The notes beneath the pieces were generated by a model that had not been told where the DNA came from, did no database searches, and saw only the letters and a list, made by a program, of their open reading frames with translations. From positions 23,188,001 to 23,252,000 of the forward strand of contig NC_047062.1 of NCBI RefSeq assembly GCF_902459465.1: a DNA stretch of 64,000 bases, given 5' to 3'. Positions 1-64,000 of the stretch are shown piece after piece. The number at the start of each line of letters is the position of its first letter. Position 1 is the first letter of the stretch. Origin of the DNA: Asterias rubens (Eukaryota). The translations under genes were made by a program, and so were the position numbers.

Positions 1-265
1 TGCAAATGGTGTAATTTGAGTAGGCCTAGGGCCCCTTGCCTAAAGGTTCATAAGAGGTTTTTCATTGGCAAATTCTTTTCACCGGGCGGACAAATCTGTG
101 CGATTCTGTTTTTTTATAATCGGTTTACCTCTAAGATGACGGCGATGATGTATAAAGGACTATAGTTTAAAATTTCATGTACTTCTGTATGAAATTCAAG
201 TAATGAGTATTTTATGATAGCTAACAATAAGGTTGGTAAAAATATTAGTTCATACCAGTGCCAAA

Positions 266-365
266 AGTAGGATTTGAAACTTTGCATGGTGGAAATACAT
301 TATGGAAAGGTTTGCGGTAACACCATGTAATCACTATCTCTAATGAGTTGGGGTGGTTCTGAACT
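266..365. mobile_element. Fragment of dispersed repeat family (Penelope-like pLTR remnant, inferred)
   Basis: Shares atggaaaggtttgcggtaacaccatgtaat..tatctctaatgagttggggtggttctgaa with 31518-31590 and, reverse-complemented, with 4096-4185. Its gaaactttgcatggtg head resembles 63005-63030. Confidence 0.6.
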
Positions 366-1442
366 TAACTATGCCTAATAAAACGACCATGCAATTCCAG
401 ACAAGTCATAACCCGTTTTTCTGTCGTTTTATTAACTCAACCAGCCAGCCCAATGTTTATGAAATTTTTAAATGATTTTATGCACTTATTGAAAACTAGG
501 CAATCAATTTACTCCCTTTTTAAACAATTTATTATACTTCCTTTTTGGACTCCCTTTGACATGAGAGTTTCTATCCCTGTAATCGTACCATACAATATAA
601 AGTAAAGATATGAACCTTTCTCATGACATTTGGTTTTCTTTCTTTTTAACGGATACATTATTTTCTTTTACAAAAAGCATGTACATAAGTAGATTGTTGT
701 CTTTGTACAACTTTTTGTTTCGTTTCAACTTTCACTTGATCGATTTTCTTCTTTTTTAACAACAATACATTAATAATAATGACAAGTTTTCAATAATTCC
801 AATGGGAGACTAAAGTTTTGAACAAGAAAAAACAACTGTTCATTTAACAAAATCACCCGATCAAGAATGTTCAATCATTCTCAAATGGAACTTTTTTTTT
901 AAATGGTCACTTCTTTCTTGACGTCATCCAAAGCGGAGCAGGAACCAGCGGCCGGCCTCAACGATTACCAAATAGTACCGTAGTGAATGTACAATCATGT
1001 AAAAGATGAATATTCGCTAATTAATCTGATCGTGTGTATTTTGTCTGCTTAACTTTGTGTCTATTTTCAGCTTAAAACGTTCATTTTGTCCAAAATAATG
1101 TAATTGGCTTGTTATAAGAATACACCTAACTGGAAATATAATAGCACAGTCAAGTTTCCTACGCTGGTGTCCATTTATTAGTATGCCTATCATGCAGAAT
1201 ACACGGAACCTGTTAATAGTCGCCGTGACATCAACTGACCTCTGAGTCATCCACCCTCTGCGCGTTTCCCCTCAAACGTGGCATAGTGTACGCGTACACA
1301 GTGTGTATTAAATCCCTATCCGTATACACAGTGCAGTTGTGTAAATGACAGGAAGAAGGTGCACTAAAGTAAGGGGATCTCACCTAAAATCAGGCGCTGG
1401 AATGACAATTTTTACATCTGGCGAGTCGACCTAAACGTAAAG

Positions 1443-4400
1443 ATGGGTTTATGTAAATGTCCCAAGAGAAAGGTCACCAACTTGTTTTGTTTTGAACACC
1501 GTGTGAATGTGTGTGAGCACTGTTTAGTTGCAAATCATCCGAAGGCAAGTATTAAATAATTATGTGCAGTAATTTAGTGAAGTGACTTCACTAGTTTTAT
1601 AATTAATTGTATTTTTCAATGTAGTCAGTTTTATTTTCTAAACAACTGTCACATCTGTGTTGTCATCAAGTACTCTGATTTAGAAGAACAGGACAAATTC
1701 CGAAAACAATGTTATGCCCCCGCCGAACATCCCTCGTTGGAACAAGTTTGGAGTTTGTTAATAAAAACATATCTTTTATAATTTAAAAAAAACTAACCCG
1801 TTCTGTTCACAGGTTGGTAGGGTAATGTTGTTTGGGTAGGGTAGGGTAATGTTGTTTGTGCGCATTCCTCAACATAATTACACTAGGGCTAGGCATTCAT
1901 CACTTCCATATATAGCACAAAAATCTGGCACTTGTCCTGCAAGCAAAGAATGGTGATCGCAAGCACAGAGTTCGGCGTTGCAGAGCCATGAAATTATAGT
2001 TGCGATGATCGTAAAGGCCGGTTTATATTCGGTCGCGTGACGGAAATCTTGCACGCAATCCGGAGACTGAGGCCTAAACACTGTGTCTTTTTATGATCGC
2101 GCGTCAAGATTTCCGACGCCCGACCATCGCGCGACCGACTATAACTCAGCCTTAACCCTCAATCCTCTGTGAGTGTGACCCTCATTCATGAGGATGGAGG
2201 GTTACGATCATCGCAACTATCCTCCCTAGTTAGGGTAGTGCTTATTTATAAATGTACATATGTAATCGATTTTGTTACCTTTAACTCTACAGCTAAAGCG
2301 ATTGAGCCCAGTGCTTGTCTTGCACAATTAATACCCAGCCGTCGATTTCACCAAACTCTTCCTAACTTAAGACTAATCTTAGGACTTAGGACGAGTCCTA
2401 ACCCTGCACTGTAGCATGCAGACCTTAAGATTAATCCTAAGTTAGGACGAGTTACTTGTCCTAACTTAGGATAAGACGAGTCCTAACTCTTTGTGAAATC
2501 GACGGCAGGAACTAAGTTTGGGTTTGTGGAGTGTTCTCAAATACTTCCCCAGTCTGCTAGTTCTACATATGAGGTTGATTGTCTCCACGATAGCTGAAGG
2601 AACCTCATATAGTTCTAGGAGTAGACGATCCCTTATCGGACTACTGTATTTTAATACTTGTGCAGGCCTATTGTTAACTGCATTGAATGTTTTAACTCCA
2701 TCTTACTTTTAAAAAACTGATTGATCAGTGATGGATCAATCAGAACAGTGATAGTCATGATCAGATGATGTGTGACATTACTGGAGAATGGTCTCTGACC
2801 AGAGGATTATAATCGTAGCAAAGCACTGCTACTGACTGTAATGGTGTTGTCATAAAATAGCAGGCGTCTTCTCTACCATTTCTCAAAACACACTGTGATG
2901 CACAACCTCTCAAATACAAGGATACCATCTTAAAAGCCAAGTGAGAATAAGTGACCCAACATTGATTCATGTGATGTTTCCAACAAGGGGTAGTAGGGTG
3001 GGTTGTTATTTAGTACACATGTGATTTCTCAAAAGCAGCTTCTAATTTAGTAATATTTAGATTTTGTCTTTTTCTTTGCAGTGTATAGTCAAGTCATATT
3101 TGCAATGGCTTCAAGATAGTGACTATGATATCAGATGCAGTTTGTGCCACAGTGAACTCGCAGATGGAGATGTAGTTAGGTTATTATGTTATGGTAAGAA
3201 CTAGGAAACACACAGCTTCAATCTGCACACAAATTTTGATGCAAAAGCTTTGACATTGGTCCTACATCAACTCATGAACTCTGTATGTTTTTAGGTTTAA
3301 TGTTTCAGTAAAGTTCTGCTTCTTGGTAACACTCGTTGCATTGAGTAGACCAATCATTTGAAAGTGAAACCATTCAGTTGCACAGGATGTGTATGGTGGC
3401 ACAACTGTGCACATAATATTACTCTTTAGTTTGTAGATGCATTCACCACATAAAATAATATCATCATATTACAGGCCTGCATAGATCTGCTCTGTAGTAC
3501 TAACAATAGTCTATTTCTAAACTATGTGGATGCTTTTGAATGGTCAGGCTGTGAAGGGTTAAAGCACAAACTACTTCAATGTGTTCTGTCAAGGATCTAT
3601 TCATTATTCATCAAAGTAGGCCTATTTCTAGTCCACCTTGTTGGTTGGGCTGTTATGGCTCTCTTTTAACATCGGTCTTGTCATTGTCGCCATTACAAGA
3701 CCTATATGTTAAAAGACGGCCATAACAGCCCAACCAGGTGGACTAGCCTATTGTATTTCACTGCATGGATGCATGTTATCCTCAATACAAAAATATTTTG
3801 ACTCTGATAAGATTGGTTTGACTTGCCCAGTGCTCTAAGACCGGATAGCTTGCGCAGGGACCATATTATATCAATCAAGTAAAGCAGTTATTTTCGTGCA
3901 ATGTATGTTTGAGAACGTGGGATGTTAATGGACAGTGAATAAATATTACCTCTGTCAGATAAACATACCCACATCTAGCCCTGTATAGGACTCTTCCTCT
4001 GTGCTGTACACAGATACATAGCATAATATGGAAGTGAAAGGCTGCCAGAGCTAAACCACATCTAGCTCATTAACTGCAGTGTTCATGGTTCTTTTCAGAA
4101 CCCCCCTAACTCATAGTCATTACATGGTGTTACCCCAAACCTTTCCATATCGTATTTACACCATGCAAAGTTTCTAATCCTACTTACATTTTACATGTTT
4201 GGTAACTTTCCACAGATGTATTTCATTGGTCATGCTTGGACGAGTATGCAAGACAGCTTCCCCCACACACAGCTCCAGCAGGCTACACCTGCCCCTCCTG
4301 TAATGTTGGTATCTTCCCCCCTGGTAACATGGTATCACCCGTCGCTGAGGTTCTCCGAGAGTCCCTGTCCAGAGTCAACTGGGCGAGGGCAGGCTTGGGG

Positions 4401-6766
4401 CTTTCCCTTGTAAGTTCATGTATTCATAATAATGTTTTAATACCCTTGTATTTTTGTGGTGGGGGGGTTCAGTGTGGAGCAAGAATTCACAAAAGGTGCA
4501 CAGATTGTTCTCTTACATCGTTGACATGTAAATGAAGGATAAGGCTGGCACACAAGGCAATTAACAGGCAACCAATGCAAGACAATCTTCAAGAAGGAAA
4601 TACATTCACATTTCAGTTTTCTCATCATTTACTACGGAATAGTAACTTACAGCTAAAAGATTGTCTCTTGTGCATGCATTACAGTTGGTTGCCTCAAAGT
4701 TGTTTGTAAAAATTGCCATGTGTAGCATGGATGTCCCTTAGGAAATCATAATCAGCCATTGTACAGCAAACAAGCAGCAACAAGAAATTAACTAGTGTTT
4801 TTAAAAACAAAACATGTATATTAGCAACAACATAAGTTCGTCAAAAGAGAATTTGAAGATAAGTTTTTAACATCTTTTTTATTAAGTATGAAAGGGGGCA
4901 GTTCAATGACAAGTAAAGACAGTGCAGAGCTATGATTCTGATAAACGGCTTAATGCTTTCCATTTACAGATAGACGAGCCACACCAGCCATCACAGAGGT
5001 TGCAAATCGACGAACCTGAAGAAGAATTGTACAAAACACCACAGAGCAGCATGACCGAACCAGCTCTGAAGCCGAGTACAGAGATAGACAGTGCTGTATA
5101 CAGGCCTGTGGAAAGCACAGTATTACAAGCCAGAACAACAAGTAGCAGTGTGAATATAGATAGTAAAACGCCACTACTAACACCAGAGACATTATCAAGT
5201 GGTGAGTGATTTCATTTTCAAGTCTGGAAGATTTGGGGGGTTTGAAGTTCAAGTAGAAGTGATGTTGTAAAAGTTAGCATGTTGTACCCTCTTTAATCCA
5301 ATAAATTATTGTGGAGAAATGATCCAATTCAAACTAGGGAGATCACATTTTTTTCAGGAAAACAAATTATAACAAGTTTCCTTATATCCCACCTTATATT
5401 GTAATTGTTCAGTCATAGTTTTTATCTAAAAGTTGAGAACACTGGAAGCAGGGAATGAAAATCTTGGGTTGAATCTTTTCTTAAAAGGTTAACGAGCTTA
5501 TAGAATTAATGAGCTAACAAAATAACAAACATAAACAAATAATTTGGGTATTGTTTTTCCTTTGCTGATTGAAAAGCTTATTATATTGTAAGATTAAAAG
5601 AGCTTTGAAAAACTTATTTGACGACTTTTAAAAAAGAAGTTAAACCTTGTATTTTGATCCCAACTAGGTCAATTACCAGCAGCTCACAAGAGACAAGGTG
5701 GTAGCAAAGATGATGAAATTGTAGATATTATACAAGACCACGATGTGGACAAATACAAGAGACGAAGCGCCCTCAATTGGTTTGCAAGATGGTTCAAGTA
5801 AGTTGATCTCTCTCTCTCTTTATTTATCTCTATGTTTTGAAAACAATGACATACATGTATTTCAAATCTATTTACCCTAACTGCATCTGCTGTGACAGGA
5901 AACTGATAAAAAGTATTCCACTCTGTGGTTGCTCAACATACAAATGTTTGCACTCGGTTTGAAGGCACTGGACACTTTTGTTAGCTACTCAAAATATTAG
6001 CGTAACAAATTACTTGGTAACAAGTTTGGAGAGCTGGGGATAGTATAAAACTTTGTGAGAAACGGCTCCCTCTGAAGTAACATAGTTTTTGAGCAAGAGG
6101 TAATTTCTCTCTAAAATATTTGACTTTGAGAAAGGCATCTGAAAGCATACAAATTTGTGCAAAAGGGTATGTTTTCTTTCGTTATTTTTCTTTCGAGAAA
6201 GAAGTAATTTTCCACGAATTTGATTTCGAGACCTCAGAATTAGTTTTTGAGGTCCCAAAAATCAAGCATCTAAAAAGCACACAATTTCGTGTGACAATGG
6301 TGTTTTTTTCTTCCATCATTATCTCGCAACTTCGATGACCAATTAAGCCCAAACTTTGACAGATTTACTATTTTATGCATACGTTGGGATACACTAAGTG
6401 AGAATACTGGTCTTTGACAGTTACCAAAAGTGTCCAGTGCCTTTAATGCAATTGTGTTATGTGAAACTATGAGCATATTTTCGTGAAATTAAGGAACTTT
6501 TTTTTGATTCCCTGGGTTGTTATTAAATTGTTTTCAGATCAAGGTCAGGAAAGTCTACCACAGATGCCAGTACACCAATGCGACGCTACGCTATCCTCCT
6601 CATCCTTGGAGTCATTGCCTTCTTCACCATCGTAGTCATCTTGACCCAGGCTGGCCGAGCCGCCTCCAACTCAGACCCCTTCCTTGATCCCATGGCCAAC
6701 CCAAACATCAGAGTAGGCAGGAAAATCCTGGAGCTGGGATCACATCTGAGTTTGGATCTAGTCTGA
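1443..6766 (+). CDS. ZFPL1: Zinc finger protein-like 1; 6 coding exons: 1443-1544, 3082-3193, 4216-4409, 4970-5201, 5668-5797, 6538-6766
   Basis: The translation [34 protein letters not shown]|[15 protein letters not shown]...[27 protein letters not shown]...VNWARAGLG...DKYKRR...TM segment...[16 protein letters not shown] matches the ZFPL1 family as I recall it (B-box-like/RING-like N-terminus, C-terminal TM). Exon phases are consistent (0,1,0,1,2) and all acceptors are AG. The first donor is GC, the rest GT. Confidence 0.95.
2338..2506. mobile_element. MITE with 14-bp TIR and internal cctaacttag/ttaggacgag repeats
   Basis: gccgtcgatttcac (2338) and gtgaaatcgacggc (2506) are perfect inverted termini; lies in ZFPL1 intron 1. 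Confidence 0.65.
3620..3750. mobile_element. Palindromic MITE; related copy at ~40670-40912
   Basis: ctagtccacc..gttgggctgttatggctctcttttaacat ... atgttaaaagacggccataacagcccaacc..ggtggactag. The core gggctgttatggctctcttttaaca recurs at 40687. Confidence 0.6.
4096..4185. mobile_element. Reverse-orientation fragment of the 266-365 / 31518-31735 repeat family
   Basis: cagaaccccc..aactcat..tcattacatggtgttacc..aaacctttccatatc..accatgcaaagtttc is the reverse complement of the 266-365 sequence. Confidence 0.6.
5959..6446. mobile_element. TTAA-flanked MITE family A (T2/Kolobok-like)
   Basis: Termini (t)aaggcactggacac ... gtgtccagtgcctttaa. Internal motifs (gagacctcagaatt, cttcagagggagcc, gagaatactggtctttgaca) are shared with six other copies in the window. 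Confidence 0.75.
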
Positions 6767-8162
6767 TGAAATCTTAACTATTTATTCATAGACATGGTGA
6801 ACAAATTTAATAGACTCCTTGCATAATGCGCGCGCTGAGCTCACATGCACGTTTTTACGCATAAAGAACAGCTATCATAAAATAACTTTCCTGTTTGACC
6901 ACAGTGAGGGCACTTTTTGACCCCAGTGAGGGCACTTTTTGACCCAAGTAAGGGTGCTTTTTGAGCGTGTGAAGTCAGATGCAAGAGGTCTATTTGACAT
7001 TCACTGGAAGTAACTGGGCGTTCTCAATCAAGGGGGGGTGTAGAGTAATTATTTGTATGGGTACTTTACAAAGAGAAACGGTTTACAAGAAGTGTTGAGG
7101 CATACACAAATACTGGTACACCTGTAATTGTATTAGTTGATGTAATAGAACCATCAATTTGTGCATTTTCCAATATTCCAGTCTTTATTAGTTGAAAAGT
7201 GTATGCACAAAAGATGTTTTACATGCAAAGAAACCTAAACTCATTTTTATATAGTCATTATTCAATTTTAAATAATTTTCCAACTAGATATAATGAGGAT
7301 GAATTTTCCCTTGTCTCATTTCATAGGGAGTGAGGTTGTGGAATAGGGTTCTTTTCCTTAATTTTATTTGTATTTAGGATTTTGCAAAAAAGTAAGTTAA
7401 AACAAGTATTCTTGGCTGAAAATTGCAAAAGAAACATTTTATAGGATAATAGTTTTTGTTTTCATAACAGCATTCCCTTTATGAAAAAGATTACACAATG
7501 TTAAGTTTTTGATGATAACTTTGACTTCTAATGTTTTAAGCGCTTTGAGACACACTACAGTGTGTAAAGCGCTTCATAAAAGTTGATTATTATTTTTTGT
7601 TATTTACTAGTTGAGCTGTTTTATTCTTGTTGATGAAGTTGTGACTTCAGAACCGACCAACAGTAATTATATGCAAGTCGTGATCCCATCTGCTTTTGCC
7701 CCAATCGTTAAACAAATAGTACTAATAATCAAATATTGCCCAAAATAGTTGTAAGCATCCATGTTTGCCTGAATCTTCTTGCATAATTTATCATCTTTCA
7801 CTTAATAAAAGTTTTGTTTTCCACACTTCAACTTATTTTATATCCTCTGAAATGTGAAGGTTGCCATCTTGGCCCCTTAACCATTTTAACTTAAATCAAC
7901 TGTACAATCAAAAGTGAATGTTTGGGGTTGTTGGTATATATATCGTTGTACATAATAATATGAAACATAGAACCATTTACTTGTAAATAAATAACGAAAT
8001 GTACAAAAGATTTCTCATCAATTGTTTTTATTTCTTTTTACACCTTGGTTATGTACTGATCTTCATAATTGCATTAGTTTCCTTTTTTTTTTTTTTTTTT
8101 TAACTCTTCCAGAAAAAGAACATGTCGAGGGAAAGAGCAACAATGAATTCTCAAATAAATTC

Positions 8163-9748
8163 TCAGGTCAAAATTGTGGATTGTGTCTGAATGACTAAGG
8201 TACACATTGACTCGGGGGAAACTTTCACTTTCATTTGACCTGCAGAAAATAGTGTTGCCTGAGGAAGTCATCTGTAATATATAGAGGGCGCTATCCCTGC
8301 TACTCTGTGAAGTTTCTGTACTCTTCTCGTCGGAACTGAATGAAGGAAGCCTCGATTGCAACTCGCACGAAACATACCAGGAAATTCAACACTGGTGACA
8401 GAGATTAGAGAACATTTATGTTTGGAAAATTTACAATGATACTATAAAACCACTATTACACACACCTCCTAGCCCATAAAAGAATTCCGCAAAATACTCA
8501 ACTAATTGAACTTTCCTTCTTTTTTTTAAGAACTGAAAGGAAAGAAGAAATATAAATACGTAATAAATGCGGAGTTTGTTTTCTTACCGATTGACATCCA
8601 TTCCAAGCGGGCGTTCTGCCAGAGCTTGCCTGCTTGGGTGATGTATACAAAGCCAAGTAGTGCCATGTAAAACGATATTATGTGCATAACCTATGATACA
8701 AAAAATAAAGAAGTCAAACTAGATTAAGCATGTAAAGGCTTAGCCTTGGCCACACCCACGGATTTTTTATTGTGACAAAAGGGGCAGAGTAAAAATTTAT
8801 AGTGGTTGCGGGTAAGGTACTTTTGAAACTTCACCAGCCCGGCTGTAAATTCATGAATGAAAAAGAAACAAAATTGTCCACTACCCATGCCACAGCATCA
8901 TACCTCATTCGGTACATTAGTGGTCCATGGCGCTGACAATGTGTCATTGTTTAGACCATAAACGCACCTCATCCATTCGATCCTCGGCTAACGTAAAAAG
9001 TGTTTGCATATTTGTTTTTTAATAACAAACTTTCACAACTCAACACTTGTCTCCCCCTCCCCTCCCACAATAATTTAAAGGAACACGTTGCCTTGGATCG
9101 GACGAGTTGGTCTTTGAAAAGTGTTTGAAACCGTTGCTATGAAATGCATATGGTTAGATAGATATTTTAAAAGTAGAATATAATGATTCACACAAGTATC
9201 ACTCGAAATTGCGTGGTTTTCTTTTTACCCCGTCGACTAACACGGTCGGCCATTTGTGGGAGTCAAATTTTTGACTCCCATAAATGGCCGACCGTGTTAG
9301 TTCGTAAAGTAAAAGGAAAACCACGCAATTTCGAGGCAAAATTGTGTGGATCATTGTATTCTACTTTTAAAACATATTTCTAACCATATGCATTTTATAA
9401 CAAAGACCAACTCGACCGATCCAAGGCAACGTGTTCCTTTAAAGCACATGGAGAATAATGAGTGTAGCCCTTATTAGGACACCCTTCTTGCCGTTGGCTT
9501 TGGTAACAGAAGTAAAACTACGACGAAAAGAGACGTCTAACTACCGGGCTGCTACACCTGTGAGATTTTCTTACCAGCACAGACTCGCTGAGATTCTGAG
9601 TTGAGCGGTGGGTGTTTTGGGTGATGGTGTAGGCGACGAGATCGTTGAGGATGGTCGCAATGAGAAACACGGCAAGAAGAATCGACACCTGAACGAGCAG
9701 TTCCTTCTTCGTGGTCTTCTTGAGGGCTGACCACCATTTGTATGCCAT
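8163..9748 (-). CDS. Predicted 117-aa orphan two-TM membrane protein; exons (minus) 9748-9575, 8690-8588, 8239-8163
   Basis: MAYKWWSALKKTTKKELLVQVSILLAVFLIATILNDLVAYTITQNTHRSTQNLSESVL|VMHIISFYMALLGFVYITQAGKLWQNARLEWMSI|GQMKVKVSPESMCTLVIQTQSTILT*. Both donors are GTAAGA, acceptors are tcatag and ttttctgcag, phases 0 and 1 are consistent, and there are two hydrophobic segments. No family recognised. Confidence 0.55.
9075..9442. mobile_element. TTAA-flanked, near fully palindromic MITE family B
   Basis: TTAA-aggaacacgttgccttggatc ... gatccaaggcaacgtgttcct-TTAA; long internal inverted arms; second copy at 40130-40497. Confidence 0.85.
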
Positions 9749-11273
9749 CTTGCAGGCTTGTCCAACATCTGACTGTCGTTTTTTCCCCGCCGAAATATGG
9801 ATGTTGTCTGCTTACACGTGCACGATATGCCTGGTTAAAAACGCACTACACAGCGTAGGTCGACCTGACTAACGACTACAATATTTGTATACTAATCCAT
9901 GACGAACGGTTTTAACATGGCCTATAAATGTTCTACAAAGTTGAGTGTATCGTATCCAAGTAATAAAGCAGCATGAATCAATTCCTTTTCAAAAAATACA
10001 TGCACATTATGCCACAATATTTATACTTGTGTTGTCAGATGTCCTCAACGTCCGTCGCACATGCCAAATTACATTATGTAAAGAACAGTAAAAAGAATAT
10101 GCGCCAAGCTCAGCGCCCATTGGACAGATGTTTTGACCACGCGTCATTAACATTGGTTTGAGAATGTGCGCGCGTGATTTAACCTCAGTGAGGGGGGGGG
10201 GCAGGGTGGATTTGTGGGGGGGGGGGGAGGGTAAATTTGACCATTATATATTTGAATTCAAATAAACACAACATATCAGTCTCGATGTACATGAATTGAA
10301 TCACGTGAATGTTAATTATAATTCCATGATTGGATACTTCTAAGCACAGTATTCCAGTTCAAAATAACCATCATTTAAATTACCTTATGTCAAAAAAAAT
10401 CACATTGTTATATACAGTAAAATACCAGCGCTGTGCTCAGTTTCATAAAACTTATGTTAAAAGATGTGCCTATCAAATGTCCCTGCTTTATTAGACAAAA
10501 TTAGGCAGAGAACAAGTTTTTAAAAACATTTTATGGCTGGTAACTTTATAAATCTGTTATATCTGGGCCACTTGCAGTTTCGCTTGACAGTCTCGATGAA
10601 AGTGGACACTCCTAATAACAAATAGTTTGGCTTTGTCCTTTTTATATTTCACAAATTCACACATACTTATTTATATCACGAGATTTCCTTAAGTGCACTC
10701 TCCACATAAAACATTATTTTGTACAAAACTTCTTGCAGGGTTTGTATTTTCATAGTACGTTTCATAAAAATATCATCTTAAAGGTTTGGCTTTTATTGCA
10801 ATCTCAACGCTAGCAAAATGTGTTTTATTCGATATTTTCTTTATCAAACTATGATAAAAAAATAATCCCAAAAGAAAGAAAAAACACTTGTTTTCATCAT
10901 GATTAGGTGCCCCCCCCCCCCTCCCTTGTCATTTTCTTTTTATTTGTTAGGTCTTCTATGACTGCAAATTTCAGAAATATTCAGGTTCGGCCGATAAACC
11001 CTGGGCTCCCGTTTGGAACAAAACTGTTGCATTTCACTTTGTCAATAATGTGGTTGTAAATAAAAATTTGTTTTAGTAGTAAGTTGCAGGAGTGCCTGTG
11101 TATACAGCAGTGAGTAAAACTGTAACTGTCTGCCTCTTTTCTCGTTCGTTCTATGAAATGCATATAGGGCCAACAGCCTTATGCTATAGTGGGGTTGAAT
11201 TTGCGCCGGAATTTGAGCTCGGGCTGTCCGCTTTTGGCCGGCTCTTTCATGGGTGATCAAGTTATCTACATCA

Positions 11274-12342
11274 TCACGTCATCATAGTATACGCCATCGC
11301 AGCAGAAAGTTCCCTGTACCGCTCCTCCCTCTTACGGGCTATCTCATTCAAGGCCGGTGCGATGGCAGCATCCGGGGTGAGGTATCGAAGTGACATCGCC
11401 ATGTTGGTTAAACCGTGTCCAAGGAACTTGATAGCTCTCTTACCAGCCTGTGAATGAGAAAAAGTAAGGAATATTAAGGTTAATGTATTTACAATGTGTG
11501 TATATTATTTATAGTAGTCTGGACGGCTGGACAGGGAAGTCTATCATATGCTCTCATTAAGAAACCACTACAACATTATTTTATTGTTGTTCGATAATAG
11601 CGCGATGGGATTGGTCACACACCTCTAACATAGGCAGAACGTTGTATGCATATAGAGGACAGCAAAAAAGGAAGAAACACAAAGCAGAAATGAGACTTCT
11701 TTATCAAAAGATGACTGATTCTGACGTCATTAGTGGGGTAGATCTTACCTTTTTGATCTTCTTCTTCTTCGACTTTTTTTTCTTCTTGAGCTCTCCCTCG
11801 ACTTCAGTCTCTATAACCTCTATCTCTTCAGATATTACAACTCTTTTAATGCTTGGTCTTTTAGTCCTCACATTCCCATTCTGCGAAGTTTCCTCGTAGT
11901 CACTGTTGGAGAGAGTACCAGCAGTGCAGGGATCGCTTACTACGTCATCGCCTGATACCAGCTCAGCTTCTACCGTATCAATGAGGCACTCATATGAACC
12001 TTCTTTACGGGCCCTTTTCCCTGGATACAGGTCATCTTGGTTGACCTTGGACAACCCCAACCGACCCCGGGCCGATTGGAGCAGTTCCTTGGGGAGCTGT
12101 CGTTTGGACGCAGCAGCCAAGGTGCCGGCCTTCTCGTTGGTCGAGCATAATGGTGGTACATTTTGATCGCCGTCGCTCGAAATTTGTGGATTTGGGTCAA
12201 AGTCGGGATTTTGTAGGTCATCATTCAATGTCTTGTACTTACGATTGCGAAATGGGTTTAAATTTTTCAACTTTAGTCGTCTCTTCTTGTTGGAAGTCTC
12301 TGTCGTCGAGTTGTCTTTGATGAAATCTTTGAGAGTGACCAT
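11274..12342 (-). CDS. Predicted 255-aa orphan protein, disordered and Lys-rich; exons (minus) 12342-11749, 11447-11274
   Basis: A 198-codon open exon ends KKKKSKKKKIKK at AAG|GTAAGA. The acceptor ttctcattcacag leads in phase 0 into AGKRAIKFLGHGLTNMAMSLRYLTPDAAIAPALNEIARKREERYRELSAAMAYTMMT*. Start context aaaATGG. Composition is more GC-rich than the flanks. Confidence 0.65.
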
Positions 12343-15300
12343 TTTGGCCTACGTAACTTTTGAAAAATATATGTATATGAATTCACTCACTATATTCAAT
12401 AATTAGCGCCTAGAAATCAGCAAACAGGGACCAAGAGATATACAGTGTGTGGTGACTTTCAAACTTCTTTGGTCTGGCAAAATAGTAATGATCCCAGGGT
12501 TGATTTCATATTCACGTTCCCAGCAAGAGGACCAGGCCGCGGGTCTATGTATGGTGTTCAAGTTGCTTGACGTCAGTCCACCATTAGCGATTCGTTCATT
12601 GAGTTCACATCTCAACGCAGAACACCACTCGTTCTCTGTAATGTAACATTACACCAGCTCCGTATGACATCAGATGACAATTGTTCAATTTAAATTATGA
12701 CGGATGGCACGACATTGTTATCACAGCACCATCATTGGGAAGATTAGCGGGGAACGAAGTACAGACGGTCATGATGTTTACCCGGTATACACAGTGTACA
12801 GCAGCCTCTCTCTCACCCCCCCCCCCCCTTGCTCTGTACAACGTAACAGGCCCATTGTGAACACACCAAACACCCCCTATCGACCCAACCTCTGGGGTGC
12901 AGTCAACTTTGGCAAACCGAGGTCGGGTCAGACTTTACTTTTTGTAAGGTGAACCCTGGTGGTAGAGATAGGCTCTTGCTCTATTTATGGCTGTACCATG
13001 GAGCATAGAGGAAGGACAGAGATGCATGGAGGAATGAGTTTGTTGTGTGGATTATGTAAATGAAGTCTACACGACTGATTTGTTGAGAAATGAATAGGCC
13101 CAAAGGCTGGAGTGAATAAATAATAAACCTGTAATAAAATTAGGGTCAAACCACCTGTTTATTTATGACATGGCGTGCACAGGGAATTGAGGTTTGTGTA
13201 AAAACATAATGCCATATTGTGTTGCTCTCATTAGTCAATGTTATTAACGATTGAACCCTTGCGTGCATAATCTGACATTTTTGTCCAAATTGGAATCGGT
13301 ATTCATTATTGTTATTGCTAGCAGAAGGAATATGGAAAAACTATTTGATACTATAAGTGATTGGTTTCAATCAATTCTCTAAGCTCTACATGTTCCTTCA
13401 CGATGTTAAAAGGTCATGGTATTAACCAAAAATGTTGGTAACTTTTTAATGTTTTTTTTTTGTTCATTAAATAATTCTCTCCATAAATGGTTTCTTTACG
13501 AAGTACCGATTGGTAAGCAAATCTGCTTGCTTTCAATGACCTTTATAAACCAGCTATAAAATCTGCTTCTAAAAAGCACTGGAAAGTATGTTTCGTCCAT
13601 CTTATTTCGCTGTTGGCAACAACCAGGCAAAGAGTTTCAAATGTCGATTTAGGAGCCACAAAGTGCATTCCATTCTTCCTATTGATAGTCCAGTGTCTTT
13701 CTGTGGTTACTTTCTCCATCTTTCTCCCTTCTACCATGATGCTTCTCCTGCTTTCTACAGGTCATCACAGTCTGTAGTTGATTTGCTCTCACGCCCCGTT
13801 GCGTCGTGCCTTGAAGTTGAGACTCGCATGGGTTAAGTTCACATTGCACCTTGAAGAGGCTGCGTTGGCTCGGTAAACATCTCCAGAACAAGGACTGTGC
13901 TTCTCTAGACGTCCATTTCCATTTCTGTTCCATGGAGGTATTTCTACCTCCATGGCTAGACGCGGACCTACATTACATCTGAGTGTTTTTTGTGGGTTTT
14001 TTTTTGACGCAATGAACCTCAAAATTTTCGGATATAATGAGCGTCAATCATTTATTGTTTTATGTACATGTATAGGGGCCAAATTTCAATACATATTGGA
14101 CGACCATAAAATTTAAAATAAATTCATGGATAAACTACATTTGGCTTACAAGCAGGCGTGCCTTATTACGTGCAGAAATTGGTACGCTGTGAATTCATGT
14201 TATACTCTCTTGTTTTAAGTTGATTATGATCTGTTTTTCTTGTTTGTTGTTGAAAGAAATGAGCCTCAACATTTTAGGTTTGTGTTAATTTAATAAATTG
14301 TAATGCTGGGTAAAACTTGTATAAGTTATATTAACAACAATGTGAAGGTATTGCTCATGAATTGACAATTTCTTTCCGAACAAAATTTCCTCCAGACATA
14401 CAAAAATTACGTTCACACCTTTATTTTTAAAACCAATACTTACTTTTACTACTTCAAGAAGCTGTTCAGAAGTTTTTAAACAAATGAAAAGAAGGGTCGA
14501 CGTGTATAATAGCTTTAATAATTCACCTGCTGAGTGGTAACCTAAACAACTGTTATTTGTAGGCCTATGGGAATCGAAGTTGCATCTTTCATGAACTTTG
14601 TACGTGTTGGCGTACATAAAGGAACACGGTGAACAATGTAATGGTGATCCATGCTGATCTATGGTGTAAAGTTGCATTGTGCTCGTCTTAGAAAAAAAAC
14701 CCGTAGTGTACAAATAGACTCCTTTACAATTGTTCATTCAAGTATCCAGGTCATAAGCCGTGGTTTGTTATGGTAAATATTGTACCGCCACAGAGGAATA
14801 TTGCACGATTCTGCCAGGATTGGAAGGCTATCCTAAAAAAGTCTTCGAAATCATAGGCTCATGACGCCTTTGCAAGTATATACAGTGGTGAATAGTCCCT
14901 TGTTCCACCTTATGGTTGGTTGGGCGTTTTAATGCAAAACCGCTTTCCATAAGGTTGTGGTAAGAGAATCTACCTCGATCCGTCCCAGATGCATGTAATT
15001 TGTAAGGACTCGACCTTTGCGACCGAAGTCCAAATCGTCTGAACGGCCTAGCTGCAATAATGGGGGTAAGTTTTGTGGGGGTTTACCCTGCCTGGGACAC
15101 AGGCAAGTACATCATGTCGGAACAAATACAGACAATGCATGATGTGTTATCTTTTAAAGCAAAGATTTATACCTGTACAAGATGCCCATGCTCGTGGCAA
15201 TTTCAGCAGTGACGTAATATCAACTTGCGATTTGTGTTCAAACTGGTTGGTTGACCCAAAGCTAAACAAATACAGCTATCTAAAACATCAACAAGTCTTC

Positions 15301-15655
15301 CAACCCTCACTGCCCAAAGATCAGAGATGACAATTGTCAATTAAAGGGGTGAAGTAGTTATATTAGCAGTGAGCTGGCCGACCATTACACTGTGTTTAAT
15401 TGCCTTTAAGATTAAGTATTTGGATTGAACATAACCATTGTTGTTTTGACTATCGAATAGCCTATCTGACTGATCCCGTGTCCGGGGCCTGACCAGTTTT
15501 AGAGTCGGGCAGACCTGGGAGTTATTTGTTTGTTTGGTGGTGTTCCCCTCTCGTTTCTTCTAATTCTGAAGACCATACTAATGCAGAACACTGCCACTAA
15601 ACACCGCCTTAAAGTGTCAACATCATGGACCTAATCCAAAGATTTAACATTAATA

Positions 15656-16649
15656 ATGTCTGATACATGTTTTCTCATTCAGCAAGACAACAAATCCGAC
15701 GATCGGACATCGACTTCATCCACGATTGACCCCACCCAACCTGGCGGGTGCGAACTGTTCCTGATCTTCCGGTCTGCCGTCAGCGTAGTCTTTCAAACTC
15801 TCCGTCACCCACTAATAACAATCCGCCACTCCGCTGGATTCTGCTCCCTCGCCCCGTATCGAGAAGTCAACGAAGGTAGGGAGGAATGCACTCCTCACCC
15901 TGCCGTTGAAATTCTGCTTTCGACGGCAGAGGCAGACACTGAAGAGAACAACAACGAGCCCTCTGGTTTCGTGGAAGCTGATAGGTTGAAACGAAAGAAG
16001 CCGTCTAAAAAGGTAAGAAAGAAGTCACAAGGAGTGCATTTTTCTAAATTTTGACAACTTGAAAAGGTATTTTAGAAATAGTAGAAACTGCTACTCGAGG
16101 AATGTTCAATTTAAAGCTATTTTTTCAAAGCCCATCTTTATTGTGATAATGTAGGTCTAATATTACCAGTTAGTATTACTTATAGAGTTCCGTCAGAAAT
16201 CTTGGCAATGTTGATTGTTAGTTTGCAAAATCACAATAAGTAGGCTACAACACAAAACGTTGTTTTCGATGTTTTTGTCTTTAACATGAGCTCCTCATTT
16301 GAAGAACCCACCCAATCAGGTTTTTTGTATAAAACTCAAACGTATAAGTTCACTTCATAGAAAGTTTTTAAGTTTTAACTTTAAAAGTTTGACAAAAAGT
16401 ATCCACCAACCTAACAATTCACATATAAACAATACATTATCAGTGGAGTCAATGACAAGGATTTTTTTCCCCATACAGATAAAGAAAAACCTCAGAAAGG
16501 GCGTCCAACATCTTGGCACTAGCTCCATGCTATTTGCGTCACCGATTAGTTCAGCTTCCATTGCACGTGACATTCATCAACGTATGTCATCGAATTATAA
16601 ATACGCGGAGATGCAAGAGGCTTATGTCACTTCTACCCTGTTTCTGTGA
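15656..16649 (+). CDS. Predicted ~175-aa orphan protein; exons 15656-16012 (or acceptor at 15683), 16479-16649
   Basis: The open frame ends RLKRKKPSKK at AAG|GTAAGA (16012). The acceptor tttttttccccatacag leads in phase 0 into IKKNLRKGVQHLGTSSMLFASPISSASIARDIHQRMSSNYKYAEMQEAYVTSTLFL*. The start is uncertain. Confidence 0.5.
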
Positions 16650-19454
16650 CAATCTTTTAAAGACTGCTTGGAATTGTGCCTTGCTTTGTACAGTTGTATA
16701 TTTTTTTTTTTTACATCTTAACTTACACTCGAAGCATTCACAGCTTTTGAGTTTTGTGGAGTTGGGGGAACAGAGAAACTACTGGCTCCATGGAACCGAT
16801 TTGCAGAGTGAACCATGGATGTATAGATTTATTTGCTATCCTTTCATAAGTTGTTTTGAATGGCTTCAGGTTTCTTCAGGCGTGAGCTACGATATCGATA
16901 TTTTTCACAGGAGTTTAGCAAATGAAAATGTGAATGCCCTCTTCAAAAGCCATTTTATATATGTACTTATTCTGGACACATTACTATGTGTTTGGTTAGG
17001 GTAAATTTGTCTGTTTACAAACAGTGCACCCCATATCCACCATACCTCAATGGGCATGAGAATGAACTTTAAACTGAAATACAACTTTTTTGAGGTGGAA
17101 ACGGTGGATCACCCGGGGGGGGGGGCTTAATAATGAGATACTTATTATTGACTTGAGAAATAAATTAGTGCATAGTAAGCCTGGAATGATGTAAATACCA
17201 TGCTGCCTTTTTTCAATCGTACGAAGAAATGGGGGTTTTGAATGGCCGCCACATCACTGCACAGGGACCCTTTTCCCTCTGAGCTAAAATCATCACCGAA
17301 CCAAAACTGCAGAGGGCGGTATTACATGCGACCGTACGTATGTTTTTTTTTTAGTGAATGGCAAAAAGTTCTCGAATTTATACCGCCTAGTTTTTATGCC
17401 AATCATTTAGATTGAATATATTGCAAATTTAACGATAAATTGCAGTCAAGTTTTGCGACACTTTTTTTCACACTGATTAGTCTGTGAAGGCTTATGCTAT
17501 ATTCTCAAAGTCTGATATAAGAGAATCCCGGAATAAAAAATAAACAAATCAATCAAAACTTCTATGTCTCTCTATTTCCAAGAAAATAACCTTTAAAACA
17601 TTTATAAAATAAGTCAGTTTTTGTCTGCATGTGAACCGCATAATGGATAGTTTAAAATCAGTCAATGTGATTGGGTTCACTCCATACACATAGCACCACA
17701 AAGTTCCTTTAAACGTTTTTCTACGTAACATCTTTTATTGCCGAAGGCCAAAGGCAAAACTGAAATTGAGGATTGGTCAATGATCGTTATCGCTCATTAA
17801 CACAACTTCAGAAGATAAATAAGGCAAGGATACTTGCAGCAATTGAAGCCTTTGGTCTCAAACAATCAATATACGGTTTACAAATCAGTGGTCACTAATT
17901 AAGTTAGCCTAAAAAGATTTGGATCAACACGGGAGGCACTGTCCTATTTATAGTGTTCATTGACAACAACAATAAAACATCATGGAGAAATTGAAAGACA
18001 ATGGCAAAGTTGTTGTTTTGGTAGAGAGTAAACATGGGAGTCCCCTTTCACTGTTTAAAGAAATTAATGATGTTTTGGGTGTATTATTTTTACAGACGAT
18101 AAGACATTTTCTTTAAAAAAAAAATCATCAAAATTCCCTTTGACTAAAATTTGATCTTAATATGACAATCATAATATAACTGAATTGTGGTTTTGCCGCT
18201 CTAGCTGAGTGTTAGGCTCAATTACCACCATTCTGCCTCTATGGTAATAGGGTATCGTTTATATAAAATAAAAGTATAAACCTTGATGTAGGCCTACCTT
18301 AATTATAGACATCGACTTGAGATAATGTAATTTGAACCACAACACCCATTTTCCAACAATGAATTTCCTTCTGCACTACGGGTTCATTTTACTTTGAAGA
18401 ACCTTCTACCCACCAGAAGCGCCATGACTCTATTACTGGATTTAGGGCCTCAGGAGTGCCTATCAAGCTTTTGGATACATGTCCAAGACATTTACTGTAA
18501 TGTAGGCCTACTCTGCAAAGAAGAAGAATGACTGGTATTGATTCAAAATTGACAGTGTCACTCTAACTTTGTGAGATTTTGCAAGGTTATTTGTTTAATC
18601 AATGTTATATTTATTTACAATCGCCTACCATTCTTCAACGCTACGTATTGTGGTGACGCCAGACAGCCTACTGCCTCAATAATTTATTTAATTGTTTTGT
18701 ATTATTTTGTAAGATGAACAGGCCTTGATAATGATGATTTATACTGAATTGATTGTGTCCTTGTCCAAAACTTGGCCTTGTGCGCACACCATACGTCATC
18801 AAAACCCAGCAAGACCCAGGCTATTCCAGGGTCACCACACACACGCAATGACTGTGTTTATTGACGAAGTAGGTCACGCTAGCCTTGGCCGGCCTGTGTG
18901 TACGTTTTGTACGCGACGGCTATTAGTGAATCTGGATGTAAACACAACACAAAACTGGTGCACGCCAGAGAGTACGCCACACGTCAGTAAACAAGTCGCA
19001 CATAACGCACGCTGTGTTGTTGATAGTGTAGTTTTTGGTCATTGGATTGCCATTTTAACCGCAGCTACCGTTACAAGCAAATCTACAGAATGAACGAGAA
19101 ATGAAGAGGTTTTAGGTGAGTTGAGTTTAGTTATTCTGTTGCACTGGTGTTGAATCAAGTCGCACTTTGTTTTGAATTGTGTAAAAATGTAAACGATATT
19201 CAATTTATGATATTTTGTACCCCCAATTTCTATACTGTGTCGGAAACGATCATTGAAGGAATGATTGTTTCCACTTGCTTGTGCCTGGTGGGGCGGAACT
19301 GGGGGCATGAGCTGTTGTAATTTGTACTACTACTAGTAATACTATGGTCGTCTGCGAACTGTTGCAGGTACCGAGCTGTCGATATCGATGTTTGTCTTTG
19401 CAATACCTAACAAGGGGGCGTAAACTTCGGCTGAAATTTTGTGTTGGAATTTGG

Positions 19455-19592
19455 TCCGGATAACTTTCCGTATGGCGCCACCACTTTTTCACTCATTTTT
19501 AGAAAAAGGGATATCTCATTGAGGTAAATTAGATATTATATTATTTCATATCGAATGAAAAAGTGGTGGCGCCATACGGAAACTTTTCCGGA
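19455..19592. mobile_element. Short palindromic MITE
   Basis: ttccgtatggcgccaccactttttca ... tgaaaaagtggtggcgccatacggaa inverted termini. Confidence 0.65.
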
Positions 19593-21099
19593 AGTTGTTA
19601 TACCAAATACTTAACCCCATACAGACATGTGGCCGTCCGAGCATTTAACTGAAAACCCCAAATGACTTAAGTGTTCACTTAATAAGTGAATTAACAAGTT
19701 GGTCTTGTGTTGGATGAAAATGAATTAATCTTTCAAGAATGAATCATGCACTTTTTTCAAGCCACTTCAGACTGACTTTTAAAACAAATCAAAAACTCCT
19801 CTGGGATTTATCCTCGGTCCTTGAAGTTGACAAAACAAAGATGTGTTCAATATGATTCATGCCTTACTGTTGAATCATTTTGAATGTCGATACTGTAGAC
19901 TTGGCAAAACAGTCATTTTAATGACAGCTTTATAACAAGATTGTTAATGATTGATTCTGCATGTTAACCCTTCGTGTTCAAGGGGTGGTTTTTGACAGAC
20001 TTTTTTAGTCAAACAATTATTATTTGACTTTTTTGTGCTGTTTGACTAGGCTGTGTCTCAATAGGAATTTTGGAGATTTTAAAACTGCAAATTATATCTA
20101 TGCTATTTGACTAGGCTCTTCAAGGGAATTTGGAAGTTTTGAGATTTTTCGATGGAGTGAACAAAGTTTAATTACAAACGGCCTGTTGAGAGTAGTCCAA
20201 TGGCTTTGCTGAAGGTTATATTGAAGTTTGTCTGATTATTTTGTGTTTATTTTTATCTTTAAAAAATACTGTAATACAACTTGACATGTTCTGATTAGCT
20301 GACATCCTTATCAACTGTGCCATTGAAAATTAAAAACACAAGTCTTGCTGACCAGTTCTTTGATGACACACTGCAGTTGCAATACCTTTGCAATAAACAG
20401 TTATTAAATAAAAGGGTCTAATGGAAATTTAATTGATAAACTCTTTGGAGAATAAATTTTGTTAAACATGATTGATGAGTATTGACATCGCTAGGAAAGT
20501 CAAAACGCTAGGCTGTAATTATAGCCCTTGGGATTTTAGACTGTCTCCTTCCCCAAACTAAAATCACGTGATCTTTGAAGTAATAATGATCCATTCATCC
20601 AAAGTGCAGCTTGAAGGCCTTTAGATTTTACCATGAATAATTCATGACCAGTTTATGAATGATTCATTGATTGTAACTCAACCTTGTGGTGAAAACTGCA
20701 AAGATTCAACTGCTTTGAATTTGCATTCATCAATTTTGATTAAACTCATGTAGCTGAATGAAAAAGGAAGGCTCAAAAAATGTGTAGACATCAAAGATGT
20801 GATTTTCCCCTTTTTAAATAACTAAAAGTATTAAAAAAGAATAATCTTTGATTACTCTTGTGTAAAAATCAAATAAAATTAGTGTTCTTTTTCTTCTTTT
20901 TCCTCCCAGAAATTGATTTGACTTAAAAACGATCAGTCAGTAGATAGGCCTGTGTTGGAAAATATTCAGAATAACGGGTCACATAATGCAAACCACTTTA
21001 AAAAAGGACCTCAAATCATCAATACAATTTTGTTTGTCATTGAAGTATTATGGATTCTGACTCCAAAGTGTCGCTGGGTGGAATTTGGCTAATGTCAAG

Positions 21100-21230
21100 G
21101 GTGCATTTAGGCGGTCACAACCAATAACTGCTTCGTTCAATTGGCAAGTAATAACTGCTTCGGTCAATTGGCGAGTGATTGGTAAATTCAACCGAAACAG
21201 TTATTGGTTACGACCGCCAAAATGTATCTA
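21100..21230. mobile_element. Short MITE-like inverted repeat
   Basis: ggtgcatttaggcggtcacaaccaataactg ... cagttattggttacgaccgccaaaatgtatc, imperfect inverted termini. Confidence 0.5.
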
Positions 21231-21370
21231 CGGTCTATGGTCTAGGCAGTAGTGGTACTGTTAAAAATCCATTGAAATTTAAAGTATTCTCAACAGGAAT
21301 CAATGACTTGAGATATATTGCCATTGAGTGTTCTGAATAACCTAGGAAAACAGTGCAATGTTAAACTTCT

Positions 21371-21757
21371 TTAAAGCCAATGGGCACTATTGGTAATTGT
21401 CAAAGACAAGTCTTTTTACTTGGTGTATCTCAACATATGCATAAAATAGCTAACCTGTGAAAATTTCAGCTCAATTGGTCATCGAAGTTGCGAGATAACA
21501 ATGAAAGAACAAACACCCTGGTTACACGGAGTTGTGTGCTTTCAGATGCTTGATATCGAGACCTCAAATTCTAAACTTGAGGTCTCGAAATCAAATTCGT
21601 GGAAAATTACTTCTTTCTCGAAAACTACGTCACTTCAGAGGGAGCCGTTTCTCACAATGTTTTGTACTATCAACCTCTCCCCATTACTCATTACCAAGTA
21701 AGGTTTATATGCTAATAATTATTTTGAGTAATTACCAAGAGTGTCCACTGCCTTTAA
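21371..21757. mobile_element. MITE family A copy
   Basis: ttaaagccaatgggcactattggtaattgtcaaagac ... gtgtccactgcctttaa; same internal motifs as 5959-6446 in the opposite orientation. Confidence 0.75.
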
Positions 21758-21904
21758 AGGAAATTATTTAGGCCTCACTTTTTTTAACCAAGGAAAAATG
21801 TTGAGTGCATTGCGCTTATTCGTGCAGGAAGAACACTTAAAGGACCTATTCAACAAAACAGTTCCTGAAAATATTTAATTGGGCTTTTTAAGGGTCCTTG
21901 CTAT

Positions 21905-23450
21905 GAATGGAAAATCTTAGCTATTAAGAAGATTGCAGATCTTGGCTATCAAGTCAAGGTTCCTCGCTATCGTTGGCAAATCTTCACTATCAAGTCAAGG
22001 TTCCTCGCTATCGCTGGCAAATCTTTACTATCAAGTCAAGGTTCCTCGCTATCGCTGGCAAATCTTTACTATCAAGTCAAGGTTCCTCGCTATCATTGGC
22101 AAATCTTTACTATCAAGTCAAGGTTCCTCGCTATCATTGGCAAATCTTTACTATCAAGTCAAGGTTCCTCGCTATCGCTGGCAAATCTTTACTATCAAGT
22201 CAAGGTTCCTCGCTATCATTGGCAAATCTTTACTATCAAGTCAAGGTTCCTCGCTATCGCTGGCAAATCTTTACTATCAAGTCAAGGTTCCTCGCTATTA
22301 TTGGCAAATCTTCACTATCAAGTCAAGGTTCCTCGCTATCACTGGCAAATCTTTACTATCAAGTCAAGGTTCCTCGCTATCATTGGCAAATCTTTACTAT
22401 CAATTCAAGGTTCCTCGCTATCGCTGGCAAATCTTTACTATCAAGTCAAGGTTCCTCGCTATCGCTGGCAAATCTTTACTATCAAGTCAAGGTTCCTCGC
22501 TATCATTGGCAAATCTTTACTATCAAGTCAAGGTTCCTCGCTATCGCTGGCAAATCTTTACTATCAAGTCAAGGTTCCTCGCTATTATTGGCAAATCTTC
22601 ACTATCAAGTCAAGGTTCCTCGCTATCACTGGCAAATCTTTACTATCAAGTCAAGGTTCCTCGCTATCATTGGCAAATCTTTACTATCAATTCAAGGTTC
22701 CTCGCTATCGCTGGCAAATCTTTACTATCAAGTCAAGGTTCCTCGCTATCGCTGGCAAATCTTTACTATCAAGTCAAGGTTCCTCGCTATCGTTGGCAAA
22801 TCTTAACTATCAATTCAAGGTTCTTCGCGATTATTGGCAAATCTCAACTGTCAAATCAAGGTTCCTCGCTATTATTGGCAAATCTTTACTATTAAGTCAA
22901 GGTTCCTCGCTATCATTGGCAAATCCTTACTATCAAGTCAAGGTTCCTCGCTATCATTGGCAAATGTTAACTATCAAGTCAAGGTTCCTCGCTATCATTG
23001 GCAAATCTTTACTATCAAGTCAAGGTTCCTCGCTATCGTTGGCAAATCTTAACTATCATGTCAAGGTTCCTCGCTATCATTGGCAAATCTTAACTATCAA
23101 GTCGAGGGTTCCTCGCTATCATTGGCAAATCTTTGCTATCAAGTCAAGGTTTCCTCGCTATCATTGGCAAATGTTAACTATCAAGTCAAGGTTCCTCGCT
23201 ATCATTGGCAAATCTCAACTATCAAGTCAAGGTTCTTCGCTATTATTGGCAAATCTCAACTATCAAGTCAAGGTTCTTCGCTATTATTGGCAAATCTTTA
23301 CTATCAAGTCAAGGTTCCTCGCTATTATTGGCAAATCTCAACTATCAAGTCAAGGTTCCTCGCTATCATTGGCAAATCTTTGTTGGCAAATCTTTACTAC
23401 ATTGTATCAAGTCAACACTCCTCGCTGTTTATGGCAAATCTTAACTAACA
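21905..23450 (+). repeat. 41-bp tandem minisatellite, ~35 copies
   Basis: Unit ggcaaatctttactatcaagtcaaggttcctcgctatc(g/a)(c/t)t. The core is homogeneous and both ends degenerate. It accounts for the 41-aa-periodic ORFs (three units = 123 nt). Confidence 0.97.
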
Positions 23451-24077
23451 AGTTGACAACAATCATTCGGAGAACCATGTTTTTGAGTCCTGTAACCAAT
23501 CGAAGTAGTTAAAGTTTCCTGAACTTTAACATTTTTTTCATAGTGTTTTGAACAAGGCGTTGGTTCCCCTGAAGAGAATAACAAACTTTCTAACTTGGAA
23601 ATAAAATTCTCATCATGTCCCTCTTTCAAGTGCTGAAAACGTTGTTGTACGAGAGAAAAGAAAATGCCACCCCACACTTGAACAAAACACTTTGCTAGAG
23701 TCACAAGTTGACAGAACAACACTTGATAAAATAATGACAACACCGACCTCTGTACTATGTACACAAACTGATTTGCACTCAAACTCCCGGATTTGTTTTG
23801 TTTTTCGGTTGTTGCAGGTACGTTGTAATAGCTTCATACTGCACCAGTCTGGGTCAACAAGATGTGGCTTTAGTACTTACAAACTCGGTAGAAATTTTCG
23901 TGAAGGACCTTGTCGGTTAAAAATCATCAGTACCGTAGCAGAGTGATGTGAGAAATCCGTATTAACCCTGCTTTGAAGCTACAGGAGTTTTATGCGCTGT
24001 GAGATTTGTCACTGTATGATTTGAATTTATCGTGTTGGACACCGTTCAATTGAGTTCTTGCCGAACAAAACAAAATA

Positions 24078-26714
24078 ATGTCTACTGATAACAAAGAGAA
24101 TGCAGAGTGCGACAAGAAGAAGAAGAACCGACCACGCCTGAGCATCAAAATTTTCAGTGGAGGCAGTAAGAAGAAAGATCTAAGGAAGATACACGAGGAG
24201 CATCACGATTCTGACGGATCCCACAAGGCTCCGGAGGAGAGCCCAGAGGTATTGACTGAGGAGAAAAACACAAAGGAAATCAAAACTGACAATGTGACTG
24301 AATCAGATGTGAGGGAGGAGTCTGCTCCTGTTCCAGTGCCCTTAAGGTTTGGGAGGAGACGCTCTCTGTCAGCATGCGCTGATGTTCAGGATACACGCAT
24401 CAAGAGAAAAGACGACAGCGAAGGAGGTGACCAAGACGAGACGGATGGGGACCAACTGAGCCCCCTCCCAGCCTCCCCAACGAGGTCCTGTATAAGAGGG
24501 CGATCGGCTACCTTCTCCCACGGGGAGAACGTCGAGGAACGTTCGAGACAGCGGAGCGTTAGTTTCTCCCCAGAAACGGTTGACCCGCCCCCACGTAACC
24601 TCAAATACCGGGAATGGATCGAGGCAAAAACCAAGGCACCGCCAATCAACGTCAAGCACGAGAAACACAAGCAGAAAATGGTAAGGGCAATCAATATCTT
24701 TTTGTTTTGTTTGTCAGCTGGACTGTATCCATAGAGATGTTTGGTCGTCGAGATATTAGAAATTGTTGTTTTGACATTTTAAAAGACCTTCATATGCTTG
24801 AAATTGGTCACCCGTTGTTGAGTTTGTTTGCCGACAACTGTCAACAGAACGAGCATTGAGACTGCGTTTGTAATTTGCTTGATTGGACTAACTTGTTTTT
24901 TTCGTGAAGTGGACTAAATCAGGCATGAATGGTGATTACGCTGTAACTTGCATTATTGCTTCACTGTACATAAAATATATCAGGTTCTGAAACAACACTC
25001 TTTTATGATAGTTGGGGATTTTATGTAGAATTTTGTTCATAAACTCTTTGTAAGAATCAAGAAATCATATTTGGGTGAAAAAAAAGTTTAAACAAAGACT
25101 AAAAGAAATTATTTTGAAACAGCGCTCTTTTAATGATGAGGATTTAATAGCAACTTTTGCAGAAACTCTTTATAAGAATCAAGAAAATGATTTGGTTAAA
25201 AAAAGTTAAAACAAAGACTAACAGAAATTGTTTTGAAACAGCACTCTTTTAATGATACGGATTTAATGGAAACTTCTGCAGAAACTCTTTAATATGAATC
25301 AAGAAAATATATATCAAAACTCTCTAAAGGATGAGGAATTTTTAATTTTTTAAAAATAGAAATAAAATACAATTTTTGAACAAACTTGAACTACCTCCAA
25401 AACTGTAACAACAATTAACCCTATTTTTACGATAGAAGGTACAGTGTATTACAAAATATCAAAGTTATTTACAAGGTTTATTAATGATTAACACCAATCA
25501 GGCAGAATCAGCCTAATCGGTTTTATCCGAGGCATTGGATAATACATTAAAAGCAGCTTATCTTGATGAACCTAATAACCTTACACCAAACAACTGATAT
25601 TTTTCGCTGACCTTACAGAGTCTAGGTCCCCTTACTGTACCTTCAACCCTGTATACAAACTACACATCAAATAAGTTAGTGTGCTTTTTAAGTAATCTAC
25701 ATCAATTGTACAAATAGATATACACAATGTTAAAAGCCATTTGTCATGTCAGCTTGTCCTTGGGCAATTTCATAAAGCTTGATTAAGCCCAAAAAATTAA
25801 ATAAAAATCTGAGAGGCAGGGTATACTTTTGGCGTTTGTCAAAGACCAGTATCCTCACTATGCATAAAATAGCAAACCTGTGAAATGGTGGGGTCAATGT
25901 TTCATAGTATAAACGCCCAAAGTTCCATTGCTCTTAAAAGTTATAACCAAAAATAGACACCCCCCCTTTAAAAACTTTACGGTTGAGCAAACAAAATGTG
26001 ACATTGTAATTTGGTTGGTAGGCTTAGCCATATTCTCAACAGGCATAATTTTGTTGTACTGAGGTTCTTTTGTGCTTATAAAAATGGAGTCCTGTAGGCC
26101 TACCAGTATGTTGTTGTTAGCTGTGTCTGTAGCGCTATATTAGCCACACCAAAACGTTGATTCTGAAAGCACAAAACGGTTTTATGCTCCTCAGCCCTGA
26201 CATGTTTTGGGCACATATACAAGACGCGCAACCATTGGAATGTTCAGAGACATTTCCATGCAGTGGCTTAACCAGACGTTTGGGGGGGGGGGGGGGGCAA
26301 CCATTAATTTTTGCATTTATTTAAAGCTCATTTGTCAACAAAAAGTGGGGAAAATGCTTCTGAGCTGCTGGCTGCCACCTCCCCCTCTGGTTAAGCCACT
26401 TTGCTTTTATATACACATTTATTATGAATTAGGTTTTTGTTTCAAAACTTTAGTTTATAAATCCCTTGAGTTCAACAAAAATATGTAGATTTGTTCACTC
26501 TATCATTAATCATTATTTTTAGCAACACACACTAATGATAATACTCTTTAGACCAAATATCATTGTTTTGTATCTTCACTTCCCCCTTTCTCTACAGAAC
26601 CAAATGAAGAAGGTGAACTTGTCCGATTTCCTGTCATCTCCTAAACGTGGGACTGGGGGAATTATGTCAGTCAGTACATCAGCTTTTGGAGGGGGTGGAA
26701 GCATGATGATGTAG
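24078..26714 (+). CDS. Predicted 239-aa orphan charged/disordered protein with an RVxF-like motif; exons 24078-24680, 26598-26714
   Basis: A 201-codon open exon (MSTDNKENAECDKKKK...RQRSVSFSP...KHEKHKQKM) ends at ATG|GTAAGG. The acceptor tccccctttctctacag leads in phase 0 into NQMKKVNLSDFLSSPKRGTGGIMSVSTSAFGGGGSMMM*. Start context aataATG. Confidence 0.65.
25040..25300 (+). repeat. ~120-bp local tandem duplication (about 2.3 copies) in an intron
   Basis: aaactcttt(g/a)taagaatcaagaaa...aaacaaagactaa.agaaatt.ttttgaaacagc.ctcttttaatgat..ggatttaat is repeated. Confidence 0.7.
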
Positions 26715-26839
26715 CCAGAGTGCCAACAATACAACCAACCCACCACACCAAGGAGAAGTCAGAGTATGAGTCGACTCTTGTTCTTGGAGACCCCTGGACG
26801 GCATGCCATCACTGATCTTTGTCAGAATCCCATGTACCA

Positions 26840-26915
26840 ATGTTGTCCAGTGGTTAGACTGCAGAATTTAACAATTACAAGGTTGTGGGTTCGAATCCTA
26901 CCAGGCTAACCGCTG
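26840..26915 (+). mobile_element. tRNA-derived SINE head; reverse-strand relatives at ~50160-50230 and ~54475-54570
   Basis: A-box-like tgtccagtggttag and B box ggttcgaatcc (26888-26898). The shared acaagg..gtgggttcgaatcctacca occurs reverse-complemented in the other two copies. No valid cloverleaf. Confidence 0.6.
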
Positions 26916-27015
26916 ATTCCACAATGGTAAGGCACCGTCTACCTGTTGGAGACCCAGTACCAGAGCGAAGCACACATTTTCACAACAACTTGTTTGTCTC
27001 TGATACGAAGCCTAA

Positions 27016-27140
27016 AGCCTGGTTCATACCTCCTGCGAATGCGAAGCAAATTTTGGTGATACGCACTCATTTACCATTTGTGATGCAAGGAAATTCGCTT
27101 TGCACGAAGCATTCGCAGTAAGTATGAGCCGGGGCTTTAG
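27016..27140. mobile_element. Short MITE
   Basis: taaagcctggttcatac..ctgcgaatgc ... gcattcgcag..gtatgagccggggcttta inverted termini. Confidence 0.55.
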
Positions 27141-29490
27141 TTTGAGGCATGGGTTTGAAAAGGGTCATCGTAATCAAAAGTCAGTCGGAACAGTATTCAT
27201 ATCTTTGATTAATCTGTTATATCACACATCACAACAAGACTTTTATTGGGGTTTTAATTATTCACAGACTCGTGGGTGATGACATTTTCTTGCAGTAATA
27301 TGATGGAAGGGGGTAGAAGAGTGAGTTTTTTTTTCCCGGTGGAGACAAGAGTTATCTCCTCCCACTCTCAAAAACAAGCATTGTTTGCATGTTTTCCTCT
27401 TGTTCCCTCTTTGATTTTAGCGGTGTAAGGAGGGGGGGGGGTAGAACGAGGTGGCTTACATTTGTTGTTGACTTATCCACATATCCCATCTCAGATGACT
27501 GTGCAAAAAAAAGGAAAAATATTCGGCAAACCGAGTGGACCAGATTTCCAAATCAAATAAACGGTTCTCAATTTGACAATGAAATGCACTTACTTTTATC
27601 GATCTGCAATCAATAATGGAAATGAGCCCAACTCCAATTTGTAGTATTCTCACCGAGACACTTCTACTGTGAAATCTAGTCGATAGTCTAACTTGTAAAA
27701 TTTATTTTTGGATGCTGTTTTTTTTTCTCTCCTTTTTTTTTTTTCAAAGTCTCAAATACAAAACAAAATAATTAAATGGAAGTCTTGTGGTTTTTGTTTG
27801 CAAATGAAAAAGCAAGTGTTTGTAATGCACAAAATTTTTTAATTGAACATTTCTTTGATATCAATGCAAATGTCAACAACAAAACAATCTTTTTATCAAA
27901 ACAAGTGTTCACCAGCGTTTCTACAAATTTTCTGGGGCGTCACTAAAATACAATGTATTTTAAGTAAACACATTTAGAAATATCGACTTTCTGACACAGA
28001 TTTCTGAGAAGTGCCCCAGAATAATAATTTCTTTCTGGGGCTTCATTTGTTGTTTGTTTTAACTGCACAATTTGTGCCGTTACAAAAACAATATTAACCC
28101 TTTTCCTCTATTTGATGTTGCAAGGTTATACAGTTAAGGGGAAAAAATATTTAAAGGTTAGTTTACCTACATCTCATGATACAGTTTTAATTAATGTTTT
28201 AACCCTCATGCATTACAAAGGACAAAGTTTACATAAAACAGTTGTTGTTGCCTGTGTAGCATGTAGCTCCAGATTATTTGTGTTATTTGTTACCAACGAA
28301 TGAAGGGAAAGGGTATAGTTCTGATAAAATCTTGGACAAATATATCACCAATCAATTTTAAAAATGCAAGATGAAATTTTGCATTAATTTTGTTTAATCA
28401 TATGTTTTAATTTTTTAAAGAATCTATCTTAATATCTGAAATATATGTGTGTAGGCACTGAATGCGATTGTAATGGGTTTGATCCAGTTAGTGGTTTGCA
28501 GAGCAGAGGCTAAGAAGAGGGATGGGTGTACTGGGCATTAAACAAGTAAACAATGTGATCGAAGACTATGTTTTTTTTTAATAAAATCACTCTTTTGAAA
28601 TGTTATTTGTACACAACTAATGATATGAAAATACCCATAGAGATTTCTTACTGATACAATTTCAGTTTGTATAGAACAAATAGTTTGTTGAAGTTAACAT
28701 TAAACAAAAATATGGATGAGGATGCTTACTTTTTTGGAACCACATTTGCCAATCATGCCCGAATTTGTGCGATTATAAACTTAATGACACGAACACCAAT
28801 AATTGGGCAATGAGTTCAAATTCTTAAGAAGGGCCTAATTGCACCTCCTCTGCAACCTCTTGATCCGCTTCTGTGTTATTGTATTGTTTGAAATTAATCA
28901 TCATTCCTAAACGTGATATTTTTTTAGACTGTGGCCTGTCCACATGCTGATTAATTTCTACACCATATGGTATCTATATATACCCTTATGTATTAGAACT
29001 GTGGTCATGATTGTGTGTGTCTATTCCATGAAGAGCATTTTTATTTATATCCCACTGCTTACTGTGGAATTATGGGCTTATGCTATGCTGCGGCCCTTGG
29101 CGTACGTGCTTTACGGGTGATGTAAGCTGGAATTATTTGGTGAGCAGCGTCACAGAACTGGGCACAGATTCAAACTAATCAGTCTGGTGTAGGCTTGATT
29201 GGCTTTGGGCTGCTAAAATATTTAAAAACTCAAGTTAAACTTCAACATCAAAACTTAAGCCACTTTTAAATGACGTCTTTCAGTTATTGAAGATGCTTTG
29301 CAGAGCCTACATCTACTTATTTTTGGCCGACATGTGGACATAATTTGTTGTGTGTTTTAAATGCATCTGTACTTCATTTAAAAACAAATACAACATCTGC
29401 AAGGCCAAAATGGTAGCAATGAAAAGTAAAGTGGTAGGATATTTCGTGTGTGTTTCTTTCCTTTTGAAACAGTTTACAAAGAATAACAAT

Positions 29491-30517
29491 TATTATATAA
29501 CACCCAAGCAGATCCTTGCCATTTGATTGGAGGATTGTCCGTCACGTGATAGCAAATAAAAGTACCATTGCACGCTGAGTCACTCGCCGTGCTTTTTCGT
29601 TCCATCCGAAAAGTACCATTGCACGCTGGCACGCTGCCAGCGTGCAATGGTACTTTTCGGATGGAACGAAAAAGCTGAGTAAAAACATCACTGCGTGCGC
29701 GTGTCTTTGGTAACGCAGCAGGTGTTACTGCAAGAAAGCATAGTAAAATTACTAGCATTCGGCTTCTACAGTTGAAATTGTTTGTTTTGGAAGTTGTTTC
29801 TTTCAATCAAAATGACAAAGTTCTACTTGGATGTTATATAAAACAAATAATGAATGTTTTTCATTCGTGCAATGGTGCGAATATGTTCATTCGTTGAAAG
29901 CTGGAATGTTCCATTCAACTCGGCTCCGCCTCGTTGAATAGAACATTCCATCTTTCAACTCATGAACATATTCGCACCATTGCACTCATAAACATTCATT
30001 ATGTGTATATTATATAACACCCAAGCAGATCCTTGCCATTTGATTGGAGGATTGTCCGTCACGTGATAGCAAATAAAAGTACCATTGCACGCTGAGTCAC
30101 TCGCCGTGCTTTTTCGTTCCATCCGAAAAGTACCATTGCACGCTGGCAGCGTGCAATGGTACTTTTCGGATGGAACGAAAAAGCTGAGTAAAACATCACT
30201 GCGTGCGCGTGTCTTTGGTAACGCAGCAGGTGTTACTGCAAGAAGGCATAGTAAAATTACTAGCATTCGGCTTCTACAGTTGAAATTGTTTGTTTTGAAA
30301 GTTGTATCTTTCAATGAAAATGACAAAGTTCTACTTGGATGTTATATAAAACAAATAATGAATGTTTTTCATTCGTGCAATGGTGCGAATATGTTCATTC
30401 GTTGAAAGCTGGAATGTTCCATTCAACTCGGCTCCGCCTCGTTGAATAGAACATTCCATCTTTCAACTCATGAACATATTCGCACCATTGCACTCATAAA
30501 AATTCATTATGTGTATA
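29491..30517. mobile_element. Head-to-tail tandem pair of a ~515-bp element, each copy with two long palindromes
   Basis: Copies start at 29491 and 30008 (tattatataacacccaagcagatcc). There is a perfect 41-bp-arm palindrome at 29591-29675 (38-bp arms at 30108-30184). A ~70-bp-arm hairpin centred on ttcaactcggctccgcctcgttgaa sits at each 3' end. Confidence 0.8.
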
Positions 30518-31517
30518 CTATCACAGACAATAACAGTAACAACCTCCTAGCCAAAACCCCCAAATTCACCTTAAGAGATATTTTTATAAATTGGAGAGAT
30601 TTCTTCCTTTAATCATAAATATCTGACCCACTGCTCTAAATATTTGTCACTGCAATATAGAACCACAGAACTATGTTAATTTATGTTTGACTCTGTTATA
30701 AATACGCCAAAATTTAACAAATGTATACATTTCTTGTGATCTGTTTTTGAGTATTGTGAAACCGAGATGTGAATGGAATAGGAATAGTCTTTCTATAATT
30801 TTTGTATCAAATGTTATAACAATGTATAGTGGTATAGCCATCCATGGACTTTGTAATATACATCTGAATATGTAAATGTATTAATTTACTGCCTTTTGTG
30901 ATGAGAAACAGAGCTCAATGGCAAATTATTTTGACAATATTATGTGAAAGTGATTATTTTCCTGTAAAAAGTAAAACTTCTCATTCATGTATTAATGGAT
31001 TAACTTTGTTGGATAGCAGCACATAGTTGTAAATATATTTTTTTCTCTTTCAAATCTCAATAGATCAGTGCTGAGAGCAATATATCGTATTATTTGGCAG
31101 CTGCACAATTTAATTATTTTAAAAACACATGATGAATTTTAACCTCAGTTTTATTTTTGCCCAATATGATTTTAAAACAACACTTACTTTGTCTTTCTTC
31201 CTTACATTTGTAATCAGAGGTTTTAAACAACAAAACGAAAAGTGGGGGATTTTGCCCCCTCAAAAAAAATCATCTGAGATGACGAACAAAGTTGTATTAC
31301 ATGTATATGTTTTATTGGAACTAACGTGCCTAGGTACACCTTATAGATTTGATCTCTTTCTGAGCAGTCAGTCAGAGTGCAACAGTAGTCAGCATCATGC
31401 ACTCATGCAAACCCTGTTGCTACTTATATTACATGCCCTGTGGAACTCAATTCAAAGAGAGGGTGCAGCATTTTCAGCTCCAAATATTAAACTCGTATTT
31501 TAATAACAAAATACCAA

Positions 31518-31735
31518 GATATGGAAAGGTTTGTGGTAACACCATGTAATGATTATCTCTAAATGAGCTGGGGTGGTTCTGAAAAGAACTGTTGGTTTCA
31601 ACTCGACGTTTCGATCAGTATGCTCTGATCGTCTTCTGGAGAAAACGTCAAGTTGAAACCAATGTTTCTTTTCAGAACCACCCCAACTCATTAGAGATAG
31701 TCATTACATGGTGTTACCGCAAACCTTTCTATATC
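31518..31735. mobile_element. Inverted-repeat element with a central hammerhead-ribozyme-like motif on the minus strand (Penelope-like pLTR remnant, inferred)
   Basis: ~90-bp inverted arms. The minus strand of 31602-31641 reads CTC CAGAAGA C GATCAG-agcata-CTGATC GAAAC GTC GAG. Confidence 0.55.
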
Positions 31736-34700
31736 GCATTTCCACCATTCCACCATAAGAGTTTGACCATAATCGAAGCATTGCTGCAGTTAAACATGTT
31801 GTTCATAGTTGTTATGTGAGAGAAAAACAAAGCTCATTGAATTCTAAATGGAATGGTTTATTTGATTTATTTGAGTAAGGTTTTGTCTCTTATCGGTTTT
31901 AAAGTTAGGATTAGAGGCAACTTTTCTGCTATGGTAATTGGTTAACAAATCTTCAAATTCAGTGTGGTCTTCTCTTTGTGGAATGGTGTTGTTTAGATTC
32001 ATAAAATAGATTTATACTTTAGAATAATGGCTATATGGAACATTCCCTTTTGGAGCTTTGTTTGTTTGTTTGCTTGTTGCTGAACTGAACTTTCAGCTTC
32101 AAAAAAGTAACCTAATTAAGTGTAATCAATGCTCATGTTTACAAGAAGGGAATGCACAATGGTAACAATTAGTTGACAAAGAAAAAGTAACCTTGCAAGG
32201 CAGCCATTAGATTTTGTTTTACTTTGAAACTAACGCGAATGAGTTTCATTCTAGTCATCATCATGTTTTTATAGAAAACGTCAAATAAATGCCCATATTA
32301 TTACACACTCATAAAAAGATATATTGGAAGGCAACTTTTTCTATTGGGCGTAATTTTTTACTTTTGTTTTGAAAATTGAATGTTATCCCAAGCACAAATA
32401 TTTCTCAAATTGGTAATACAAAAATTTGTTTTCCATTACTTTTGATAACTTTTAAATTTGGATGTTACCAATGTGTAAGTCTTTCTTCAGGGAAGTATTA
32501 CCAGTATGATTATTTCCAGAATGTTTATTTTGACTGTGTTGGATCAATGTATAAAAACAAACTAAAATGTCAATTTGTTTTTACTTATTCCTCATCCGAA
32601 CATTGCTTGTACGATGCTGGTACATGCATAAGTTCCTTGTTTCCGCCTTCAAACACATGCCGTTACCTTGATTTAATAGCATACAAATTTATAATAACTT
32701 ACGTAATCGGACATAAATTTTAAAGAGATTCATTTTAATAAAGATTTGCTCAATCTTGGTTCAGGCTATACATGTTATAACAGAATGCTGTACCAACTTT
32801 AATAGTACCTTTCCTTTAATCTACTGCACCCATTAAAGTCATGGCCGTTTCTTTTCAATGGGAATCAAGTTACCCTCCAGGTCCTTATGAATGTTTTGGG
32901 TTTTTTTCTTCTGGCTTTTTCATTATTGCACAGACAATTTCCGGTCTGAGCGTCGCCAATTTCCTCTGCTAAAGGAAAGCAAAGGTGTTGACACTGTAAT
33001 GGGATATTTGCCAGTATAATAATTTGAGTCCTGTATGTGTGTGTAGATTTGGCAAGCCTCAAGTTTAGGCGCCTATTTGTTTGCTTCTCCGCTGGACAAA
33101 CTATTTACCATGAAATCCATGCCTATTATATCCTAATTATTTTGTCAACCAGTGACATTTTAGGAGAGTGTTTTACTCAAAGAGTGGAAGCAGGAATGAA
33201 TTGCAGGATAACATTTTTGTTTATTTATGGAAAATTAGGATCAACTTCCAATGAACTATTTTCTTGAGCCTTCTTGTGTTAGAAACCCTTTCTGGTAAAA
33301 CCAGCTTGTTCTAATATCAGTGCAACCGAACTGAGGCTGGTTGGCCAAAATGGCCTGAACCCAATTTCATTGGAAATTGGAAATATTGCTTAAACAAGTT
33401 CAGCACAATTATACAGGATTACCAGGAAACCAGCCACATTTAGTACATATCAAATTATATTTGGCTGATATTTTGATTCTGGTAAGCATAATGTTGTTGT
33501 GCTTGGCTACTTTTTGTGCTTAAGCAGCTCTATGAAATAGGGCCCCGTGTTGGGACGAGTAAACAACATTGCTTAGAATACAAACAAAGGTCACAGAGCC
33601 CAGGACATATAGATGATGGCAGCATGCTTCCCAGGTCTTGTGCTTTCTTGAGGTGGTTTTGCAAGTAAAATTCAGGTAGACAAACTGACCACCCTTTAGC
33701 AACTTAAAATCTGGTTATTTTCAAACTCCCCGCATCGATTTCTGCTTGCAGGCTTTTCCCTCCCACTTTATGGCGTTTAGTTGCAGAAATACTGTTAAAA
33801 GGTGAATAACTTACCCCCTGTTAAATGTAGCAAGGTGTCAAAAGTAAAAGACTTGGCAGGTCTGTTGCCCTTAAGAAATCGAAGGATCTGGTTGTGTTTA
33901 TGGGGATGCATGTGAAATGCCTATTGGCAGCTGGTGACACTCTAATTGTTGATTTGTATCCAGGTACATGCAATTTCTTTTTGAGGGTAAGGGGTAAAGA
34001 AGGATGATCAAATAATGTAGGATGCATCAAATTTAATTTAAGGGGATTTGTTTGGTTCCATTCAACACTTTAAAAAGGGGGGCTTTCTTTAAGAAATTGA
34101 TCTAATCATTTAATGTCTTTTAAACAAAAGAAGTCAGGCCTCACCAAATGTATGTGTGGTCTTTGAATTGTACATACATGTATGTTATGATTATGAACAT
34201 TCACTTAAAGTATGTATTTTTTGTGATGAATGTGTGAAGTCATAATAATTTGATAGTCGTTAAAGATGTCTCTTTTCACTTATTGTGTGGAAAATAGTTT
34301 GGTGTCTTTAAAGTACATTCTTTTTGAAGATACTTGTTTCAGTAGGATTTTTCCAGGATAATTTAACTTACCGAGTTGGTCTAGTGGTAGAACTGTTTGC
34401 CTTCGGAGTCGGAGGTCCCTGGTTCAAATCCCACGTGAGGTCTACAATCTTGTTGTTACAACTTAGATATCAAAATTTGTTGGGGGACAGAAATTTATTA
34501 GTAGGATTTTTCCAGGATATGTTAACTGACCGAGTTGGTCTAGTGGTAGAACTGTTTGCCTCCGGAGTCGGAGGTCCCTGGTTCAAATCCCGGGTGAGGT
34601 CTTAAATTTTGTTGTTACAACTTTGATTTCTAAATTTGTTGAGGGACGGAAATTTATTAGTCGGATTTTTCCAGGATATTTTAACTGACCGAGTTGGTGT

Positions 34701-35303
34701 AGTGGTAGAACTGTTTGCCTCTGGAGTCGGAGGTCCCTGGTTCAAATCCCAGGTGAGGTCGACAATTTTGTTGTTACAACTTAGATTTCAAAATTTGTTG
34801 GGGGACCGAAATTTATGAGTAAGATTTTTCCAGGATATTTTAACTGACCGAGTTGGTCTAGTGGTAGAACTGTTTGCCTCCGGAGTCGGAGGTCCCTGCT
34901 TCTAATCCTGGGTGAGTTCTTAAATTATGTTGTTACAACTTCGATTTCTAAATTTGTTGGGGGACGGAAATTTATTAGTAGGATTTTCCAGGATATTTTA
35001 ACTGACCGAGTTGGTCTAGTGGTAGAACTGTTTGCCTCCGGAGTCTGAGGTCCCTGGTTCAAATCCTAGGTGAGGTCTACAATTTTGTTATTACAACTTA
35101 GATTTCTAAATTTGTTGGGGACGGAAATTGATTAGTAGGATTTTTCCAAGATTTTTTAACTGACCGAGTTGGTCTAGTGGTAGAACTGTTTGCCTCCGGA
35201 GTCGGAGGTCCCTGGTTCAAATCCCAGGTGAGGTTTGCAATTTTGTTGTTACAACTTAGGTTTCAAAATTTGTTGGGGGACGGAAATTATTAGTAGGATT
35301 TTC

Positions 35304-35784
35304 NNNNNNNNNNNNNNNNNNNNNNNNNNNNNNNNNNNNNNNNNNNNNNNNNNNNNNNNNNNNNNNNNNNNNNNNNNNNNNNNNNNNNNNNNNNNNNNNN
35401 NNNNNNNNNNNNNNNNNNNNNNNNNNNNNNNNNNNNNNNNNNNNNNNNNNNNNNNNNNNNNNNNNNNNNNNNNNNNNNNNNNNNNNNNNNNNNNNNNNNN
35501 NNNNNNNNNNNNNNNNNNNNNNNNNNNNNNNNNNNNNNNNNNNNNNNNNNNNNNNNNNNNNNNNNNNNNNNNNNNNNNNNNNNNNNNNNNNNNNNNNNNN
35601 NNNNNNNNNNNNNNNNNNNNNNNNNNNNNNNNNNNNNNNNNNNNNNNNNNNNNNNNNNNNNNNNNNNNNNNNNNNNNNNNNNNNNNNNNNNNNNNNNNNN
35701 NNNNNNNNNNNNNNNNNNNNNNNNNNNNNNNNNNNNNNNNNNNNNNNNNNNNNNNNNNNNNNNNNNNNNNNNNNNNNNNNNNNN
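35304..35784. other. Assembly gap (481 N) inside the 159-bp array
   Basis: Run of N. True array copy number is therefore unknown. Confidence 1.
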
Positions 35785-38700
35785 CAGGATATTTTCTAGT
35801 GGTAGAACTGTTTGCCTCTGGAGTTGGAGGTCCCTGGTTCAAATTCCAGGTGAGGTCTACAATTTTGTTGTTACAACTTAGATTTCAAAACTTGTTGGGG
35901 GACGGAAATTTATTAGTAGGATTTTTCCAGGATATTTTAACTGACCGAGTTGGTCTAGTGGTAGAACTGTTTGCCTCCGGAGTAGGAGGTCCCTGGTTCA
36001 AGTCCTGGGTGAGGTCTACAATTTTGTTGTTACAACTTAGGTTTCAAAAATTGTTGGGGGACGGAAATTTATTAGTAGGATTTTTCCAGGATATTTTAAC
36101 TGACCGAGTTGGTCTAGTGGTGGAACTGTTTGCCTCCGGAGTCTGAGGTCCCTGGTTCAAATCCCAGGTGAGGTCTACAGTTTTGTTGTTACAACTTAGA
36201 TTTCTAAATTTGTTGGGGACGGAAATTTATTAGTAGGATTTTTCCAAGATGTTTTAACTGACCGAGTTGGTCTAGTGGTAGAACTGTTTGCCTCCGGAGT
36301 CGGAGGTCCCTGGTTCAAATCCCAGGTGAGGTCTGCAATTTTGTTGTTACAACTTAGGTTTCAAAATTTGTTGGGGGACGGAAATTTATTAGTAGGATTT
36401 TTCCAGGATATTTTAACTGACTGAGTTGGTCTAGTGGTAGAACTGTTTGCCTCTGGAGTTGGAGGTCCCTGGTTCAAATCCCAGGTGAGGTCTGCAATTT
36501 TGTTGTTACAAGTTAGGTTTCAAAATTTGTTGGGGGACGGAAATTTATTAGTAGGATTTTTCAAGGATATTTTAACTGACCGAGTTGGTCTAGTGGTAGA
36601 ACTGTTTGCCTCATGAGTCGGAGGTTCCCTGGTTCAAATCCCGGGTGAGGTCTCAAATTTTGTTGTTACAACTTAGGTTTCAAAATTGTTGGGGGACGGA
36701 AATTTATTAGTAGGATTTTTCCAGGATATTTTAACTGACCGAGTTGGTCTAGTGGTAGAACTGTTTGCCTCCGGAGTCGGAGGTCCATGGTTAAAATCCT
36801 GGTGAGGTCTACAATTTTGTTGTTACAACTTAGATATCAAAATTTGTTGGGGGACGGAAATTTATTAGTAGGATTTTTCCAGGATATTTTAACTGACCGA
36901 GTTGGTCTAGTGGTAGAACTGTTTGCCTCCGGAGTCGGAGGTCCCTGGTTCAAATCCCAGGTGAGGTCTACAGTTTTGTTGTTACAACTTAGATTTCTAA
37001 ATTTGTTGAGGGACGGAAATTTATTAGTCGGATTTTTCCAGGATATTTTAACTGATCGTGTTGGTCTAGTGGAAGAAGTGTTTGCCTCTGGAGTTGGAGG
37101 TCCCTGGTTCAACTCCCGGGTGATGTCTACAATTTTGTTGTTACACGTTAGATTTCTAAATTTGTCGAGGGACGGAAATTTATTAGTAGGATTTATCCAT
37201 GATATTTTAACTGACTGAGTTGGTCTAGTGGTAGAACTGTTTGCCTCTGGAGTTGGAGGTCCCTGGTTCAAATCCCAGGTGAGGTCTGAAATTTTGTTGT
37301 TACAACTTAGGTTTAAAAATTTGTTGGGGGACGGAAATTTATTAGTAGGATTTTTCCAGGATATTTTAACTGACCGAGTTGGTCTAGTGGTAGAACTGTT
37401 TGCCTCCGGAGTCGGAGGTCCCTGGTTCAAATCCCGGGTGAGGTCTCAAATTTTGTTGTTACAACTTAGATATCAAAATTTGTTGAGGGACAGAAATTTA
37501 TTAGTCGGATTTTTCCAGGATATTTTAACTGATCGTGTTGGTCTAGTGGTAGAACTGTTTGCCTCCGGAGTCGGAGGTCCCTGGTTCAAATCCCAGGTGA
37601 GGTCTGCAATTTTGTTGTTACAACTTAGATTTCAAAATTTGTTGGGGGACGGAAATTTATTAGTAGGATTTTTCCAGGATATTTTAACTGACCGAGTTGG
37701 TCTAGTGGTAGAACTGTTTGCCTCCGGAGTCGGAGGTCCCTGGTTCAAATCCCAGGTGAGGTCTACAATTTTGTTGTTACAACTTAGATTTATAAATTTG
37801 TTGAGGGACGGAAATTTATTAGTAGGATTTTTCCAGGATATTTTAACTGACTGGGTTGGTCTAGTGGTAGAACTGTTTGCCTCATGAGTCGGAGGTCCCT
37901 GGTTCAAATCCAGGTGAGGTCTACAATTTTGTTGTTACAACTTAGATTTCTAAATTTGTTGAGGGACGGAAATTTATTAGTCGGATTTTTCCAGGATATT
38001 TTAACTGATCGTGTTGGTCTAGTGGTAGAAGTGTTTGCCTCTGGAGTCGGAGGTCCCTGGTTCAAATCCCAGGTGAGGTCTCAAATTTTGTTGTTACAAC
38101 TTAGATATCAAAATTTGTTGAGGGACGGAAATTTATTAGTAGGATTTTTCCAGGATATTTTAACTGACCGAGTTGGTCTAGTGGTAGAACTGTTTGCCTC
38201 CGGAGTCGGAGGTCCCTGGTTCAAATCCCAGGTGAGGTCTGCATTTTGTTGTTACAACTTAGGTTTCAAAATTTGTTGGGGGACGGAAATTTATTAGTAG
38301 GATTTTTCCAGGATATTTTAACTGACCGAGTTGGTCTAGTGGTAGAACTGTTTGCCTCCGGAGTCGGAGGTCCCTGGTTCAAATCCCAGGTGAGGTCTAC
38401 AATTTTGTTGTTACAACTTAGATTTCAAAATTTGTTGGGGGACGGAAATTTATTAGTAGGATTTTTCCAGGATATTTTAACTGACCGAGTTGGTCTAGTG
38501 GTAGAACTGTTTGCCTCCGGAGTCGGAGGTCCCTGGTTCAAATCCCTGGGTGAGGTCTACAATTTTGTTGTTACAACTTAGGTTTCAAAAATTGTTGGGG
38601 GACGGAAATTTATTAGTAGGATTTTTCCAGGATATTTTAACTGACCGAGTTGGTCTAGTGGTAGAACTGTTTGCCTCCGGAGTCGGAGGTCCCTGGTTCA

Positions 38701-39437
38701 AATCCCAGGTGAGGTCTACAGTTTTGTTGTTACAACTTAGATTTCTAAATTTGTTGAGGGACGGAAATTTATTAGTAGGATTTATCCATGATATTTTAAC
38801 TGACCGAGTTGGTCTAGTGGTAGAACTGTTTGCCTCTGGAGTTGGAGGTCCCTGGTTCAAATCCCAGGTGAGGTCTGAAATTTTGTTGTTACAACTTAGG
38901 TTTAAAAATTTGTTGGGGGACGGAAATTTATTAGTAGGATTTTTCCAGGATATTTTAACTGACTGAGTTGGTCTAGTGGTAGAACTGTTTGCCTCCGGAG
39001 TCGGAGGTCCCTGGTTCAAATCCCGGGTGAGGTCTCAAATTTTGTTGTTACAACTTAGATATCAAAATTTGTTGAGGGACAGAAATTTATTAGTCGGATT
39101 TTTCCAGGATATTTTAACTGATCGTGTTGGTCTAGTGGAAGAAGTGTTTGCCTCTGGAGTTGGAGGTCCCTGGTTCAAATCCCGGGTGAGGTCTACAATT
39201 TTGTTGTTACAACTTAGATTTCTAAATTTGTTGAGGGACGGAAATTTATTAGTAGGATTTATCCATGATATTTTAACTGACCGAGTTGGTCTAGTGGTAG
39301 AACTGTTCGCCTCTGGAGTCGGAGGTTCCTGGTTCAAATCCCAGGTGAGGTCTCAAATTTTGTTGTTACAACTTAGATTTCAAAACTTGTTGGGGGACGG
39401 AAATTTATTAGTAGGATTTTTCCAGGATATTTTAACT

Positions 39438-39511
39438 GACCGAGTTGGTCTAGTGGTAGAACTGTTTGCCTCCGGAGTCGGAGGTCCCTGGTTCAAATCC
39501 CAGGTGAGGTC
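39438..39511 (+). pseudogene. Representative tRNA-like unit of the array (tRNA-Arg-CCG-derived, imperfect cloverleaf)
   Basis: D-loop AGTGGTA, anticodon loop CT-CCG-GA, T loop TTCAAAT, acceptor ends GACC/GGTC. There are two acceptor-stem mismatches, a weak anticodon stem and a bulged C in the T stem, so it is unlikely to be a working tRNA. Confidence 0.6.
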
Positions 39512-40129
39512 TACAATTTTGTTGTTACAACTTAGATATCAAAATTTGTTAGGGGACGGAAATTTATTAGTAGGATTTTTCCAGGATATCTCAACTAATC
39601 GTGTTGGCCTCACAGTGCACTAAGCTGCGCTAAGGCTGAGATTTCAAAGTTCAGAGCTGAAGTGTTAGAAATTCTGGGCAAACTTGATGTGTTATCAGAG
39701 TTAGTGGTACGTGCAATCATGCTAAGTTGGGGATGTATCTAGACATTGGTGAATGGGCTTTAAACTATGGTTCTGACTGGTGCATGCAAAAGATACCTGC
39801 ATTTTTATAAGCGGAAGGCTTCCATGTTAGTAAAAAAAGGTTATTTCCTAAATGCTGTATATATATGTCAGCCTTGAAAACTTCAAAAGGACTAGGTACC
39901 CGGATAAGTGGCCAAAACAGAGGATATAAAGGCTTGGGTTTGTTTTTAACACGCCATATTAGGACTGTTGGAAAGTGAATGTAAAATCATGCAACTTGCA
40001 ACCACTTTACTACACGGCAGTTTATATCATCAAACAACATTCTAAAGATACAATGTCATCCATGATGGGAATGTTATTTTCACGGTAGTAGTACCTTTCA
40101 CAAAGGCACTACTAACTTGGGACTAGTCC

Positions 40130-40497
40130 TTAAAGGAACACGTTGCCTTGGATCGGTCGTTTGTTATAAAATGCATATGGTTAGAAAGATATTTTAAAAG
40201 TAGAATATAATGATCCACACAAGTATGACTCGAAATTGCGTGGTTTTCCTTTTACCTCGTCGACTAACACGGTCGGCCATTTATGGGAGTCAAATTTTTG
40301 ACTCTGATAAATGACCGACAGTGTTAGTTCGCAAAGTTAAAGGAAAACCACGCAATTTCGAGGAAAAGTTGTGTGGATCGTTATATTCTACTTTTAAAAT
40401 ATCTTTCCAACCATATGCATTTTATAAAAAACGGTTACAATTTACAAACGCTTTTCAAAGACCAACTCGACTGATCCAAGGCAACGTGTTCCTTTAA
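40130..40497. mobile_element. MITE family B copy
   Basis: TTAA-aggaacacgttgccttggatc ... gatccaaggcaacgtgttcct-TTAA; closely similar to 9075-9442. Confidence 0.85.
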
Positions 40498-41686
40498 GAA
40501 GGATGAGTGACTCGTACTCGAGATAAGACTAGTCTTTGTGAATTCAACCCCACGACTTTTAAAACACATTTTGGGATTGTTCAGAAGGGAAAAGAAGCCA
40601 TGTTTCCTGGCAACTTAAAAGGCATACAGTCTGGTGCAAATTGCAGTCAAACTATGCCAGAAACCCCTGAGCTAGCCTTACTTTTTGGGCTGTTATGGCT
40701 CTCTTTTAACAGTGTTCTCATATATTTATTGACCAAACCAACAGCGGACGAGCCGCCAATTACAGGAAAGGATACCAAAAAAAACAATAAGAAATATTCA
40801 TATAGCCTATATAAAAACAATCTGATATGTACAAAGAACTATGAAGACTGATGTTAAAGAGAGCCGTAACAACAAAACACTGCAAACAAGGTGGGCTAGG
40901 CTATACCCCTATCTGAGCATGTAGGAAGGAACCTCCATGCCCTGCTGAGCAAGCCCACATACATCTCTCTCATGAAAAGTGCTTTTGGTTCATTTTCCCT
41001 CTTGAATAAAGAGAATTCTCTAGTTTATCTGTTTGGCAAACTGTGTGTGTGTGTGTGTGGGTGTGTCTACCAGTTGAAATGTACTAGTACAAACCAATGA
41101 GGATGTCCAAACAAAATGAGAGCGAAGGGAAGTCCTTGATTTAGCAGGTCAATGTGCGTGTGTGGGAATATGTGAGGGTGGGGAGAGTAGGAGGAAGTGG
41201 GAGGCGGGCAGTGTAAACAAAAATCTCCATCTTCACAAGAAACTAGGCTCCAAACATCCAGTGTAAAAAACCCATAGTCTTCATTAACACAACAAACACA
41301 TTCCTGCATTGCAACACAATTCCCTTGTTTTCTTCAACCCCTTTATTTTTCATGCAGTATTCGAAGAACAAATATTTGTCCTAGTTATTTTCTGAACTTT
41401 GTACAGGTAGGCAAGGTTTACAGAGCAAACATAGGTTGTGTCTTCGTCGCAATCTCCAGCACCATTCCATCACATAAGAATAAATGATGAAGGTTCCAAT
41501 GGCCCCGGGGTCTTTCTATATATTCAACAAATTGTTTTTTCCCACGTCAGGGCCAAGGAAAACACGGCAAACATGCCTCTGTCATGTTTTCTTTTTAGTG
41601 TCCGGGGGATAAAGATGCTGTATTCAGGACCGAAATGAAAAACGGGCATGAAGTTTGATTCACTGGGCAATTACTGATGAAGCCCC

Positions 41687-42038
41687 TTAAAGGCACTAGA
41701 CACCTTTGGTGGTCGTCAAAGACCAGTATTCTCACTTGGTGTATCCCATTATATGTACAAAATAATAAACCCGTGACAAATTTGACTCAATTGGTGATGG
41801 AAGTTGCAAGAGAATGTTGAAAGAAAAAAACACCCTTTTTGCACAATTTGTGTGCTTTTCATCTGCTTTCTAAAAGGCTTCAAGCCTGAAGGATTTTATT
41901 ATTTGAGTGAGAAATGACATCTTTCTATAAAACTACACTACTTCAGAGGGAGCCAGCACTCCTTTGCTCATTGCCAAGTAAGTTTTGTTTTGCTTAGAAT
42001 TCTTTTGAGCTATAACCAATAGTGTCCAGTGCTTTTAA
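41687..42038. mobile_element. MITE family A copy
   Basis: ttaaaggcactagacacctttgg ... gtgtccagtgcttttaa. Confidence 0.7.
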
Positions 42039-42200
42039 CCACTGGTGCTTAAAACAGTGTCGCATCAATAACCTTTTAATATTACGGTGTGCTTATTTGA
42101 GATCTGTTGATGAATGAAATTTGTTGACAAGACAGATCTGTCTTGATTAGGGAGAAGCGCCAGGCAAAAGCGCTTCTGCAATAATGGTATTTTCTTTCTG

Positions 42201-42576
42201 TTAAAGGCACTGTACATGTTTGGTAATTACTCAAAATAAATATTAGCATAAAACCTTACTTGGTAACAAGCAACGAAGAGCTGTTGATAGCATAAAACAT
42301 TGTGAGAAACAACTCCTTCTGAAGTAACGTAGTTTTTGAGGTAGAGGTAGTTTCTATCTAAAATAATAAAACACTTCTGGCCAGAAGCTTTTTATTGCTT
42401 TCTGAAAGCACACTATTTTGTAAAACAAGGGTGTTTTTTCTTTCGTCATTTTCTTGCAACTTCAATGACCAATTGAGTCAAAATATTCACAGGTTTGTTA
42501 TTTTATGCATATGATGAGATACACCAAGTGAGAATACTGGTCTTTGACAATTACCAAATGTGTTCAGTGCCTTTAA
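42201..42576. mobile_element. MITE family A copy
   Basis: ttaaaggcactgtacatgtttggtaattactc ... gtgttcagtgcctttaa; opposite orientation to 41687-42038. Confidence 0.7.
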
Positions 42577-45500
42577 CCTGTACTTTCTTCACATCCTGAA
42601 GACCAAGTTCCTACAAATATGTGTTTCAATTTGTCTTGATAACTGTTAACATGACACCATATATCCCATAATCAAATTAAAAGTAACATAATTGTTTAAA
42701 TTTGGAAAAATGCTGTATTCTGAAACCCTAACCAGTTCAACAATAATCATTATCGCCTGTAAGTTTTGTCCTCTTTTTACAAACACCCCCATCCTTTAAA
42801 AAATGATGTAAACAAAGAATGATATGCCCTTTTGGGGTCAAAGTTGCAATGCGAGTGTTGCAATGCAAGAGTATCACTGGTGCAATTCAAGCTGAGTGCG
42901 TGCAGTTGGACCTGTTAATATGTTTTGGTCCGTAAACGTACAGTACACTTTTATCAGGCAGCCTCAATCGCTGTCATGTTCCCCCGTTTAGTATACAGAA
43001 ATCAAGTAAAAGGGTTAAAATTTGTTTGCCTTTCCACAGCTATTGTATCAGTTACAAAACATTGATTTGAATGGGGGGGGGAGTGGGATGTCTGGTTTTT
43101 GAAAATGGTCTATGGTAAACAGATGTGATTATTATGCTGCATTATGTTTGCACGAGACCCCCTGTGCAACATTTGCCAGTAAAATTACTTGGTTACAAAT
43201 GAATGGTCAAAAAGCTAAATTTTCAGATGAAAGAAAGTGCTTTGCTTTGACTTGTTTCAAAGTTTTGGAACAAGCAACATTTCCAGTAATAGTGAAGCCT
43301 CTGATACCCTTGCGCTTTATGCTGTGATTCCAATAAAGGGGAAATTATGCACGCCTCCATGTTATTGTGCAAAAGCTTGCCCCAAACCATGTCAAGACTG
43401 GCTTTAATTTTGGTTTTATCCTTTCACTCATGTGTGCTAGTAAAACTCTTGGACAAAATCACAAGAATAGTATTCAGGTGGGAATCAAACCCACGACCTT
43501 TTAGAGCAGTGTGTCACCAACTAGACTGCCAAAATTGCCCGCTAGCTAGAGGCAGTTCGAATCCTATATTTAGCAGCTGTCTTTGTTTGATGGATTTATA
43601 TTCGAGTGTTCACCCAATTTTATGAAAATTTGTCAAAATGTTCACCATGGTGAATTCTCTATTTTGAGACACCCCTATAGTTGAATACTCTTTGGGCATA
43701 GTGAGCAGCAGTAAAATGGAAATTCTGTGACCATTAATTTGTAGTTTACAACAATCCACTTTCTATTCCACTTTCTCTAATCAATAAAACTTGCAAGATT
43801 CATTGGCACAAAGTGTAACAACTATCACAACTGTCATGATGAAGTTACAGATCTGAACAGAATGTGTAAATTACATGTATGAGAATAAAATACAAATCAC
43901 AGCGAAACTACAAGAGTGCATTTACACCAATAAAAAAAAAGGATTCTAAGAGTCCTTTTTTATTGGTTTAAATGACCATTTTGCATTCATCCATTATTTT
44001 TTCAAGGATGTCTTTCCATTTTGTGTCCGTCAATCATCTTATGAAAATGACCATCATTTTACTTATTTTATAGGCAGGCTACTAACTATGCTTGAATAAC
44101 TCATTACAACCGATTTCCTCTTTTTTATATAATTATTTATAGTACCATAGAAAGTGAAAAGACTCTGTCAAAAAATCAAAATAAATACAAGCATTCATGA
44201 GAGCAGTAGTCTCGCGCAGAGCCGTTGTCTCGCACAGAGCAGCAGTCCCGCTTAACAACTTGTCCACAAGTCTAGCCAAATGGCTGCATACACTAAAAAA
44301 TGGCTAAGAACACTAACAAATTGTCAAGCTTGTCATGGTTACTGGAAATAAAACACTACAACCAGTATCATGACATTTACTGAAGGTGAAAACTGACACA
44401 TTTGTCCCCTTATATTAACTTTAATTAATGTGACCCAATTTGACCCAAGATGACCTCAAGATGTATTTGTAAAAAATTACCAAACCCAACTTCAACAAGT
44501 TCAGTTGACCCCAACTTGACCTAAGCTGACCTTAACAAACACCTAAGACAATCCTCCAGGAGTAAACCCGACACCGATGACCTAAGCTAAAATGACACCG
44601 ACTGGAATGACTCAAATTCCACACACAGTTTTGTCATGTAGCCATACATTTTGTTCAATGATTTATTCTGCAAGCACATTGTACATTCATTTATTACAAT
44701 ACATGTTTAAATGTACTTTCTCTTAGTTTCATTTCCTGATGGCAAATTTTACCACATAAATTATTCAAATTTCTTTTACTTCCGAACCTGCCTCTAATTT
44801 TGTGAAGACTATGATGTGGCAAAGTGCCATCAAGTCTGGTACACCACGTAATAAGGCCTAAATGAAAAACTCGCACTTTAAAATCATGTTTTTCAAATGA
44901 CAATCCAGAAGATAAAAACTGAATTAAATGTAATACAAAATAAATATACATTAAGCTAATTGTATAAAAACATGTTATACAAAGCTGTACAAGTAAAAAG
45001 TAAGACAAGACACAAGATTGTCAATGAAATAAATCTAAACTATTATTTGTATGAGCATGTAGTTAGTCCATTTTCAAAGGATATGCTGGGATTGTCTTTG
45101 ACAAATCTAAGACACAAACGGATGAGCTTCTTGCCCTTTGTTTTTGGAGGCAAATAGCAGAAAAGTGTTTGATACCTAGTTAGAATGTCTTATCATTTGT
45201 AATGGCTGAAGAAAAATAAAATAGCTTTATCTCAATTGAAAATATGAAGACAAAAATGAGACTAAAACTAATTCGAGCGAGATATTGTGATAATGTAATG
45301 CAGATTTAAATAAAATAAAATAAAAAGGTTATAATTAAAACACCATCTGATTCACATCAAAGGAGCTTATGCGAAGGTTCAATAAAGTAAATAAATGAGT
45401 TAAATGAATATTCAAAGGTTTAAACGAATACATAATTATTTCAGCAGCAGATTATTATTGTTATTGAAGTGCAGCATTCTGTGAGTGTTACCGTATCTAT

Positions 45501-46420
45501 TTCAAGACAACACTCCCTCCATATATTACTAAATACTGCACACCTAATACGCACCTTGGATCAGAGAAACTTAGGATCTTGAAAGCAATTTGCAGTGATA
45601 AAGAGCACAATGGCTCAATTTCATAAATGTTTCAACCCATCTGTTCCAGTCATCATCAATTATTTTCTGATGAGCTTTTTTCAGGTACATGTAAAAGTCG
45701 CTTCTCTCCAGAAAAATTGTACTTTGACCTAGTTTTCACCACAATTTTTTAATGTAGTTTACAGATTTTTGATATTTTTCAAATTAATTTAAAGCGTACG
45801 ACACAATGTCAAAGCAAACTTCTCAGTGGATGTTTAATTCAGATACCATTTTGGTAATTTTTAGTGTTCTTAATTAAAAGAATTCCTCATCCCAAACAGG
45901 CGAAAAAACAGTACATTACAACTTGTGTTTACGTGTTGGTCCCAATTTCAAGCCTGTTCTTCATAATCAGAACCCTGGCAGGTTGAATAAACAGTTTACC
46001 GGACAAAATGTTTTACCTTTGGACATTTTTTGTTTGTATGACACTAAATAGCACTTAGGTTCTGTTTTTCCCCCTTCTGTCTGTGTCAATCCCTTCATTA
46101 ACACACTAAGACTCCGGCATGACACTTTGGGTAAATTGCATCGCAACCTAATAAATCACTGTCTCATATGTATTCAGCTCACATGTAATACTCTTTGGAT
46201 AAATTGCATTGCAACCTAATAAATACTTTTGCATTTATGTATCCCTCGCTGGACACGTTTATGTAAACATACATGTACATGTACATCCTTTGACAGCTTT
46301 CACATTTCAATGACACATAAAACAGCAGTTGACTCCCATTACATACTGTTACAGCACACAAGTCACTTACCCACAACTTTAACCTACAATGATCATACAA
46401 CCAATGCATGTTTTGTTTTT

Positions 46421-59700: not shown

Positions 59701-62700
59701 AGGGAATATACTTTTTTGGAAGTTTGCACTGATTTGTAAGTTTGATTGCTGGAGGCGTAACGTTATGTTGGCACACTGGTTTTGAGTAAACTGCACTTAA
59801 CAAATGTTCAGCTTTTTAAAATTTTTAAGTGCACTCGCATGCTTTGAAGTGTACATTGAGTGGGCAAGCATTACATGGCAATCAAAAACTCACTCTGTGG
59901 CATTGAAGTTAATATCGAGAAGCCCATTCCATCCCAAACGAGAAACCTAATCTGCCGTAGTAGATTTACTGGCAAGAACAAAGTTTGAGTAGAGCTGGCT
60001 AGTCAAACTATCAAATTCAATGGCAATCAAAAACTCACTCTGTGGCAGTGAGGTTTATACCGAGAAGCCCACTCGACCCATCATGAGAAACCTACTCAGC
60101 GGTAGTAGATTAACTGGCAGGGAACAAAGTTAGGCTAGAGCTGGGCTGGCTTGTCAAACTACCAATGGCAATCAAAAACTCACTCTGCGGCAGTGATGGA
60201 ATATCGATTTTCGGAGATGATGCTGCAGTAGTGGATGACTGACTTACAAAAAGCCTTCCTAGAGAGGAAATGATACCACTTTTTTTTTGTTTTAGATTGT
60301 TTACATGTCCACCACCTGTGCCTCAGCAACTAAGCATCACAGAGGTGACCTGCTCCTACTCAGCAGTCTTTGTTGCTGGTAAGTAAATACTTAGTAGTAA
60401 ACAACAGCAGACCTCTAAATAACCCACGGCACCCACAGCCATGCCTTGGTGTCCTGTGCTTTTGCTGTGGTGCCCTGTGAAAGGTTGCAAAACAAATTTA
60501 CATTTTCCTCGTAGAAGTTTCCCCTACCAGAGGAAATTTAGCTCAGAAGATCTCCATAAAGACTGGACAATGATCAATAAACCCATTCAGTTTTAGTTAT
60601 GAGAGGAAAAAACCCACAAGAACTGAGAAACCAAGCCACAATGCAAGGTTCCAACCTGAGGTAGGATTGTAACTTGGGTCGTCGTAACCTAATGCCATGG
60701 CAAGATACCCCAAATGTTGGATTTTGAAAGAGTATTTGTACTATTTTTTCCCCTTGTTTGTAGGACGTTATAACAAGTATTCCCGGAACCTAAGCCAGAC
60801 ACCGTGGCTGATTGAAGGCCAGCGTAAGACTGAATCCTCCATGCAGGAGATCATATGTGATCCAATTCAAAACCTCTTTAAGGCATCAGGTGAGAAGATC
60901 TTTTGCAACCGGGGCCCAAAGCCTGTAAGCAGATGTTCTCTGCTAACAGAGCAGCCCATGGCACTTTTTCTATTTCATAAACAACTGTTAGCAAGGTTCA
61001 TACTTCGTACATCAAAGACCAAGTGGAAAGGAAACTGGAAATGTGCTCAACTCTTGTGAAAAGCATTCGCTGTGCATATTGAGTTGGGCCCAATTTCATT
61101 GATCTGCTATTGCTTAAAATTTTTCTGTTTAGAAAAAAAGGAGAAGGATTATACATGTGACATGGTAATTTGGATGGTAACCTTATTCTAATAAGCATAA
61201 TTATGTTGTGAAGCCTGCCCTCTGTGCTCACCTTTTGTAATGCTGAAAGTTCTTATTGTGTCGGTACTGGCCGCCTTGAATTAAGTACTTCCACTACAAA
61301 TGGCCTCCCTGCAAACAAAAACATTCATTGCTTAAAGGCAGTTGACACTATTGGTAATTGTCAAAGCCCAGTCTTCTCACTTGGTGTATCTCAACATATG
61401 CACAAAATAACAAACCTGTGAAAATTTGAGCTCAATTGGTAGTCGTAGTTGCGAGATATGAATGAAAGAAAAATAACCCTTTTCACACGAAGTTGTGTGC
61501 TTTTAGATGGTTGATTTCGAACCTCAAATTCTAAATCTGAGGTCTTGAAATCAAATTCTTGGAAAATTACTTCTTTCTCGAAAACTATGTCACTTCAGAG
61601 GGAGCTGTTTCTCACAATGTTTTATACCATCAACCTCTCCCCATTACTCGTCACCAAGAAAGGTTTAAAGCGAATCATTATTTTGAGTAATCACCAATAG
61701 TGTCCACTGCCTTTAACATTTTTCTGCTTAGCTAAAAAAAGAGAAGGATTGTACATGTGACGCGGTAATTTGGATAATAACCTTGTTCCAGTAAGCATAC
61801 TTATGCTGAGCTTAAGTAGCTCTATGAAATTGGGCCCAGGCTTTTGAGAGAGTCTTGCTGGAAATTTTTCTTCGTTATAAATCTTAATATCTTTGTTTGA
61901 ACAGATTTTAAATTCTCAGCATCTGGAAGGGAAGATGTAGATGTGAGGACACTTGGGAGGGGTGAGTTTAATTCCCTGTTTCCTTTTGTAAATTTCTTTT
62001 TAGTTTTGAGTTTTACGGCCTCTTTCTTCCATGAAGGATACAACACTTTTCTTAACATCACAAAACCTGCATGCAGCGCTTATTCAAAAGTTCTATACCA
62101 TCACTGTAATGTTTGGCTGAGTTTGGGCGGTTTGTCTTGGCCCGAGTGGGCTGTTCTCACGCCTGAACGATGACAACATGATTCACTCGGAACAAGATCA
62201 CACACACCACCTATCATCGGGGGTTTCGAGAACAACACTTTACAAAATGGCAGCACAACTTCAAGAGAATAAGTAAATTAGATGCAAAATGACTCTCAAA
62301 TAGATTGTTAAAGTTAATATTGATAAGTTGAAAATTAATAGTCATCCCAAAGAAAATAATGAAAGTGTGGTCTCTTTTCTACTGTGGGGTTTCCAACTTT
62401 TAAAAAACATCCTATTTAACTGACGAACCACGTTGTCACATGACCAGTACCGAACCTCTTTTCGTGGCGCTTTTATCACATCGTCGTTTGAGCGGATGAA
62501 ACAAGAACAGCGATCCGTCTTGTTCTCGAGCATCCAAGAACACACCGCCTGAACTCGGCCTTTGATTACAGGCGTCACCAAGAAATAAAGATCTTGTTTA
62601 TTAAGCAATGAATGTTTTTGTTTGCAGGGAGGCCATTTGTAGTGGAAGTACTTAATTCAAGGCGGCCAGTACCGACACAAGAGGAACTCACAGCATTACA

Positions 62701-63990
62701 AAAGGTGAGCACAGAGGGCAGTCTTCACTAAGTATAGAAGCTCTGTCTGCTGGTTGTGGCTGCAGGAATCAGTTGCCATGCTGAGCTATAGGCAGAAGCA
62801 ATAGCCGCGACCAAAGATGTCCATGGACCTTATGCATTGATGTCATCATCCTGCCATCTTTATGCCATGATAAAACGAAGATGAACCAATGGAAAACTTT
62901 ATGAATGGGCCAATGAGCAACCTTTCGACCTCTAGCTGGGAGTGCCTTACTCTTATGGTGCCATGTATAATCACATGAAATCAAGCAAATATTTGAAGTA
63001 CTGTTTGAAGCTTTGCATGGTGTGGAGACAAGAAGAAACTATAAATAAATAGTAAACTTGCGGGTACAACCATGTGTAAATCTCTTCGGGTGAGTGTTGG
63101 CTCTGAAAAGAGGCGGTTGGGTCTTGACGTTTCGAACAGTATAATCTGCTCATCTCCTCATCTCCTCACTCTGCTCATCTCCTTAACTATTGCAATATAT
63201 TGATTTGTCTACTTTGACATTACGAAACTTTACCAGTGTTGTTTTTCTTTTTACAGACTATCAACAGAGGTACTACTGATGCTCGTGTTAGGGATCTTCA
63301 ATGCATAGAAAAGTAATAATACCTGATACTCTCATACTTATCTTTTCTGTACTTAACAAAATGATGCACATCAATCTTGTTCAGTCCTCACCCTTTACAA
63401 TTAATAAATCCATTTGTTGCCCCTCCCCTAACCACTTTGCCAACCATAGTAACTTTACTATCAACAGTAGTCAGTATGTGTATTATGGGGGAACTCCCCA
63501 CTTACATCAAGCATATTTCACAGGTAAGCAGAGAGTTTTTGCTTGTGCGTGTGTCTTCCACTTAGCCAGGCATTTGTCCCTTGTACACAAGTAGCACGGA
63601 AATTTGATGCTTGTGCTGTATTACGCGGAGAATGGGGATCGCAAGAGCAGAATTTCCTCTTTAAATTGCACTGTCATTTAAAAAACCCAAGACCACCAGC
63701 TGTCTTGGGCCTGACACCGAAATCTCTGGCCCCAGGCCCAGTGTAAAATTTTGAGCCCTGACATACAGTAAAGAAAGATCACTCGATGAGTAACATAGAC
63801 CAACAGCAACACAGAAGACTACAGCATGACAACTTTCAAATCTTATTGACTTTTAAAAATGTTGTTTTCTAGAGATGACCTTAACAAACTCAAAGATGGT
63901 GAGGAGATTAAGACCAAGTCTTACAGTGCACTCATTTGGTCATCCGCTGAGCAAACTGCCGAAAGTTTAGCATTCCTGACTGACATTAAG
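53729..63990 (+). CDS. PUS10: tRNA pseudouridine synthase Pus10 (3' end beyond window); exons 53729-53779, 54849-54986, 55802-55987, 57082-57168, 57551-57585, 58131-58242, 59017-59078, 59193-59235, 59603-59691, 60296-60378, 60764-60889, 61905-61961, 62628-62704, 63257-63312, 63873-63990
   Basis: Diagnostic motifs CCTRCILR, VCSVCLGILQ, KEVYKW, VFVAGRYNKYSRNLSQTPW, FSASGREDVDVRTLG (catalytic Asp), GRPFVVE, VRDLQ and GEEIKTKSYSALIW. All 15 exons join in frame with GT-AG boundaries. Confidence 0.96.
54206..54359. mobile_element. Palindromic MITE in PUS10 intron 1
   Basis: tgggtgcgttcgtttagct.ccctgggtc.accc ... gggtcgacccagggaagctaaatgaacgcaccca. Confidence 0.7.
56576..56968. mobile_element. MITE family A copy
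   Basis: ttaaaggcacttgacacctttgg ... gtgtccagtgcctttaa. Confidence 0.75.
58439..58620. mobile_element. TTAA-flanked palindromic MITE
   Basis: TTAA-ggcccggtctcacaggccc.gataac ... gttatcagggcctgtgtgaccgggcc-TTAA. Confidence 0.8.
58932..59010. mobile_element. 79-bp TTAA-flanked mini-MITE abutting the PUS10 exon 7 acceptor
   Basis: TTAA-agggag ... ctcccct-TTAA; the AG acceptor is at 59015-59016. Confidence 0.45.
59875..60205 (+). repeat. 145-bp tandem repeat, about 2.3 copies, PUS10 intron 9
   Basis: atggcaatcaaaaactcactctg(t/c)ggca starts at 59875, 60020 and 60165. Confidence 0.8.
61085..61838. mobile_element. Composite element: outer MITE with perfect 15-bp TIR enclosing an inverted PUS10 exon copy and a family A MITE (61332-61716)
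   Basis: tgggcccaatttcat (61085) / atgaaattgggccca (61838). A ~90-bp direct duplication (about 61118-61207 vs 61717-61806) flanks the inserted material. Confidence 0.7.
61208..61335 (-). pseudogene. Inverted duplicate of PUS10 exon 13 with its splice sites
   Basis: The reverse complement matches 62601-62728 at 123/128 positions by manual alignment; GAG is changed to TAA in the copy. Confidence 0.9.
62995..63180 (-). mobile_element. Penelope-like remnant with a degenerate hammerhead-like motif
   Basis: The minus strand reads GGAGA T GAGCAG-attata-CTGTTC GAAAC GTC AAG. Flanks resemble the 266-365 / 31518-31735 family (ctttgcatggtg, ggctctgaaaaga). Confidence 0.45.
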
Positions 63991-64000
63991 GTGAGATACA

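What the first reader, a model, noticed from the sequence alone, without database searches (positions are those of the whole stretch)
34340..39610. ~5.3-kb tandem array of complete Pol III-type tRNA-like transcription units
Seen: at least 29 head-to-tail 159-bp units. Each has a 74-nt tRNA-shaped head with an A box (TGGTCTAGTGG), a B box (GGTTCAAATCC) and a TTTT run about 5 nt downstream, then an ~85-bp AT-rich spacer. The head resembles eukaryotic tRNA-Arg(CCG) (GACC.AG...GCCTCCGGAG) but has acceptor- and anticodon-stem mismatches and no SINE body or tail. Established: A/B boxes recruit TFIIIC/Pol III, and clustered tDNA or B-box sites can act as chromatin barriers. Inference: this is a tRNA-derived satellite that could produce a small tRNA-like ncRNA or tRF precursor, or form a TFIIIC-bound insulator between the orphan cluster and C1orf198/PUS10. 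This is the best candidate here for an undescribed system.
Basis: partly seen in the sequence, partly recalled or inferred. Interest (0 to 1): 0.8.

Follow-up and report, generated by a model that had tools for sequence, protein, structure and literature searches.

The report
tRNA-derived 159-bp satellite DNA array
This is one decaying array of a low-copy satellite DNA family whose repeat unit grew out of a degenerate tRNA-like sequence; the kind is already known from amphibians and reptiles, and nothing here shows that it makes an RNA or insulates the neighbouring genes.

Summary
Window 34341-39607 holds 30 head-to-tail units of 158-160 bp, split by an N gap. Each unit has a 74-nt tRNA-like head with A box, B box and a T4 run, then an AT-rich spacer.

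It is not a locus-specific system. The same 159-bp satellite forms arrays of 6 to 107 units on five other contigs. Diverged 153-bp and about 162-bp subfamilies and old solo fragments lie on more. Flanks are unrelated and arrays stop at different phases of the unit.

The heads are not working tRNAs:
- Rfam tRNA reports only one unit, at 19.1 bits (cut-off 29).
- The acceptor stem has two adjacent mismatches.
- The "anticodon" is split CCG/CTG across copies.
- Assignment to tRNA-Arg(CCG) is not specific.

The A and B boxes are only weakly protected. They carry about 0.7 times the spacer's variant load, although the A box/D arm is invariant between the three subfamily consensuses. Two raw RNA-seq runs give 0-4x depth on the satellite. 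Small RNA could not be tested.

Best reading: a tRNA-derived satellite, analogous to newt PolIII/TAN, frog Rana/polIII and Xenopus OAX. Residual Pol III or TFIIIC activity is possible but unproven. The scan noted a different tRNA-like-head satellite 5.3 Mb upstream on this chromosome (s1-150745).

The parts
34341..35303 (+). Left block of the array: 6 units of 158-159 bp, tRNA-like heads on the + strand
   Evidence: TRF period 159, 6.1 copies; anchors at 34386-35179; alignment of units
35304..35784 (.). Assembly gap (481 N) inside the array. Both sides are the same repeat on the same strand and in register (unit position 13 | 14). The number of missing units is unknown.
35785..39607 (+). Right block: 24 units. 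The first carries a 16-bp deletion of unit positions 25-40. The last is a partial unit (39569-39607) that fades into unique sequence.
   Evidence: TRF; anchors 35801-39455; boundary read
38296..38454 (+). Reference unit, identical to this array's consensus (159 bp)
   Evidence: 100% matches elsewhere in the genome
38324..38397 (+). 74-nt tRNA-like head (pseudo-tRNA). Acceptor stem pairs 5-68 and 6-67 are mismatched; one mismatch each in the D stem and the anticodon stem. The minimum-energy fold is not a cloverleaf.
   Evidence: Rfam alignment; fold z = -1.6; ARAGORN calls it only at 90% threshold
38332..38342 (+). A box TGGTCTAGTGG, inside an 18-nt D-arm block that is invariant in all three subfamily consensuses
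38376..38386 (+). B box GGTTCAAATCC (10 of 11 positions invariant between subfamilies)
38403..38406 (+). T4 run 5 nt after the head (T5 and T6 in subfamilies B and C): a possible Pol III terminator
38441..38459 (+). Most conserved spacer block, GACGGAAATTTATTAGTAG. Its AT core lies 37 to 29 nt upstream of the next head. A TATA-like role is a post hoc inference.

Best explanation
The array is one locus of a low-abundance, multi-locus satellite DNA family.

Origin (inferred). A tRNA-like pseudogene, already defective in its acceptor and anticodon stems, was tandemly amplified together with about 85 bp of adjoining AT-rich sequence.

Spread (inferred). Pieces of arrays reached other chromosomes, as shown by permuted, phase-shifted ends and unrelated flanks. 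The route was probably re-insertion of excised or circular multimers, or ectopic exchange.

Current state (shown). Arrays now evolve by local duplication and homogenisation. This window's array is one of the older, poorly homogenised copies. Neighbouring units differ by about 6%, and its CpG sites, including the 'anticodon', are decaying about 3.4 times faster than its other sites.

Function. The heads are not functional tRNA genes. The A box, B box and T-run persist mainly by descent, perhaps with weak constraint, so individual units may still bind TFIIIC or support some Pol III transcription. No specific function at this locus is indicated.
For: Tandem structure.

Family-wide distribution. 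318 heads genome-wide match within 3 mismatches. Arrays hold 30, 61, 107, 41, 6 and 51 or more units on C1, C10, C12, C17, C23 and C65. A 153-bp subfamily lies on C28 and at a second C17 site, and a ~162-bp subfamily on C18. Old mini-arrays and solo fragments lie at a second C18 site (duplicated on unplaced contig C145), on C3, C11 and C13, and at C17:4.08 Mb.

Spread as DNA fragments. Flanks are unrelated and array ends fall at different unit phases. The C23 array is 5.8 units inserted inside a different 67-bp satellite. The C11 solo copy runs from unit position 51 round to position 45, a permuted monomer and not a retroposed head.

Homogenisation. Mean pairwise distance is 2.5-2.9% within and between C10 and C12, 6.3% within C1 and 8.4% within C17.

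Not functional tRNAs. Rfam reports only one unit, at 19.1 bits against a cut-off of 29, and no tRNA hit at E <= 10 in about 135 further units. ARAGORN finds none in the window. Folds are not cloverleaves, z = -0.7 to -1.6. The anticodon's middle base is C in 131 units and T in 156.

No dispersed SINE-like copies in about 150 kb of sampled sequence.

No long RNA. Depth is 0-4x on the satellite in two raw RNA-seq runs (1.9 and 1.6 Gb read), against 1000-3700x on a nearby dispersed repeat.

Precedents: PolIII/TAN, Rana/polIII, Hy/polIII, OAX and squamate SINE-derived satellites (PMC10702118, PMC12054243).
Against: The promoter-like parts are somewhat better kept than the rest. The A box/D arm is 18 of 18 invariant and the B box 10 of 11 invariant among the three subfamily consensuses, against 61 of 88 non-head columns. 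A+B against non-head gives Fisher p = 0.02. Within families the A and B boxes carry 0.72 times the distinct variants per site (one-sided p = 0.014).

The T-run and an upstream AT block are also conserved.

A derived C-to-A change that restores an anticodon-stem pair predominates in the youngest arrays, and ARAGORN then calls the head a tRNA at default settings.

Several metatranscriptome libraries contain the unit; one has a 189-nt unitig at depth 68, although carried-over DNA is not excluded.

Standard RNA-seq would miss a 75-80-nt Pol III product, and the two raw runs carry a different coded organism label from the best DNA holder.
Confidence: 0.7

Rival explanations
1. Active Pol III or TFIIIC satellite. 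Each unit is a working type-2 Pol III unit, or at least a TFIIIC-bound B-box site. The arrays would then produce an ~80-nt tRNA-like ncRNA or tRF precursor, or act as TFIIIC-dependent chromatin boundaries or organisers. Selection would act on the promoter boxes, not on tRNA function.
For: The A and B boxes match consensus with normal spacing, and a T-run is conserved (T4, T5, T6 in the three subfamilies). The A box/D arm is invariant and the B box nearly so between subfamilies, while the acceptor stem is as variable as the spacer (10 of 14 columns invariant, 0.71 against 0.69) and the anticodon arm lies in between (16 of 20, 0.80). Variant load in the boxes is 0.72 times non-head. An AT block 37 to 29 nt upstream of the head is conserved. 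The unit is present in metatranscriptome assemblies from three studies. PolIII/TAN is transcribed in vitro (PMC10702118), and a human tRNA tandem repeat has been proposed as a boundary element (PMC4041453).
Against: The constraint is weak and borderline, and partly post hoc. Old solo copies have lost their boxes. Raw RNA-seq shows almost no reads and no start or end pile-ups. Metatranscriptome contigs cannot separate RNA from DNA. Tandem tRNA genes in Arabidopsis are epigenetically silenced (PMC7544208). Faster decay at CpG sites would fit germline methylation, but methylation was not measured. Unrelated flanks and variable array sizes argue against a locus-specific boundary role.
Confidence: 0.2
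2. A cluster of functional tRNA-Arg(CCG) genes amplified in tandem, like the genuine tRNA gene arrays elsewhere in this genome.
For: Real tandem tRNA clusters exist in this genome at C13:8.54 Mb and C12:17.87-17.91 Mb, scoring 66-74 bits. ARAGORN at default threshold calls the TAGG variant of the head tRNA-Arg(CCG) or tRNA-Gln(CTG).
Against: The only unit Rfam reports scores 19.1 bits, against 29 for the cut-off and 66-74 for real genes. Two adjacent acceptor-stem mismatches are present in all three subfamilies. The anticodon is split between CCG and CTG, which a functional isoacceptor family should not tolerate (inference). The head is only 65% identical to the genome's real tRNA-Arg(CCG).
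Confidence: 0.02
3. A SINE-derived satellite: the unit is a piece of a dispersed tRNA-derived SINE that was tandemised, as in squamates.
For: The genome is very rich in tRNA-like sequences: 76,930 first-look candidates. Another satellite built from a different tRNA-like head lies 5.3 Mb upstream. SINE-to-satellite transitions are documented (PMC10702118).
Against: No dispersed copy of head or spacer was found in about 150 kb of sampled sequence outside arrays. Solo copies are circularly permuted fragments of the satellite unit, without tails or head-first starts. The genome-wide search lists only the best matches, so a diverged parent SINE cannot be excluded.
Confidence: 0.06
4. A tandem-repeat protein-coding exon: 159 bp is 53 codons, and one frame of the consensus unit is open.
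For: ORFs of 90-300 aa run through the array. Frame 2 of the consensus unit has no stop codon, read directly from the unit.
Against: Units of 158 and 160 bp shift the frame, and ORFs break about every 4 units or fewer. Pfam gives no match. There are essentially no RNA-seq reads. An AT-rich 53-codon unit has roughly a 1 in 5 chance of an open frame among six frames (my estimate).
Confidence: 0.01

Closest known systems
PolIII/TAN tandem repeat family of the newt Cynops pyrrhogaster (Nagahashi et al. 1991, as described in PMC10702118 and PMC12054243)
   Same: A tandemly repeated genomic family whose unit contains a tRNA-related sequence with Pol III promoter boxes. No matching SINE is known.
   Different: Its unit is about 360 nt against 159 here, and it was proposed to derive from tRNA-Glu. 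It lives in an amphibian rather than a marine invertebrate. Its in vitro Pol III transcription has been shown, which is untested here. No sequence comparison was possible, so this is an analogue, not a demonstrated homologue.
Rana/polIII (~250 nt) and Hy/polIII (~200 nt) tandem families of frogs and salamanders; Xenopus OAX/'satellite I' (PMC10702118)
   Same: Satellite-like tandem repeats with a tRNA-similar segment. The tRNA similarity is modest (64% over 64 nt in Rana/polIII), comparable with the 60-72% found here.
   Different: Those families can be very abundant, up to 10% of the genome. This one holds roughly 380-400 assembled units, about 60 kb or about 0.015% of the assembly (my arithmetic). 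Hy/polIII lacks a B box, whereas both boxes are present here.
SINE-derived satellites of scaled reptiles (PMC10702118)
   Same: Short tandem units (67-215 nt) that include tRNA-related head segments with a promoter box. Many loci exist, with few to many monomers.
   Different: Those have an identified parent SINE (Squam1-3). No parent SINE was found here, and the solo copies are permuted satellite fragments.
Tandem tRNA gene clusters: the Arabidopsis Ser/Tyr and Cys clusters (PMC7544208, PMC10701932) and the human 1q23.3 tRNA VNTR (PMC4041453)
   Same: Head-to-tail repetition of Pol III A/B-box units. Such clusters can be silenced, or proposed as boundary elements.
   Different: Those units carry bona fide tRNA genes. 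These heads fail tRNA models and have a polymorphic anticodon.

Membership tests
Functional tRNA gene | Scores above the Rfam tRNA (RF00005) gathering threshold of 29 bits | tested here: not met
   Only one unit of the array was reported, at 19.1 bits. No tRNA hit at E <= 10 in four further loci holding about 135 units. Real tRNA genes of this genome score 37-74 bits.
Functional tRNA gene | Paired 7-bp acceptor stem and a stable cloverleaf | tested here: not met
   Pairs 5-68 and 6-67 are mismatched in all three subfamily consensuses. The minimum-energy fold is not a cloverleaf, z = -0.7 to -1.6.
Functional tRNA gene | Anticodon conserved among copies | tested here: not met
   The middle base is C in 131 units and T in 156 of 294. 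In this array it is C in 19, T in 8 and A in 2.
Pol III type-2 transcription unit | A box, B box at tRNA-like spacing, and a downstream run of at least 4 T | tested here: met
   TGGTCTAGTGG at head positions 9-19, GGTTCAAATCC at 53-63, TTTT starting 6 nt after the head. All three features are conserved in subfamilies B and C.
Pol III type-2 transcription unit | Actual Pol III transcription or TFIIIC occupancy | not testable with these tools
   Only long-RNA libraries were available, at 0-4x depth with no start or end pile-ups. There were no small-RNA or ChIP data.
Satellite DNA | Long head-to-tail arrays of one monomer at several loci, with within-array homogenisation | tested here: met
   Arrays of 6-107 units on six contigs, plus two diverged subfamilies. 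Nearest neighbours lie mostly within the same array for C1, C10, C17 and C65.
Satellite DNA | Heterochromatic, centromeric or telomeric location | not testable with these tools
   Only assembly coordinates are available. Arrays of 6 or more units lie at 0.37-0.69 of contig length.
SINE or SINE-derived satellite | A dispersed parent SINE sharing head and body, with tails or target-site duplications | tested here: inconclusive
   None found in about 150 kb of sampled sequence. Solo copies are permuted fragments. The genome-wide listing is capped, so a diverged parent is not excluded.
tDNA/TFIIIC chromatin insulator | Specific, conserved placement between differently regulated domains, with TFIIIC binding | tested here: inconclusive
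   Placement is not locus-specific: the same satellite occurs at ten or more places with unrelated flanks. TFIIIC binding and synteny in relatives are not testable here.

The most novel reading that the evidence does not exclude
The satellite is kept for its Pol III/TFIIIC-recruiting parts rather than as a tRNA. The A box/D arm, B box, T-run and an upstream AT block persist through three subfamilies while the acceptor stem drifts as fast as the spacer and the anticodon arm is intermediate. The arrays, which sit in the central third of several chromosomes of this marine animal, would then act as TFIIIC-bound chromatin organisers or as the source of an ~80-nt tRNA-like RNA.
Probability: 0.15. 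Interest if true: 0.6.

Novelty: new member of a known kind. Interest (0 to 1): 0.3.

Why it matters
The finding documents, in a marine invertebrate genome, the same route from a Pol III gene to a satellite that is known from amphibians and squamates. It comes with an unusually clear picture of spread: permuted fragments, an insertion into another satellite, and three subfamilies.

It also warns annotators. These units can be called tRNA-Arg or tRNA-Gln by ARAGORN at default settings, and they yield 90-300-aa ORF artefacts. If the weak conservation of the promoter boxes reflects real TFIIIC or Pol III use, the family would be a tractable natural array for studying Pol III elements as chromatin organisers. 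That remains unproven.

Tried and rejected
- **Functional tRNA array.** Rejected by Rfam, ARAGORN, folding and the polymorphic anticodon.
- **Specific tRNA-Arg(CCG) origin.** The genome's true tRNA-Arg(CCG) was found at C3:1.106 Mb. It is 65% identical to the head. The 20 other sampled tRNA genes (Cys, Asn, Lys, Ile and Thr) are 60-72% identical, with Cys highest at 72%. The source tRNA is therefore not assignable.
- **Array carried inside a transposon.** Flanks of six arrays were compared and share nothing.
- **Regular higher-order repeat in this array.** None; only a few scattered duplicated units, for example a 2-unit block at lag 10.
- **Coding repeat.** Rejected.
- **Expression.** Read laying on two raw RNA-seq runs and two metatranscriptome assemblies gave no support for long transcripts. 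The metatranscriptome unitigs cannot distinguish RNA from DNA.
- **Naming the organism.** An attempt through a protein atlas look-up and a paper search led nowhere. From run metadata it is a marine animal. My guess of a sea star rests on memory of assembly size only and is not used as evidence.
- **Complete list of family loci.** Not obtained. Several pattern searches were capped at about 100 listed rows. The count of 318 heads is consistent with subfamilies A, B and C together.


Full report
**1. Observation**

Tandem Repeats Finder reports a 159-bp period at 34341-35302 (6.1 copies, 91% matches) and at 35795-39607 (24.0 copies, 93% matches), with no indels. An 18-nt anchor inside the head occurs 30 times at spacings of 158-160 bp. 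The units align cleanly, and unit 38296-38454 equals the array consensus. Each unit has:
- a 28-nt leader;
- a 74-nt tRNA-like head with A box TGGTCTAGTGG and B box GGTTCAAATCC;
- TTTT starting 6 nt after the head;
- an AT-rich trailer.

**2. The gap**

The gap (481 N, 35304-35784) lies inside the array. The left edge stops at unit position 13 and the right edge starts at position 14, on the same strand, so the two sides are in register. The first unit after the gap has a 16-bp deletion that removes the 5' acceptor half and the start of the A box. The gap length is an estimate, so the true unit number is unknown. I did not try to fill it.

**3. The heads are not working tRNAs**

- ARAGORN finds no tRNA in the window.
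- Rfam's tRNA model reports a single unit at 19.1 bits, below the 29-bit cut-off. Genuine tRNA genes of this genome score 37-74 bits.
- The tRNA model reported no hit at E <= 10 in about 135 units in four other loci.
- The Rfam alignment shows two adjacent acceptor-stem mismatches and one mismatch each in the D and anticodon stems.
- The minimum-energy fold is not a cloverleaf and is no more stable than shuffles, z = -0.7 to -1.6.
- The 'anticodon' is not conserved. Across 294 units of the 159-bp family its middle base is C in 131 and T in 156. In this array it is C in 19, T in 8 and A in 2.
- Variation in the heads is concentrated on CpG sites. CpG positions diverge 3.4 times faster than others in this array and 6.5 times faster family-wide.
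- ARAGORN at default threshold does call one derived variant as tRNA-Arg(CCG) or tRNA-Gln(CTG). This TAGG variant restores one anticodon-stem pair and dominates the arrays on C10, C12 and C65. The ancestral TCGG form that dominates this window is called only at 90% threshold, and subfamilies B and C are not called in register.

**4. It is a multi-locus satellite family**

The window is C1:23188001-23252000 of a 417.6-Mb assembly in 150 contigs.

*159-bp subfamily (A).* A 54-nt head pattern with up to 3 mismatches matches 318 times genome-wide. I fetched arrays with these head counts:

| Contig | Heads | Note |
|---|---|---|
| C1 | 30 | this window |
| C10 | 61 | 9.378-9.388 Mb |
| C12 | 107 | 6.923-6.940 Mb |
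| C17 | 41 | 6.641-6.648 Mb |
| C23 | 6 | 5.817 Mb |
| C65 | 51 | runs to the contig end |

*Diverged relatives*:
- a 153-bp subfamily (B) on C28 (42 copies, to the contig end) and at C17:5.829-5.833 Mb (26 copies), 80-84% identical to A;
- a ~162-bp subfamily (C) at C18:5.044-5.046 Mb, 75-80% identical;
- old mini-arrays at C18:4.43 Mb (duplicated on C145), C3:5.55 Mb and C17:4.08 Mb;
- solo fragments on C11 and C13.

In total this is roughly 380-400 assembled units, about 60 kb (my arithmetic). That is a lower bound, because one gap and two contig ends fall inside arrays.

**5. How it spreads and evolves**

- The flanks of the six 159-bp arrays share nothing, and the arrays begin and end at different unit phases. 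The repeat is therefore not the internal part of a transposon.
- The C23 array is 5.8 units inserted into an unrelated 67-bp satellite. It starts at the B box and ends 5 bp before the next B box.
- The C11 solo copy runs from unit position 51 round to position 45.
- Such circularly permuted, nearly integral pieces fit re-insertion of excised or circular multimers, or ectopic exchange. They do not fit retroposition of a Pol III transcript. This mechanism is an inference.
- Mean pairwise distances are 2.5-2.9% within and between C10 and C12 (young, near-identical arrays), 6.3% within this array and 8.4% within C17.
- This array has no regular higher-order repeat, only a few duplicated units. It is a relatively old, weakly homogenised member.

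**6. Source of the head**

The genome's true tRNA-Arg(CCG) (C3:1.106 Mb, called by ARAGORN and followed by a long T-run) is 65% identical to the head. Twenty other tRNA genes, of five other specificities, are 60-72% identical; tRNA-Cys is highest at 72%. The shared GCCTCCGGAG decamer is suggestive, but the parent tRNA cannot be assigned. All three subfamilies share the acceptor-stem defects, so the common ancestor was already a pseudo-tRNA. No dispersed SINE-like copy of head or spacer appears in about 150 kb of sampled non-array sequence.

**7. Are the promoter boxes protected?**

| Comparison | A + B boxes | Non-head | Result |
|---|---|---|---|
| Distinct variants per site, 159-bp family | 1.95 | 2.54 | ratio 0.77 |
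| Distinct variants per site, 153-bp family | 0.50 | 0.81 | ratio 0.62 |
| Both families combined | | | ratio 0.72, one-sided p = 0.014 |
| Mean divergence | 1.1-1.7% | 3.5% | |
| Sites invariant across the three consensuses | 21 of 22 | 61 of 85 | Fisher p = 0.02 |

- A per-site rank test on the 159-bp family alone was not significant, p = 0.05-0.10.
- Between the three consensuses the 18-nt A-box/D-arm block is fully invariant and the B box is 10 of 11 invariant. Non-head columns are 61 of 88 invariant, and the acceptor stem is no better than spacer at 10 of 14.
- The T-run (T4, T5, T6) is conserved. So is a spacer block whose AT core lies 37 to 29 nt upstream of the head. Reading that block as TATA-like is post hoc.
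- Old solo copies have lost their boxes.
- Overall there is a weak, borderline signal of constraint on the Pol III-type elements, far from what functional genes show.

**8. Expression**

- Unit 31-mers occur in DNA runs under four coded organism labels and in marine metagenomes. They also occur in metatranscriptome assemblies from three studies.
- I laid reads on 39092-40681, which covers three units plus flank. Two raw RNA-seq runs (1.9 and 1.6 Gb read) gave 0-4x depth on the satellite, with no start or end pile-ups. A dispersed hairpin repeat at 40100-40520 reached 1000-3700x in the same runs.
- Two metatranscriptomes each gave one 189-nt unitig (159 + 30, a collapsed tandem repeat) at depths 68 and 4. 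This shows presence but not transcription.
- Caveats: these libraries would not capture a 75-80-nt RNA, and the raw runs carry a different organism code from the best DNA holder.

**9. Comparison with what is known**

Tandem repeat families whose unit contains a tRNA-related, Pol III-type segment have been described. They include PolIII/TAN in the newt (~360 nt, transcribed in vitro), Rana/polIII (~250 nt), Hy/polIII (~200 nt) and Xenopus OAX, together with SINE-derived satellites in squamates (PMC10702118, PMC12054243). Tandem arrays of real tRNA genes can be silenced (PMC7544208) or proposed as boundary elements (PMC4041453).

The present family works like the first group. Membership by homology could not be tested. 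I know of no description of such a family in this animal group, and my full-text searches found none.

**10. Verdict**

- The interpretation as a tRNA-derived satellite is right.
- The claims of a novel system and of a locus-specific insulator are not supported.
- Residual Pol III or TFIIIC competence remains an open minority possibility of about 0.2.

An earlier scan note (s1-150745) described a different satellite built from tRNA-Leu-like heads 5.3 Mb upstream. I confirmed a 167-bp tandem repeat there, though Rfam reported no tRNA match at E <= 1 in that stretch. Building small satellites from tRNA-like heads therefore appears to recur in this genome.

Noticed in passing
window 40100-40520: A dispersed inverted-repeat (hairpin, MITE-like) element just right of the array. 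It collects 1000-3700x depth in two RNA-seq runs, mostly at 90-95% likeness, with many 'opposite strands' joints. Rfam gives only weak miRNA-like hits (MIR2934 at 28 bits against a cut-off of 100).
   Followed up: partly
L038 (C23:5812001-5822000), around 5816.6-5817.6 kb: A different 67-bp satellite hosts a 5.8-unit insertion of the 159-bp satellite. The junctions fall at the B box and 5 bp before the next B box. The 67-bp unit's tail (GGTGTGGGCTACAATTGTTTTTGTTA) resembles the 159-bp unit's head-to-terminator junction.
   Followed up: partly
Rfam reported no tRNA match at E <= 1 in that stretch.
   Followed up: partly
G000 genome-wide; C13:8.536-8.550 Mb, C12:17.870-17.912 Mb; L052-L071: The tRNA model's first look flagged about 76,930 candidates in the genome. 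Genuine tRNA genes form tandem clusters on C13 and C12. A dispersed tRNA-like family with one backbone carries Asn, Lys or Ile anticodons at different loci, which suggests a SINE-like or rapidly mutating tRNA family.
   Followed up: no
window 34324-39623: The unit is 159 bp (53 codons) and one frame of the consensus is open, so mechanical ORF lists show 90-300-aa ORFs across the array. They have no Pfam match and are broken by 158- and 160-bp units.
   Followed up: yes
C1 0.69, C10 0.46, C12 0.38, C17 0.46 and 0.41, C23 0.55, C18 0.37 (fraction of contig length): All arrays of 6 or more units on placed contigs lie in the central 0.37-0.69 of their chromosome-scale contigs. This could reflect pericentromeric or low-recombination regions.
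   Followed up: no
unit positions 32, 64, 70 against 33, 65, 71 in all 159-bp arrays: At CpG sites, C-to-T changes on the head-sense strand far outnumber G-to-A changes (224 unit-sites against 24). The counts are dominated by a few amplified events, so a strand bias in mutation cannot be claimed.
   Followed up: partly
C10, C12 and C65 arrays (L031-L035, L039-L040), unit position 70: A derived C-to-A change (TCGG to TAGG) restores an anticodon-stem pair and pushes the head over ARAGORN's default threshold. It predominates in the youngest, most homogeneous arrays but is rare in this window (1 of 29 units).
   Followed up: partly
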